A stretch of DNA of 64,000 bases, from NCBI GenBank assembly GCA_963732675.1, contig CAVTAJ010000013.1, positions 98,137 to 162,136 of the forward strand, read 5' to 3'. The notes beneath the pieces were generated by a model. It saw nothing but the letters and a program-made list of their open reading frames with translations, made no database searches and had not been told where the DNA came from. The DNA is from Nitrospirota bacterium. Lineage in GTDB: Bacteria > Nitrospirota > UBA9217. Below, one piece after another: positions 1 to 64,000 of the stretch; the stretch's first letter is position 1, and every line of letters begins with the position of its first letter. Made by a program: the position numbers and the translations under genes.

Positions 1-458
1 GTCTCTCGAATACGGCCGAGCTCCTTCATCGCCTTGAGCTCGTCGAGCCGGTCTGCGATCGTGCTGCGATCCGTGCTGAACAGCGCAGCAGCACGCTTCA
101 ACCGCGCGAGCATTTCCTCCGGCGGAATATAGCTCCCGCCGCTGATCACCTCTCCCTGCGGTGTAAGAATGGCGGTGCTTGGCCAGCCGCCCTGGTTATA
201 CAGCGTGTCGATATCAGGACGCAGATCGGCATCGACCCGGATGGGGATGAAATGCTCATTGATATAGGCGATGATCTCGTCGTTCGAGTAGGTGGTCTCG
301 TCCATCACATGACACCAGTGGCACCACACCGCGCTGAGCGAGAGCAGGACCAGCCTGTTCTTTTTTCGCGCCTCCTCCAGCGCCTCGGGCCCCCAGCTCC
401 TCCACTGGACCAGGTGCGCCTTGTTCGGCCGGGGCGAAAAACGAAAGTCCGACGCCAT
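1..458 (-). CDS. thioredoxin-fold DUF255/YyaL-like protein, N-terminal part; the 3-prime end runs off the window
   Basis: Absent from the ORF track because it is open at the window edge. My reverse translation from the ATG at 458 gives MASDFRFSPRPNKAHLVQWRSWGPEALEEARKKNRLVLLSLSAVWCHWCHVMDETTYSNDEIIAYINEHFIPIRVDADLRPDIDTLYNQGGWPSTAILTPQGE... The WCHWCH redox motif is typical of DUF255 thioredoxin-domain proteins. Confidence 0.7.
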   Translation of the reverse strand, partial: MASDFRFSPRPNKAHLVQWRSWGPEALEEARKKNRLVLLSLSAVWCHWCHVMDETTYSNDEIIAYINEHFIPIRVDADLRPDIDTLYNQGGWPSTAILTPQGEVISGGSYIPPEEMLARLKRAAALFSTDRSTIADRLDELKAMKELGRIRE

Positions 459-971
459 CGCATGGTGAGAAATCGAGAAAGATACTGCACACAAGAATTG
501 TGAAGAGCCTTTTCACCGGAACACGCCTTTCTTCTTGTACCCTCCCTCGCTATAGAGGAGCATGCAGGGACGGGGGTATTGATCGTTGTTCAATGATACC
601 CCATTGCCTGCGAGAAATGAAGCATCATCTATGCGTCTCATATTATTGATCGCAGCGCGATAATGCCAAATCTTCTTTCCGGGCAATGGACTGAAAATTA
701 CTATTTGAAAGATTGATTTTATGATATAGTTGGTTGACAAATGGTTCTTCCGAGCCCACAACTGTTGCTTTTTTCCTAAATTGAAGACTACGATCCGAAA
801 TTAGCGGACAATGACGGGTTAAACGACTAACAGATCTGTTCGTTGCGCATCGCATATCCTGGAGTAGTTGTCACATCGCCTCTTGTAAATAGCAATCTTC
901 CGGCGGACGCGGATTTGTGATATAGTAATCAGCCAGAAAACCATTATATTTCATTTTTGGAGGGTGGATCG

Positions 972-1333
972 ATGAACGCAATGACATTCAGGACCTTTAA
1001 AATCAAGCACCGGGCATGGAAGACGAGGCTCAAGGACTTTCTGGAGGGGAAAGGCGGCCTTACCGAAGAGCAGGCCATTTCACACAAAGGACTGCGACCT
1101 GGGCAAGTGGATGTACGCCGAGGGGATAACCCAATGCGGGACCATACCGGAGATGAAGACCCTGGAGAAGGTGCATATCAACCTGCATAATACCGTGAAG
1201 AGCATCGTGTCGCTTAAAAACCAGGGCAAGAGTCGCTGATGCCGAAGCCGAGTATATGAAGATCGGACCGATCTCCGACGAGGTCGTTGACCTGCTCACG
1301 GCGATCGAAAAGAAGGTTGCCACCATTAAATGA
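972..1333 (+). pseudogene. CZB (chemoreceptor zinc-binding) domain protein, interrupted by two +1 frame changes near 1087 and 1235
   Basis: ATG at 972 follows GGAGGG. Frame 0 reads MNAMTFRTFKIKHRAWKTRLKDFLEGKGGLTEEQAISHK. Frame 1 continues DCDLGKWMYAEGITQCGTIPEMKTLEKVHINLHNTVKSIVSLKNQGKS, which contains the H-x3-C-x-LGKW CZB signature. Frame 2 ends ADAEAEYMKIGPISDEVVDLLTAIEKKVATIK and stops at 1331-1333. Confidence 0.55.
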
Positions 1334-1623
1334 CGACTTATCCTCCTGTATGCAACGGTGCCATGGCTTGACTGCCGCGATTATCATGTTTCAATCAGAA
1401 TTTTCACGGCGATTTTCAATCGAACACCGATGCATGATTGCAGGTGTACCAAACAATCCCCAATTTGTCAATGAATGCACGATTTCAACATAAAATCTGA
1501 AGTACGATATATTTTGTCTTGCAGGGAAGCACTGTGCATGATATCGCAGGATGAATTGAAGTTCGCAGTTGCCCTGTCCAGCGCAAATCTCTTCTCCTTA
1601 CGCCCGTTATAACAACTTTCTCC

Positions 1624-1652
1624 TTGTACATCCATCCGGATTCTTGTATATT
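1624..1652 (+). promoter_or_regulatory. possible sigma70-type promoter upstream of hisC (TTGTAC-N17-TATATT)
   Basis: TTGTAC at 1624-1629 and TATATT at 1647-1652. It lies only about 10 nt before the hisC ATG, so the transcript would be nearly leaderless. Weak call. Confidence 0.25.
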
Positions 1653-1661
1653 CCCCATACT

Positions 1662-2746
1662 ATGGCCACGAAATCAGCAAAAAATAAGGACATCTCAACG
1701 CTCATCAGGCCCCAGGTGCGCAAGCTCGCGGCGTACCACGTCGACGAAACGCCGGTCCGCATCAAGCTTGACGCCATGGAGAACCCGTTCCTCATGCCCG
1801 AAGCAGTGCGGCGAGAGATGGCTGAGGTCGTCCGCAAAACACCGATCAACCTTTACCCTGATCCCTCGGCCAAAGAGGTGAAGAAGTCCATTGCCTCATT
1901 CTGGAAGATGAGGCCGGAGCAGATGATCCTCGGCAATGGTTCTGACGAACTGATCCAGGCGATCATCCTCGCCTTCGGCGGCCCGGTGCTCGTTCCCGTG
2001 CCGACCTTTGCCATGTACGAGATCACCTCCCGCGCGCTCGCGCAAAGCGTGGTCACCGTGCCGCTCGACGATCACTTTGACCTCGACGCGGACCTGGTGC
2101 TCAAGAAGGCGAAACGAACGCAAGGTGAAAGTGATCTTCCTCGCCTGCCCGAACAATCCTACGGGAAACCGTTTCTCGGACAAGGCGATCAGGAAGGTCC
2201 TGGACAATGCCAATGCCGCGGTCGTGATCGATGAGGCCTATTTCAGCTTCTCTGATAAGACCTATCTGCCGCTCCTGAAGAAGTATCCCAACATGATCAT
2301 TCTCAGGACGCTTTCGAAGATCGGCTTTGCCGGGCTCCGCATCGGCGTGCTGACGGCCTCGCAGGCCATTGTTGATGAGCTGAACAAGATCAGGCTTCCG
2401 TACAATATCAACAGCCTGTCCCAGGCGGTCGGGGTAACTGCGCTCACAGCATAAAGATGTCATCAGCCGCCAGATTTCCCTGTTGATTTCAGAGCGGGAA
2501 AGATTATATAATGAGTTGTCAAAGCTGCGGAATGTCATTGTCTATCCGTCAGAGACCAATTTCATCATGTTCAGGACTGCTGCGGATGCATCGGGCATCC
2601 ACAGAAAGCTCAAGCAGGCCGGCATCCTTATCAAGAACCTGAACAAGCCGGGCCCGCTCAAGAACTGCCTGCGGGTGACCATCGGGACGCCTGAAGAGAA
2701 CAAGGTGTTTCTTGCCGCACTGAAAACGATATTGAGTGCGACTTGA
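1662..2746 (+). CDS. hisC: histidinol-phosphate aminotransferase, broken as sequenced by two frame changes (about 2110-2122 and 2440-2452)
   Basis: Three ORF-track pieces join in order: MATKSAKNKDISTLIRPQVRKLAAYHV...GNGSDELIQ..., then KVKVIFLACPNNPTGNRFS...LRTLSKIGFAGLRIGV..., then HKDVISRQISLLISERERLYNEL...CLRVTIGTPEENKVFL. These are class-II aminotransferase motifs. The summed length is about 361 aa. Confidence 0.9.
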
Positions 2747-2873
2747 TAAGCACCAGATAATAAGCATCAAACCCAAATAAATTCAAAGCGCCAGGAACCA
2801 ATTGTCTAAACTGTTGGATTGTTGAAATTCGGTTGTTATTTACAATTTGGAATTTGGAATTTAAGGATGCCAT

Positions 2874-3464
2874 ATGCCTCGTAAAACCACGATCGAACGC
2901 AAGACCAAAGAGACGGACATCAAAATATCGCTGAACCTTGACGGGACCGGCCAGTACAGCATCAAGACCTCGGTGCCGTTCATGGACCACATGTTCTCGC
3001 ACATTGCCAAGCACGGCTTCTTCGACCTGACGATCAAGGCAAAGGGCGACACGGAGATCGACGACCACCACACCGTGGAAGACCTCGGCATCGCCTTCGG
3101 CCAGGCGCTCAAGAAGGCGCTCGGGGACAGCAAGGGCATCCGCCGTTACGGCGAGGCGACCGTGCCCATGGACGAGACGCTCGCGCAGGTGGTCATGGAC
3201 CTCTCCGGCAGGCCGTATCTCGTGTACCAGCTGGACCTGCCGAAGAAATACAAGCTCAAGGACTTCGATCCCGGACTTGCCGAGGACTTCTTCCGCTCTG
3301 TTGCCAACCACGCAGGCATGAACCTCCACATCCGCATACTATATGGCCGCGATGTCCACCACATGCTCGAAGGCATCTTCAAGGCCTTCGGCCGCGCCCT
3401 GGACCAGGCCACCAGCCTGGACCCGAGGATCAAGGGCGTGCTCTCGACAAAAGGAAAAATATAG
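2874..3464 (+). CDS. hisB: imidazoleglycerol-phosphate dehydratase
   Basis: Intact 196-aa ORF: [79 protein letters not shown]... Confidence 0.95.
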
Positions 3465-3483
3465 AATCGAAAAATTCTCTTTA

Positions 3484-3567
3484 GGGGAAATGGGGAAACA
3501 GGGAGAAATGGAGAAAAATCACCATCTGAACACTTCTCCCTTTCGCTGTTTAATTCCCCCTGTCTCC
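3484..3567. repeat. heptad-hairpin element, GGGGAAA/TTTCCCC word type, in the hisB-hisH spacer
   Basis: Left arm GGGGAAATGGGGAAACAGGGAGAAATGGAGAAAAA. Right arm TTCTCCCTTTCGCTGTTTAATTCCCCCTGTCTCC. The two arms are imperfectly complementary. Confidence 0.8.
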
Positions 3568-3584
3568 AAATTTAAGGTTTAGTC

Positions 3585-4224
3585 ATGATCGCGATCATCG
3601 ATTACGGAATGGGAAATCTCAGGAGCGTCCAGAAGGGCTTTGAACACACCGGCCATGCGGCCGTGGTCACCAGCGACGCGAAGACGATCCTGAATGCGGA
3701 CAAGGTCGTGCTGCCCGGCGTGGGCGCGTTCTCCGATTGCATGAAGAACCTTGAGCAGTACGGCCTCATCGATGCCGTGCGCACAAGCATCAGCTCCGGC
3801 AAGCCCTTTCTCGGGATCTGCCTGGGCCTGCAGCTGCTCTTCACGGAAAGCGAAGAGTTCGGGACATCGAAAGGCCTGGACATCATTAAAGGCCGCGTGG
3901 TCCGTTTCAAGGGACCTGTATTCGAAACTCCGAACTCCGAACTCGGCACGTTGAAGGTCCCGCACATGGGCTGGAACTCACTTACCTTCAAGAGGCGGCC
4001 GCCTGCGCTCAGCGGACGTTCCCGAGAACAGCCATGTGTATTTCGTGCACTCGTTCCATGTCGTGCCCGATGACAAGGCCGTGATCGCGACCACCACCCC
4101 GTACGGCATCGAGTTCGTCTCGAGCATCTGGAAGGACAACATCCTCGCGGTCCAGTTCCATCCCGAGAAGAGCCAGGCGCTGGGGTTGTCGATCCTGAAA
4201 AGATTCGGGGAACAGAAAGGATAG
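3585..4224 (+). CDS. hisH: imidazole glycerol phosphate synthase, glutamine amidotransferase subunit; one frame change near 4017
   Basis: MIAIIDYGMGNLRSVQKGFE...VLPGVGAFSDCM...GKPFLGICLGLQLLF...LKVPHMGWNSL continues in the +1 frame as VPENSHVYFVHSFHVVPDDKAVIATTTPYGIEFVSSIWKDNILAVQFHPEKSQ. Confidence 0.9.
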
Positions 4225-4226
4225 AT

Positions 4227-4380
4227 TTCACCACAGAGGGCACAGAGAAGAAGACTATAATTCTGACAGGATCATATGACTCAGCACGAAACAAGAGACG
4301 TTATAGCACTAACCAAGAATGCCTTTCTTCGTGCTTTGTGCTTCTTCTCAATGCATTATCTCTGCGTCCTCTGCGGTAAA
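4227..4380. repeat. heptad-hairpin element, CACAGAG/CTCTGYG word type, in the hisH-hisA spacer
   Basis: Left arm TTCACCACAGAGGGCACAGAGAAGAAG. Right arm GTGCTTTGTGCTTCTTCTC...CTCTGCGTCCTCTGCGGTAAA. Confidence 0.8.
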
Positions 4381-4397
4381 TTTTTTTTGAGGTTTTC

Positions 4398-5306
4398 ATG
4401 CTTATCATTCCCGCCATAGATCTTAAAGAAGGCAAATGCGTCCGCCTTGAACAGGGGCTCATGGACAAGGCCACGGTCTATTCCGACGACCCCGCGACCA
4501 CGGCACGGCACTGGGAATCCCAAGGTGCCGAGCTTCTGCATGTCGTGGACCTGAACGGCGCTTTTGCGGGCGTGCCGAAGAACCTCGACGCCATCAAGGC
4601 GATCCGCGCTGCCATCAAGATCCCGATCGAGGTCGGGGGCGGCATCCGCGACCTGGCCACGATCAGGACCCTCGTCTCGATCGGCATAGACCGCATCATC
4701 CTCGGCACTGCTGCGATCGAAAATCCTTCCTTTGTTCAGGAAGCCTGCAGAGAATTCCCCGGCAGGATCATCGTGGGAATCGACGCAAAGGAAGGTCTTG
4801 TGGCGATCAAGGGCTGGGCAGAGGTCACGAAGGTGCAGGCCGTCGACCTCGCACGACAAATGCAGGAGTATGGCGTCATCGCCGTCATCTATACGGACAT
4901 CAAACGCGACGGCATGCTGTCGGGCCCGAACATCGAGGCAACGCAGGCGCTCGCGAAGGCGCTCCATATCCCGGTCATTGCATCGGGCGGCGTGCATACG
5001 ATGAAGGACATTGAGGACCTGCTTGCAGTGCGCCACTCCGGCGTGAGCGGGGTCATCACCGGAAAAGCGATCTACAGCGGATCGCTGAATTTAAAAGAAG
5101 CCATCACGTTTGTCAAGCTGAATGATAACCAGTGCGCCGAGATAAAATTCATTTTCAGCGCAAAGCCGCTAAGCTCGCAGAGAACGGCTTCAAGACAAAA
5201 GAATGCATTGCTTTTCTTGGCGTCTTTGCGCCTCTGCGAGAGACGGCCTTGCCTTTATTATTTTGGAGTTATCAATGTTAACCAAACGCATCATACCCTG
5301 CCTTGA
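4398..5306 (+). CDS. hisA: ProFAR isomerase. The HisA barrel ends near 5118, but the ORF as sequenced runs on about 60 codons through a repeat element into hisF.
   Basis: [20 protein letters not shown]...[10 protein letters not shown]...IEVGGGIRD...IASGGV...[19 protein letters not shown]. The tail [32 protein letters not shown] is a translation of the repeat at 5158-5248. Confidence 0.9.
5158..5248. repeat. heptad-hairpin element, CGCAAAG/CTTTGCG word type, at the hisA-hisF junction
   Basis: Left arm GCGCAAAGCCGCTAAGCTCGCAGAGAACGG. Right arm TTGGCGTCTTTGCGCCTCTGCGAGAGACGGCC. The left arm is nearly identical to the one at 51816. Confidence 0.8.
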
Positions 5307-6132
5307 CGTGAAGGCCGGGCGGGTAGTAAAAGGCGTAAGCTTCGTGAACCTGCGCGATGCAGGCGACCCCGTCGAGATCGCGAAGATCTACGACGAGCAG
5401 GGCGCGGACGAGCTCACGTTCCTCGACATCACGGCCTCCCATGAGGAGCGCGGCATCATCCTCGATATCGTGCGCCGCACGGCGGAGCAGGTCTTCATGC
5501 CGCTCACCGTGGGCGGGGGCATCAAGGTCCTGGACGATATCCGCAACCTCCTGCTCGCCGGATGCGACAAGGTCTCGATCAACACCACCGCGGTCCACGA
5601 CCCGGAGTTCATCAAGGCCGCCTCCATGCGCTTCGGCAGCCAGTGCATTGTCGTCGCCATCGACGCGAAGCAGGTGGTAGCGCATGACAAGGACTTCAAG
5701 CCCCCGCTCAAATGGGCCGGCGATCCGCAGTATCGAGGTCTGTTCCTCTCCGACTCCGAACTCCACACTCCTCACTCCGAACTCAAATGGGAGGTCTACA
5801 CCCATGGCGGCAGAAAACCCATGGGCATCGATGCCGTGGCGTGGGCAAAGAAGATGGAGGAGTACGGCGCGGGTGAGATCCTGCTCACGAGCATGGACCA
5901 GGACGGCCAGAAGAACGGCTACGACCTGGCGCTCACGCGTGCCGTGGCCGAGGCGGTCACGATACCGGTCATCGCCTCGGGCGGCGTGGGGAACCTTGAA
6001 CACATCTATGATGGATTTACAAAAGGCAAGGCCGATGCCGCTCTTGCTGCCTCGATCTTCCATTTCAGGGAATATACCATCAGGCAGGCAAAGGAATACT
6101 TGAAGGAACGGGGCGTGCCGGTCAGGTTGTAA
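5275..6132 (+). CDS. hisF: imidazole glycerol phosphate synthase, cyclase subunit
   Basis: ATG at 5275 follows [38 protein letters not shown]...LTVGGGI...VVAIDAK...[21 protein letters not shown]...IASGGVG...[10 protein letters not shown]. Confidence 0.95.
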
Positions 6133-6224
6133 GCTGCAGGCGCAGAAATGAATCGTACGCTGCCGCAACGTAAGAACAGGATATGCTGCGGTGCGTCAGT
6201 CAACGAACAGGCGGTATTCTCGTG

Positions 6225-6268
6225 AAAAAAAAGCGGCCCCGACAGATTGTCGGGGCCGCTGCTGTTTT
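6225..6268. terminator. bidirectional intrinsic terminator between hisF (+) and the small secreted-protein gene (-)
   Basis: 12-bp stem GCGGCCCCGACA / TGTCGGGGCCGC with loop GAT. An A8 run lies on one side and TGCTGTTTT on the other. Confidence 0.8.
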
Positions 6269-6286
6269 ACAAACTGGAAAGAACGC

Positions 6287-6550
6287 TTACTTCGCCTTTA
6301 CTTCGATCTCCGCTGCACGTGATTCGTACTTCACGGTCACTTTCGCTCCAACCTTCAGGTCGCCCTTGACCTTCGTGCTGGCGTCCTTGGTCATTTCGAA
6401 TTTCTCGCCGTTCTTGTCCACCACGATGACGTTGTCCTTGACCTCCAGGACCTTGCCGGTGAACTGATAGGTCTTTCCTGCGTACGACACCGATGCAACC
6501 AGGAGCATGACTACCGCACATGCCACAACCAGTACTGATAAACGCTTCAT
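6287..6550 (-). CDS. small secreted protein (87 aa), function unknown
   Basis: ATG at 6550 follows GAGGAGG. Signal peptide MKRLSVLVVACAVVMLLVASVSYA, then a beta-rich KTYQFTGKVLEVKDNVIVVDKNGEKFEMTKDASTKVKGDLKVGAKVTVKYESRAAEIEVKAK. Confidence 0.7.
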   Translation of the reverse strand: MKRLSVLVVACAVVMLLVASVSYAGKTYQFTGKVLEVKDNVIVVDKNGEKFEMTKDASTKVKGDLKVGAKVTVKYESRAAEIEVKAK

Positions 6551-6644
6551 AGAAAACCTCCTCAACGTAAGATATGAATTTTGAACCATTGTAACTATAT
6601 CGAATCCGGACCACACTGTCAAGCGCCCCGGTCTATTCGCAGCG

Positions 6645-8114
6645 TCATCGTCTCTTTCCGCTGCCGAGGATCGAGCCGAGCACCCCGCGGATGATCTGCC
6701 GTCCGATCGAGCTGCCGATGGCATGGGCTGCGCTCTTGGCCATGGCTCCGAAGAGCTTCGCAGACTCCGACTCCGGCTCGGCAGTGCGGCCACGGCGTGC
6801 CGGCGCAGCTGTCTCGGCAGCCTGTGTTTCCGTGGTCCGCTGCTTCAGCTTTTCATAGGCCGATTCGCGGTCCACCGTCTTTTCGTAGTGCCCGAACAGC
6901 ACCGATGCCTTGATGATCCCTGAGCGCTCCTCCGGAGACAGCGGGCTGAGACGGCTCCTTGGCGGACAGACCATCGCACGCTCTACCATGGTCGGGGCCC
7001 CCTTCGCGTCGAGCACCGACACAAGGGCCTCGCCCACGGCGAGTTCAGTGATCGCCTTTGACACATCGAGGCCGGGGGCTGCGCGGAAGGTTTCCGCGGC
7101 TGCCTTCACTGCCTTCTGGTCCTTGGGCGTGAATGCCCTGAGCGCATGCTGGACCCGGTTGCCCAGCTGGCCGAGGACCACCTCCGGCACATCGAGCGGG
7201 TTCTGCGTCACGAAATAGACTCCGACGCCCTTGGAGCGGATAAGCCGGACGACCTGTTCGATCTTGTCCTCGAGCGCCTTGGATGTGTCATTGAACAGCA
7301 GGTGCGCCTCGTCAAAGAAGAACACGAGTTTCGGTTTATCAGGATCGCCCACCTCCGGCAGATTTTCGTAGAGCTCCGCCAGCAGCCAGAGCAGGAATGT
7401 GGCATAGAGCGTCGGCGATTGCATGAGCTTGTCCGCGGCAAGGATGTTGATCACCCCTTTGCCGCTGGCATCGGTCTGCATCAGGTCTTCGAGGTTAAGG
7501 GCGGGCTCGCCGAAGAACGTGTTGCCGCCCTGCTCCTCAATGGCGAGCAATCCGCGCTGTATCGCGCCGATGCTGGCGGTCGAGACGTTGCCGTATTCCG
7601 TCTTGAACTTTTCCGCATTCTCCCCCACGAACTGGATCATGGCCCGGAGGTCCTTGAGGTCCAGCAGCAGGAGGCCGTTGTCGTCGGCGATCTTGAAGGT
7701 CAGCGTGAGGACCCCGCTCTGGATGTCGTTCAGGTTCAGCACGCGCGAGAGCAGCAGCGGGCCCATCTCGGAGATGGTCGCGCGGACCGGATGTCCCTGC
7801 AGGCCGAAAACGTCCCAGAACACGGTCGGGCAGCTGTCAAAGGAAAAATCGCGAATGCCAAGCTGCCTGGCGCGCTCGGCGAACTCGGGCCGGTCGCCGC
7901 CCAGCTTTGCGATGCCCGAGAGATCGCCCTTCACGTCCGCCATGAAGACCGGCACGCCGATCCTGCTGAACTGCTCGGCCATCACCCGGAGCGTAACGGT
8001 CTTGCCCGTGCCCGTGGCGCCGGCGACCAGACCGTGCCGGTTGGCCATCCGCGGCAGGATTCCGACCTCGTCCTTGCCTTTTGCAATAAGCAGAAATTCA
8101 GCTTTTTGTGCCAT
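6645..8114 (-). CDS. DUF853 / HerA-like P-loop ATPase (YjgR family)
   Basis: Intact 489-aa ORF: [49 protein letters not shown]... Walker A GATGTGKT and Walker [10 protein letters not shown]. Confidence 0.85.
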
Positions 8115-8307
8115 AGATCCTCCAGGGAACAGACGCCGGTTGCATAAACCTGAAACAACACGCGGACACGGAAGAAGCGGAATGGATTATTCCACAAATA
8201 AATTTGCAGCGCAAGCACTTATTGCTAAGGCCCGTGTGTTCCTGGTTCACGAGCGGCGATGTTCCCGCCCTCCCGTTCCTGAACCGGTCTGACCAACGTT
8301 TCGTAAA

Positions 8308-8348
8308 ACCAAAAGGCGGGATGAGTGTTCATCCCGCCTTTTTTATTG
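8308..8348 (-). terminator. intrinsic terminator downstream of adk
   Basis: Stem GGCGGGATGA / TCATCCCGCC with loop GTGT and T/A runs on both sides. Confidence 0.75.
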
Positions 8349-8386
8349 TTCGCTTTCCCGCTGAGCCGAAAGAAGAACCTGCTTTT

Positions 8387-8420
8387 CTCCTGACTCCTGG
8401 ATACTGTCTCCTGACTCCTG
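8387..8420. repeat. direct repeat TCTCCTGACTCCTG x2, just downstream of the adk stop
   Basis: Identical 14-mers at 8387-8400 and 8407-8420, made of CTCCTGA-type heptads. Confidence 0.7.
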
Positions 8421-8425
8421 CTGAA

Positions 8426-9080
8426 TTACTTTTTCGCCGCAATGCCCTTCTGGATCGCCTTCACCACGCCGTCGCTGCTGGCCTCGCTGATCTTGAGGAG
8501 CATGCCCTTCTTCTCGTAGTAGCCGATGAGCGGCGCGGTCTTTTCGTTGTACACATCGAGGCGCTTGCTGATGGCCTCCACGGTCTCGTCAGCGCGTTGG
8601 ATCGTGGGGTGGCCGCACTTCTTGCACTTGTCGCCGTGGGCCGGCGGGTTGCTCTTGATGTTGTAGATCTCCTGGCACGTAGCAGTTCGAGCAGGTCCTG
8701 CGCGTGGTCAATCGGTCGAGGATGACATCGCGCGGGACTTCGATGCTCGCCACGAGGTCAAGCTTGATGTTGAGCTTCTGGAGCAGCGCGCCAAGCTCAT
8801 CGGCCTGCGGTATGGTCCTCGGAAAACCGTCGAGCAGAAAACCCTTCTTGCAATCCGGCTCCTGAAGCCGCTGCTCCATGATGCCCATGATGAGTGAATC
8901 GGGCACCAGGTCGCCCCGGTCCATGTAGCCCTGTGCTTCTTTGCCGAGCGCTGTGCCGGCCTTGACCGCTCCGCGCAGAATATCGCCCGTCGAGATCTGC
9001 ACCGACCCGTCCAGTGCTGTCAACAGTTTTGCCACCGTGCCCTTGCCCGCGCCCGGTGCGCCTAAAAGAATGATCCTCAT
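8426..9080 (-). CDS. adk: adenylate kinase with a Cys4 zinc-lid; one frame change near 8670-8685
   Basis: MRIILLGAPGAGKGTVAKLL...FLLDGFPRTIPQA...RLTTRRTCSNC continues in another frame as QEIYNIKSNPPAHGDKCKKCGHPTIQRADETVEAISKRLDVYNEKTAPLIGYYEKKGMLLKISEASSDGVVKAIQKGIAAKK. Stop at 8426-8428. Confidence 0.9.
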
Positions 9081-9139
9081 GGTTACTTACCTCCTCAGCG
9101 TGAAAAATGGATTAGTGCTTCAAGTCGGCCATTATCGTA

Positions 9140-9325
9140 TTAACGGGTAAAAAAATCAAGGGAAATGTCATCATGCTTGTCGATCGCACAGGTTACCTGT
9201 CCCATGGTTATCAAGGGAGAGCCGAACCGATGTTTGAGTGTGAGGATGCGGCGGAAGCCGATCTTTTCGCCTTCGTAACAGAGGACTAGGGGACAGTTCG
9301 CGTCGTGTCTTCCACCGACGAACGA
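9140..9325 (-). pseudogene. short RadA/Sms-like relic with no start codon, in the rng-adk spacer
   Basis: My reverse translation gives ...CPLVLCYEGEKIGFRRILTLKHRFGSPLITMGQVTCAIDKHDDISLDFFTR*. It resembles the RadA segment VLYFEGE....YRILRAVKNRFGS, which I am recalling from memory. Confidence 0.35.
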
Positions 9326-9331
9326 TCCGCT

Positions 9332-10837
9332 TTACACCATCACGACTTCGTACTGCTCCTGGTGCAGGTTGGGGTCGGCCTTGATCACGATCTTCTTCTG
9401 AAATTCCTTTTCCAGCTCCTCCACGCCCTGCCGCTCCTCATCGTACATCAGGTCGGCGACCCCGGAGTTCACGGTCACAAGCGCCTTCTTTTCGTCGGAC
9501 CGGGTAAAGGCCCTGCGGAGCTCGCGGAAGACCTCGTAGCACACGGTGCGGTTTGACTTGATGTAGCCGCGGCCTTCGCAGTAGGGGCAGGTATCGCACA
9601 GAGTGCGTCCCAGGCTCTCTCGAATGCGCTTGCGCGTCATCTCGATCAGCCCGATGGGCGAGATGTGCGAAATGGTCGTCTTGGCCTTGTCGCTGGCCAG
9701 GGCCTCCTGGAGAGCCGCGTACACCTTGCGCCGGTTGTCCTCTCGTTCCATGTCGATGAAGTCGAGAATGATGATGCCGCCGATGTTCCGGAGCCGGAGC
9801 TGGTAGGCGATCTCGCGCACCGCCTCGAGGTTGGTCTTCAGGATCGTGTCTTCGAGAGAACGCTTGCCCACGTACCTGCCGGTGTTCACGTCGATCGTCG
9901 TGAGCGCCTCGGTCTGGTCGAGGACGATATACCCACCCGACTTGAGCCAGACCTTCCTGCCGAGGGCCCGCGAGATCTCGATCTCCACGCCGTAATGCTC
10001 GAAAATGGGGTCGTCTCCGTCGTAGGGCTTCACGCGCCTGCCGAGCTGGGGGATGTAGGAGTCCACGAACTCTTTCACCCGCTGGTATTCCTCGGGGGCG
10101 TCGATGACCATCCTGTCCACATCACGGGTGAACACGTCGCGGATCACGCGGAAGACGAGGTCGAGCTCGTTGTGCATCAACGCGGGCGCCGAGGTCTTCT
10201 CCTTTTTCTTCTGGATGTTCTCCCAGAGCCGGGAGAGGAACTCGATGTCGGCGACGAAATCATCCTCGCTCCTGCCCTGGCTGGCGGTCCGGATGATGTA
10301 GCCCGTGTTCGGCTTCCGGAGCCGGCTCACGATCTCGCGCAGCCGCTTTCGTTCCTCGCCGTTCTCGATCCTGCGCGAGACGCCGATGTGGTTGACGCCC
10401 GGCATCATGACCAGGTAGCGGCCGGGGATGCTGATGTAGGTCGTCACGCGCGCGCCCTTGGTGCTGATCGGCTCCTTCGAGACCTGGACCAGGATGTCCT
10501 GGCCTTCCTGCAACAGGTCCTCGATCTGGGTTGCGTGAGAGCGCTTCCGCTTGGGCTCGACCTCGAGCTCAAGGCCCTCGTCCTCCATCATGGGCGTGTA
10601 TTCCGACGTGCTGTCGAACACATCGCCCACATACAGGAAGGCGGACTTCTCCAGCCCGATGTCCACGAAGGACGCCTGCATGCCCGGAAGGACCTTCATC
10701 ACGCGGCCCTTGTACACATTGCCTGCAACGCCGCGGTCTTTCTTGCGGTCGATATATATTTCCGTGACCAGGCCGTTCTCCAGGAACGCCACGCGAGTCT
10801 CCTCCCGGCCTGCGTTTACGATGATCTCAGATGACAT
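9332..10837 (-). CDS. rng: ribonuclease G/E family endoribonuclease
   Basis: Intact 501-aa ORF. S1 domain: GNVYKGRVMKVLPGMQASFVDIGLEKSAFLYV. Catalytic region: GGYIVLDQTEALTTIDVNTG...GGIIILDFIDM. Confidence 0.9.
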   Translation of the reverse strand: MSSEIIVNAGREETRVAFLENGLVTEIYIDRKKDRGVAGNVYKGRVMKVLPGMQASFVDIGLEKSAFLYVGDVFDSTSEYTPMMEDEGLELEVEPKRKRSHATQIEDLLQEGQDILVQVSKEPISTKGARVTTYISIPGRYLVMMPGVNHIGVSRRIENGEERKRLREIVSRLRKPNTGYIIRTASQGRSEDDFVADIEFLSRLWENIQKKKEKTSAPALMHNELDLVFRVIRDVFTRDVDRMVIDAPEEYQRVKEFVDSYIPQLGRRVKPYDGDDPIFEHYGVEIEISRALGRKVWLKSGGYIVLDQTEALTTIDVNTGRYVGKRSLEDTILKTNLEAVREIAYQLRLRNIGGIIILDFIDMEREDNRRKVYAALQEALASDKAKTTISHISPIGLIEMTRKRIRESLGRTLCDTCPYCEGRGYIKSNRTVCYEVFRELRRAFTRSDEKKALVTVNSGVADLMYDEERQGVEELEKEFQKKIVIKADPNLHQEQYEVVMV

Positions 10838-11133
10838 TGTGTCTCCTTCATGATGGTTATGACCGTCTCAAAATCTATTTTATAATACAACAGGATTGAA
10901 TACAAGAATTAAAAAAGGGGATTGGTTGGGAGCCGGCAGCATGCTTCTCGGCATACACAGATGCTCAGGGCTATCGTAATAAGCATCATCTCGCACGAAA
11001 TCGCAGGTACTGAAGAAGGCTATAATCTTCTGAAAAACCGGATTCAACGTGATAACCATTCGTGATTCGCCCGTGTGAACATAGTCAGATCCGACAGTTC
11101 AAAAACAGTGATACGCGCTGTCCGAACCGGTCC

Positions 11134-13626
11134 TCAGGGCGCCATCGGACTTACCCACTGGTCCTGCTCCCGGCAATACACCCCAATGCGCGTTACCCTG
11201 AAGAGCACGGACTCATCACGCCCGATGCCGAACAGGTGCTCGATCACATCCTGCAGGCGCGGCTTGATCTGGTCGTGATCGACCAGCGTGCAGAGAAGAC
11301 TGTCAGGACCCGCGGCGATCGACTCAATACACGGGCGGATGTCCTTCTGCTTCCCTTCTTTTGAAACGATCACCGATGTGCGGGACAAGGAACTCCTGCA
11401 CCCGCTCTTCGATCCTGTCCCGATACGGCGCTGCGACAATGACCTTATACGTGTATCTGCTGATGCTGCCGGACAGGGACGGCGCTTTCTTCGGAACGAC
11501 CTTCGATTTCAAGGATCCTGACGCCCTCAGGCAGGGCGCTGTTCAGGCCCTTGGTGATCTGGAGCAGGTCCGCGAACGGGTCGATCTCCAGGTCCAGATA
11601 TTCCGTCTCGCTCTCCATGCCCACCGGGAGCGCCGGGCCGAACGCGATCTTCAAATGGGGGTTGAAACCCTGGGAAAAGGCGATGGGCACCTGCGCGCGG
11701 ACCACGGCACGATGGAACAGGGTCATGAAATCGAGATGGGAAAGAAAGCGGATGCGTCCGGTCTTGGTGAACTTCATCCTGACGCGGATGGTCATGTCCG
11801 GCAGTCCCGCGGGTTTTTGTCGATCAGCCGGCGCGAATTGTTCCGGAACCGGCTTCGTTGTTGCCAACGCTGCCGGTCTCCCGAGCTCGTTCGTTCCGCC
11901 GTCCGCGCACCCGATGCCGCAATGCTCGCACTCCTCCCGGCAGTTCTCCGTGATCTTCTCCTCCACCGCGCGTTGATACTCGCGCTTCAGGAATTCCCTG
12001 GTCACACCGCTCTGGACAACGCCCCAGGGCAGTTCATCCTCCAACCCGAACGTCCGTGAGGCATAGGTAGAGGCATCGAGTCCGCATTTCTGAAAAGCCT
12101 CGGTCCACTTCTTGAAATCAAAGCACTCGGTCCATCCGTCGAAGCGGCAGCCGAGGCGCACGGCCTCCTCGATGACCCTGCCGAGCCGCCGGTCGCCGCG
12201 CGCGAACGCGCCCTCCAGCAGGCTCGTCTCGGGATCGTGGGCCTTCAGCTGGATGCCGCGCTTCTTCAGGCCCCGGTCGAGATAGGCCTGCTTTCTCCGG
12301 ATCTCCCCGATGGACGCCTGTCCATGCCACTGGAAAGGCGTGTGCGGCTTGGGCACGAAGGTCGAGACGCTGATATTGAGCTGTACAGCGCGCTTGGAGG
12401 CGCGCTTGCCGACGCTGAAGAGTTCGTTCGCGAGCCTGATGATGCCGTCGAGGTCTTCATCGGTCTCGGTCGGGAGTCCGATCATGAAGTAGAGCTTGAT
12501 CGTGTTCCATCCGCTCCTGAAGATGGTCTCCGCTGCGTCCATGAAGGTCCAGGTCGGTCACCGGTTTGTTGATGACCCTGCGCAGGCGCTCGGTGCCTGC
12601 CTCAGGCGCGAGAGTAAAGCCGGTCTTGCGCGTGCCGGCAATGGCCCTGATCATCTCCGGCGTGAGCGTGCCCACGCGGAGCGAAGGGAGCGAGACCGAA
12701 ACGCGGCTGTCCCGGTACTTCTCCATCAACTCGATGATGAGCGGCTGGATCTCCGAGTAGTCGCCGGAACTCAGCGAGGCGAGCGACAGTTCGTCATACC
12801 CGGTGCAGGAGAGCGATTCATCGAGCAGCCCTTTCACCGTTTCCGGGCCCCGCTCCCGGTAGGGCCGGTAGATGATCCCCGCCTGGCAGAACCTGCAGCC
12901 GCGGATGCAGCCGCGCGCGACCTCGACGGTCACCCGGTCGTGGATCGGTTTCATGAGCGGCACGAGGGGTTTGTCCGGATAGGGCGCTGTATCGATGCTT
13001 TTGAGATACCGCCTGCGTACGGTCGCTTTTCCAAGCGAGGGAACGTAAAAGCCTTCCTGTTTCGAGATGGCCTTGAGAAATTCCTGTTTGCCCCGATGTT
13101 CCTGCCGAAGCGCCACGATCTCGTGCACGGCCTCCTCTGCCTCGCCGATGAAAAAAACATCGATAAAATCGGAAAGCGGCTCCGGGTTCACGGCGCAGGG
13201 GCCGCCGGCGATGATGAGCGGGTGTTTGTCGTCGCGGTCCGTGGAGCGTATCGGGATCTTTGCAAGCTCCAGCCCCGTCAGGATGTTGGAGTAGGAGAGC
13301 TCGTACTGGAGGGTGATGCCGATAATGTCGAATTCCGCAAGCGGCAGATTGGACTCCAGGCTGGTGAGCGGCCTTCCTGATGCGCGGAGCCGGTCCTCAT
13401 AGTCTGTCCAGGGAGAGAAGACCCGTTCGCATGCCGTGTCCGGCCTGTTGTTCAGGATGTGATAGAGGATCCGGATGCCGAGGTGCGACATGCCGACCTC
13501 GTAGGTGTCGGGAAAGAAGAGGCAGACCCTGGTCTTGACCCGGGCCAGGTCTTTGTGGACTGCGTTGATCTCGGTGTTGATGTACCGTGCGGGCTTGGTG
13601 ACCAGCGGGAGAAAATCTTCGAGCAT
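11134..13626 (-). CDS. fused B12-binding/radical-SAM protein (TIGR03960-like) plus DUF2344 (TIGR03936-like); at least 3 frame changes (about 12545, 11510 and 11390)
   Basis: ATG at 13626 follows AAGGAG. MLEDFLPLVTKPARYINTEINAVHKDL...VEVARGCIRGCRFCQAGIIYRPYRER... then MDAAETIFRSGWNTIKLYFMIGLPTETDED... then IRVRMKFTKTGRIRFLSHLDFMTLFHRAVVRAQVPIAFSQGFNPHLKIAF... The sequence continues through two more ORF-track fragments to 11134. Confidence 0.8.
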
Positions 13627-13642
13627 GGAACTCCTTGGAAAG

Positions 13643-13742
13643 GCAGGGTCAGGGCATAGGGTCATGGAGCATAGGGTCAGCAGGAAGCATGAGTACATCT
13701 GTTACACTATGACCCTCTGACCCATGCGTTCTTGACCCTGCA
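13643..13742. repeat. heptad-hairpin element, AGGGTCA/TGACCCT word type, in the radical-SAM/rodA spacer
   Basis: Left arm GCAGGGTCAGGGCATAGGGTCATGGAGCATAGGGTCAGCAGG. Right arm ACTATGACCCTCTGACCCATGCGTTCTTGACCCTGC. Confidence 0.8.
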
Positions 13743-13744
13743 TT

Positions 13745-14875
13745 TTAGTAGAACAGCATAAACCGCCGTGTCTGGATATTCAAGAGAATTCCGAGAGCGA
13801 GAAAGGTGGCAATGACGGAGGTCCCGCCGTAGCTCACGAGGGGAAGCGGCACGCCGACGACGGGCACGATGCCCACGGCCATGCCGACATTGATGAGGAC
13901 GTAGAGCGATATCATGGAGACAAGGCCGCCGGCCATAAGAGCGCCGAGACGGTCCTTTGCGTTCCTGGCAGTGTCCACGCCTACGAGGAGAAGGACCAGA
14001 TACAGGAACAGCAGCAGGCTGGCGCCGACGAGGCCCGTCTCTTCCGCGATCACGGCGAAGATGAAGTCCGTGTGGCGCTCGGGCAGAAAGGCCATCTGGC
14101 TCTGCGTGCCGTTGCGGTAACCCTTGCCCATGATCTGGCCGGAGCCTACGGCGATCTTGGACTGGTTCGCGTGATAGCCGCTCCCGAGCGGGTCCGAGCT
14201 CGGGTCGACGAACGCCTTGATCCGGTTCTGCTGGTACGGCTTGAGCGAACCCCAGATCTTGTGACGCACCGGCGACACGGCGAAGACGAGTGCGGCGACC
14301 ACCAATCCGGCGACGAGCACGATCAGGGCGGACCGCAGGTGAATGCCGGCGAGCATGACGATGAGGGACGACGTCATCAGCAGCATGATCGCCGTGCCGA
14401 GGTCAGGCTGTTTGAGCACGAGCAGGAGCGGGACCAGGACCATGGCCCCGGGGATGGCCAGGTCGCGAAGCTCGTGACCTCCCCGCTTCGGGTCTTCCGC
14501 AAAGTACCGCGCCAGGGCGAGCGTGACCGACAGCTTCGCAAGCTCCGAAGGCTGGAAGGCGAAGGGGCCGATGGCGAGCCAGCGCTGGGCCCCCATGCCG
14601 GTCTTGCCCATGACCATGACGAGGAACAGGAGCACAAGCGAGATCGCGTAGAACACGTAGGCATAGCGGCCCACCGTGTGATAATCAGGGATGAGCGCAA
14701 GGACCATGACAACGAAACCAATGGAAACCCAGATGAGCTGCTTCGTGAACAAGGACGAGGGTCCTCTCGACGTGTACGTTGCGCTGTATACCGCGCTCAG
14801 GCCGATGGCGGCAATGATGACGACCAGCAACACGAGTCCCCAGGGCAGATTATCGAACCGTCTTTGGCTCAACAT
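13745..14875 (-). CDS. rodA: peptidoglycan glycosyltransferase RodA (SEDS family)
   Basis: Intact 376-aa polytopic ORF in the FtsW/RodA/SpoVE family, immediately downstream of PBP2. Confidence 0.9.
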   Translation of the reverse strand: MLSQRRFDNLPWGLVLLVVIIAAIGLSAVYSATYTSRGPSSLFTKQLIWVSIGFVVMVLALIPDYHTVGRYAYVFYAISLVLLFLVMVMGKTGMGAQRWLAIGPFAFQPSELAKLSVTLALARYFAEDPKRGGHELRDLAIPGAMVLVPLLLVLKQPDLGTAIMLLMTSSLIVMLAGIHLRSALIVLVAGLVVAALVFAVSPVRHKIWGSLKPYQQNRIKAFVDPSSDPLGSGYHANQSKIAVGSGQIMGKGYRNGTQSQMAFLPERHTDFIFAVIAEETGLVGASLLLFLYLVLLLVGVDTARNAKDRLGALMAGGLVSMISLYVLINVGMAVGIVPVVGVPLPLVSYGGTSVIATFLALGILLNIQTRRFMLFY

Positions 14876-16664
14876 TTTTCAGATACTCCTCAATGACTTT
14901 TTTTGCTATGGGGGCGGCGGCGCTTCCACCGTGACCGCCGTGCTCGACCACCACGGCCACGGCGATCTTCGGGTTCTCGACCGGAGCAAACGCAACGAAC
15001 CACGCGTGGTCCTTCGTTTCGTCCGATAGTTTTCGTCCGGAAACTTTCTGCGCAATGACCTGGGCCGTGCCTGTCTTGCCGGCGACCGTTGCAAGCGGCG
15101 TAGCGGCCGCATGGGCGGTGCCGCCTGGTTCGTTGACCACGCCGGCGAGGGCGCTCCGCACTTCCTGGAGTACGTTGGGATCGAGCGTGACCGAGCCTGT
15201 GTGTTCCGGAGAAACTACGTTCACTTCCCCGGTCTCCCGGTTCCTGGTCTGCTTAAGCAGCAGGGGTCGGAAGAAGCGTCCGCCGTTCGCAACAGCGCTC
15301 ATCATCTGGCAGGCCTGGATCGGGCTGACGAGGACGAACCCCTGGCCGATGGAGTTGATGTACGTGTCTCCCGGATACCAGGCTTCGCCGGTCCGTTTCC
15401 TCTTCCACTCCGTCGTGGGAATGAGCCCCGGTTTTTCGTCAGGCAGAAGAATGCCGGTCAGACTCCCGTAACCGAGCTTCCTTGCATACTCGGCCACACG
15501 GTCCCAGCCGATGCGCTCTCCCATCGTATAGAAATAGACGTCGCAGGACTCGACGAGCGCCTGGTGGAATGAGACCGCGCCATGTCCGCCTTTTTTCCAG
15601 CACCGGAAGGAGTGCCTGCCGCTCGTGAGAAATCCCTTGCACGCTACCTTATCATCAAGCTTGATCACGCCGGACTCCAGGCCGGCCAGCGCCACGATGA
15701 TCTTGAACGTGGAGCCGGGTGGATACACGCTCTGGATCGCGCGGTTGTACATCGGGTGGCTCGGGTCTTTCATGAGCTGCACCCAGTCCTTTGGAGAAAT
15801 TCCCCGGGGAAAGAGGTTCGGGTCGTACGTGGGATGGCTGGTGAGGGCGAGGATCTCACCGGTGTTCGGGTCCATGGCCACCACGGCCCCTGCCCGGCTG
15901 CCGAGCCCTTCTTCGGCCGCTTTTTGCGCATCGAGGTCGATGGTGAGATAGATGTCCGTGCCGGGCCTTGGCTCCTCGATGCCGAGGTCCTTCACCTTCC
16001 TGCCCGCTGCGTTGACCTGGATCATGCGCCTGCCCGCAACACCGCGCAACAACTTGTCGTAGATCTTTTCCAGGCCGCTCTGGCCGGTCAACATCCCGAT
16101 ATCGGCCTGCTCTTTCTTGCGCTGGGACTGCGACACCTTTCCGATATAACCGAATTGGTGGGAAGCGAGCCCCCCGTAAGGATAATGCCTGAGATGCTCC
16201 GGCTCGATGATCGCCCCGGGCAGATCGTCCTGATGGGCCTCGATCACGGCCACCTCGTCCCAGGGCGCCTCTTCCCGGATCTTCACCGGGTCATATCTTG
16301 TTCTGACATCGGTCGCGTCTTCAAGGGCTTTGCGGATGACATCCGGAGTGACCTTGACGATTGCCGACAACTTCTCTATCGTGGCGTCAAGGTCAGGGGC
16401 GTCTTCCGGGATCAGCGAGATATCGAAGACGAGTTCATTCTCGACAAGCGGCCTGCCGCTGCGGTCATAGATAACGCCGCGCGGCGGCCTGAGCATGACC
16501 GGTCTGATCCGGTTGCTCTCCGCCTGCTCCTGATAATACTCTCCCTTGACCGCCTGGAGGTACCAGAGGCGGATGAAGAGGATCACAATAGCGAGGATGA
16601 TGAAGGCCGCCAGGAGCGGAAGCCTTCCCTGGATCTCCTCGGGGCCGTCCTGTTGCTGATACAT
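14850..16664 (-). CDS. mrdA: penicillin-binding protein 2 (elongasome transpeptidase)
   Basis: Intact 604-aa ORF with an N-terminal TM segment. STFK (PPGSTFKII) and KTGTA motifs are present. It sits between mreD and rodA. Confidence 0.9.
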   Translation of the reverse strand: MYQQQDGPEEIQGRLPLLAAFIILAIVILFIRLWYLQAVKGEYYQEQAESNRIRPVMLRPPRGVIYDRSGRPLVENELVFDISLIPEDAPDLDATIEKLSAIVKVTPDVIRKALEDATDVRTRYDPVKIREEAPWDEVAVIEAHQDDLPGAIIEPEHLRHYPYGGLASHQFGYIGKVSQSQRKKEQADIGMLTGQSGLEKIYDKLLRGVAGRRMIQVNAAGRKVKDLGIEEPRPGTDIYLTIDLDAQKAAEEGLGSRAGAVVAMDPNTGEILALTSHPTYDPNLFPRGISPKDWVQLMKDPSHPMYNRAIQSVYPPGSTFKIIVALAGLESGVIKLDDKVACKGFLTSGRHSFRCWKKGGHGAVSFHQALVESCDVYFYTMGERIGWDRVAEYARKLGYGSLTGILLPDEKPGLIPTTEWKRKRTGEAWYPGDTYINSIGQGFVLVSPIQACQMMSAVANGGRFFRPLLLKQTRNRETGEVNVVSPEHTGSVTLDPNVLQEVRSALAGVVNEPGGTAHAAATPLATVAGKTGTAQVIAQKVSGRKLSDETKDHAWFVAFAPVENPKIAVAVVVEHGGHGGSAAAPIAKKVIEEYLKNVEPKTVR

Positions 16665-17177
16665 CTAAAACTCCCTTTGAACGGTTCGTCTCATCAGTGC
16701 CGACATGACGTTCTTGCTGCCGAGCAGTCTCAGTAACATCGCGCCAAGCACGCCTGTGTACAGCGCCTGGGGAATGATGCGGCCCGCCACCAGGCTGAAG
16801 AAGGGGACCGACCCGTAGAACATCTGCAGAAAAAAAGTGATGACGATCCCTTCCAGCAGGCTGAAGGCCGCCAGGAAGATGCTGTTCGAGGGGCTGGTAT
16901 AGTCGAGCACTCTCCTGCCGAGCAGTCCCGCGGAGAGACCGACCAGCCCCCTGGTCATGCCGGAAAACCCGATAAAGCTCGCAGAACCGATATCCTGGAC
17001 CAGCCCGATGGCCATGCCCGCAAGAGCGGCCTCCCAGGGTCCGGTCAGCAGCCCTATGATATAGAGCAGGGCCAGGGCAAGGTCCGGCTTGATTCCACCA
17101 AGCGACAGGGGTTCGAGCAGGACTGCCTGAACAGGAATGATCAAGAGCAGAATGGTAAAATACACGAGGGATTTCAT
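16665..17177 (-). CDS. mreD: rod shape-determining protein MreD
   Basis: 170-aa polytopic membrane ORF between mreC and mrdA. Confidence 0.8.
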   Translation of the reverse strand: MKSLVYFTILLLIIPVQAVLLEPLSLGGIKPDLALALLYIIGLLTGPWEAALAGMAIGLVQDIGSASFIGFSGMTRGLVGLSAGLLGRRVLDYTSPSNSIFLAAFSLLEGIVITFFLQMFYGSVPFFSLVAGRIIPQALYTGVLGAMLLRLLGSKNVMSALMRRTVQREF

Positions 17178-17980
17178 TTCAAGAGCACGAGCGCCTCTTC
17201 CAGGCGAGAGAGTCCGACAGCAGGCTCAGCCACCACGGTCTGGAACGGGTTGGCCTCATGTTTTGATACTTTGACGACACTCGCCACGGCGAGACCTTTG
17301 GGATAGATGCCATCGAGGCCCGACGTGACGAGCACGTCGCCTTCCTGGATGTCAGCATAGTACGAGATGTATTTAAGGGAGCAATTGACGAGCTTGCCCT
17401 CGAGCAGCCCTTCTTCGCGGTTCCGCATGACACGGACAGCGATCGTGCTGCCGGGATCGGTCAGGAGAAGGACCTTCGCTGTGCCGGGAAGCACGGCCTG
17501 GACCTTCCCGACCACCCCTTGCGCGGTGATCACGGCCATGTCCTTCCGGATGCCATGGTCCGAACCCTTGTTGAGGGTGACGGTGCTGGAAACCGGCGAA
17601 GACTGCTTGCCGATCACCTGGGCCATGACTGCCGGCGGCGGATAGGTCCGTTTAAAGTCCAGCGAATCCCGCAGCCGTTCATTCTCGTGCAGCAGCTCGT
17701 TCATGACGCCGTTCTCGAGCTGCAGCCGTTCGTTCTCGCTCCGGAGCCGCTGGTTATCCTGCTGGGTGCCGACGAGAAGAATATACCCCTTTCCGATGGA
17801 CGCCACCGTGTCAAAGGGCCAGCTTATGATACGCTCAAAAAAGCCCGAGATGGCCAGGACCGGCTTTTCCATGAACGTGAGCCGCCCGTTCTTTACCTGG
17901 AGAGTGACCAGCCAGAAGAGGAGGATAAAGAGGAAAAGAATGGACAAAGATTTTCTGTGTTTTGCAATAAACCCGGGCAT
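17174..17980 (-). CDS. mreC: rod shape-determining protein MreC
   Basis: Internal ATG at 17980 gives MPGFIAKHRKSLSILFLFILLFWLVTLQ (TM). This is followed by a coiled coil (NQRLRSENERLQLEN) and a beta domain. The ORF-track start at 18094 is probably too far upstream. Confidence 0.85.
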   Translation of the reverse strand: MPGFIAKHRKSLSILFLFILLFWLVTLQVKNGRLTFMEKPVLAISGFFERIISWPFDTVASIGKGYILLVGTQQDNQRLRSENERLQLENGVMNELLHENERLRDSLDFKRTYPPPAVMAQVIGKQSSPVSSTVTLNKGSDHGIRKDMAVITAQGVVGKVQAVLPGTAKVLLLTDPGSTIAVRVMRNREEGLLEGKLVNCSLKYISYYADIQEGDVLVTSGLDGIYPKGLAVASVVKVSKHEANPFQTVVAEPAVGLSRLEEALVLLK

Positions 17981-18210
17981 CCGCTTCAGCCGCTTTCCGT
18001 TTACCCCGTTAGAGCTCGTCCCGAGCGCTCTCTCGTGGGCGCTATGGCAATGATTGCCGTAAATTTCATTCGTGCGCATCAATATCTTCGTCAAGCTCTA
18101 ACGGGGTTTACCCCCATCTTTCTTGTTCGGCATGCCTCTCATGGGCTACAGAGATGTTCGTTAACAATGTCCGTGATCGTTGAGCAACATCTTTTTATCT
18201 CTCACGGGCA

Positions 18211-19236
18211 TTACATGATGACTTTTTTCAGAATTTCCTCATCATCGAGGACCATACCAGCCCCGAGCGCTACGCAGGTAAGCGGGTTTTCAGCGATGAT
18301 GATGGGAAGGGAGGTCTCCTCGCGCAGGAACACGTCGAGCCCTTTCAGGAGCGCGCCTCCGCCGGCCAGCACGATGCCTTTGTCCACGATGTCCGCCGAC
18401 AGCTCCGGAGGCGTGTTCTCGAGCGCCAGCTTGATGCCGTTCAGTATCTGGCTGACCGTTTCCGCGAGCGACTCACGCACTTCGTCGTCGTCGAGGACGA
18501 GCGTCTTGGGGATGCCGGAAACCAGGTCGCGGCCCTTGATCTCCATCGTATGCCGTTCGCCGTCCGTCTTGTACGCCGAACCGAGTTCGAGCTTGATCGA
18601 CTCGGCCATCATTTCGCCGATCAGGAGGTTGTACTTGCGCTTGATGTAATTGATGATCGCCTCGTCCATCTTGTCGCCGCCCACCCGGATGGCCTTGCTG
18701 TAGACCACGCCGTCCATGGAGATGACGGCGATGTCCGTGGTGCCGCCGCCGATGTCCACGATCATATTGCCCGAGGGCTCGGAGATGGGCAGCCCCGTCC
18801 CGATGGCCGCTGCCACGGGCTCCTCGATGAGGTAGACATCCCGTCCGCCCGAGGTGATGGCGGCGTCCTTGACCGCCCGCTGTTCCACCTGCGTGATCCC
18901 CGAGGGGACGCCGATGACAATGCGGGGCCGCATGAACGATTTGCGGTTGTGCACCTTGCGGATGAAGTACTTCAGCATCTCGCCGGTGATGTCGAAGTCG
19001 GAGATGACGCCGTCCTTGATCGGACGGATCGTCTTGATATCGCCGGGCGTGCGGCCGAGCATCCGTTTCGCCTCCACGCCCACGGCGAGCACCTTGCCGG
19101 ATTTGACAGAAATGGCGACGACAGACGGCTCGTTGCAGATGATCCCCTTCCCCTTCACGTAGACCAGGGTGTTGGCCGTGCCCAGGTCGATCGCCATGTC
19201 GTTCGAAAACCAGCCCATGATAGTATTGATAAACAT
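18211..19236 (-). CDS. mreB: rod shape-determining actin homologue MreB
   Basis: From the ATG at 19236: [41 protein letters not shown]...[14 protein letters not shown]... Confidence 0.95.
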
Positions 19237-19316
19237 TATTGCCGGAACTCCTTTCGATAAAAAAAATACGTACTCGGGACCAGAAAAAAATAATGCAGGT
19301 GGAGAGCATTCGCGCA

Positions 19317-19419
19317 ATGGCCAAGAGAGGGCCAGACTGGGCCGCCAGGCAAGGCGTTTGTTCTCAAGAAACCTTTGCGTTCTTTGTGTTTGCCCGCGTT
19401 TTGGCTTGTCCCCGCCTTG
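19317..19419. repeat. heptad-hairpin element carrying the conserved ATGGCCAAGA..GGGCCA core, in the mreB-RDD spacer
   Basis: Left arm ATGGCCAAGAGAGGGCCAGACTGGGCCGCCAGGCAAGGCG. Right arm CCTTTGCGTTCTTTGTGTTTGCCCGCGTTTTGGCTTGTCCCCGCCTTG. The right arm matches the element at 51881-51920. Confidence 0.75.
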
Positions 19420-19476
19420 TTAGACCTGAGCGGTAAGAAGTTAATTCACCGTCACGCTGCTGTCATATATACATAA

Positions 19477-19962
19477 TTATTGCTGCATATCGAGCGGCCT
19501 GTTCGTACCCGTCGGCGAGACCTCGGGCTGCTGCTCCAGCGCGGCTTTTTTCTCTCCCGGGACCGGCGCCTCCAGAACGACCTGCGTCTTCGCCAGCATG
19601 TCGCCGATCCGCATCCCCGTCTTGTCGCCAATGGCGATAAGGCATTCCGCGCCGAGGGCAAGCGGGCCGAATGCCCAGCCCGCATAGGGTATCAAAAAGA
19701 GAAAATAGGCCAGAACAAGCGGAACATTCCTGATGATCGAGTCCCGGTAGATCGACGCAGGCCCGGAGTCCTCCAATGATACGACCCGCAGCCCGATGAG
19801 TTTTTTGCCGATGCTTCGGCGATCGAACAGCCCATCACGGATGAGGATGTACCCTGCCGCGGACAAAAAACCGATGACATCCGGCAGTCTTGCCAGGCCG
19901 ATGATAAGCAGGAGATCGACAAGTCCTGCAACTGCTCTGGTTGTAAGGTCCGCCCTCTGCAA
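19477..19962 (-). CDS. RDD-family membrane protein
   Basis: TTG start follows GGAGG. MQRADLTTRAVAGLVDLLLIIGL...GYILIRDGLFDRRSIGKKLIGLRVV is a typical RDD layout. Confidence 0.7.
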   Translation of the reverse strand: MQRADLTTRAVAGLVDLLLIIGLARLPDVIGFLSAAGYILIRDGLFDRRSIGKKLIGLRVVSLEDSGPASIYRDSIIRNVPLVLAYFLFLIPYAGWAFGPLALGAECLIAIGDKTGMRIGDMLAKTQVVLEAPVPGEKKAALEQQPEVSPTGTNRPLDMQQ

Positions 19963-20144
19963 TGAGCCTCCTGAACAAGTTCATACTATCAGAATAAAAA
20001 AGGTATTTCAAGACTAAAAAAGGCTTCGGGTACTGTGGAGAGAACACAAAATGGTCCCTGTGCGCAAAACATGCCGTGGACGAAGTGGTCCTGAGCGGGT
20101 ATACTTAAAGCATCGTTTCCCGAAAGGACCTCCTATGCCAATTG

Positions 20145-21980
20145 ATGCTGAGGGTAAGGGCCGTTCTCCGCTATCCAGACGCAGACTGGGGAAAAGTATT
20201 TCCCTTCCTGAGCTGGAAGCACCTGATAAACCGCAGGAGCACGCGCGCCGACCTCATGGCCGGGATCACCGGTGCGATCATCGTGCTGCCGCAGGGCGTC
20301 GCCTTTGCCATGATCGCGGGCCTGCCGCCGGAATACGGGCTCTATTCCGCCATCGTGCCGGCGATGATCGCCGCCCTGTTCGGTTCCTCCTTTCACCTTA
20401 TCTCCGGGCCCACGACCGCCATCTCCATCGTGGTGTTCACCACCGTCAGCCCCCTTGCAGAACCCTCGAGCGCCGCGTACATCCAGATGGTCCTCACGCT
20501 CACGTTCATTGCCGGCGCTTTCCAGTTCGCGCTGGGGCTTTCGCGGCTCGGCGCGCTCGTCAATTTCGTCTCCCACTCCGTGGTGGTGGGCTTTACCGCC
20601 GGCGCGGCACTGCTCATCGGGACCAGCCAGCTCAGCAACTTCTTCGGCGTGCCCGGCGCAAAACAGCATTCCTTTATCCATATCTGGATGGACCTCTTCC
20701 ACCGGCTGCCGGAGACCAACCTGTTTGTGGTCGGCATCGCCCTTGCCACGCTGACTGCCGCCCTCCTCTTCAAGATCTACTTCCCCCGCTGGCCCGGCAT
20801 GCTGCTTGCCATGATCATCGGCAGCGTGCTCGCAGCGGCACTTCATGGCAAGGAACACGGGGTACGGCTGATCGGGTCCCTGCCGGGACACCTGCCGCCG
20901 CTCTCCCTGCCCGACCTCTCCACAGCATCGGTGCGACAGCTGGCGCCTGCCGCGCTCGCCGTTGCCATGCTCGGCCTGGCCGAGGCCGTGTCCATCGCCC
21001 GGTCCGTGGCAACCCGCTCTCACCAGCGCATCGACAGCAACCAGGAGTTCATCGGCCAGGGCCTCTCGAACATCGTGGGCAGCTTTTTCTCGAGCTATGC
21101 CTCGTCGGGCTCCTTTACCCGCACCGGGCTGAACTACGAGGTGGGGGCGCAGACCCCCATGGCCGCGGTGTATGCGGCCGCCACCCTGACCGCGGTGCTG
21201 CTGCTCATTGCCCCGCTCACGGCCTATCTCCCGATCGCGTCCATGGCGGGCGTGCTGCTCCTGGTCGCCTACAGCCTCGTCGACATTCACCACATCAAGA
21301 CCATCATCAGCGTAAGCAATCAGGAGACCGCCGTGCTTGTTGTCACCTTTTTTGCGACCCTGCTCGTGGAGCTGGAATTCGCCATTTACATCGGCGTCAT
21401 CCTGTCGCTCCTGCTCTATCTTAACCGCACCTCGCACCCCCATTTTGTCACCCTGGTCCCCGATCCCGACAGCAAGCGGCGGAGCTTCGTTAACATTCTA
21501 AAAAAGCCGTCCCTTGAATGCCCCCAGATGAAGATCATCCGGATCGACGGGTCTCTGTTCTTCGGCGCTGTAAATCATATTGCCGATCAACTGGATAAGA
21601 TCGCCAAAGAGAGCCCTGAGCAGGCCCATATCCTGATCGTTGGCAGCGGCATCAATTTTATCGACGTCGCGGGATGTGAAATGCTGGCCAATGAGGCCCA
21701 TCGTCTGCACATGAGCGGAAGAAAGCTCTACTTCTGTTCGATGAAGAGCGAGATCCTGGACATCCTGGGGCGCGGCGGCTACCTGGACCGGATCGGCGAG
21801 GAAAACATCTTCCTGTCCAAAGCCCAGGCAATGAAAAGGATCGTGCTCCAACGTCTGGACCCGGAGCGGTGCCGTGTCTGCCGGGCCCGCATCTTTACGG
21901 AATGCAGCCAGATGCCGCAGGAACCAATGACCAATAAACCTGAAAAGATCGTTGAACAAAGGATTAACTCGGAGTTATAA
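20145..21980 (+). CDS. SulP-family anion transporter with a C-terminal STAS domain
   Basis: DLMAGITGAIIVLPQGVAFAMIAGLPPEYGLYSAIVPAMIAALFGSSFHLISGPT... STAS tail: MKIIRIDGSLFFGAVNHIADQL... Confidence 0.9.
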   Translation: MLRVRAVLRYPDADWGKVFPFLSWKHLINRRSTRADLMAGITGAIIVLPQGVAFAMIAGLPPEYGLYSAIVPAMIAALFGSSFHLISGPTTAISIVVFTTVSPLAEPSSAAYIQMVLTLTFIAGAFQFALGLSRLGALVNFVSHSVVVGFTAGAALLIGTSQLSNFFGVPGAKQHSFIHIWMDLFHRLPETNLFVVGIALATLTAALLFKIYFPRWPGMLLAMIIGSVLAAALHGKEHGVRLIGSLPGHLPPLSLPDLSTASVRQLAPAALAVAMLGLAEAVSIARSVATRSHQRIDSNQEFIGQGLSNIVGSFFSSYASSGSFTRTGLNYEVGAQTPMAAVYAAATLTAVLLLIAPLTAYLPIASMAGVLLLVAYSLVDIHHIKTIISVSNQETAVLVVTFFATLLVELEFAIYIGVILSLLLYLNRTSHPHFVTLVPDPDSKRRSFVNILKKPSLECPQMKIIRIDGSLFFGAVNHIADQLDKIAKESPEQAHILIVGSGINFIDVAGCEMLANEAHRLHMSGRKLYFCSMKSEILDILGRGGYLDRIGEENIFLSKAQAMKRIVLQRLDPERCRVCRARIFTECSQMPQEPMTNKPEKIVEQRINSEL

Positions 21981-22278
21981 CGCTTCCGGAACGTGCGTGA
22001 CGGGGCGATCTGTTCGGAGAGCCTTGATTTTACCCTCATGCTTCCTTTTATATCGTTTTTCTGCGAAAATCTGCTTCAAACCTCATGCGTAAAGACGACA
22101 GGTTGCGTCCCTGTACTTTAAAAAAGAGTTAGAGCTTTTCGTTTCAAAAAGGTGTATACTGATGTTTCCTGGAAAGGACGTCTGATCCAGACGAGAACCT
22201 TCCGGAGCAACCCCCCTCGACAAAGAAACTGCAGTTCGTTATGAGTACATCAGCCCAGTCGATGAAAAGGAGAACACG

Positions 22279-22683
22279 ATGCCAGAAAAAATCCAAGCCG
22301 GTGACAACATTGCCTCATACTGCACCAAGTGCAAGCTCAACCTCGACCATACGGTCGTGGCCATGGCCGACGAGACCATCGCCAAGGTAAAATGCAAAAC
22401 CTGCGCCAGTGTGCACAAGTTCAAGGACCCGGCGGCCGTCAAAAAGCCCCGGACCGTGAAAAAGAAGGAAGATGCTGTGAAAACCGCCGAAACCCTGTGG
22501 GAGACCAGCCTGTCCGAGACAAAGGGCAAAGAGCGCGTATACGACATGTCCGGTAAATACCGCGTCGGCGACATCGTGCTCCACAATACCTTTGGCAAGG
22601 GCATCGTGCGGAAGCTCTATATGAACAAGTGCGACATGCTCTTCAAGGACAAGGAACGCCTCATGGCGTCGGCGAACCAATAG
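22279..22683 (+). CDS. zinc-ribbon protein with a C-terminal GD-x-V-x-H-x-x-FG-x-G (Tudor/DUF3553-like) motif; function unknown
   Basis: ATG follows AAAGGAG. The paired CxxC motifs are YCTKCK...KCKTCA. The C-terminus reads YRVGDIVLHNTFGKGIV. Confidence 0.6.
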   Translation: MPEKIQAGDNIASYCTKCKLNLDHTVVAMADETIAKVKCKTCASVHKFKDPAAVKKPRTVKKKEDAVKTAETLWETSLSETKGKERVYDMSGKYRVGDIVLHNTFGKGIVRKLYMNKCDMLFKDKERLMASANQ

Positions 22684-22859
22684 CCTTCATTCTCTTACCG
22701 CACTCGCCCCGTGTGAGATGAAAAATGCTGACCGGAGTGAGCCGCTAAAAAAATCTGTGGCGTAAGAAGGTGAGAACGCAGGCACGTAAGCAGGCCCCCG
22801 TTTCTCACCTTCTTCCCTTTTTAACCTCTCATCTCAGCGCCAGGCCATCTCTTTCCGAA

Positions 22860-24033
22860 ATGAGTACATCAAAAATCCTCATCACCTGCCCCAAAGGCAT
22901 CCCTCCTTTTCTCAAGCAGGAGTTGTGTAACCTGCGCTTCCCGGTGCTGTCCGAAAACATCGCCGGTGTCGAGACCGAGGGCAGCCTCGACGACGCCATG
23001 CGTTTGAACCTGTTCCTTCGCACGGGACACCGTGTGCTTTTCGTGCTGAAGGAATTTCACGGCCAGGAACGCCGACGAGCTCTATCGGGCGATACGCGGC
23101 ATCGCCTGGGAGCGGCACATCCCCGAGGACGGGTATCTCTGCATCACCTCGAGCGTCGATAATCCCACGATCAAAGACTCCCGCTTCGCGAGCCTGAAAT
23201 GCAAGGACGCCATTGTCGACCGCATACAGGAACACTGCGGGAAACGGCCCGACTCCGGCCCCGAACGCGACCGGTCCGTGGTGCATCTCTACTGGAAGGA
23301 CGACCAGTGCTCGGTGTATCTCGACACCACGGGAGAACCGCTCTCGCGCCGCGGCTACCGGAAGATCCCGCTGGGAGCGCCCATGCAGGAGACGCTTGCC
23401 GGCGCGGTCGTGCTCGCCACGGGCTGGAACGGCACGGGGAACTTCATCAACCCCATGTGCGGCAGCGGCACGCTCGCTATCGAGGCGGCGCTCATCGGCC
23501 TGGACCGCGCGCCGGGGATCCTCAGGGGCAACTTCGGGTTCATGCACCTCAAGGGATTCAACGAAGCCCGCTGGAACGAGCTGCGCGAGAAGGCGCGGAA
23601 GGAGGCAAAGAAAAGCCTGCCAGGGAAGATCATCGCCACGGACATCAGCCCTCATGCGGTCGAAGCTGCGAAGAAGAACGCGACCACCGCCGGCGTTGAG
23701 CATTCCATCGAATTCAGCGTCTGCAATTTCTCCGACACTCCTTTGCCCGGGGACGGCGGCGTCATTGTGCTGAACCCCGAGTACGGCGAACGGATGGGCG
23801 AGGTCCAGAGGCTCGAGGCCACCTACAAGGACATCGGCGATTATTTCAAGCAGAAGTGCAGAGGCTTTACCGGCTACGTGTTCACGGGCAATCCCGCGCT
23901 CGCCAAGAAGGTGAGCCTCAAACCGAAGAGGACCTTTCAATTCTTTAACAGCGGGATCGAGTGCCGGCTGCTCGAGTATGAGCTGTATGAAGGGACCAGA
24001 AAGTTCAAAAAGCCAAAACCGCCGAAGGACTGA
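22860..24033 (+). CDS. THUMP-domain class I SAM-dependent RNA methyltransferase (RlmL N-terminal / YpsC-like); one frame change near 23057
   Basis: MSTSKILITCPKGIPPFLKQEL...GHRVLFVLKEFH continues in the +1 frame as ARNADELYRAIRGIAWERHIPEDGYLCITSS...LSRRGYRK...APMQETLAGAVV...NPMCGSGTLAIEAAL...VLNPEYGERMG. Confidence 0.8.
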
Positions 24034-24146
24034 AACCCGCCCCCCATCGTTTTTAGGCAGGAAGAGAATGCGTTTGTATGAACTCGAAAATCGTCATACC
24101 CGCCCTTTCCCCTCGTCAATAATCCCTTACAAAAACAAAAAATCAT

Positions 24147-24175
24147 TTGCCATATCAACCCTGCTGCGTTATTAT
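24147..24175 (+). promoter_or_regulatory. sigma70-type promoter candidate for the ABC-F gene (TTGCCA-N17-TATTAT)
   Basis: TTGCCA at 24147-24152 and TATTAT at 24170-24175, 47 nt upstream of the ATG at 24222. Confidence 0.45.
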
Positions 24176-24221
24176 GCTAAGCTGTTTTAGCAACTCATCT
24201 TTTTACCAGCAAGGAAAACAA

Positions 24222-26088
24222 ATGCTTCAGATCACGAACATAGAAAAATCCTACGGCAAACAGCTGCTCTTTGACAGCGTCAACCTCACGGTCAATCCCG
24301 GAGAACGCGTGGGGCTCGTGGGCAGGAACGGCCACGGCAAGACCACGCTCTTCCGCCTGATCCTCGGCGAAGAACATGCGGAATCGGGCTTGATCAAGGT
24401 GCCGAACGGGTATACCATCGGCCACCTCTCGCAGCACATCAACTTCACCGAGGACACGGTGATCAAGGAGGCCTGCCTGAGCCTCCCGGAGAACGAGGAC
24501 CATATCGATGAAACGTACAAGGCCGAGGCGATCCTGTTCGGCCTCGGGTTCACGGCCGAGGACATGGACAAGGACCCGGCCTCGCTCTCGGGCGGGTACC
24601 AGGTCAGGCTGAACCTCACGAAGGTCCTGGTGTCCGAGCCCAATCTCCTTCTGCTCGACGAACCCACGAACTATCTCGACATCATCTCGGTCCGCTGGCT
24701 CACCCAGTTCCTGCGCGCCTGGAGGAGCGAACTCATCATCATCACCCACGACCGCGACTTCATGGACAGCGTCACCACCCACACCATGTGCATCCACCGG
24801 AACAAGATCCGCAAGGTCGCCGGGTCCACGGAAAAGCTGTACGCCCAGATCCTGCTGGAAGAGGAAGTCTACGAAAAGACGCGGCAGAACGACGACAAGA
24901 AGCGCAAGGAGGCCGAGGCGTTCATCAATCGCTTCCGCGCCTCGGCCACGAAAGCGAAAGCGGTCCAGTCCCGCATCAAGGCCTTCGAGAAGCGGGAGAA
25001 GTTCGATAAGCTCGAGGAGATCAAGACCCTCGATTTCTCCTTTCGTTCGGCGCCCTTTGCCGCCAAGTGGCTCCTGACCGCGGAAGACCTTTCCTTCTCC
25101 TTCACCCCTGACGGGCCGAAGCTGATCGACGGGATCTCCTTCGGCGTGGCAAAAAAGGACCGCATCGCCGTCATCGGCAAGAACGGCAAGGGAAAGACCA
25201 CGCTCCTGAACCTGCTGGCGAACGAGATGCTCCGCGACCGGCGGCGAGGTGAGGCTCCATCCGAACACGAAGCTCGCCTATTTCGGCCAGACGAACATCA
25301 ACCGGCTGAATCCCGCTAAAACCTGCCTTGACGAGATCATGACCGCCCATCCCGAGCACAGCCACGGCATGGCCCGCGCCATCTGCGGCGTCATGATGTT
25401 CGAGGGCGACAACGCGCTCAAAAAGGTGAGCGTGCTCTCGGGCGGCGAGAAGAGCCGCGTGCTGCTCGGCAAGCTCCTTGTCTCACCGGCCAACCTCCTG
25501 ATGCTCGATGAACCCACGAACCACCTGGACATGGAGTCCATCGACTCGCTCGTCGAGGCCATCGAGGTCTTCGACGGCGCGGTGATCATCGTGACGCACA
25601 GCGAAATGATCCTGAACGCCGTGGCCACGAAGCTGATCGTCTATGACAAGGGAACGGTGAGCGTGTTCGACGGCACGTACCGGGAATTCCTCGAGCGCGT
25701 GGGATGGGACGATGAGGGCGGCGTCAAGGCGCCGAAGCAAAAGAAAAAAGACCAGGACCGGGGCGGCAACCGCAAGGACGCGAAGAAACTGCGCGCCGGG
25801 CTCGTGAACGACAAGTCAAAGGTCCTGAGCACGATGAAGAGCAGGATCGCGGCGCTCGAAGAAGAGATCACGAAACTGGAGTTCGACGTGGAACAGGACA
25901 CGCAGAAGCTGCTTGATGCCTCCCTCAAGGGCGAGGCCCTGTCCATCAAGCGGCTGTCGCAGGCCGTCCGGGACAACAAGGCGCGCATCGATGCGCGCTT
26001 TGCGGAGCTCCAGACCGTCACCACCGAACACGACGAGAAGGCGAAAGAGTTCGACGAGCAGCTGAACGAGCTGGCGCTGATATCATAA
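24222..26088 (+). CDS. ABC-F family ATPase with two ABC domains and no TM domain; one frame change near 25232
   Basis: MLQITNIEKSYGKQLLFDSVNLTVNPGERVGLVGRNGHGKTTL...LSGGYQVRLNL...LLLDEPTNYLD. The second half reads GKNGKGKTTLLNLLA...LSGGEKSRVLL...LMLDEPTNHLD and is followed by a charged coiled-coil tail. Confidence 0.9.
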
Positions 26089-26118
26089 GAAATTTTGCAT
26101 ACCAGGACTAACATCTAT

Positions 26119-26254
26119 CTCGCGCGAAGCCGCAAAGACCGCAAAGAACGTCAAAAACAAAAGGGGTTATTGTTTAAACTCAAGATCTAAAGCCTCTCTT
26201 TGTGCACTTTGCGGCTCAGTGTGGCCCTCTTCTTGGCCATTTGGATTGCGCGAG
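26119..26254. repeat. heptad-hairpin element, CGCAAAG/CTTTGYG word type, carrying the 28-nt core in reverse orientation
   Basis: Left arm CTCGCGCGAAGCCGCAAAGACCGCAAAGAACG. Right arm CTCTTTGTGCACTTTGCGGCTCAGTGTGGCCCTCTTCTTGGCCATTTGGATTGCGCGAG. The termini pair (TCTCGCGCG / TTGCGCGAGA). Confidence 0.85.
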
Positions 26255-26317
26255 AAAAATGATTTTATGCGTGGTTCCGTGCTGTAGTCCTGTGGTTTAG
26301 TGTATGGTGATACGACG

Positions 26318-28289
26318 ATGAAAGGCTTCAACCGCTTTCTCCTCCAATTCCAGCAAGACGTAAAGCAATGGCTTTTCTTCATGCTTTACCTGTCTTTCTT
26401 CCGTATCTCTTTTATCCTCTATTTCCGGAGCAAGATCGAACCCGCCACCGGCCTCTCTGATGTACTGATGACCGCGCTGAACGGGCTCCGCTACGACTCC
26501 ATGGTCTCCAGCTGGTGGATCCTGGTCCCGTTCCTTGCGAGCATCGCAACCGGTTTCGCGACGTTCGACCGCCTCGCTGACCGCATCCGCCAGGCCTTTG
26601 GCTTTCTTTTTATTCTCCTGACCTCCATCGCCTGGGTCTTCACCTTCGTCTACTTCAAGGAATACAACGAGCAGTTCAACTACTTTATTTTTAACCTGTA
26701 CTATGACGATACGAAAGCGATCATGCAGACGATCTGGACGGATTACCATCCCATCCCCGTGCTGATCATCATCAGCGTTATCTCGACCATCGCCTTCTCC
26801 GTGGTACAATTCCTCCTGAAGAGAAGGCCCCGTGCGACGGAGACGATCGCGGCCCGCCAATTTTCCCATTGTCTCACGAATACTTATTTCCCTGCTCATT
26901 CTGGCGCTGCTTATCGTGGCTTCTCGCGGATCGATCGGCCGCAGGCCCGCGCAGCGCAAGGACGCGGCGATCTCGAAGGACGCCTTCCTGAACAAGGCCG
27001 TGGTGAACCCCTACTTCTCACTTCTCTTCGCACTACAGGACCACGTCCTGCAAACCGGCCTGGCGGGACTGGAATCATATTTGCCGGACCGTGACGTACG
27101 GAAGGCGGCGCAGGAACTGTTCAATGATCATCGATCGTTCGACAATCTCGATGCCTATCTGAAAAAGCATGCGAAGGGTCCGAAGACCGTGCCGCCGCGC
27201 CACATTTTCCTCGTTGTCATGGAGAGCTACGATGCCTGGCCGTTCATCAAGAAGTACGCCTCCCTCGGCCTGACGGGAAATCTCACCCATCTCGCGGAGA
27301 ACGGCATTTATTTCGAGGACTTCGTTCCTGCCTCGGACGGCACCATGCAGTCGCTCACCGCGATCATGACGAGCATCCCCTATACTCAAGTTGAGATCAA
27401 TTATCAGTTCACGGCCCGCAAACCCTATCCTTCGTCGTTGTTCGAGACGTTCAAGCGACTTGGTTACCGCACGAGGCTGTTCTACGGTGGGTATCTGAGC
27501 TGGCAACGATTCGGGGATTTCGCCAAGGACCAGGGAGCGGAAGAGATCTACGGCGCGCCGCATATGAGCAAAGGCGTGGCAACCCATGAATGGGGCGTGG
27601 ACGATGAATATCTGCTCGACTTTATCGCGGGCAAGGTGGATGACAGCCAACCGAGCTTCAACCTTATCATGACGACGAGCTACCACCCGCCCTATAATAT
27701 CGATGTGTGGGGCAAAGGCTTTCCATTAAAACAGGTACCGCCCGATATCGCTCCGATGTTCGACAACACCACGAGCCTCAAGATGCTCGGCCATTTGTGG
27801 TACTCGGACAAATGCCTTGGCGATTTTGTGAGGAAGATCGAGGGCAAACTGCCCCGTCCGCTCTTTGCGTTCACCGGCGACCATTACGGCCGCAAGTTCA
27901 TCAATGCCAATCCGGATTTTTTTGAACGGTCCGGGGTCCCCCTGGTCCTGTATGGAAGAGAGGTGCTTCGCGGCATCAAGCTCCCCCGGGGCGCTGCAGG
28001 CACCCATATCGATATCGGACCCACGCTGGTCGAGCTCACTGCTCCAGAAGGGTTCGAGTACTTCTCGGTCGGACAGGACCTGCTCGCGCCGAGGGAACGG
28101 TTTTTGGCCGTCGGCTGGAGGAAGATCATCGGAAAGGACTTTATCTTCGATGTGGGAGGAAAGGAGTTCCATCCACTTCCGGGGAAAGCACTGCCGCAGA
28201 ACCTGCCTGACCCGCAAGAGTTGACGGCAGCCTACGACCGTACCTACGGCATCGGTTGGTGGCGGGTGAGACAAGGGGATCAGCTTTAG
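26318..28289 (+). CDS. LTA-synthase/phosphoglycerol-transferase family membrane sulfatase-fold enzyme; one frame change near 26845
   Basis: N-terminal polytopic part (WLFFMLYLSFFRISFILYF...). Extracytoplasmic alkaline-phosphatase-fold part: PRHIFLVVMESYDAW...DGTMQSLTAIMTSIP...HEWGVDDEYL...FNLIMTTSYHPPY...FTGDHYGR. Confidence 0.8.
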
Positions 28290-28348
28290 AAGAGTGCGAA
28301 AGAATCCTGCGGTCACTTGAACAGAATTACGCGCACGGGTGATAACAC

Positions 28349-28379
28349 AACAGCCCCGGCCTGAAGGTCCGGGGCTGTT
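28349..28379. terminator. hairpin between convergent genes; possible terminator with no clear U-tract
   Basis: AACAGCCCCGG / CCGGGGCTGTT 11-bp stem with a 9-nt loop. Confidence 0.4.
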
Positions 28380-28403
28380 GGAATGAGTACGCTGAGGATC
28401 GCC

Positions 28404-28934
28404 TTACTTCCGGGCTGACAACTTGTTGAGCGCCTGCCTGGCCGAGTCGGCGCCGGGTCCACTCGGCACCAGTTCAAGATAGCGATTGAACTCCTGTATG
28501 GCCTCTGCTTTCCTGTTCAGATCAAAACCCAGCACCACGCCGAGATTGAGGTGTCCATTCGGAAATTTCGGGTCGATCTTGAGCGCCTTCCGGTACTGCT
28601 CCACTGCCTTGTCGAATTTGCCGATCCCGCGATAGCAGGTCCCCTGGTCGACCAGTACGGCCACGTTCTTTGGCTCAAGGGCGAGCGCCTTTTCATAGGG
28701 ATCCACAGCCTCGCCAAAGCGCTGCGCATCCATCAAGGCATTGCCGAGATTGATCCAGGCCTGCGCGTTCTTTGGCGCCATCTTTGCCGCCTGCTCCATC
28801 TGGTCGAGCTGCAGTTGCGCCGGCGGTGCCGCTGGCGCATAATTTAGCTGCTGCTGTTTCTCCTCCTGCTTCTTGCACCCGATGGTCATCAGCATCATGA
28901 ACGACACGACCGCAACAACAATGATTTTTTTCAT
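28404..28934 (-). CDS. TPR-repeat lipoprotein
   Basis: MKKIIVVAVVSFMMLMTIGC lipobox, then TPR repeats (AWINLGNALMDAQRFGEAVDPYEKALALEPKNVAVLVDQGTCYRGIGKFDKAVEQYRKALKIDP). Confidence 0.8.
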   Translation of the reverse strand: MKKIIVVAVVSFMMLMTIGCKKQEEKQQQLNYAPAAPPAQLQLDQMEQAAKMAPKNAQAWINLGNALMDAQRFGEAVDPYEKALALEPKNVAVLVDQGTCYRGIGKFDKAVEQYRKALKIDPKFPNGHLNLGVVLGFDLNRKAEAIQEFNRYLELVPSGPGADSARQALNKLSARK

Positions 28935-29011
28935 GCTTCCTCCTTGCCACAGTTATGGTATCTCCCATCAAGGGAGACGAATTAAAATGATATCGTCTTA
29001 TGTTCCCTGTT

Positions 29012-29329
29012 TTATCTCTTGACGAACGAGCAGCAGTAATCGCTCAGCCTTTTTACTTTCATCGTGAATTTGGAGTTGGCGGCCACTGCAAAGGACTCGC
29101 CGCCCTTGACCGTCATCCAGTTCTTCTCCCCCGGCAGGAGCACGTCAAGCTCGCCGGACATGATCTCCATGATCTCCTTGTCAGTGGTGCTGAACTCGTA
29201 CACGCCGGGCTGCATCACACCGAGGGTCTTTTTGGAGCCGTCGGGAAAGACCACGGTCCTGCTGGTCACCTTGCCGTCGAAATAGACGTTTGCTTTCTTG
29301 ATCACGGTTACATTCTTAAATTCGGACAT
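29012..29329 (-). CDS. ppnP: pyrimidine/purine nucleoside phosphorylase PpnP (DUF1255 cupin)
   Basis: [68 protein letters not shown]... matches the YaiE/PpnP family pattern. Confidence 0.8.
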
Positions 29330-29590
29330 TGAACCCCCTTTTCACCCGCCGATGAATGGTTATAAGATACTATCGATGTTTCCTGCGCAGTTTTGTACCA
29401 CGTTCTTCTGTTTTTGTATAGCATTTTTTATATGCATCATCTGTCTCAGCACCTGGGATTCGATGGATTTGGTGATCTCGTCCGAGAGACTCCTGGGGCA
29501 GGAAAAAGTTGTTGCTGATGTTTACGACATTTCTGTTGAAGCCAAAACGTAATTATTCTCTCGTGAAATGCCTCTCTTGCTTCTCGGAGA

Positions 29591-30509
29591 TCACCTTCGG
29601 GGTGCCGCTTTTTCAAGGGACGCAGGGCGGATGAACTTCTCGAGCCCTTCACGGAACCCCAGGGGCTCGATGCCGAATGCGTCGCGGATATCGCGCATGG
29701 TGCAGACCGTGTCTTCCTGCAGCATGATGAGCTGGTCCGTGGTCACCGGCGGTTTTGGCAGCACGGCTTTGAGTACCGTTGCCATGGACTTCATGAAGAA
29801 AAGCGGCAGGTGCAGGGTGGGCCGCTTCACCCCCATGGCATCGGCGATCGCAACGGTGACTTCCTCGTAGGTCAGCTGGTCAGGCCCGCCGATCTCGTAG
29901 ATCTCATTCAAACAGCAATCGCTCGTCACGGCCTTCACGATGCACGTCGCGACATCGTCGATGAAGATCGGCTGCACCTTCGACCTGCCCGACCCGATGA
30001 TGGGCAGGACCGGCGAAAGCCGGATCATCTCAGACAGCCTGATAGTGAACTGGTCGCCGGGACCGTAGATGAGCGACGGGCGCAGGATGGTGAAGGAGAT
30101 CCCGCTCGCGCGCACGAGCTCCTCTGCCGCCCACTTGGACTTGTGATATTCGCTCTTGGCGTTGGGCCGGGTGCCGAGGGCGCTCTGGTAAAAGAAGTGG
30201 CGCACGCCGCTCTTTCTCGCCGCTTCAAGGAGGTTCCGCGTGCCGTCAACATGCACACGCTGGAAGGTCGCGCCCGCTGCCTCCTGGATGATGCCCACGA
30301 GATGGATAATGCGCTCCACGCCGATTGTCGCCTTCTCAAGCGAGTCAGTGTCCGACACATCGCCTTTGACGACATCCACCCCAAGGTCTGTTGAGCGCCC
30401 GGGCCTTGTCCGGGTCCCTGACGATCGCCCGAACAGGAATGCCCTCTTGACGCATGCGCTTGATCAGATGACTGCCGACGAATCCCGTGCCGCCGGTTAC
30501 GAGTATCAT
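29591..30509 (-). CDS. NAD(P)-binding Rossmann epimerase/dehydratase-like protein (NDUFA9/NmrA-like); one frame change near 30390
   Basis: My reverse translation from the ATG at 30509 gives MILVTGGTGFVGSHLIKRMRQEGIPVRAIVRDPDKARAL. It then joins ORF 29591..30379: VDVVKGDVSDTDSLEKATIGVERIIHLVGII... Confidence 0.75.
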
Positions 30510-30660
30510 GGAGAACCCCCCGTGAACGTCATTTTTCCCTCGAAGCGATGGAAGACAGGAAGAGACCGCAGTTTTTACCGTTTCAAAACACCACAGGCCT
30601 GTTTCATTTTACGTTAAGCAAAACCGGACCGAACGTCATTATGTGACGGGAATAAAGAAT

Positions 30661-30788
30661 GACAAAGTCGCAAAAAATCTTGTCTCACACAATGGCCAAG
30701 AAGAGGGCCACACTGAGCCACGAAGCCACGGAGAGGGAGCATCTTCATAATTAATGGCTTTTCTTTGTGCCCTTTGTGCCTCCGTGTG
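30661..30788. repeat. heptad-hairpin element carrying the 28-nt core in forward orientation
   Basis: GACAAAGTCGCAAAAAA...ATGGCCAAGAAGAGGGCCACACTGAGCCACGAAGCCACGGAGAGGGAGC ... GGCTTTTCTTTGTGCCCTTTGTGCCTCCGTGTG. Confidence 0.85.
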
Positions 30789-30905
30789 AATAATCGACTT
30801 ATTACGAAATCATCAATAATAAAGATGGATATAAAAAATTCAAAACCTGTTGATCCTGTTCTCCTGAAAAAATAGGTTTTGTTTTTTCTGTTCTCGTATG
30901 AACAA

Positions 30906-33806
30906 TTAAAACAACGACGGCATCCAGAGCGACACATAGACCTGGGACTCGCCTTTGTCGTCAAATCCGTGCGCATACACGATTCGGAACGTGATGGGGA
31001 GATAGTATGTCAGGTTCGTGTCGAGCCGGACCTCGGCGCCGGCAGATCGTTTGAATTCCCTGCTGCGGAATGCGTTGTCCCAGGCGTTGCCGGCTTCGGC
31101 AAAGACCGCGCCGTGGACGCGGCGTAAAAAGACGGGAGTGCTGCTCCAGCCCAATTCGATGTCCTTGATGGGGAAGCGGTATTCAAGGCTCGCGAGAGCG
31201 GCCTTTCTTCCCCGAAATTCATTGATCCGGTAGCCTCGCAAGTAGACCGACTCGTCATCAACCTGTAGTAACGTGTCACCAGGATTATCGCCGCCGACCT
31301 GGAACGCGCCCTGGGGCATCACATCCCCGGCCGAGTTCCCGGCAAAGGCCCGGACCTGAAGTACGTGGTGTTTCCAGGGAAAGTTGATGAACTCATGCCA
31401 GTCTGCGGTATACTTGGTGATGTCGAAATCGCTGCCGATCGATTTATCGTAACGTTTATACCCTACTTCTATGGTCCTGCCGTCCTCCGGGCTGATGGAA
31501 AAACCATACTTTTTCGCATTGTTGAAGAGATAAACGGCGCGGCCCGACGCCAGAGTGCCCTCGGCGGGAAGGGGACCGCGATAGCCGGGCCAGGGCGGGA
31601 GTTGGGTAAGCGCTGAAATTTCTTTCCTCCGATACCCGATGAGCAGGGCGTGCTGTTTCTGAAACTTGAGCAGGGGAAACAGGAGCGATGCATCAAGGGT
31701 CTTCTCACGCTGCACATAATCCTTTGACCCGGTCGCATCGATCAGCAGATCACTGAACGTCCTATCCACATCCGATGCCGCGACCCGGATGGTCGGGTAC
31801 AGCCCGTCATAGGCATAGTTGAACTCATACCACTTGCGGTACGTTTTGGGGCTGTAGAGGCCGGCCAATGCATAGGAGTGGCGTTCGACCGCGTCCTGGC
31901 CGAACGTCAGAAACCCGAAAAGGTCACGGCTTTCTTCACTAAACCCGTACCAGGGAATCCAGAAGCGCGGGACAAGCGTGGGGAGGGGATTGTATGAGCT
32001 CGTTTTCATTTCAACCGGTTTCTCGGCATAGGTGACCGCAGGATACCGGTCCTGGCAGGGTTCCGCCGATTTCCAGGATGCGGAGTCCGCAGGCCGCAGG
32101 TGAATATCGTACCCTGCGGAACTGTAAGACGAGAACACGAGCGTTTTCCCGTCCGGTGAGGGCGCAGGCGAGAACGCGCCGCCCAGTACGTTCGTTATCT
32201 GGTAGATCTTCTTTGTTGCGCGTTCATAGGCATAGAGGTTGAAGATGCCGGTACGGTCCGAGGAAAAGTAGATGATCTTGCCGTCGGGACTCCATGTTGC
32301 GTTTCCGTCGATCGCGCGATCGTGCATCAGTTCTTCGATCTTGTTTCCCCGTTCGTCGAGGACCTGGATATCTTTGTAGCCGCCCGGATGCGATAGGCCC
32401 GTAACGATCAGGGTCCCGTCCGGACTGTATCGCGGCGTTTCGTACTGGTCCGCGGTCTCTTCGGAAAGCCAGGTGACATCGGCTTCCCTGACTGCGTGGT
32501 TCTTTGCTGCAGCAATATCGAGCGAAGCGAGACGGTTCCTGCCGAGCTTGTTCACAACAAAGATGAGCTTCTTATTGTCCGGCGAAGGATAGGGGTCGCG
32601 GGCGCGGAGTCCATCCGTAATACGCATTTCCTTGTTCTTCTCGCAGGTCGTAGATAATAGATGTCATTGTAGATGTCCGTGTTCCTGATGACATCGATTT
32701 TTGTATAGTAAATACCGCTGCCGTCAGGGCTCCAGGCGATGCTTTCGCCCGAGGAGGTCGAGGAGGTCGTGTTCTCTACCAGCTTGCGGTCTCCGGTCCC
32801 GTCCGCGTTCATGATATAGATGGCGGGGAATTCATCCTCATTCGAAACAGCGTAGGCTATGCTTTTCCCATCAGGCGAGAAAACAGGAGAGTCGTTTACG
32901 AACCCTCGCCGGGTCAGGGCAAGCGAGGCCGTCAGGCCCTTTGCGCTCAATTCATCCCGTGTTTTTTCGTAGCGCGTTTTTAACTCCTTTTGCCATTCAT
33001 CCCAGAGGTCGCTGTACCATTGACCCAACGTCCATCGTCCATTCGCATCCACGAGCCATGGTATACCGTAGTAGCTGTAGCGCGTGGAAATGTTGGCGAG
33101 TTTTTCCCTGCCGTACTTATCAGCGATGAAGCGAGTGAAACCCTTCGCCGAAGAGGTACGGGACCTGACCCGAGGGCCAGAAGTCGGGGAATACCGTGGC
33201 CTGGGAGAGTCGCGGAAACTTGTCTTCGAGCACGGCCATGCGAATCACCATCTCGGAGCCGGGTGAACGGCCGCGGCCGCCGGAAGTCTGCTCCGTTTCT
33301 TCATAGGTGGCAAGGCCTTCGATCATCCAGATGGGCTCGAAGAGGTTCGGGAAATAGAGCCTGCCGAAGATATACTGGAGAAAATCGGGGACGCCGTGGA
33401 CCATGTCGAGATGCAGGATGTGCGTGTATTCGTGAGTGATGAGCGTTCTCATCCAGTCATCATAGGCCGTTGTTCCGAAACCCGGAGCGCCAATGGGCGG
33501 CGTGAGGTAAAGCGTAATATGGTTATAGGGAAACGGTGTGGTCAGGCCGTTCGTGGCATCTTGAGCATCGACAAGGACGATGTGCGTCCGGCCCTTCGGC
33601 TCCCACTTGATGCGCGGGACCAGCCGCACGTGCACGTCCTCGGCGATGACCGCGGTACGCTTCGCGATCTCCTCTTCACCCTGGTGATAGTGGATGGAAA
33701 AGTGCGGTGTCTCGAGCGTGGTCCAGGTGAAGGCCGGGTCGAATTTGGCGAATGCAGGCGAGGCGCTGAACAGGAAAGCCGAGAAGAGGAAAAGGATCTT
33801 TTTCAA
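30906..33806 (-). CDS. about 965-aa secreted/outer-membrane fusion of gluzincin-type metallopeptidase (HEYTH...E), PD40/TolB-like beta-propeller repeats and a C-terminal Omp85-type beta-barrel; two frame changes (about 33115 and 32620)
   Basis: Three collinear ORF-track pieces. First: signal peptide MKKILFLFSAFLFSASPAFA and ITHEYTHILHLD...EGLATYEE. Second: PD40-like SPDGKSIAY / WSPDGSGIYY / YSPDGTLIV / WSPDGKIIYF / PSPDGKTLVF. Third: a C-terminal barrel ending VYAHGFDDKGESQVYVSLWMPSLF. Confidence 0.75.
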
Positions 33807-33866
33807 GGGGGCCCTCCGAAACAGGATTGGGACAACACTAAAATCATATCAGACCCCGTTTCGAAG

Positions 33867-34601
33867 TCAAGGGAATAGTTCCGGTGTTCCTGTCGTGCTG
33901 CCGGCCTGTTTTGCCACATCCCGCCTGACCCGGTACCTTCCGACAAGGATGACCGCCGCGGCACAGGCGATCTCAACAGAATAGATGATCAGCGGGGTCG
34001 GCGTGATGAACCGGCTGATGATCGGATCGGTAATGATCATCTGCCCGCCGATCTTGCCGAGGAGGGCGGCTCCGATGTAGATGATGACCGGATATTTGTC
34101 CATGAGCATTGAGAGCAGACTGCTGGTGAACACAATGAAGGGGATGCTCAGCCCCAGGCCGAAGAGGAGGAGAAAAAAATTCCCGTTCGAGGCCGCGCCC
34201 ACGGCCAGCATGTTGTCGAGGGCCATGGTGATGTCGGCGATCACGATCAGCCGGATGGCGTGCCAGAGCGTGGCAGCTTCCTTATGGGTCTCCACTGCTT
34301 CTTCGTCTTCGACAAAGAGCTTGACGGCGATCCAGACGATGACGATGCCGCCGATGAGCTTGACGTAGCTCATGGTGAGCAATTGCGCAACGAAAAAGGT
34401 CAGCGAGACCCGAAGCAGCACGGCCGCAAGAGAGCCGAAAATGATGCCCTTTCTGCGCTGTTCCTTCGGGAGAGCCCTCACGGCCATGGCGATGACCACG
34501 GCATTGTCGCCTGCCAGGAGAAGGTCGATGAGGACGATGCTGAAAAGAGATGAGAGGAATGGCAAATCCCACTGAATTGTACCGAGAACGTCGAAGTTCA
34601 A
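33867..34601 (-). CDS. TerC-family integral membrane protein
   Basis: TTG start follows AAGGAG. SIVLIDLLLAGDNAVVIAMAV...IVIADITMALDNMLAVGAA, the duplicated DN motif of TerC/YjbE proteins. Confidence 0.85.
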   Translation of the reverse strand: MNFDVLGTIQWDLPFLSSLFSIVLIDLLLAGDNAVVIAMAVRALPKEQRRKGIIFGSLAAVLLRVSLTFFVAQLLTMSYVKLIGGIVIVWIAVKLFVEDEEAVETHKEAATLWHAIRLIVIADITMALDNMLAVGAASNGNFFLLLFGLGLSIPFIVFTSSLLSMLMDKYPVIIYIGAALLGKIGGQMIITDPIISRFITPTPLIIYSVEIACAAAVILVGRYRVRRDVAKQAGSTTGTPELFP

Positions 34602-34616
34602 ATACTGCTCCTTGAC

Positions 34617-34650
34617 GAAAAAAATGATGGGAAGGCAAGTACCTTCCCAT
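34617..34650 (-). terminator. intrinsic terminator after the Yip1-like gene, directly upstream of the TerC RBS
   Basis: On the minus strand, ATGGGAAGG-loop-CCTTCCCAT is followed by T7. Confidence 0.75.
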
Positions 34651-34656
34651 GTTTCG

Positions 34657-35415
34657 TCATGAGTATACCACCGACGGCGGCTTGTTGACTAGTGCTATAT
34701 GTATTTCATCAAACGGTGCATTATCGGGAACGATGATCGAGAGAAGCGGAGTCCGTCGTCTTCTCCAGGCCCACCATCTTTTTTCTGAATCCTGTGCCCG
34801 GATGTCCGCCCCAATCCCCATGAAGAAGAGCATCACGCCGATCAGTCCGAAAACCAGCCATGCCCTCGTGACCTCGATCCCGTGCACCTTTCTGCTGATC
34901 AGGACGTAGAGGTACGTGAGCAGGGCAACGGAGACCAGGAGGCCCCAATAGGGGATGACCAGGAGCAGCGTAGTGATCGGCATGAACGCCGCGAGATAGG
35001 CCACGCAGCAGTAGGCGGTCTCGTAGGATTCACGGGACCCCAATATTTTCCAGACGGCAAACACGAGGCCTGCGCCGGCAAAGCCGAGTACGGCATAGGC
35101 CAGAGGATAGAGCATGATTGATGCGATCGCCATCCCGGTGCTCAGGATCGGGGTGCGCGAAAGCTCGGCGAACGGATAGAGAACAATGGATACCATCGTC
35201 ATGCCGGTGCTGAAAATGGGGTTCGATGCCATGTCGAACAGGCCGAGCGCGGCGGTGACCAGTCCGTTGATCACGCCCATCATCACCATGAATGCAAGCG
35301 GCAGGGAAAATCCTCCGCTCTCCGGCATCTCTCGAAAGAACGCTGCCGGAGATGTTATGACCTTGACCGCAGTTTGCATGAGTGCCGTGACCGTGACAGC
35401 TTTTTTCTCCTCCAT
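34657..35415 (-). CDS. Yip1-domain membrane protein
   Basis: ATG at 35415 follows GGGGAGG. MEEKKAVTVTALMQTAVKVITSPAAFFREMPESGGFSLPLAFMVMMGVINGLV... Five or more TM segments, with an internal duplication (NPIFSTGMTMVSIVLYP / TPILSTGMAIASIMLYP). Confidence 0.7.
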   Translation of the reverse strand: MEEKKAVTVTALMQTAVKVITSPAAFFREMPESGGFSLPLAFMVMMGVINGLVTAALGLFDMASNPIFSTGMTMVSIVLYPFAELSRTPILSTGMAIASIMLYPLAYAVLGFAGAGLVFAVWKILGSRESYETAYCCVAYLAAFMPITTLLLVIPYWGLLVSVALLTYLYVLISRKVHGIEVTRAWLVFGLIGVMLFFMGIGADIRAQDSEKRWWAWRRRRTPLLSIIVPDNAPFDEIHIALVNKPPSVVYS

Positions 35416-35884
35416 AACGATACCTCCCCTGAGTGTTATTTCGCACTGATACAGATCGCGCTGAGATGGATACGTGAAAAAAAAGAGCCGTACGATGAAC
35501 CTGGAGCCGCTGCCGGGAAGAACAGGTTGCTTGTCAGGATCGTGGTGCCTGGCTCCAACCGTATGAACATGTCGAGAGAAAAAAATAAAGACCGCCAGTC
35601 CGAGCCGCAATGCCGACCGGAATTCACTACTGTCTTCCGTTTATTGCGTGCGTATACGTTCCTTCTTTCCTTAATTGATATCGAACCGGTTCCTTGCGTG
35701 CTGAATACAGAGTATGTCCATGGCGAATCCGCCGCGTCATATCACCTCCCGTGAACAGGAACAATCCTTGCCGACGTCATATTATACGCTAAATGTGTAT
35801 TGAGTGGAAAAAATTTTTCAATGAAAACATGGCGTTATGTCTATTTATAACTTTATAAGTTATGAAGTTCAGTCTTTAGATAGG

Positions 35885-38572
35885 TCACCGTGTTCTTCGT
35901 CTTTTGATCATTTTCTCGATCTCGACAGCAAAGAACACGACCGATGACAGGAGCAGAACGAACGCGAGTTCCACTGGCGTAAGCGGCTGGGTCTTGAAGA
36001 TGGGATTCAGGAAAGGGACATAGATGGTGGCCAGCTGAAGGACCAGCGTTGTAAAGACACTCAGAATGAGCGGCTTGTTCGTAAAGATCCCCTGGGAAAA
36101 AAGCGACTCTTTCTCGGAGCGGATAGCCATTACGTGGCCCAGCTGCGTGAGGCAGAGCACGGTGAAGACCATGGTCTGCCAGTGGGCGTCGCCGATATGG
36201 ATGGCCCATGCCTGGAGCGAGAGCGTGACCCCTCCCATGAGCAGGCCCACCCAGATAGCGTGGATGCCGAGTCCATGGGCAAAGAGGCTTTCCTGAGGCT
36301 TGCGCGGCGGCCGCTTCATCACGTCCCCTTCCTCCGGCTCCACGGACAGGGCCAGCGCCGGAAGGCCGTCGGTCACGAGGTTGATCCAGAGGATATGGAT
36401 CGGCAGGAGCGGGATCGGGAGGCCCAGAAAGGGCGCCAGGAAGAGGGTCCAGATCTCGCCGGAGTTCGTGGTGAGCAGGTACTTGATGAACTTGCGGATG
36501 TTGTCGTAGATCCTGCGGCCTTCCTTCACGGCCTTTACGATGGTGGCGAAGTTGTCGTCCAGCAGGATCATGGACGACGCCTGCTTGGCCACATCCGTAC
36601 CCGTGATGCCCATGGCCACACCGATGTCGGCGCGCTTGAGCGCCGGCGCGTCGTTCACCCCGTCGCCGGTCATGGCCACGAAGTGGCCCTTGTCCTGGAG
36701 CGCCTGGACGATCTTCAACTTCTGTTCCGGCGCTACCCGCGCGTACACGCGGATGGACTCGACGCGCTGTTCGAACGCCTCGAGCGAGAGGGCTTCGAGC
36801 TCAACACCGGTAATGATCGCCGCTGGGTCATCGTTCTCGAGGATGCCCACCCGTTTCGCGATGGTCCTCGCGGTCAGGGGATGGTCTCCGGTGATCATGA
36901 CCGGGATGATGCCGGCGCTCTTGCAAAGCGAGACGGACTCCGTTGCCTCTTCCCGCGGAGGGTCCATCATGCCCATGAGGCCGAGGAGGACCAGACCGGT
37001 CTCGGCGTTTTCAGAGGACAGGTCCGCCGGGACAGTGTCCCAGACCCGCATCCCGATGGCCAGGACCCGGAGCCCATCCGCGGCCATCTGGTCGCTGATC
37101 GATTGCATCTTCCGGACATCAATATCCTGTATCCCTCGTGATGTCAGGACGCTCGCTGAGCGTTCGAGCACAACCTCCACAGCTCCCTTGGTAAAGGAGA
37201 TATACGATCCGCTTATGACTGACCCCTGGCCCATGCCCCCTGACGCCGGCAGTCGATGAAACGTGGTCATGAGCTTTCGATCGGAATCAAAGGGGAGCTC
37301 CGCTGTGCGGGGATAGACGGCCTCCAGTTCCTGCTTTCTGAATCCATGGTCGCGTGCGGCAACAAAGAGCGCGGCTTCGGTGGGATCTCCGGTCACTTCT
37401 CCCGACGCGTCCTGGCGTGCATCAGTGGAGAGGGCCAGCGCGGTGAAGAACAAGGGTTCGGAGGGTCCAGGGTGCCAGGGCCCGGGTTTTCCTTCGCCTT
37501 CCTGAGCCCTGACCCCCGACCCCTGACCCCGCAATAACCTCCCGTCGCACCACATCTCCTCCACCGTCATTCTGTTCAGGGTGAGCGTTCCGGTCTTGTC
37601 CGTGCAGATGTAGGTGACCGATCCGAGCGTTTCGACAGCCGGAAGTTTGCGCACCAGGGCATTCCGTTTCACCATCTTGCGCGCGCCGAGGGCAAGGGCG
37701 ATGGTGACCACGGCGGGCAGGGCTTCGGGAATGGCGGCAACGGCGAGGCTTACGGCCACGAGGAACATCCTGACAGGCTCCTCTTCCCGCATCAGGCCTG
37801 CGACAAAAACGATGGCGCAGATGGCGAGCACGGCATAGGCGAGTTTTTTACCGAACGCAGCGAGCCGCTTCTGGAGCGGCGTCTTTCCCTCTTCCTCGCC
37901 CTGGATCATGGCCGCGATCCTGCCGAGCTCGGTGTCCATGCCCGTTGCCGTCACCATGCCGATGCCCCGGCCGTAGGTCACGATCGTGCCCTTGTAGAGC
38001 ATGTTCTTCCGGTCGCCGAGGGGAAGCGGCTCCTGCTCGAGCGTCTGCGGGTGTTTTTCCACAGGAAGCGATTCGCCCGTCAACGCGGCCTCTTCGATCC
38101 GGAGCCGGGCTGACTCGATGACCCGCATGTCCGCAGGCACGATCCTGCCGGCTTCAAGGACCACGATATCGCCGGGCACCAGCTCCGATGCCGCGATGGT
38201 CTGATGCCCGTTGTCGCGGAGGACGACGGCAAGAGAGGCCGCCATCTTCTTGAGCGCTTCCATGGCCTTCTCCGCGCGGTACTCCTGCGTGAACCCGAGC
38301 ACGGCGTTCAGGAGCACGATCACGACAATGGCCGCCGTATCAGCCGGCTCGCCGATGATCCCGGAGATCACTGCCGCCGCGATCAGGACCAGGATCATGA
38401 AGTCCTTGAACTGGTCAAGGAACATCATCACGGGTGTCTTCTTCTTTTTTTCGACAAGCTCATTGGGGCCGTGGGTTTCGAGGCGCGCCTGTGCCTCTTC
38501 CGAGGTCAGGCCCTGGAGGGAGGATCTCAGTTCAGCAAGTGTTTCTGCAACACTGCGTTGGTAGGGGTACAC
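35885..38572 (-). CDS. P2-type (Ca2+/Mg2+-like) cation-transporting P-type ATPase
   Basis: Intact 895-aa ORF. Motifs: [24 protein letters not shown] (a PEGL-type motif, not CPC), [19 protein letters not shown]. Confidence 0.9.
37453..37531. repeat. heptad-hairpin element, GGGTC/GACCC word type, embedded in frame in the ATPase gene
   Basis: + strand: AGGGTTCGGAGGGTCCAGGGTGCCAGGGCCCGGG...CTGAGCCCTGACCCCCGACCCCTGACCCCGC. It encodes [26 protein letters not shown] in the ATPase. Confidence 0.7.
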
Positions 38573-38791
38573 GCGTTTTTCTCCTCGCGCCTCTCGCGCA
38601 ATAGAGCAGGATGAACAGGTACGACAGAAGCGGACATACGGCGAAGCCCGCGGGCGCAGGAACTGCGCCCGTTTTCTTTGAACATATCATTAATTCCGCT
38701 GTATGTAAAGGCAGGCGAGGAGGTCCGGTCCAGGGATACAATAATTCATCGGGCAAACTGAAGAGAGGATCATCAAACCAGAAAGGAAGAT

Positions 38792-38834
38792 AAAAAATGA
38801 GGCAGCAGGATTACTATCTCCCCGGCTGCCTCAT
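38792..38834 (-). terminator. intrinsic terminator ending the Met-rich lipoprotein transcription unit
   Basis: ATGAGGCAGC / GCTGCCTCAT 10-bp stem, followed on the minus strand by a T run. Confidence 0.7.
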
Positions 38835-38969
38835 TTCATCTCTTTTATTTATTGTTGGAACAGAACACCCGCAGGCCTGACCATACCGTCAGCCGCTTCG
38901 TTCGGCGTCTTCCCATGGGTTGTCCCAGGCGCTGCTGTGCAGGTGTTGACTTCCCTCATCGGGCTGATT

Positions 38970-39071
38970 CTAAGTCTTTTTATTCTGCGGCTGATCTCCG
39001 CCACATAGATGCTCTCCATGCATCAAATGCGTTCCGCCGAACAACATCATCACAGCCATCATGACTACCAT
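38970..39071 (-). CDS. candidate 33-aa Met/His-rich membrane peptide, below the ORF-track size cut-off
   Basis: My reverse translation gives MVVMMAVMMLFGGTHLMHGEHLCGGDQPQNKKT. AGGGAGG lies 19 nt upstream, which is poor spacing. Confidence 0.25.
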   Translation of the reverse strand: MVVMMAVMMLFGGTHLMHGEHLCGGDQPQNKKT

Positions 39072-39119
39072 GATACCGATGACGACTTAGCCTCCCTGAT
39101 TGTTCACATAACCTCTCTC

Positions 39120-40858
39120 TTAAATGGTTCCGTTGGATGAGTTCAACTGGTTCATAAGCGTCTGCATGTCTGTCGCGGTCAGCCCTGATTTGTTCATTGT
39201 TGACCCCATGAACGTTGTCATCGCAGTGGCCAGCCCACTTGTTCCTGCCGTGGACTGCATCATGGTGCCGCCGCCCATCATGCCTCCACCCATGCCGCCC
39301 ATGGTGATAGACGTGCCGCCCATCATGCCGTTCATGATACCATCCGATGCGTCATTCATCATGGCCGTTATCAGCGCTGCGGGATCGGTCATGCTGTTTG
39401 TCTGGGCATACTGAGACATGGCGGCAATGCAAATGCCGTAGTTCTTCATGGCCGTCGTCTGTACCTCCGGATACTAATTCAGCCGCGTTCATCGGCATCG
39501 TCTGGAGGATGTCAGTGACCATGAAGTAATTGCCCACGGACGTGTTTGCCGCAGCGATGTTCGCGCCGGTCATGCCGCCTGCCATGTTGTTGGCCATGGC
39601 CTGGGCCATTGATGTAAGGGGTGTCATCTGAATGCCGGTGACCGTGCTTCCGCTTGAAATGTTCGGAATGACTGCGGTCATGATATCGCCGGACAACATG
39701 GTCATGGTCGTGCCGGTTGCCAGGTTCGTCATACGAGCCTCCGCTCATCTTGAGCATGACGGGACCGGAATAGGCGCCGAGGGACAGGCTGAAGCTGCCC
39801 ATGCTGTTCGTGGTCCCGCTGGCCAGCTGCGCACCCATGGCGCCGCCAGTCATTGAATATGCCATGACCGTGGAGTCGCTCATCGACCCGTTGAAGACCG
39901 ATCCGCTGACCATCCCGTTCATCATCGTTCCTCCTCCGCTCTGAATGGTGCCGGTCGCCGAGGAAGCTAAGTGGTTCATGAGTGTCTGCATGTCCGTCGC
40001 GGTTACGCCTGACTTATTCATGGTGGATGTGATGAACGTCGCCATTTCCGAGGCGAGCCCGCTTGTTCCCGCCGTTGTGGTCATCATGGAGCTGCCGGTC
40101 ATCATACCGCCCATCATGATCGGCGTACTTCCCATCAAGCCGTTCATGACCCCGTCCGACGCGTCGCTCATCATGGACGTGACCATGCTTGACGAGGAGG
40201 TCATTCCCATGTCCTTTGCGGACTGCGACATGGCGGCGATGGCCATCCCGTAGTTTTTCATGTCCTGGGTTGCCGTGCCGCTCGAACCTGACACCAGCGG
40301 GTTCATGGGCTGTGTATGCAGGATATCAGTGACCATGAAGTAATTGCCCACGGACGTGTTTGCCGCTGCGATGTTCGTGCCGGTCATGCCGCCTGCCATG
40401 TTGTTAGCCATGGTCTGGGCCATGGAGGTAAGCGGGGTCATTTGAATTCCCGTTATGGTACGTTCCGCTGTCACCGAGGGAATGACAAGCGGTCATCACG
40501 TCGCCGGGAGACATGGTCATGGTGGCTCCCGTTGCTTCATCTATATAGGATCCACCGCTCATCTGGAGCATGACAGGACCGGTGTAAGCGCCCATCGTCA
40601 TGCTGAAATTGCCCTGCGAGTCCGTTGTTCCACTGGCCACCTGAGTGCCCATGACTCCATTTGTGATGCCGTATGCCATTACCGTTGCTCCGCTTACCGG
40701 CCCTTTAACCGCTGTGCCGCTGATGGTTCCGCTATTTGTAGCAGGAGTTGTCCCGTTGTCGCTGCCGCCGCTCCCCCTCCGCAACCAGAAAGCAGCGACA
40801 TGGACCCGATCAAGAGCGTGAGAGCCAAAATTACGCGTAGATTTCTGTTTCTTTTCAC
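39120..40858 (-). pseudogene. about 580-aa extremely Met-rich lipoprotein made of two tandem units of about 285 aa; interrupted as sequenced by about 4 frame changes (about 40795, 40480, 39735 and 39452)
   Basis: GTG at 40858 follows AAGGAGG. VKRNRNLRVILALTLLIGSMSLLSGC is a lipobox. Four overlapping ORF-track fragments (40404..40910, 39512..40474, 39352..39732, 39120..39449) read through collinearly. Unit 1 (ISGTAVKGPVSGATVMAYGITNG...TGIQMTPLTSMAQTMANNMAGGMTG...MKNYGMAIAAMSQ...) is repeated as unit 2 (VSGSVFNGSMSDSTVMAYSMTGG...TGIQMTPLTSMAQAMANNMAGGMTG...MKNYGICIAAMSQ...). Confidence 0.75.
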
Positions 40859-40915
40859 TGTAAGCCTCCTTATTGATTTTGTACTGAGTACTTTTTTTCA
40901 CAATTAACAACCATT

Positions 40916-40941
40916 AGACGAGCGGAAAACAAAAAGGTTAC
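40916..40941 (-). promoter_or_regulatory. ECF-type promoter candidate GTAAC-N16-CGTCT upstream of the Met-rich lipoprotein gene
   Basis: The minus strand reads TTTGTAACCTTTTTGTTTTCCGCTCGTCTAATGG. The motif and spacing are the same as upstream of the ECF sigma gene. Confidence 0.55.
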
Positions 40942-41066
40942 AAAGAAAAAAATTGGTCCTTTAGTAGCAGGACGATATATAATGGCTATCCCTATGATGG
41001 TGCTATAATAATAACACAAAGCAAAGAACGCACTGCAATGACGTGTCTCGACAACAAGGAATAAAT

Positions 41067-41414
41067 ATGCGCAACCGCTCTATTATAAATATAATCGTCC
41101 TGCTCCTGCTCACCGGCTGCGCACCCAAGTCAACTGCTCCTGAGGTGTTGAGCAACGGGGTCCGCTTTTCGCTTTTCGCTCCCGCTGCTAAGAGCGTCGC
41201 CATCGCCGGCAGCTTTAACCAGTGGGATCCAGAGCAGGCCCACCTCACGGGTCCTGACAAGAAGGGCCTCTGGACCATTATTCTGCCGCTCTCCGCGGGC
41301 CGCCATGAGTACCGCTTTGTCATTAACAACAGTGAATGGGTCCTGGACCCGGCTGCTCCGTCAATAGATGACGGGCTCGAAGGGAAGAACTCCTTTGTCA
41401 TCGTTCCGCCATAA
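41067..41414 (+). CDS. lipoprotein with a CBM48 / AMPK-beta glycogen-binding-like (E-set) domain
   Basis: MRNRSIINIIVLLLLTGC lipobox. VRFSLFAPAAKSVAIAGSFNQWDPEQAHLTGPDKKGLWTIILPLSAGRHEYRFVINNSEWVLDP. Confidence 0.75.
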   Translation: MRNRSIINIIVLLLLTGCAPKSTAPEVLSNGVRFSLFAPAAKSVAIAGSFNQWDPEQAHLTGPDKKGLWTIILPLSAGRHEYRFVINNSEWVLDPAAPSIDDGLEGKNSFVIVPP

Positions 41415-41504
41415 GAAACCGCAGAAGAGGGTGCCCCGGAACAGAGGGAAGCCTCCCGAAGAATAGTCCCTATATGGTGGCGGCGAAGTCCGGCAAAAAA
41501 GAAT

Positions 41505-41530
41505 GTAACTTTTTTTCTTATCATTCGTCT
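41505..41530 (+). promoter_or_regulatory. ECF-type, probably autoregulated, promoter candidate GTAAC-N16-CGTCT upstream of the sigma factor gene
   Basis: GAATGTAACTTTTTTTCTTATCATTCGTCTTACG. The -10-like element lies only 13 nt before the annotated ATG, so the mRNA would be nearly leaderless. Confidence 0.5.
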
Positions 41531-41543
41531 TACGTGTATAAAT

Positions 41544-42107
41544 ATGAATATTGATCAGCAGTCCGGGGAAGCGGACATTATCCGGCAATGTCTCGATGGA
41601 GAGGCGGATTCCTATTCCGTCCTGGTGGACCGCTATAAAAAGATGGTTTACAACGTGGCCTACCGGATGCTTGGAGACGGTGATATTGCGAAGGATATTG
41701 CCCAGGAAAGCTTTATCGCCGCCTATGGGGGTCTTAAGACGTTCAAGCAGGACGCGAAATTTTCATCATGGCTCTACAGCATTGTCTTGAACAAGTGCCG
41801 GGACCATCTGCGGCTGACAAAAGAAAACATCCCGATCGACGATATTTCAGACATCAGGCCCGGCAGCGGTATTTCTCCGGAACAGGCCGCGGCGGACCAC
41901 CAGAGCAACGACCTGCTGCAACAGGCCTTGAATGCGCTCCCGGCGGAATACCGCGAGGTGCTCGTTCTGAAACACATCGAGGAGCTGGATTACCAGGAGA
42001 TCTCGGCGATCACGGGGGCCAGCGTGTCGGCGCTCAAGGTCAGGGCGCATCGGGGGCGTGAGATGCTGAAAAAGATACTGGAAAAATCAGGAGTGACCCA
42101 TGGATAG
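41544..42107 (+). CDS. ECF-subfamily RNA polymerase sigma-70 factor
   Basis: Region 2: YSVLVDRYKKMVYNVAYRMLGDGDIAKDIAQESFIAAY...FSSWLYSIVLNKCRDHLR. Region 4: LPAEYREVLVLKHIEELDYQEISAITGASVSALKVRAHRGREML. Confidence 0.9.
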   Translation: MNIDQQSGEADIIRQCLDGEADSYSVLVDRYKKMVYNVAYRMLGDGDIAKDIAQESFIAAYGGLKTFKQDAKFSSWLYSIVLNKCRDHLRLTKENIPIDDISDIRPGSGISPEQAAADHQSNDLLQQALNALPAEYREVLVLKHIEELDYQEISAITGASVSALKVRAHRGREMLKKILEKSGVTHG

Positions 42108-42753
42108 AGAACGGGAGATCATACATAAGATCCTTGATGGCGATGCGGAGGAGGAAGAACAAAAGGTCCTTTCGCGGGGCATGGAGGCCGATACCAGGCT
42201 GAAGGAGGAATTCACCGGCCTCATGAACGCGGTCCGATTGCTCAAGGAGAGCGAACGGCACGAGGCGCCGTTTTCTTTTACCGCCGAGGTGATGAAGAAA
42301 CTTCCGCGAAGATCGCCGTCCGTGCTCAGCCGTTTCAGGGAATTCCTGTTTGGCAGCCGGGTGCTGCGCTGGAACATGGCGTCGGTGCTGGCAACGGCGG
42401 TTATCGTACTGGTCATGGTCGTGACTGTTTCCCGGATGCATCGCGAGCAAACCGGGACGATCGCAAGCAGTTCATCGGGCCAGGATGAGACCGCGGTCTC
42501 GGTCCGGTTGACCTTTCACTCTCCCCAGGCGCAGCGTGTGGCGGTAGCCGGCGATTTCAATAAGTGGAAGACCGATGCCCATGAGATGAAAAAGAGCAAT
42601 GGTATCTGGAGCATCGATCTGAAACTGAAGCCCGGCATCTATTCCTATAGCTTCGTCGTTGACGGTAAATCATGGGTCCCTGATCCCGGCGCTGAAGTAT
42701 TTCAAGATGACGGTTTCGGTTCACGGAACGCCGTCCTGAAGGTGGACATATGA
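42100..42753 (+). CDS. single-pass anti-sigma factor candidate with an extracytoplasmic CBM48-like domain
   Basis: Overlaps the sigma gene by 8 nt. TM segment: MASVLATAVIVLVMVVTV. C-terminal domain: VRLTFHSPQAQRVAVAGDFNKWKTDAHEMKKSNGIWSIDLKLKPGIYSYSFVVDGKSWVPDP. Confidence 0.7.
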   Translation: MDREREIIHKILDGDAEEEEQKVLSRGMEADTRLKEEFTGLMNAVRLLKESERHEAPFSFTAEVMKKLPRRSPSVLSRFREFLFGSRVLRWNMASVLATAVIVLVMVVTVSRMHREQTGTIASSSSGQDETAVSVRLTFHSPQAQRVAVAGDFNKWKTDAHEMKKSNGIWSIDLKLKPGIYSYSFVVDGKSWVPDPGAEVFQDDGFGSRNAVLKVDI

Positions 42754-43634
42754 AAAGGACGAATAGCATGCTAAGGTTTGCGGGCAGGGTACTGCTCCTG
42801 TTGCTTCTGGTCCCGTTGTCAGGGACGTTTGCGGCTGAGAACCGGCATCTTGACAATATCCGCAGTGTCCTGGAAGCATCAACAATCCCGCGAACGGAGC
42901 AGGCTGAAGTGAATACCAGGGCGGCTGCCGCCATGAACGCCGGGGTGCCGGGAGAGGACGTGGAGATCATCGTTTCGCGGGCAGTGGGCCGTGGAGCAGA
43001 CGCCGGAGCGATCAACCGGTTCCTCGATACGGGCCTGTCGGCGAAAAAAGAGGGACTGCCCGTTCGTCCTGTGCTGGACAGGATAGAGCAGGGACTGTCG
43101 AAGGGCGTTCCGACCGAGCGGATCGTTGCAGCTTCCCGGAGGCTTGCGGAGAAAATTGCAACAGCGCAGCCTCTTGTCGATGCGCTCATCCGCGACGGCA
43201 TGACACCCCGGCGGGGCAATGAACGCGAAGCGGCGATCGCATCAGCTGCCCGCGCGCTCGAGAAATCCATGAACGCTCAAGATGTCGGGGCTATGGGCGC
43301 TGCAGTCCGGAACAAGCGGGGATCGCTGTTGCTCTTTACCAGCGCCATGGACACGGCAACCTATTTTGCCGCAAGCGGCATGTCTCCGAAGACTGCGTCG
43401 CGCCTTGTCCGGGATGCCGTGCAAAAGGGCTCTTCCGAACACGACCTGGGCGCCATGGTACGTCGGATGGATGATGAGATGAAACACGGGACCAGCGCGG
43501 AGGATGTTGCGGCGAAAATGGAGCGCGGAAACATGCAGGGAGAGCGGGGCATGGAACGTCAGGAAATGCGCCAGGAGATGAATACCGACCATGGAAAGGG
43601 ATCAGGTTCCGGTATGGGCGGGCACGGGATGTGA
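42750..43634 (+). CDS. secreted helical-repeat protein with a Met/His/Gly-rich tail; function unknown
   Basis: ATGA start/stop overlap with the anti-sigma gene. Signal peptide MLRFAGRVLLLLLLVPLSGTFA. Tail: ...MQGERGMERQEMRQEMNTDHGKGSGSGMGGHGM. Confidence 0.65.
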   Translation: MKRTNSMLRFAGRVLLLLLLVPLSGTFAAENRHLDNIRSVLEASTIPRTEQAEVNTRAAAAMNAGVPGEDVEIIVSRAVGRGADAGAINRFLDTGLSAKKEGLPVRPVLDRIEQGLSKGVPTERIVAASRRLAEKIATAQPLVDALIRDGMTPRRGNEREAAIASAARALEKSMNAQDVGAMGAAVRNKRGSLLLFTSAMDTATYFAASGMSPKTASRLVRDAVQKGSSEHDLGAMVRRMDDEMKHGTSAEDVAAKMERGNMQGERGMERQEMRQEMNTDHGKGSGSGMGGHGM

Positions 43635-43728
43635 TGATCGGAAACATCCTGGAACCAGGCTGTAATGGTATGGTTGAAAACCGTACGCAAGACGCGCGAG
43701 TAAACTACAACGACAGGAGGTAAATATT

Positions 43729-44292
43729 ATGAAACGGTCCTTATACATGATCATCAGTGTGTTCGTGCTGTTGCTCACCATGCTGGGTGCGGTATGGGCG
43801 GCAGAATCGAAGGAAGAGCAGAGTCTCCAGAAGGAAGCCGCTGCGATCAACACCACGGCAGGCAACGCGCAGGGCGAAAAGGTCGTGATCCAGAGGCTGG
43901 AAAAAGATTTCAACGTAAGCAACGACCGGATCCAGGGCCTGCGGGACCAGAAACTGGGATACGGAGAGATCGCCATCACCCTGTCTCTTTGTCAGAAGAT
44001 GCCAGGCGGCATCACGGACGCCAATATTCATCAGGTCATGACCATGCGCCAGGGACCGCCAACCATGGGCTGGGGCGATATCGCAAAAAAGCTCGGGACC
44101 AAGCTGGGTCCTGCAATTTCCCAGGTCAGGAACGTCAACAGGGAAACGAACAGAGAGATGAAGCACGAGGCCAAAGGCGATAAGGAGCACATGGAGAAAC
44201 ATCAGGAACAGCATGAAGAAATGCACAGGGAGTCCATGGGCCATGAGAGCATGGGCGGTGGCCAGGGTGCGTCCCATGGCAAAGACAAATAA
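43729..44292 (+). CDS. secreted protein with a His/Met/Glu-rich tail; function unknown
   Basis: RBS AGGAGG. Signal peptide MKRSLYMIISVFVLLLTMLGAVWA. Tail: EMKHEAKGDKEHMEKHQEQHEEMHRESMGHESMGGGQGASHGKDK. Confidence 0.65.
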   Translation: MKRSLYMIISVFVLLLTMLGAVWAAESKEEQSLQKEAAAINTTAGNAQGEKVVIQRLEKDFNVSNDRIQGLRDQKLGYGEIAITLSLCQKMPGGITDANIHQVMTMRQGPPTMGWGDIAKKLGTKLGPAISQVRNVNRETNREMKHEAKGDKEHMEKHQEQHEEMHRESMGHESMGGGQGASHGKDK

Positions 44293-44430
44293 GTTAAAAT
44301 CGGGAGCATGTTCCATTTAAAACGAAGGGCTGTCTTCATTCTGTTCGGACAATGCTTTGTTCAGGAAAGAGGAAGATAGTCCTTCGTTTGTATCTATGCG
44401 GTGACTCAATGTGAAGAAGGAGCTGCTATT

Positions 44431-45355
44431 GTGAAGAGAGAACAGGACCGACCCGAAGCGCGTAAGAGATATTTTTCACCTGCATTACTCCTCATTGGTT
44501 TGATCCTCTGCTTTTTTGTATTTCCCGGAAACGTCTTTGCCGGCCTTATCCTCGACGCGGAGCTGCGGCTCCAGTATGAGGACAACGTAGTCGGCCTTCT
44601 CTCGGACCAGCAGAAGGGCGGTGTCAGTACCGGGGCAGGAATAGCCGGCAGCACGGCCATGCAGGCCAGCAGCATGGGGGGTATGGGAGGCGGAAAGAGC
44701 AATTATACCGGATCAAGTTCGGGCTCCTCCCAGTCTCCGGGAGATTTTTCAGCGACCCTTTATGCCGAGGCCGGAGGATACCAGGATGTGGGCAGGGATG
44801 CGGAAGTATTCGCGAAAGGCTTTGCCTCACATACCTCCTACGACACCTACACGGACCTGAATTCGAACATCGGAGGCGTCAGCACCGGCATTTCTGTAAT
44901 TCTCAGTGACCTCCTCTCCACCCGCATGTCGGTCCTCGGAAAGATCAAGCGTTTTGACGACAGCCAGCGCGAACAGCACCGCCTACGCAGGGAACCTCAG
45001 CCTGAAGGAAAAGCTCACACCCTCGTTCTGGCTTCGGGAGTTCGGCCAGTATGAAAAGAACAGCGCAGATACATCTGTTTTCAGTTATACCGGCACGACC
45101 ATCGGCATCGATGCGGGCTATGCATTCACGACGAAGACCCGCGCAACACTCGGCTACAGCTATCTCGTCCAGAAGTATGACGAACCTTCCGGCGCCGAGA
45201 TGAAGACGCAGACCGCTTACGTGAGCGCTGAACAGACAGTGAGGAAGAACTGGGCTGTTTCCGGGGAGTACGATCTCCAGCTAAGCAAGGAGAACGTGAC
45301 CGGGACGAGCGCGACGAACAACATCTTCTCGCTGGCGCTGCGGTACAGTTATTAA
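44431..45355 (+). CDS. outer-membrane beta-barrel protein with a Met/Gly-rich loop; one frame change near 44970
   Basis: GTG at 44431 follows GAAGGAG. Signal peptide ...LLLIGLILCFFVFPGNVFA. Loop: AGSTAMQASSMGGMGGGKSNY. The barrel has alternating beta-strand periodicity and the terminal signature NNIFSLALRYSY. Confidence 0.65.
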
Positions 45356-45904
45356 TAAGAATGAAGAAGTCTCTCGAAATCAAGGAAGCAGGATTGCCGT
45401 CTGGTCCTCTGATAGATACGTTCCCGAAATGCTCATACGGAGAGCGTATGGGCCATAAAGAGGGCCTTTTCGTAAACAAGGAAGTATCCCAACACTTTTA
45501 TTGTCAGAGCGAACATTCCCCTACGGCCTTTCTGAGCACGTCCATTGGGATATTCTCATAGAGAACATTTTTCTGTATCTCGCCGCGGCAACTTGTTTTG
45601 TCGCATGGCCCCTTCTTTATAACGGTCCCTGCACGATAATTGCATTTACTAATGCTTATGACGTAATGTGTTTCGCCGTTACAGACGAAATAGTTGATGC
45701 CTCCCCCTCTTCAGCCCTTTCCGAATCCCGGCGTTGTTTCAATATGAAATACTGACAAGTTCATAGAGATCACACTCCCTTCCCCGAACACCCCTGCCGG
45801 GTAATCCTGGCTGCTTCGCCCTGCTATGAATTCACGGAATAACTTCACGAAGAAGCTTATCATCCGGCGCCTCTATCGTGCAATCAGGATCGCGGAACCA
45901 TGCT

Positions 45905-46655
45905 TCAAGGCAGGGCCGCCGTATGCTGGTAATACCAGCTCACGACCTTTTCAATGTTGCCGATGATGCTCTCTTTTGCGTTCACCAGGAAGATCCGGTC
46001 CTGGATGTGGAACAGCTCGCGCTCCAGGCGCGTGATCAACGGGGGATAGGCGAACCGTCGCGCAAGCTCTGCCTCGAACATGGGCACGAGCTTGTCCTTC
46101 ATGCGGAGCTCCGTGTCCATGAGGAAAACAGCGATGGCGGGCGCCAGGTCCGCGACGCGGTCGAAGAACGCCGTGATCTCGCTGTCGTAGATCTGCTTGG
46201 GCGGCGAGGATTTGACTTCCACATAAACAAGCGCGCCATCGATCTTTGCGATCACATCGTAATCGCCGCCGACCCGCGGCCGCTTGAACTTCACGCCCCA
46301 GACCGCCGCGGAGCCGAACTCGCGCTTGAACACTTCGGCGACATACCACTCGAGCGTTTCTCCAAAGCTTCTGATCGGCCCCCTGGCAAGGACGTAACCG
46401 TTCTCCGTTTTCTTCACCAACTTGAGGGACACGAGATAATCGAGATACTCTTTCGTGATCGACGGTGTGGCATACCGCGTCACCTGCTCTGAGCGTGAAC
46501 AGCTTCTGGTGCTTGATCACGTCGCGCAGAAAGAGACGGAACGAATACTTATGGAGCATCCCGTAGAATTTTTGCTGAAATTTTTTTTGCGGAATAAGCA
46601 GGTCATCGGCAGGTTCCCTTTTATAGATAATAAAGCCCCGGTGCCGAAGGAGCAT
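45905..46655 (-). CDS. winged-helix plus PD-(D/E)xK nuclease-fold protein, function unknown; one frame change near 46480. The N-terminus may extend to a GTG at 46758 across an A-run.
   Basis: ITKEYLDYLVSLKLVKKTENGYVL is wHTH-like. GGDYDVIAKIDGALVYVEVKSS is a D...E-x-K nuclease core. The upstream in-frame coiled-coil ELAFLREEVKRLRKALNRQ has no start codon in frame. Confidence 0.55.
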
Positions 46656-46842
46656 GTCAAGGCCAAGCGTCTGCCGGTTGAGCGCCTTGCGCAGCCGCTT
46701 TACCTCTTCCCGCAGGAAGGCAAGCTCGTTAAAGGTTTTTGGTTTTTTCTGTGGACACAGTCGATCTCGCTGTCTCGTGAATACGGTGAACGTTAGTAAG
46801 TTAACGAATCAAATTCTACTCAATACAGGCAAGAATATTTCG

Positions 46843-46933
46843 TCGCAGAGGGCACAGAGTTCACAGAGAAAGGCTGAAATAATGTTCTAGTTAAAAGATG
46901 CTTCAGTTCATTTCCCTCTGTGTCCTCTGTGTA
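46843..46933. repeat. heptad-hairpin element, CACAGAG/CTCTGTG word type
   Basis: TCGCAGAGGGCACAGAGTTCACAGAGAAAGG ... TCCCTCTGTGTCCTCTGTGT. Confidence 0.85.
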
Positions 46934-47066
46934 CTCATGATGGCAAGGGAAAGGTTATTTGCCAGATACCCGCCAGTTTCTCCGGGGTTTCATTCATGCT
47001 GCGGGGGAAGGTATCTGATAAAAGTATAGCACAGGGTGGTGTTCACGAACGAAGAGCGGAGGGAAG

Positions 47067-47768
47067 TTATTGCAGTATGACCCTCATATCGAGTGCCGCA
47101 GCGCTGCGGGCATAGATGCGGACCGGGTTGAGGTCGATCTCTTTGATCCCGGGATGGTCGGTCATGAGCTTTGACAGGGCAGTGATGATCGAGAGCGCCG
47201 CCTCCTGGTCGAGCGCGGGGCTTCCCCGGAACCCTTTCAGGAACATGCCTGCCCGGGTCTGGGCGATCATGTCGAGCATCTCCTCGCGCGTCATGGGCAG
47301 GATGCCGAAGACCGCGTCCTTCAGCGCCTCGACCCAGATCCCGCCGAGACCGAAGGCAATCGAAGGGCCGAACTGCTCGTCACGCAGACCGCCGATCAAC
47401 AGCTCCAGGCCCTGCGGCATCATCTTCTCGATCAGGAACCAGCGGATCGTTGCGCCGGGAACACGCGCCGCGATCATGTTTTTCATCGTCGTAATGGAGG
47501 CCGACAGACCGGCGCTGTTCGTAATGTTCAGCATCACGGCCCCGGCGTCGGTCTTGTGCAGGATGTCGGGGGAAACGGCCTTGAGCACAACGGGAAAACC
47601 GAGCTTCTCGCCAGCGGCCACGATGGCCTTCTGGTCAGCGGGATCGGCCAGCACGAACCTCGGGACGATAATGCCCACTGAGCGCGCAAGCTCTTTGGCC
47701 TCGTGTTCGAAGAGCGCCTTTCGGCCTTCTTTTTGTGCTGCTTGTATGATCTCAGCGGGAGTATTCAT
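47067..47768 (-). CDS. ADP-forming acetyl-CoA synthetase (acetate--CoA ligase), ATP-grasp beta subunit
   Basis: ALFEHEAKELARSVGIIVPRFVLA...GFPVVLKAVSPDILHKTDAGAVMLNI...IEKMMPQGLELLIGGLRDEQFGP...EIDLNPV. Confidence 0.8.
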   Translation of the reverse strand: MNTPAEIIQAAQKEGRKALFEHEAKELARSVGIIVPRFVLADPADQKAIVAAGEKLGFPVVLKAVSPDILHKTDAGAVMLNITNSAGLSASITTMKNMIAARVPGATIRWFLIEKMMPQGLELLIGGLRDEQFGPSIAFGLGGIWVEALKDAVFGILPMTREEMLDMIAQTRAGMFLKGFRGSPALDQEAALSIITALSKLMTDHPGIKEIDLNPVRIYARSAAALDMRVILQ

Positions 47769-47781
47769 AAAAAGTACTTTC

Positions 47782-47885
47782 AGGAGAAATGGGGAAGTGG
47801 GAGAAAGGGAAGGTGAAGTACCTTGAGATGTTCAATCATACTAGCTGCTCTCTCCCTTTCGCCTTTCTTCTCTCCCTTTCCCCTT
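47782..47885. repeat. heptad-hairpin element, GGAGAAA/TTTCTCC word type, between the two ACS subunit genes
   Basis: AGGAGAAATGGGGAAGTGGGAGAAAGGGAAGGTGAAG ... CTCTCTCCCTTTCGCCTTTCTTCTCTCCCTTTCCCCTT. Confidence 0.85.
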
Positions 47886-47914
47886 AACAGGGTTCGATTT
47901 TATTCATGGCAGCC

Positions 47915-49282
47915 TTACTCTTTGCACGTGGCCTTCATGAGCGCCGCGAGCGCCCGCACCGCACGCTCAGGCGACGGATACACGGGGATGCCGAGTCGCA
48001 GGAGCGCATGCGTTGCCTCCTGCGTGTAGCCCAGTCCCTGCAGGATACAACAGGTGACGGGCTTCTTCGCCTCATGGCAGGCGCGGGCGATCAGGCTGGT
48101 CGCCTCTTCGCTCACCGTGGTGGCGCCCATCAGCACGATCACGACGGCCGCGTCGTAGTGCGGCAAAGCTTCTTTGAGCGCGGTGTAGTAGTCCTCATTT
48201 TTCCCGCTGCCGGTGAGGTCAATGGGGTTCCGCGTTACAAAAAAAGAAGGAAAGGCCTGGCCGAGCCGCTCCTGCACCTGCTGCGGTACCGGAGGCATCG
48301 TGAATCCTTCCTGCTGCGCCTGATCCGAAGCCGCGACCGCCATACCGCCGCCGTTCGTCACGATCAGGAGGCGGTTCCCTGTGCAGGGATAATCCATGAG
48401 CGCAACGGCCTTTGACGCGTCGATCATGTGGTCGAAGCCATAGGCCTCGACGGCGCCGGCCTGCCGGAAAGCGGCCTGGTACAGCCCGTACGTGCCGGCG
48501 AGGGTAGCGGTGTGCGATGCCACTGCGACCGCGCCGAGCTCGTGCTTCCCCGCTTTCCAGATGACCAGCGGTTTTTTGGCGGCACAAGCCTTTGCTGCCG
48601 ACAGGAATTTTCTGCCGTCGCCCACGGATTCCATGTACATGGCGACCGCGGCTGTCTGAGGATCGTCGGCGAAATACTCGAGCGCATCCGCGTCGTCCAC
48701 GTCCAGCCGGTTTCCGTAGTTCACGGCCTTGGCGATCCCCATGCCGTCCCGGGCAAGGGCTTCCATCAGGATGACGGTGATGGCGCCGCTCTGCGAGATG
48801 ATCGAAAGATGTCCCGTCGCGGGCCGTGACACCCGCTCCCGGGACACAAAGAAACTGTCGAGTCCATTGTCAGTGTTGTACACGCCGAGGCAGTTCGGCC
48901 CGATGACCCGGATGCCATGCCTTTTCGTTTTTTCAGCGATACGCTTCTGCATGGCAATACCCTCATCGCCTGCCTCGGCAAACCCGGAGCTGATGATGAT
49001 GATCCGGCGGATGCTTTTTTCATGAAGTGCGTCGAGTTCCTGCTCAACGAGCCGGGCGGGCAGGGCGATGATGGCCAGGTCTATCGCGTCCGGTATTGCC
49101 GCGATGGACGGGTAACAGTGGTGGCCGAGCAGCATCTCGTGCTTCGGGTTGACGGGATAGACCGCTCCTTTAAAGTGAGAGAGGTTCTCGAGGATGGCCG
49201 TGCCGGGCTTGGTGGGCTTGTCCGTGGCGCCGATGAGCGCGACGGTCCTGGGGTAAAAAAAATCGTGAAGATCGTGAGGCAT
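47915..49282 (-). CDS. ADP-forming acetyl-CoA synthetase, CoA-binding/succinyl-CoA-synthetase-like alpha subunit
   Basis: FFYPRTVALIGATDKPTKPGTAILENL...VYPVNPKHEMLLGHHCYPSI...DLAIIALP...IIIISSGFAEAGDEG...IRVIGPNCLGV. Confidence 0.85.
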   Translation of the reverse strand: MPHDLHDFFYPRTVALIGATDKPTKPGTAILENLSHFKGAVYPVNPKHEMLLGHHCYPSIAAIPDAIDLAIIALPARLVEQELDALHEKSIRRIIIISSGFAEAGDEGIAMQKRIAEKTKRHGIRVIGPNCLGVYNTDNGLDSFFVSRERVSRPATGHLSIISQSGAITVILMEALARDGMGIAKAVNYGNRLDVDDADALEYFADDPQTAAVAMYMESVGDGRKFLSAAKACAAKKPLVIWKAGKHELGAVAVASHTATLAGTYGLYQAAFRQAGAVEAYGFDHMIDASKAVALMDYPCTGNRLLIVTNGGGMAVAASDQAQQEGFTMPPVPQQVQERLGQAFPSFFVTRNPIDLTGSGKNEDYYTALKEALPHYDAAVVIVLMGATTVSEEATSLIARACHEAKKPVTCCILQGLGYTQEATHALLRLGIPVYPSPERAVRALAALMKATCKE

Positions 49283-49349
49283 GATTAATAAATAGCATTC
49301 CTATCGCGGCTTGTAAAGGTTATTTAATCCGTATTTAAAGATCCATTTT

Positions 49350-49420
49350 CGTCATGCCGGACTCGATCCGGCATCAGAAGATTTTGAAAAGACTGATTCC
49401 AGCCTTTCGCTGGAATGACG
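49350..49420. repeat. nested double hairpin (CGTCAT ... ATGACG closing two 8-bp hairpins)
   Basis: CGTC ATGCCGGA-CTCGA-TCCGGCAT ... ATTCCAGC-CTTTC-GCTGGAAT GACG. Confidence 0.6.
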
Positions 49421-49742
49421 GACCTTGTGAATTTTCAATTAAATATACAAGAATACATCCGGGTGGTCAAAGGAACCGCTGACCCCGGTACAGCAGACTT
49501 CATTCTATCAAAAGACCTCATTGTAGCCCACGGAAGAATCGGATGTAATGTATGATAAACACTGCGGATGAACATTCAGGCACATCGGATTCGCCCCATC
49601 GCATCACCTCCCCGGCATGGAAGTGAACCGTCAGATATCCGGCACAGCATAATCCAAGTTTCGAGGATGGAAAAGTTTAAACCGCGAATGTCTATGATTA
49701 TCGTCATATCATTTTCACGGATTACCGGGTATTATTGATCAC

Positions 49743-50753
49743 ATGAACGCTGAGAGACCATACCTTCGCATCCTGCGGTATTCGGTACAGGCCGCTTTTT
49801 TTCTGCTTACGCTGTTTGTCGGCTACCGGTTTTATCAGTTCGTCCAGCACTTCGAAGCGGCCGGCCGGCCCTTTGTCCAGAGACCGCCGTCCGTTGACGC
49901 TTTCCTGCCCATCGGCGGGCTCATGGCCTTCAAGTACTTCATCCTGACCGGCATTGTCGAGCCGGTGCATCCCTCCGGCTTCATCATGTTCGTGGCGATC
50001 CTCGGCGTTTCCCTGGTCGTGAAAAAGGGCTTTTGCGGCTGGATCTGCCCTGTCGGCACGCTGTCGCAGTATATCTGGATGGCAGGTGAGAAGGTATTCG
50101 GCAGGAACTTCCGCATCGGCCCCTTTACGGACCTCTCGCTCCGCTCGATCAAGTACCTGCTCCTCGGGCTCTTCGTGTTCCTGATCGGGATCGCCATGCC
50201 GCCGAACATGATGGCCCTGTTCTTTATCGCCGACTATTACAAGATCGTGGACGTGCGGATGATGAAGTTCTTCACCGAGATGACCACGCTCACGATGTGG
50301 GTCCTCATCGCGCTCGGTGTGCTCTCCCTGTTGTACAAGAACTTCTGGTGCCGCTATCTCTGCCCCTACGGCGCGCTCCTCGGTTTGCTCAGCCGCTTCA
50401 GCCCCTTCAAGGTCCGGCGGAACGAAGAGAAGTGCATCCACTGCCACGCCTGTACGCAGCACTGCCCCACGCTGATCGATGTTGAGAAAAAAGAGGTGGT
50501 GAAGTCCGAGGAATGTTTCGGATGCCTGACCTGCGTGAGCCATTGTCCCGCGGAGGGCGCGCTCGAACTCACTGCAAGCGCCGGGAAAAAGGTCGGCGTA
50601 GTAAAACCCTGGCTGTTCCCCATTCTCCTGATCGTGCTTTTTTATCTCGTGATCGGCATCGGTGTTGCCACTGACAAGTGGCATTCGAAGATACCCAACG
50701 AGGATTACCAGGTGCTTATTCCGGAAGTGCAGAAGGAATATATGAAGCGGTGA
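49743..50753 (+). CDS. NapH/MauN-type polytopic membrane protein with 4Fe-4S ferredoxin-type motifs
   Basis: KKGFCGWICPVGTL, NFWCRYLCPYGALL, CIHCHACTQHCP and CFGCLTCVSHCP, with flanking TM helices. Confidence 0.8.
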   Translation: MNAERPYLRILRYSVQAAFFLLTLFVGYRFYQFVQHFEAAGRPFVQRPPSVDAFLPIGGLMAFKYFILTGIVEPVHPSGFIMFVAILGVSLVVKKGFCGWICPVGTLSQYIWMAGEKVFGRNFRIGPFTDLSLRSIKYLLLGLFVFLIGIAMPPNMMALFFIADYYKIVDVRMMKFFTEMTTLTMWVLIALGVLSLLYKNFWCRYLCPYGALLGLLSRFSPFKVRRNEEKCIHCHACTQHCPTLIDVEKKEVVKSEECFGCLTCVSHCPAEGALELTASAGKKVGVVKPWLFPILLIVLFYLVIGIGVATDKWHSKIPNEDYQVLIPEVQKEYMKR

Positions 50754-50785
50754 TTCAAAGCAACATTCAACTACGGACATCATCA

Positions 50786-50890
50786 GGGGAAACGGGGATG
50801 AGAGGAGATAATGGAGAAACAAACGTATATATCAAAGATCAAATGCCTTTGTATTCTTCCTCCTTTCGCTCGCTCACTCTCCTTTCCCCT
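50786..50890. repeat. heptad-hairpin element, GGGGAAA/TTTCCCC word type
   Basis: GGGGAAACGGGGATGAGAGGAGATAATGGAGAAAC ... TTCTTCCTCCTTTCGCTCGCTCACTCTCCTTTCCCCTT. Confidence 0.85.
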
Positions 50891-50945
50891 TAAGGCCTTT
50901 CCCGTTTTTCTTCGTTACCTCACGTCGCTGTAATTCGCATATCGC

Positions 50946-51729
50946 CTACCCCAGGTCCCCCGCCGCGAAGGTGATCTCATCGCGGAACGCCTTGATCAGA
51001 TAGACCACCTTCATGAGCTCCCCATCGTTCATATCCACCAGTGGCCGCGCTCAACCCCGCTCCCGCGAGGTAGGAGAGGTATGCAGAGGCCACGGTGGAT
51101 CTCACGTTCTTCGGCAGGCCCGATGTCACGTTCGAGATCCAGACCACCGTATTGATCGGCGGGTCGACCATTTCATTCAGGACCACGATGCTCTCGTGGG
51201 TGTTGAGCAGATGCTCTTGTCCATTGCCCCTGGCGATGTGCACCACCGACGGATCGGCGAAGATCCGCTCGTTCGGGATGTCCGCCGCATTTGCCTTCTC
51301 GATCAGGTCCTCGATGATCATGAGCTTCGCCTCGAGCGTGGCGGGCACGGTGCCCTTGAGCGCCCTGATGACAAGGTTCGATCTGGTCTCCCGGACCAGG
51401 GTGAGGAGTTCACCCGGGTCCGTTTCGTCCGCTGAAAGATAATTGATGATCGGCGGTTCCGCGCAGAGCGGCACGGTCTTCTTGAGCGCCTTCACATTCC
51501 GCGAGTCAAGGCAGAGGGGCAGGCCTGAACCCTTTTGCACGGCCTCGCACGCCATCGGGAGGCTGACCTCGTCGCCGGCGCCGTCGAGCGACACCTGCAC
51601 GTTGATCATATCCGCACCTTTGGCCGCCAGTTCCTTTGCCATGGCACCGATCGCCTTCGCGTCCTTCTTCTTGAGCGCATCCCTATAAGCTTTGTTCCTT
51701 ACACTGAGATTGTCCGCGATTACGAGCAT
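50946..51729 (-). CDS. pterin-binding (DHPS-like TIM barrel) methyltransferase, MtrH/AcsE-like; one frame change near 51040
   Basis: ATG at 51729 follows AAGGAGG. MLVIADNLSVRNKAYRDALKKKD...GADMINVQV...LCLDS...IINYLS...IFADPSV... In the shifted frame the C-terminus is restored as LVDMNDGELMKVVYLIKAFRDEITFAAGDLG, with the stop at 50946. Confidence 0.7.
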
Positions 51730-51815
51730 GTGTTCCTCCTTGAGCATTATGGTGTCAGTCGCAAATTCTCAGTCAGTTTCAAATCAAATTCTTCTCAAAA
51801 TGGGGAAATTATTTT

Positions 51816-51986
51816 CGCGCAAAGACACTAAGCTCGCAAAGAAAGGCCAAATCATTTGTTTATTAAAACCAAGGCCTAAAGGTTTTCTTTGCGTTCTTTG
51901 CCTGTGCCCGCGCCTTGGCAACAGCAGGGTACGGCTTTGCGAGAGACGCCTTTGAGCTTTTGCCTTTTGGTTCCGGCTTTGCCGCG
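51816..51986. repeat. heptad-hairpin element, CGCAAAG/CTTTGCG word type, with an extended right arm
   Basis: CGCGCAAAGACACTAAGCTCGCAAAGAAAGGCC ... GGTTTTCTTTGCGTTCTTTGCCTGTGCCCGCGCCTTGGC...GGCTTTGCGAGAGACGCCTTTGAGC...GGCTTTGCCGCG. Confidence 0.8.
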
Positions 51987-52030
51987 TTAAGTTTCTTACT
52001 GGTGATGATTTCAAAAAACCCGATTGTACC

Positions 52031-52170
52031 GCAGCGTCACGGAGGGCATGGAGGTGAAAAATAATCAGGCAAATGAGGATTTACGAGAGTCTCACCAAGA
52101 ACTTCTTACTATATAAGCTTCGCAGACTCCCGCCCTAAAACTCCGTGTCACAGTGCCTCCGTGGGTGAAA
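52031..52170. repeat. heptad-hairpin element, CACGGAG/CTCCGTG word type, adjacent to the previous copy
   Basis: GCAGCGTCACGGAGGGCATGGAGGTGAAAA ... CTTCGCAGACTCCCGCCCTAAAACTCCGTGTCACAGTGCCTCCGTGGGTGAAA. Confidence 0.8.
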
Positions 52171-52283
52171 TTGACTGTTTCGAATATTTCCATTTTTAGT
52201 ATAGCATAAATTCCTTCCGCTCATGTCAATGAAGCCGCTCACTCAAAACTTGACAAAATTCCGATGTCGATTATAGTTATCGT

Positions 52284-53139
52284 ATGCAAAGAGAGAAATT
52301 AAGCCTTCACCATAAAGACCTCCTTTATGCAAGGCTCCGTACGCTCACGGTCCCCCTTTCCGAATATACCTTTCCCAACCTGTACCTGTTCCGCGGAATA
52401 CACGATTATGAGGTGATCGTTGACAAGGAGATCTTTGTCAGGGGTACAACCTACGACGGCCATTCCTATCTTATGCCGACCACGGATGTTCGTTCGCTGG
52501 ATAGCGGGTATCTCAAGGACATGATGCGCGGGGTCGATTTTCTCTTCCCTGTCCCCGAGGAGTGGCTGTCCTGTTTTAGTACCGACGAGTTCGAGATCAC
52601 CTTTGCTGAAGGCGACGCGGATTATATGTACACCGTGGAAAAAATGAGCACCCTGACAGGAAGGAACCTGCACAAAAAGAGAAATCTGCTGAAGCAGTTC
52701 CTGGAGAGGTACACGGCACGAGGCCCGGCCCCTGACCAATGACCGGCTGGACCAGGCGCGGACCATCCTCGCGGACTGGCTTGCAACTACGGAGATGCAG
52801 GCCGATGACACCGACTTCGGTCCCTGCCTGGAGGCCCTCGACCGGTACGAGGAGCTCATCCTCTGCGGCGGGATCTATTACGCCGACAACGAGCCCGCGG
52901 GATTCGTGCTCGGCGAAGAGCTGAACGAAGCGACCTTTGTGCTGCACTTTGCCAAGGCCAGGACGAAATTCAAAGGTGTCTACCAATACATGTTCAACAA
53001 CTTCGCGAAGATCCTGCCGCCAAAGTACAAATACCTGAACCTCGAGCAGGACCTTGACAAGGAAAATTTGCGGGTCTTCAAGTCATCCTATATCCCCGAT
53101 GTGATGCTCAAAAAGGCCCGGGTGAGGCTGAGGGCCTGA
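52284..53139 (+). CDS. DUF2156 protein (MprF C-terminal, aminoacyl-phosphatidylglycerol-synthase-like fold); one frame change near 52725
   Basis: LSEYTFPNLYLFRGIHDYEV...TYDGHSYLMP...DYMYTVEKMSTLTGRNLHKKRNLLKQFLERY continues in the +1 frame as ...LDQARTILADWL...GGIYYADNEPAGFVLGEELNEATFVLHFAKARTKFKGVYQYMFNNFA...NLEQDLDKENLRVFKSSY. Confidence 0.65.
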
Positions 53140-53185
53140 GGGAAATAACTACCAGGACAGAGAGTAGCGTCTGCGACTTAAGACG

Positions 53186-53322
53186 ATGGATCCCCTGCAT
53201 GAATGAACTGGAACTAAATAAACTGCTTCCCAGGATCCATGCATGAGCCTGGAACTAAGAACTAAGAACTAAAAACTAATAACTAAAAACTGCTTTTCCA
53301 TGTCTCCGTGCATGAGCCTGGG
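53186..53322. repeat. tandem array: three copies of a (GGATCC..TGCATGA..CTGG)+(GAACTAA)n+ACTGCTT unit with a variable heptad count
   Basis: ...TGGATCCCCTGCATGAATGAACTGGAACTAAATAAACTGCTTCCCA / GGATCCATGCATGAGCCTGGAACTAAGAACTAAGAACTAAAAACTAATAACTAAAAACTGCTTTTCCA / TGTCTCCGTGCATGAGCCTGG. Confidence 0.7.
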
Positions 53323-53462
53323 GAAAATCACCACCTTACTATTGCAATTTCACCAGATAGAAATCACTGACTACACGTTGTTGGAAAGAAGAATGGATTA
53401 TTGCAAGAGCTAATCGTTGAGATATTAGCACGTTAGCTTTTATGCTGCCAATGATAGAATAG

Positions 53463-53478
53463 TGGTATGGTAATTGCT
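53463..53478 (+). promoter_or_regulatory. sigma54 (-24/-12) promoter TGGTATGGTAATTGCT upstream of the REC-PilZ gene
   Basis: Matches TGGCAC-N5-TTGCW at TGG.A.G....TTGCT, with the canonical GG-N10-GC spacing (GG 53464-65, GC 53476-77). It lies 69 nt before the ATG at 53547. An NtrC-type activator is encoded next door. Confidence 0.7.
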
Positions 53479-53546
53479 ATAAATTGTCTAAGTTGCTCTG
53501 TACTCAGTACTCATCCAAGATATGGAAACGCCGGGAGCCCTGGTTA

Positions 53547-54329
53547 ATGAAAAGAATATTGATCGTTGATGATGAAAATTTGATCCGGTACTCCCTTTCC
53601 GCTTCGCTCCGGCAGGACGATACCTATGTCAAGGCTGTTGCATGCGGAAAAGACGCGATCGACGAGATAGACCATATCTTTTACGATCTCTGTTTTCTCG
53701 ACGTTAACCTCCCTGACATAAATGGCCTGGAGATCATGAAGTACATCAAAAAATCTTCGCCAGCCACGAAGATCATTATTATGACGGGGGGCGTGGTTGA
53801 TGAACCTGAAATGCTGCAATCCATTCAGGCGAATGCGAATCTGCTCCTTCCCAAACCCTTTGATCTGGACCGCATCAAGCTGTTCGTGGATCGAATCATC
53901 GGTCAGGGAATGTCCATACGCCGGTCGGAAGAGCAGTCTTACAGCGGGAGCGAACACGAACCATTCGAAAACTGGCTGAGGGAAGACAAGAGACTGTACC
54001 AGAGAAAGGCAGTCGAACAGTGTACTACCTGTTCCGTGATCGTCGCAGAGAACGAACAGGGAGAAAGGAATTTAACCGCCAGCGTGCTCGATATCAGCGA
54101 TGCCGGAATGCGCATCCGGACTGATTATGGGCTCAAACCCGGACACCTCCTCCGGGTCAGCAACAGCCCTGCCCTGTCTACAGGGATTGTGCGGTGGAGC
54201 AAGAGCGCGGGGGCCGAAAACTCCTACCACGCAGGGATCCAGTTCGTCATGCCGGAGAATCCATCCAACAGCTCCTTTTTACAGGCGCACGACAGCTCCC
54301 CTTTACAGGCGCAGGCTGATGGAGACTAG
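53547..54329 (+). CDS. response-regulator receiver domain fused to a PilZ-like C-terminal domain
   Basis: REC: MKRILIVDDENLIRYSL...YDLCFLDVNLPDINGLEIMKYIKK...IIIMTG...LPKPF. PilZ-like: LYQRKAVEQCTTCSVIV...ASVLDISDAGMRIRTDYGLKPGHLLRV. Confidence 0.75.
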   Translation: MKRILIVDDENLIRYSLSASLRQDDTYVKAVACGKDAIDEIDHIFYDLCFLDVNLPDINGLEIMKYIKKSSPATKIIIMTGGVVDEPEMLQSIQANANLLLPKPFDLDRIKLFVDRIIGQGMSIRRSEEQSYSGSEHEPFENWLREDKRLYQRKAVEQCTTCSVIVAENEQGERNLTASVLDISDAGMRIRTDYGLKPGHLLRVSNSPALSTGIVRWSKSAGAENSYHAGIQFVMPENPSNSSFLQAHDSSPLQAQADGD

Positions 54330-54427
54330 TTGTAACCGTTCATATTCAAAAAACGGGTAAAAGCGCACTGCGCAAAAAAAATCCTGCTTTTATGGTTTTA
54401 CTTCCGCTCCTGAGTAACTTCGATGTG

Positions 54428-55816
54428 CTACTCTAATCCGTATTTCTTCACCTGATATCGCAGAGTATCATAGCTGACCTGCAGGAGCTTGGCCGCCTGT
54501 GCCTTATTATTTTTCGTCCGCTCCAGCGCCTGAACGATCAGCCCCTTTTCCACTTCATCGAGCGATATGCCGGTTTCGGGGAGCGCGAACTTCGCGACCG
54601 GTGGTTGGCTGACGATGCCTGATTGACCGGTCAACCAGTTCGGCAGATGCTTCGGGAGGATCTCCTCCGCGCTTTCCAGTACCACAAGCCTTTCCACAAG
54701 GTTCCGCAGCTCCCGGACATTTCCCGGCCATGCGTAGGATTCCATGAGTTTTTCCGATTCCGGCGAGAAGCGTTTTATCGATTTCTTATTATACCGCTGG
54801 GCGATGTGCGAGAGAAAATAGCCGGCCACGAGCGGAATGTCCTCTTTCCGCTCCCTGAGCGGGGGCACATGCAGATAGAAGATGCTCAAGCGGTAGAACA
54901 GGTCCATTCTGAATTCGCCTTTTTCCACCGCTTCCGAGAGGTTCCTGTTCGTCGTTGCTATGACCGTTACATCGACGGGGATCTCCTCACTCCCGCCGAT
55001 CGGCCGTACGGTCCGCTCCTCCAGCACCCGCAGGAGCTTGCCCTGAAGGTTCTGCTTCATGTCGCCGATCTCATCGAGAAGGATCGACCCGCCCTGCGCC
55101 ATTTCAAACAAGCCCTTCTTGGCCGACCGGGCATCGGTAAACGAGCCCTTTTCGTATCCGAAGAGCTCGCTCTCCAGGAGGGTCTCGGGCAGGGCCACGC
55201 AGTTCAACTTGATGAACGGGGAAAACCCCGACCGACCCTCATCACGGATCAACCGGTGGGCATACCGCGCGAACAGTTCCTTCCCGGTCCCGCTCTCCCC
55301 GGTGATGAGGAGCGTGGAGACCGAGGCCTCGGCCATCATCTCTATTTTTGACTTTAATTCCCGCACTGCCGCTGACCCGCCGATGATCTCCTTCTCAAAG
55401 ACCTCTGACTGCACCTTTCGGAGATAATCGACCTCCTGTTTCAATTGTCCTTTTTCAATGATGTTGTGGAGAACGATCTTGACCTCATCGACATTGAACG
55501 GCTTCGTGAGATAATCCGCGGCACCAAGCTTCATCGCCTTCACCGCGGTCTCCGCCGTGTCGTCAGCCGTCAGCATGACGACCTGGAGCGGGAGTTCCTC
55601 CTTGACGATCTCCTTCAGGACATCGATGCCGTTCCGGTCGGCGATCCGGATATCGAGGAGGACGACGGCGGGGGACCAGGCCTTGATCTTGCTCACGATA
55701 TCGTCCGCATCGGTCGCTGTTCGGACCTCGTATCCACCGTTCTTCAGCACCCGCGAGAGCATGGAAATAATGAGCTCATCATCATCAACGAGAAAGATCT
55801 TCTCTTTGTTTTTCAT
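54428..55816 (-). CDS. sigma54-dependent NtrC-family response regulator (REC-AAA+-HTH)
   Basis: REC: IFLVDDDELII...VVLLDIRIADRNG...KPF. AAA+: TLLITGESGTGKELFARYAH, GSILLDEIGDM, and GAFTGA-like ESELFGYEKGSFTDA. C-terminal Fis-type HTH: NKAQAAKLLQVSYDTLRYQVKKYGL. Confidence 0.9.
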   Translation of the reverse strand: MKNKEKIFLVDDDELIISMLSRVLKNGGYEVRTATDADDIVSKIKAWSPAVVLLDIRIADRNGIDVLKEIVKEELPLQVVMLTADDTAETAVKAMKLGAADYLTKPFNVDEVKIVLHNIIEKGQLKQEVDYLRKVQSEVFEKEIIGGSAAVRELKSKIEMMAEASVSTLLITGESGTGKELFARYAHRLIRDEGRSGFSPFIKLNCVALPETLLESELFGYEKGSFTDARSAKKGLFEMAQGGSILLDEIGDMKQNLQGKLLRVLEERTVRPIGGSEEIPVDVTVIATTNRNLSEAVEKGEFRMDLFYRLSIFYLHVPPLRERKEDIPLVAGYFLSHIAQRYNKKSIKRFSPESEKLMESYAWPGNVRELRNLVERLVVLESAEEILPKHLPNWLTGQSGIVSQPPVAKFALPETGISLDEVEKGLIVQALERTKNNKAQAAKLLQVSYDTLRYQVKKYGLE

Positions 55817-57651
55817 ACCGTGTGTACCCTTTCCGGATGTGTTGCCATGAGGCTGATTTTAAAGGTGACGCCTCCGCTTGCGTTCTTTTCGATGCTGATC
55901 CTCCCCCCATGGTCCTCGATCAGCCGTTTCGAGATCGCCAGCCCCAATCCGGTCCCTTTTGGTTTCGTCGTGAAAAACGGATGGAATATCTTGTCCATCA
56001 CCGCAGCGCTTATTCCCTTGCCCGTATCGGATATTTCCACCAGAACGACCTGAGCTGCCGCATCGAACAGGGTTTTCATGGTCAGGGTGCCGCCGTCCTG
56101 CATGGCGTCAACGGCATTCAGGATCAGGTTCATGAATACCTGCTTCAGCTGCATGGGGTCGGCCGTGATCATCGGAAGCCGGCTGTCGAAATCCTTCACG
56201 ACAGCGATCGTCCGCGAAGACCCCGGCGTGCGGGACTGATCTTGCAACACCAGGCCTGAAACGCCGGAAAGGACCTCGTTCACATCCGTTTCAGCGAATC
56301 GGGGCCGGGGCGGTCGGGCAAAACTGAGGAGACCCTGTATTAACGATTCTATCCGCCTGATCTCGTCGATCACTTTCACGAGGACGCCCCGGTCCTCTTC
56401 CGGCATGTACGGCTCATTGGAGAGGACCTCGATCGACACCTTGATGCCGGCAAGGGGGTTCTTGATCTCGTGCGCGAGACCGGCTGCCAGCTCTCCCACC
56501 ATCTTGAGCTGTTCAGCCCGCTGCATTTTTTCCTCCGCCTCTTTCCGCGCGGTGAGGTCGCGGTCGATCGCGAGAATATATTTATGGCCCCCGAGTTGGA
56601 GCAGGGTGGCGCTGATCTCGATCGGGAACAGCGTGCCGTCTTTTTTTCGATGTTCGGTCTCTACCTCGAGCACTTCCCCGTTGAGTATCTGCCTGATCCT
56701 CTCCGGCGCGCCCGCAGCGAACTCAGGCGTGTCGAGGCTTGCTATGTGCATCCCCAGGAGCTCCTCGATCGTATAGTCGTGCATCGCCGCCGCGGCCGGA
56801 TTTGCCGCAACGATCCTGCCTGCCTGCGCCCCTTCGGCATCCAGGATAAAGATGGAATCCGTCGCGGTTTCAAACAACAGCCGATAACGCTTCTCGCTTT
56901 CCTCGATTTTCTGCAGATGTTCCCTGAGCGATCCCGCCATCGCATTAAATCCGACCGCCAGTTCCGCGAACTCGTCCCGGAGCCCTTCGATCCGGTACTC
57001 CAGGTCGCCTGCCTTCAATTTTCTCGTTGCATCGAGGAGGACATGGATCGGCCCCGTAACGCCCCTGATCACCGTAATGGCCAGTACCGCGATCAGCAAG
57101 GGACCGGCGGCGACGAGCAGGATCAGGAAGATCCTCGTCTGATGCACTTCCCGCAGGGCGTTTTCAGTCCGGTTGTTGAGCCTCTTGGTGGTCATGACGA
57201 TCATGGTATTGATCTTGCTGATGAGAGAACGACTGATGAGGCGGGCGGCTTCCTGTTCTGCCTGAAACCGGCGGGACTTCGCCTTCAGGGTCAATACGCT
57301 GCTTACTGCATGGCCATAGTGGTCGATCTGCTTTTGCAGATCACGAAGTTCCTCCATCACGAGCTCGTTATGGTGACAATTAAAACAGGTGTTGATGGAA
57401 TCCCCCATATCGCGTACGTGCCTGGAGACCGCGTCGACGCTCTCCGCGTTCTGTACGCCTTGCGAATACAGGTCCGCCTGTACCTCGCGAATATTCAGCA
57501 AAAGGCGCTCTCTCAGTATCTCAACCTGATGGGACGTGATAATTTTTTCGAACCGCGATGCGTTGGCATCGATCGCCTTGATGAGGTAGATACCCCCCAG
57601 GAGAAAGAGCAGGGACACGACACCGAGGACTATGATGATCTTTTTTTTCAT
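55813..57651 (-). CDS. sensor histidine kinase: periplasmic helical domain with a CxxCH haem-c motif, then HAMP, PAS, HisKA and HATPase_c
   Basis: TM1 IIIVLGVVSLLFLLGGIYLI. Periplasmic segment of about 135 aa containing NTCFNCHHN (codons at 57373-57387). TM2 IFLILLVAAGPLLIAVLAITV. H-box LAHEIKNPL. N and G boxes: NLILNAVDAM...DTGKGI...GTGLGLAI. Confidence 0.85.
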   Translation of the reverse strand: MKKKIIIVLGVVSLLFLLGGIYLIKAIDANASRFEKIITSHQVEILRERLLLNIREVQADLYSQGVQNAESVDAVSRHVRDMGDSINTCFNCHHNELVMEELRDLQKQIDHYGHAVSSVLTLKAKSRRFQAEQEAARLISRSLISKINTMIVMTTKRLNNRTENALREVHQTRIFLILLVAAGPLLIAVLAITVIRGVTGPIHVLLDATRKLKAGDLEYRIEGLRDEFAELAVGFNAMAGSLREHLQKIEESEKRYRLLFETATDSIFILDAEGAQAGRIVAANPAAAAMHDYTIEELLGMHIASLDTPEFAAGAPERIRQILNGEVLEVETEHRKKDGTLFPIEISATLLQLGGHKYILAIDRDLTARKEAEEKMQRAEQLKMVGELAAGLAHEIKNPLAGIKVSIEVLSNEPYMPEEDRGVLVKVIDEIRRIESLIQGLLSFARPPRPRFAETDVNEVLSGVSGLVLQDQSRTPGSSRTIAVVKDFDSRLPMITADPMQLKQVFMNLILNAVDAMQDGGTLTMKTLFDAAAQVVLVEISDTGKGISAAVMDKIFHPFFTTKPKGTGLGLAISKRLIEDHGGRISIEKNASGGVTFKISLMATHPERVHTV

Positions 57652-58156
57652 GATTAACGGGGAACGTTACGGCACCTTGCTGCGAGGAGATTATACAACC
57701 AGAACAGTACTGCTAGCTCTGTAGTTTTGGGCCATCCGGTTTCGTGCGGTTTGCTCACCCACTGAACAACGGCGTTCAGATCGACGGGCTGGTCTCATAA
57801 CTCCTTTGAAGGGTCTCATCCGGGACACGTCTGTGATGAAGAGCGTAAAACTTCGTTATCTTAACGCAAATGTAACATCCTGTCAATATACCAAAATATC
57901 GCTGTCAAGCCAAAGCTAAAATGTCCTTTTTTGGATGTGTCCTGCAGCCCTGTTCTAGTTTTAACCTTTGCTTTTTCCGGAGTTACCATGGCACACTCAC
58001 GTTTTTAAATGGTAGAATAATAAAAAGTTTTTGGCTTAGCATGAAGAACCTTCGGGGTATTGAAAAACCCCGGATAAAGGTATATCCTGGGACGATTCTT
58101 CTGCTCCTACGGATTCGAGCACGTAACGGCATTAGCAATATATGATGTCATTTTGT

Positions 58157-58188
58157 TTGAAAAAAGTTGACTTTAGTACTATAGTACT
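58157..58188 (+). promoter_or_regulatory. sigma70-type promoter candidate (TTGAAA-N17-TATAGT) for the OmcS-like gene, overlapped by a perfect 14-bp palindrome AGTACTATAGTACT
   Basis: -35 at 58157-58162, -10 at 58180-58185, palindrome at 58175-58188. Confidence 0.5.
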
Positions 58189-58262
58189 GATATGAAGAAG
58201 TAAACAGGGTAGTTTATGATGGACCTTCCATCATGACCGTAATTAAATTCAGGGAGGACGAT

Positions 58263-59456
58263 ATGAAAATATCAATAATGTCTTTTGTTCTCGTGATTGT
58301 GATTGCCGTCATACCTTATGGTTTGGAAGGAACGGTGTATGCGTTTCATGAAAGTGCAGATAGTTGTCCGGGTTGCCATAACTGGTCTGCTTCTTCAGGA
58401 ACATCATCGGGAACAGCAACCAGTGGTCAAATAATATCTTCGGGCGCAACAACAGTCGCAAGTCATCCCTATAATTTGATAGGCAGCGACCAGAGTTCTA
58501 CCTGCCTCAGATGCCATGCTGCACCATACAACCAGGTACTTTCGCAAGAACACTACGTCATGTCCATCATCACGAACATTACAAGTACTGCCATGCCGGC
58601 GGGGAGGACTCCGGGTGGAGACTTCGCCTGGACTAAGGTCGGCAACGCTGAAGTAAATCCTGCTTCGTTCCACGGGCACAACATTGTAGCTCTCGATTAT
58701 GGGCTCGAGGCCTCTGCTGATTATGTCGAAGCCCCGGGCGGTTCGTATCCTTCATCCAGCCTGGCATGCTCAAGCTGCCATGACCCGCACGGCACCGGTG
58801 TATCCTACAGACGACTGGGCGGGGTCGGTTATTCTTCGAAGAGCGCGCCGGACAAGGCATTTACCAAATCCGCCCCTATCGCGGTCGCTCCCTCGAAATA
58901 TAACAGGTCAGAAGCATCAACCGATACACGCGTGGCCTATGGGAAAGGAATGTCCGAATGGTGTAAGAATTGCCATCCCCTGGATCAATCGCATCCCTCT
59001 GGAGATTACTCAAAACTCACAAAGGATGTCGTGTCAAATTACAATACGTTTATCAATACCAATAACTATGCTGGTAAACAGGAGACCGCTTATACTTCCC
59101 TTGTTCCTTTTGAAGAAGGGACAGACGATATTGCAATCCTCTCCTCTCATGCGAAATACGACAATTCTCAGATGGGCGGGCCGAAGACGGGAAATGAGAA
59201 CGTGATGTGCCTCACCTGCCATAGGGCACATGCATCGGGCTGGCCCCACATATTTCGGTGGAACTCCAAAGGTTTTTATATGGTCGTAGATGGCGCATAT
59301 CCTGGTATCGATGCGGGCACTGAAGGCGGGAAAGACCCTCAAGTCAACCTCGGCTATACCCAGGCGCAAACACGTGCCGCATACTACGACCGGCCTGCGT
59401 CAAAGTATGCCTCAATGCAAAAAAGCCTCTGCAACAAATGCCACTTGAAAGACTGA
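58263..59456 (+). CDS. omcS: OmcS-family hexahaem c-type cytochrome (homologue of the nanowire-forming cytochrome)
   Basis: ATG at 58263 follows AGGGAGG. Signal peptide ...GTVYA|FHES. Six CxxCH motifs: CPGCH, CLRCH, CSSCH, CKNCH, CLTCH, CNKCH. Long collinear matches to G. sulfurreducens OmcS as I recall it: GHNIVA.DY...APGG.YP...CSSCHDPHG, YR.LGG.GY, AVAPS.YNR.EA.T.TRVAYG.GMSEWC.NCH, SL.PFEEGT.D, C.CHRAHASG, AAYY.R...K.....Q..LCNKCH.KD. Confidence 0.85.
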   Translation: MKISIMSFVLVIVIAVIPYGLEGTVYAFHESADSCPGCHNWSASSGTSSGTATSGQIISSGATTVASHPYNLIGSDQSSTCLRCHAAPYNQVLSQEHYVMSIITNITSTAMPAGRTPGGDFAWTKVGNAEVNPASFHGHNIVALDYGLEASADYVEAPGGSYPSSSLACSSCHDPHGTGVSYRRLGGVGYSSKSAPDKAFTKSAPIAVAPSKYNRSEASTDTRVAYGKGMSEWCKNCHPLDQSHPSGDYSKLTKDVVSNYNTFINTNNYAGKQETAYTSLVPFEEGTDDIAILSSHAKYDNSQMGGPKTGNENVMCLTCHRAHASGWPHIFRWNSKGFYMVVDGAYPGIDAGTEGGKDPQVNLGYTQAQTRAAYYDRPASKYASMQKSLCNKCHLKD

Positions 59457-59618
59457 TATAAGCAGAATAACAAATCAGGCTCTTGCAAAAGTCTTGCTGA
59501 ACTGTTTCAGTATCTCAAATATCCCGTTCGGTACGATATCCTAAAACAAGTTCAAAGTGACGGCAAAAGACGTTCGCAAGAGGCTCGACAGTACGAACGG
59601 GAATGTTCAAAGAAACCG

Positions 59619-60528
59619 CTATTTGAGCGGAGTGAACATCTGAATCCGGCTGTTGGCCCTGTCCGCGACAAAGAGATCTCCGTCCTTATTGACGCAGATC
59701 TGCGCGGGATATCGGACCGTGCCTTCCTTCCACCCCAGACTCAGCAACCTGTTCCGAAAGGTGCCGTCCTGTCCGATCGCGACGATACCGCCGCTGTTTT
59801 GATCGCTGATGAAAAGCATGCCCTTTTCATCCGCAACTATGTTCGAAGCAAACTTCAAATCTTCTTTCATTGTTCCGGTGATCGGGGCAAAGGCACTGGG
59901 GTCCTTGGCATTGGAATAAACCATCGCCTTGACGCCGTCAGTTAAGAAAACCGTCCCTTTCGAGTTGACGGCCAGGTCGGTAATAAATCCGTACTCCTTC
60001 GGGAAGTCGATCTGCCTCTGAAATTTTCCCGTCCGCATCGAGGACCAGCACCCTCCCTGCCAGGACATCGAGCAGATAGATGTTGTCACCGCCGTCAAGA
60101 TCGATGCCGGCCGGAACGACCATGCTCTCCGTCGGCCATCCCGCAAGTTCGACATATTGCTTAAAAGCGCCTTCAGGCGTGAGCCGGACAACCTTCCGTT
60201 GCCGCTCGTCGAGGACGAAAATGTCTCCTTTTGAATTGATCCTGACCCGTACAGGATAGACCACCTGCGGAAGTTTTATTTCTTTTCCGCCCTTGGGCTC
60301 CCCGTTCTGCAGTGTAAAGAGAACGAGCCTCCCGTTGCCGGTGTCGGCGACCACCAGACGATCATCTTTGCAGGCGATCCCTTCCGGCTGGTTCAAACCA
60401 TTCCCTTTTTCATCGGCATACGCCGAAAACGCATATTTGATTACTACCTGCTCCGCCCCGAATGCATGCAGCGGCAGCAGTAAAACGATCATCAGTACAA
60501 TCAAACGGCTCATTATCGTTCCTCGCAT
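59619..60528 (-). CDS. secreted NHL-repeat six-bladed beta-propeller protein; one frame change near 60028
   Basis: Signal peptide MSRLIVLMIVLLLPLHAFGA. Repeated blades: PEGIACKDDRLVVADTGNGRLVLF, VRINSKGDIFVLDERQRKVVRL, GIDLDGGDNIYLLDVLAGRVLVLD, LAVNSKGTVFLTD, IVADEKGMLFISDQNSGGIV, ICVNKDGDLFVADRANSRIQMF. Confidence 0.8.
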
Positions 60529-60532
60529 GTTC

Positions 60533-61887
60533 TTACCTCTTATATTCCACGTGGCATTGAGTACAAAGTTCGGACGTCGTCGGCGAACGGAAGCATATGC
60601 TTGAATTCCGTTCCGTGCGCCCGGTGACAGCTCAGGCACTGTACCGTCAGGTTCTTGTTTCTTTTATCGATGACCTTGTCACCGACCGGATGGGTCGAGT
60701 GTTTCATATAGTCGTGACACTGTGCCGCAGAGCTCGATGGTCGATCGGCTGGGTGAACAGCAGCACATTGTCGGAAGCATGGGGAGAATGGCAGACAATG
60801 CACTTCCCCTCCTTTATCGGTTCATGTTTCGTCATCGAATTTTCCTGGCGCTGGATCGTATCCGCATGGCATGTCCCGCAGAGCCGGACCGGAGGCGCCT
60901 TCAAGAGCGGCTGCTCTGCGGCGACGCATGAGGGTTGTGACAATTGAGGCAGCCGTCTTTCCCCATGACAGGCCAATGGAGGCGGTTTTTGGCGAACATT
61001 TCGTTGACCATCGTTGTTGTGGCATCCCCTGCACAATTCAAAGCCCTTTTTCTTCAGGGCGAGCGGATTGGGAGACGTCGGCGCTTTCATGGCACAGACT
61101 GCACGTCTTATTGGCAAAGGGCGGATGGGCCGTATTATAGATCATCCCGGCCTTGTCGGAGCCGTGCACGTTGTGACACATGGTGCAGCGGCTATTTGCC
61201 CACGGGATAATTCATCGTGCTGTTTGACGAAGAGGGGTTTATCGATCTGGTGGCATTCTTTGCAGAGCCCGGGCACCTCGTTTTTCAGCAGGGCCGCGGC
61301 CTTCGGGGAGCCATGCGGATTGTGGCAGTTGATGCACCCTTTCTCCACCGGGTCGTGCTTGAATTTGACCTTTGCAATCGCCTCCACCTTTTCTTTATGG
61401 CAGCCAAGCACAGTTCATTGCCGCCTTGCGCAGGTTGTTCTTGTTGTCCGAGGCGTGCGGGTCGTGGCACTGGACGCATTTGCCTTCGAGAGCGACCTTG
61501 TGCGTGCTGCGCGCGTCCTGCGGCAGGATCCTGGCATGGCACGTGAGGCAGATCCGTGCTCACCTCCGCCGACAACTGTTTCGGGATAATTCGCGCGCGT
61601 GCGGGCTGTGACACGGCGATACAGCCCGGTTTTTACAGGGCGTGTGGACCGAAGGGCTTTTTCAGCTTGTCCTCGAATTCCGCGTGGCACGTCAGGCAGA
61701 CCTTTTGCTGGGCGCCCGGTTTCAGCCTGAATTTACTCTCGGTACTTTCTTTGCTGACCGCTGTGTTCTTGTCGCCTTGGTTGTTTTCGTCCCCTTGCTT
61801 TGCCGTTTCGCCGCATCTGCCTGCGGCGCAACACAGAGGCACATCACCGAAAGGGCCAATATGACGCATATTGGTTCGTAATTTCAT
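60533..61887 (-). pseudogene. multihaem c-type cytochrome of about 450 aa with about 16 CxxCH in c7-like modules; the reading frame changes at least about 10 times as sequenced
   Basis: ATG at 61887 follows GAGGAG, 22 nt after the stop of the upstream cytochrome. CxxCH-bearing fragments lie in all three minus frames: CLTCH, CVQCH, CINCH, CKECH, CTMCH, CSLCH, CRGCH, CLNCH, CGTCH, CIVCH, CLSCH, CTQCH. Confidence 0.7.
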
Positions 61888-61909
61888 ACCATGCTCCTCT
61901 ATTTCGTTT

Positions 61910-63880
61910 TTACAAGATGTGACAGTCATCGCACGATCTGCCCGCAAAGGGGGCGATGCACGTGTTTTTTAAAGAATTTCGGGTCCTTCGACGCATGCGG
62001 GTCATGGCAGCTCTTGCAGTTCATGACAGACGCGTCAATGTAGATGTGGGCGCTTCTTGAACGAATCCCCTTTCACGTCGTGGCACTGAGCTGCAGAGAG
62101 CCAGGACGGCTGGCGAGCAGCCTTCTGCTGCGACGACATGTGGGCATGTGGCAGATCAGGCAATCGCCCGCTGCCGGCGGGTGCTTGTTTTCCTTGCCCA
62201 TCCGCTCCTTCAGTTCTTTGTGGCAGGCCAGGCACATATCGGGGGACTGCGCCAGCAGCAGTTTGGCGAGTTTCGTCTGATGGGGACTGTGGCACTTCGT
62301 GCACGAGACCGTCCTCGACAGGCTTATGCCTGTCCGCGGACGACTTGAGCGCTTACTCTGGTTGTATGGCAGCCAGACAGAGGACGCTCTGGTTCTTGAC
62401 GATCATGCCGTCATTGTTGCTGGCATGGGGGGTGTGGCAACCCATGCAGAGACCTTTTCCGAAGGGCGGATGGACGATATTGTCCTTCACCTCTTTCATG
62501 AGGTCGCCGTGGCACTGTGCGCAGAGTTTCGGTCCTGCGCCTTGAGCAGTTTTCCCTCGGTCTGAGCCGTGGCCGTTATGGCAGGAGAAGCACTGCGCCG
62601 TCCTGTACGGGTTTATGGACGGTTTTTTCACAAAGCCGGTCTCCGCGTCGTAATGGCACGAGTAGCAGACCTTGTCCATCCTGTCTTGGCCATCAGCGGG
62701 GCAAATTCGAACCGTGAGGGTTGTGGCACGTGGTGCACATCGCCTCGGCGAAAGGCGGATGGACGGTGCTTGAATTTCTGCGCCTCCTTTACTTTCTCAT
62801 GACAGGTGAAGCAGAGGCTCGCGCCTTTTGCAGTGAGCAGATGTTCGTTCTTGGCGGCATGCGGCGAATGGCAGGAGACGCCCTCCTGCTTCAACGGCCG
62901 GGTGGGGGAAAGCGACCTTTGTTCCTTTGTCCGCGTGACAGTCGAAGCACAGAGCTTATTGCCGCTTTTATCAGGAGCTTCGGGTTCTCCGAGGCATGGG
63001 GGTTATGACACTGGACGCACATCCCATCCTTGAAGGGCGTGTGCTCATGGTGCCGCCCGCCTTGAGATCGTCGCGCGCATGACACTGCTGCGCAAAGATC
63101 GCCGATGGCGCCTTCCTTCAACTGAAGGGCTTGCCCGTGTTCGGCGCGTTATGGCACATGTCGCAGCTCCCCGTAACGACCGGGTTATGCGCGCTCGCCT
63201 TCATGAGCTTCGGCTGGTCCGAGGAGTGGGGATTATGGCAGACCGTGCAGGATTTCGTCTTGAACGGGATAGTTGCCGTGCGCCTTCTTGAACGCGGAAC
63301 CGCCGCTGTCGTGGCAGGACAGGCAGAGGGGCGTCTCAGCCTTTACCAGGAGGTTCTTCTGGTCCGCGCTGTGGGAAAGGTGGCACGCGCCGCACCCCTT
63401 CGTATTCAGGACCGCGTGCATTGTTTTCTTTTCATAGTTCTCTTTCTTGTGGCACTGAAAGCACAGGGCCTTGCCTTCTGCCTTCAGCAGATGGTCCGTT
63501 TGAGAGGCATGCGGATTGTGGCAGTCCGTGCATTTTCCCGCCTTTCAGGGCGGTATGCACGTTCGGCTTCATGCCCATTTTGTCCTTCGTGTGACAGTCA
63601 GGCAGAGATCGTTCCCTATCTTCTTCAGGATCAGTTTGGCGACAAGGCCGTGCCGAAGATGGCAGCCTTCGCACTTCTTCTCCTTCACTACCGCATGAAC
63701 ATTTTTCATCCCCAGGTACTTGTCCGTGAATTTGGTGTGGCAGTCCAGACAATCCTTGCGGGCGAATTTTTTCCGCGCCGCCGAACCGGTCCCCGCGAAC
63801 AGGACAATGCAGCACAGGAGCAAAACCGCCCCGAGAACTCTGAGTCCATTGTTTGTTAGCACGATCCGCATCACAATCAC
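61910..63880 (-). pseudogene. multihaem c-type cytochrome of about 655 aa with about 25 CxxCH; the reading frame changes at least about 12 times as sequenced
   Basis: Signal peptide MIVMRIVLTNNGLRVLGAVLLLCCIVLFAGTGSAA, then CLDCH, CEGCH, CFQCH, CGACH, CLSCH, CTVCH, CDMCH, CVQCH, CFDCH, CFTCH, CTTCH, CYSCH, CFSCH, CAQCH, CMGCH, CTKCH, CLACH, CLICH, CKSCH and CDDCH, spread over overlapping ORF-track fragments in different frames. Confidence 0.7.
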
Positions 63881-63901
63881 CCCATAAATAATTTTGAATC
63901 G

Positions 63902-64000
63902 CTAATTCCCCGTTCCCGATAGGTAGACCTTAACGTCGCCGGCGGCTCTCAGCTTGTGGAACCAGTCATCTATGGCCTTTACGACATCGTCGTTTGAGAC
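63902..64000 (-). CDS. 3-prime end of an upstream gene in the cytochrome operon; the C-terminus is possibly SurA/PpiD-like chaperone/PPIase (weak)
   Basis: My reverse translation gives ...VSNDDVVKAIDDWFHKLRAAGDVKVYLSGTGN*. The ORF is open to the window edge. Confidence 0.4.
   Translation of the reverse strand, partial: VSNDDVVKAIDDWFHKLRAAGDVKVYLSGTGN

Follow-up and report, generated by a model that had tools for sequence, protein, structure and literature searches.

Genes riddled with frameshifts are familiar from long-read metagenome assemblies: in assemblies and MAGs built from noisy long reads (Nanopore or PacBio CLR), single-base indels split conserved genes into different frames (proovframe, 10.1101/2021.08.23.457338; Sereika et al. 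2022, PMC9262707; Kastor, PMC12007338), as happens at the locus described here. The resemblance extends to their distribution over the whole assembly, to the essential genes among those hit and to the absence of accompanying substitutions. The Nanopore errors stressed in one of these studies (PMC9262707) are homopolymer-derived, whereas the indels reported here are biased towards insertions and lie mostly outside homopolymers. A further difference from the described cases of long-read fragmentation is that one 3-kb block stands at 13–20 times the background.

The second natural comparison is with genuine gene decay. Pseudogenes of the Mycobacterium leprae type carry many frame disruptions per gene, as do the two cytochrome genes of this locus (genes A and B). 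In real pseudogenes of this kind, nonsense and missense changes accumulate as well, motifs disappear, and there is a deletion bias along with larger deletions; none of these features was seen in genes A and B. By sequence, both genes belong to the doubled-CXXCH multihaem cytochromes (PF09699/TIGR01905; TIGR03508). The decahaem DmsE/MtrA type is far smaller than genes A and B (26 and 16 haems), and unlike that type the two genes, whose function is predicted, are clustered with a SurA-like PPIase and an NHL propeller.

The multihaem cytochrome cluster

The locus lies near one end of a 64,000-nt stretch of DNA (the window, positions 98137–162136 of contig C13) within a 2.96-Mb metagenome-assembled draft of 23 contigs, with 89% completeness and 3.9% contamination. 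Intact reference genes for the cluster came from a genome of the same genus, G006, with 80% DNA identity at the cluster. For the remainder of the window, the ORFs of a second relative, G004, which shares 90–94% DNA identity and is syntenic with positions 1438–57840, were aligned in a frame-aware manner. The relevant features, in window coordinates, are as follows.

54428..57651, minus strand: NtrC-like activator (462 aa) and sensor kinase (612 aa), used as control flanks
58233..59456, plus strand: OmcS-like multihaem cytochrome ORF, open, 407 aa, with a weak PF09699 match
59619..60528, minus strand: NHL-repeat beta-propeller gene, about 302 codons, with one one-base insertion near 60030; PF01436 matches its G006 orthologue
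60533..61887, minus strand: gene B, multihaem c-type cytochrome, about 448 codons, 16 CxxCH, doubled-CXXCH repeats, 18 frameshifts
60581..63601: patch dense in putative errors, 40 one-base indels that change the frame within 3.0 kb, or about 13 per kb
61910..63880, minus strand: gene A, multihaem c-type cytochrome, about 655 codons, doubled-CXXCH repeats, 22 frameshifts
63902..64000, minus strand: 3' end of a SurA-like PPIase gene (603 aa in total, running toward the contig end and open throughout; PF13145)

In G006 the entire cluster is open and encodes a SurA-like PPIase, a cytochrome of 654 aa with 26 CxxCH motifs (the gene A orthologue), a cytochrome of 443 aa with 16 CxxCH motifs (the gene B orthologue) and an NHL-repeat protein of 302 aa. 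PF09699, which has a curated cut-off of 20.6 bits, matched the read-through translation of gene A with 423 bits over 11 stretches (466 bits for the G006 orthologue) and that of gene B with 274 bits over 7 stretches (290 bits for the orthologue), placing both well above the cut-off. TIGR01905 likewise matched both cytochromes, and TIGR03508, the DmsE decahaem model, scored 297.8 and 198.9 bits against the two G006 orthologues, with a cut-off of 192.2. A signal-peptide-like segment was present at the N-terminus of gene A. In all likelihood, both multihaem cytochromes, periplasmic or extracellular proteins with 26 and 16 haems, are encoded by unbroken genes in the organism. The genes sit in a conserved cluster of SurA-like PPIase, cytochrome A, cytochrome B and NHL propeller.

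The named relatives of the cytochrome cluster were Nitrospirota MAGs, and judged by these the draft is itself a MAG of Nitrospirota type. When the read-through translation of gene A was searched against 5.8 billion proteins, repeat-sharing candidates swamped the results and no intact near-identical copy emerged, the best match having 49% identity. JGI metagenomes yielded no contig of the same species (best match 76% amino-acid identity), and exact-protein look-ups of two intact flanking genes gave no match.

Frame changes in the patch and across the assembly

A six-frame scan, with the minus strand translated over 60400–63950, gave 34 complete CxxCH motifs on that strand between 60565 and 63751, distributed over frames 0, 1 and 2 as 10, 15 and 9, and the ORF listing for the minus strand of the cytochrome stretch held only fragments of 30–137 codons. 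Frame changes were counted by aligning the G006 proteins to the DNA with a dynamic-programming scheme that had separate states for +1 and −1 frameshifts (BLOSUM62, penalty of 10 per frameshift). Gene A had 22 frameshifts between 63601 and 61912, comprising 13 one-base insertions and 9 one-base deletions, and gene B had 18 between 61866 and 60581, comprising 13 insertions and 5 deletions, which gives an insertion-to-deletion ratio of 26:14 for the pair. An earlier examination of the letters and ORFs alone (the sequence-only reading) had put the number by eye at about 12 or so for gene A and at least about 10 for gene B; the frame-aware alignment raised these figures to 40 in total. In a global DNA alignment to G006, small indels numbered about 55 and were almost all one base long.

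The edges of the patch were sharp. No frameshifts occurred in the roughly 2.1 kb that separate 63602 from the contig end, and only one was found in the 2.7 kb below 60581. The patch begins 279 nt inside gene A, these 279 nt being free of frameshifts, and ends 48 nt before the stop codon of gene B, so that it nearly equals the gene pair; its position is 1.9–5.2 kb from the end of contig C13. The density exceeds the 0.6–1.0 frameshifts per kb found elsewhere in the assembly by a factor of 13–20. On the flanks the sequence-only reading was accurate: the NtrC-like and kinase genes had no frameshifts relative to G004 (99.1% and 93.8% amino-acid identity, respectively), the OmcS-like ORF was open, and the NHL gene carried the single change that had been described. 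The disruption had also been called localised, which holds for the excess of about 13 per kb over 0.6–1.0 per kb but not for frame changes as such, since scattered frameshifts occur throughout the rest of the window.

In the comparison with G004, 26 of the 44 window genes contained at least one frameshift (48 in total, about 1 per kb), including those at 39459, 39730, 40023, 40487 and 40771. A genome-wide survey, in which 400 kb of contig C13 of G004 were compared with the whole draft, gave a similar picture for the rest of the genome, with frameshifts in 83 of 175 well-matched genes (129 in total, about 0.6–0.7 per kb). The affected genes of both surveys had 90–99% amino-acid identity to intact G004 orthologues. 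Counts along contig C5 were close to Poisson in 3-kb windows, and its genes contained 72 insertions against 37 deletions. Orthologues with frameshifts included ATP synthase alpha, RNA polymerase alpha, cysteinyl-tRNA ligase and SecY (NCBIfam equivalogs). For secY, rpoA and cysS, tblastn returned two adjacent high-scoring pairs in different frames in each case, with parts that were 96–99% identical (86% for the 3' part of cysS), and no second copy of any of the three was found in the genome. The frameshifts of secY, rpoA and cysS lie on C5 at about 146339, 150411 and 116200, respectively. These three genes cannot be pseudogenes in a living cell. The 8.2 kb of rpoB and rpoC contained no frameshifts.

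Two further dense patches were verified. One, at C5:61–67 kb, covers at least six genes internal to the contig, which we take from their sequences to be a Liv-type ABC transporter operon and a CBS-domain gene; it had 35 frameshifts in 5.4 kb, with 90–97% amino-acid identity and no stops. The other, in a methyltransferase/corrinoid cluster at C7:46–53 kb, had 18 frameshifts, 16 of them insertions.

The type of error was the same inside and outside the cytochrome patch. Among the 33 one-base events that could be localised in the patch, 23 were insertions (23:10), and 16 of these 23 had no identical neighbouring base. For the window background, the corresponding numbers were 32 insertions among 41 one-base events (32:9), with no identical neighbour for 23 of the 32. 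Based on the matching insertion bias and non-homopolymer contexts, patch and background look like one process at different intensity. Homopolymers and a recurrent motif had been named as contexts to check for the indels; most lay outside homopolymers, and no preferred base was seen at positions −7 to +7 in 55 insertion contexts.

Apart from the indels, the cytochrome genes showed no sign of decay. Once the frameshifts were allowed for, genes A and B contained no in-frame stop and retained 41 of 42 CxxCH motifs, in agreement with the preservation of these contexts noted from the sequence; the exception is a GVSCH at about 62880, with GGC where G006 has TGC. Amino-acid identity to G006 was 77% for the cytochromes and 68% for the NHL gene, and dN/dS relative to G006 (Nei-Gojobori) came to 0.21 in gene A and likewise in the NHL gene, and to 0.18 in gene B. 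Hence, the description of an indel-only pattern free of substitution decay was correct (no stops, dN/dS about 0.2). Neutral decay was simulated by placing random substitutions on the frame-corrected coding sequence of 3267 nt. With 40 substitutions, i.e. one per indel, the mean outcome was 1.25 stops and 3.3 destroyed CxxCH motifs, and freedom from stops combined with the loss of no more than one motif arose in just 4% of runs. At 80 substitutions and above (at least two per indel) this combination appeared in 0 of 2000 runs, and over the range of 40–400 substitutions the simulation yielded 1.3–12 stops and 3–24 lost motifs.

Origin of the frame changes

Considered together, these results indicate that the frame changes are very probably consensus errors in the deposited assembly rather than mutations in the organism, because the same type of error breaks about half of the genes that were checked, essential ones included. 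Moreover, the lesions are almost all ±1-nt indels with no accompanying substitutions, stops or motif loss, which speaks against gene decay. Insertion-dominated, context-free single-base errors are what is expected when a consensus is built thinly from noisy long reads, and the insertion-dominated, non-homopolymer profile suggests that such reads were probably the source. Single-base indels run through the whole consensus at about 0.6–1 per kb of coding sequence, and 60581–63601 would be a discrete block whose consensus derives from much poorer support, with a rate rising to about 13 per kb. We infer low local read support as the cause of the 13-to-20-fold excess; few reads, an unpolished segment of the backbone or a failed polishing window are candidate reasons for it. 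The frame disruption of the cytochromes is thus almost certainly not a real biological feature.

Several other causes of the local excess were considered and set aside. The sequence-only reading had suggested a consensus error in a repetitive, paralogous region, as one of three explanations that it left side by side. The first half of this suggestion, consensus error, is retained, but no paralogous DNA copy exists: a genome-wide blastn with the region as query matched only the region itself, and its internal repeats are short and diverged (29-nt motif-coding stretches at 66–86% identity and one 79-nt pair at 72%). An effect of the contig end alone does not account for the open SurA-like gene that separates the patch from the end of C13, nor for the C5 patch, which is internal. 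The GC content of the patch is ordinary (54–60%). Codon-usage Viterbi decoding and an ORF-coverage scan were noisy, called the cytochrome patch non-coding and served only to nominate other candidate patches; for those at C10:67–77 kb and at the end of C14, the same-genus genomes had no close matches. Classifying each indel by the open frame running through its site was confounded by spurious antisense ORFs.

Among the alternatives, the collapse of strains or alleles, in which diverged alleles were merged into a chimeric consensus with spurious single-base indels, is unlikely, though it is the least improbable of them; the frame changes would still be an artefact, and the local excess would mark real population diversity at the locus. 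The locus is indeed variable in the genus, with G004 losing synteny at window position 57840 and having only a 66% identical version, against 80% in the more distant G006, and the extent of the patch is almost that of the two cytochrome genes. Against such a collapse, the OmcS-like, NHL and SurA-like genes, which also lie beyond the synteny break, are clean or nearly so, the second dense patch in the Liv operon is syntenic with G004 at about 90% DNA identity, and the error profile of the patch is that of the assembly-wide background. Programmed recoding, i.e. expression through ribosomal frameshifting or transcriptional slippage, can be regarded as negligibly probable. Every fragment preserves its coding potential, which is all that speaks for it; it would need 40 events in 3 kb in both the +1 and −1 directions, the sites share no recurrent slippery motif or homopolymer, and the G006 orthologues are single open frames.

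Very recent inactivation, which the sequence-only reading had listed as an explanation, would mean that the cytochrome genes were inactivated in the organism and then acquired about 40 real indels. The indels are present in the deposited sequence, the long essential genes rpoB and rpoC are free of them, and frameshifts become rarer as genes become more conserved, all of which would fit real mutations. The evidence against real mutations is considerably stronger, and we regard true pseudogenes as very improbable. In bacterial mutation, base substitutions outnumber indels several-fold, roughly tenfold, and natural bacterial indels are deletion-biased and favour homopolymers. Here, 40 indels were accompanied by not a single nonsense codon and by the loss of one haem motif at most, an outcome with P of about 0.04 in the simulation even at one substitution per indel. 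Given this outcome and the several-fold excess of substitutions over indels in bacteria, real decay is excluded unless the mutational process was almost purely indel-generating. Nonsense codons, loss of essential residues and a dN/dS approaching 1, by which neutral decay marks genuine pseudogenes, were absent, and dN/dS was not raised relative to the NHL neighbour. The indel spectrum of genes A and B also lacked the deletion bias and the homopolymer or repeat contexts of the bacterial type, insertions being dominant and mostly outside homopolymers, and the same lesions occur in the single-copy genes secY, rpoA and cysS. There is very little room for the reading in which the indels are both real and very recent and an indel-only mutational process, or a multi-allelic, fast-diversifying cytochrome locus in the population, struck both extracellular-electron-transfer cytochrome genes far harder than their neighbours.

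The organism is best credited with intact 26-haem and 16-haem cytochromes and an NHL propeller beside the OmcS-like gene, and not with their loss. Since about half of the surveyed genes carry at least one frameshift, gene calls, pseudogene counts and completeness estimates for this genome need frame-aware comparison or re-polishing before they are trusted, and a gene reported from it as 'broken', 'split' or 'recoded' is an equally unreliable finding when no such check has been made.

Frameshift rate and gene conservation

The frameshift rate fell with conservation, from 1.46 per kb in genes of 80–90% identity to 0.17 per kb in those of at least 98%. This trend is partly circular, in that frameshifts depress the measured identity. 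Together with the clean rpoB and rpoC it sits less comfortably with a purely random artefact. Database-guided frameshift correction, as an explanation of the cleaner conserved genes, was considered unlikely because the genome contains no N, and frameshift-correction tools typically leave N at the sites they correct. Better read support in conserved regions of the metagenome could be a partial cause of the trend. Purifying selection on real mutations also yields a lower rate in conserved genes; as the cause of the trend observed here, the frameshifts in secY, rpoA and cysS argue against it.

Frameshifts in the remainder of the window

Based on frame-aware protein-to-DNA alignments against intact orthologues in the closest same-genus relative (G004), ±1 frameshifts were present in 26 of the 44 genes located between positions 1 and 57840 of the window. 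Hence, the window is also unclean beyond the cytochrome genes. The 48 frameshifts counted in these 26 genes were scattered, at a rate of about 1 per kb (for example at positions 2115, 2446, 8684, 11389, 12543, 22078-22241, 25230, 32226-32696, 39459-40771, 44971, 51042 and 52713). The gene at 30819-32825 was scored with 7 frameshifts against a 610-aa ORF of G004 (G004:C3, around 206694-208526). This reference ORF contains an arginine-rich stretch that appears to be out of frame, which suggests that occasional frameshift errors may occur in G004 as well, and part of the 7 frameshifts may be due to G004 and not to the window.

Uneven error density in the source genome

Frameshifts were also detected on other contigs of the source draft genome (G000), both as single-base indels that split single-copy essential genes into two frames and as further error-dense patches.

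Split genes and error-dense patches on contigs C5 and C7 of G000
G000:C5:145670-146966, secY, single-copy essential, two frames, one single-base indel
G000:C5:149823-150900, rpoA, single-copy essential, two frames, one single-base indel
G000:C5:115111-116677, cysS, single-copy essential, two frames, one single-base indel
G000:C5:61000-68000, Liv-type ABC transporter operon and CBS-domain gene, 35 frameshifts in 5.4 kb
G000:C7:46000-53000, methyltransferase/corrinoid-protein cluster, 18 frameshifts, of which 16 insertions

The secY, rpoA and cysS genes were 96-99% identical to those of G004, with the exception of the 3' part of cysS (86%). For the genes in the two dense patches, amino-acid identity to G004 was 78-99%, and no stops were found. 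The rpoB and rpoC genes (G000:C5:123410-131603) had open frames of 1337 aa and 1403 aa, respectively, with zero frameshifts over 8.2 kb. Such a stretch is improbable at the background rate, and the density of errors therefore differs strongly from one part of the assembly to another. Among the surveyed C5 genes (149 of 175), more conserved genes had fewer frameshifts: the rate was 1.46 per kb in those with 80-90% identity and 0.17 per kb in those with ≥98%.

Contig C10 of G000 (84 kb) has a GC content of 0.60, above that of the other contigs. Its 66-78 kb region was matched in same-genus genomes only by short pieces with 66-73% identity, and in frame tracking the number of frame switches on the same strand reached 25 per 4 kb. 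For C10, and for 67000-77000 in particular, possible explanations are that the contig was mis-binned or that this is one more very noisy patch. The contig end at G000:C14:119000-125612 had zero matches among five same-genus genomes.

Haem motif and genomic context of the cytochrome pair

One of the 42 haem motifs in the multihaem cytochrome pair reads GVSCH (window ~62868-62882, minus strand), where the equivalent in the more distant same-genus genome G006 is CLSCH; the codon is GGC, compared with TGC in G006. The motif directly adjoins a frameshift. It may result from an erroneous substitution, or it may be a real haem site with a single cysteine.

Synteny between G004 and the window ends at 57840. 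The G004 counterpart of the pair (G004:C3:259401-262428) is 66% identical and lies about 23 kb further on, and the G006 counterpart (G006:C22:77113-80468) is 80% identical and lies in a different context. Given these observations, the block of OmcS-like, NHL, cytochrome and PPIase genes appears to form an island that varies, or has been exchanged, within the genus.
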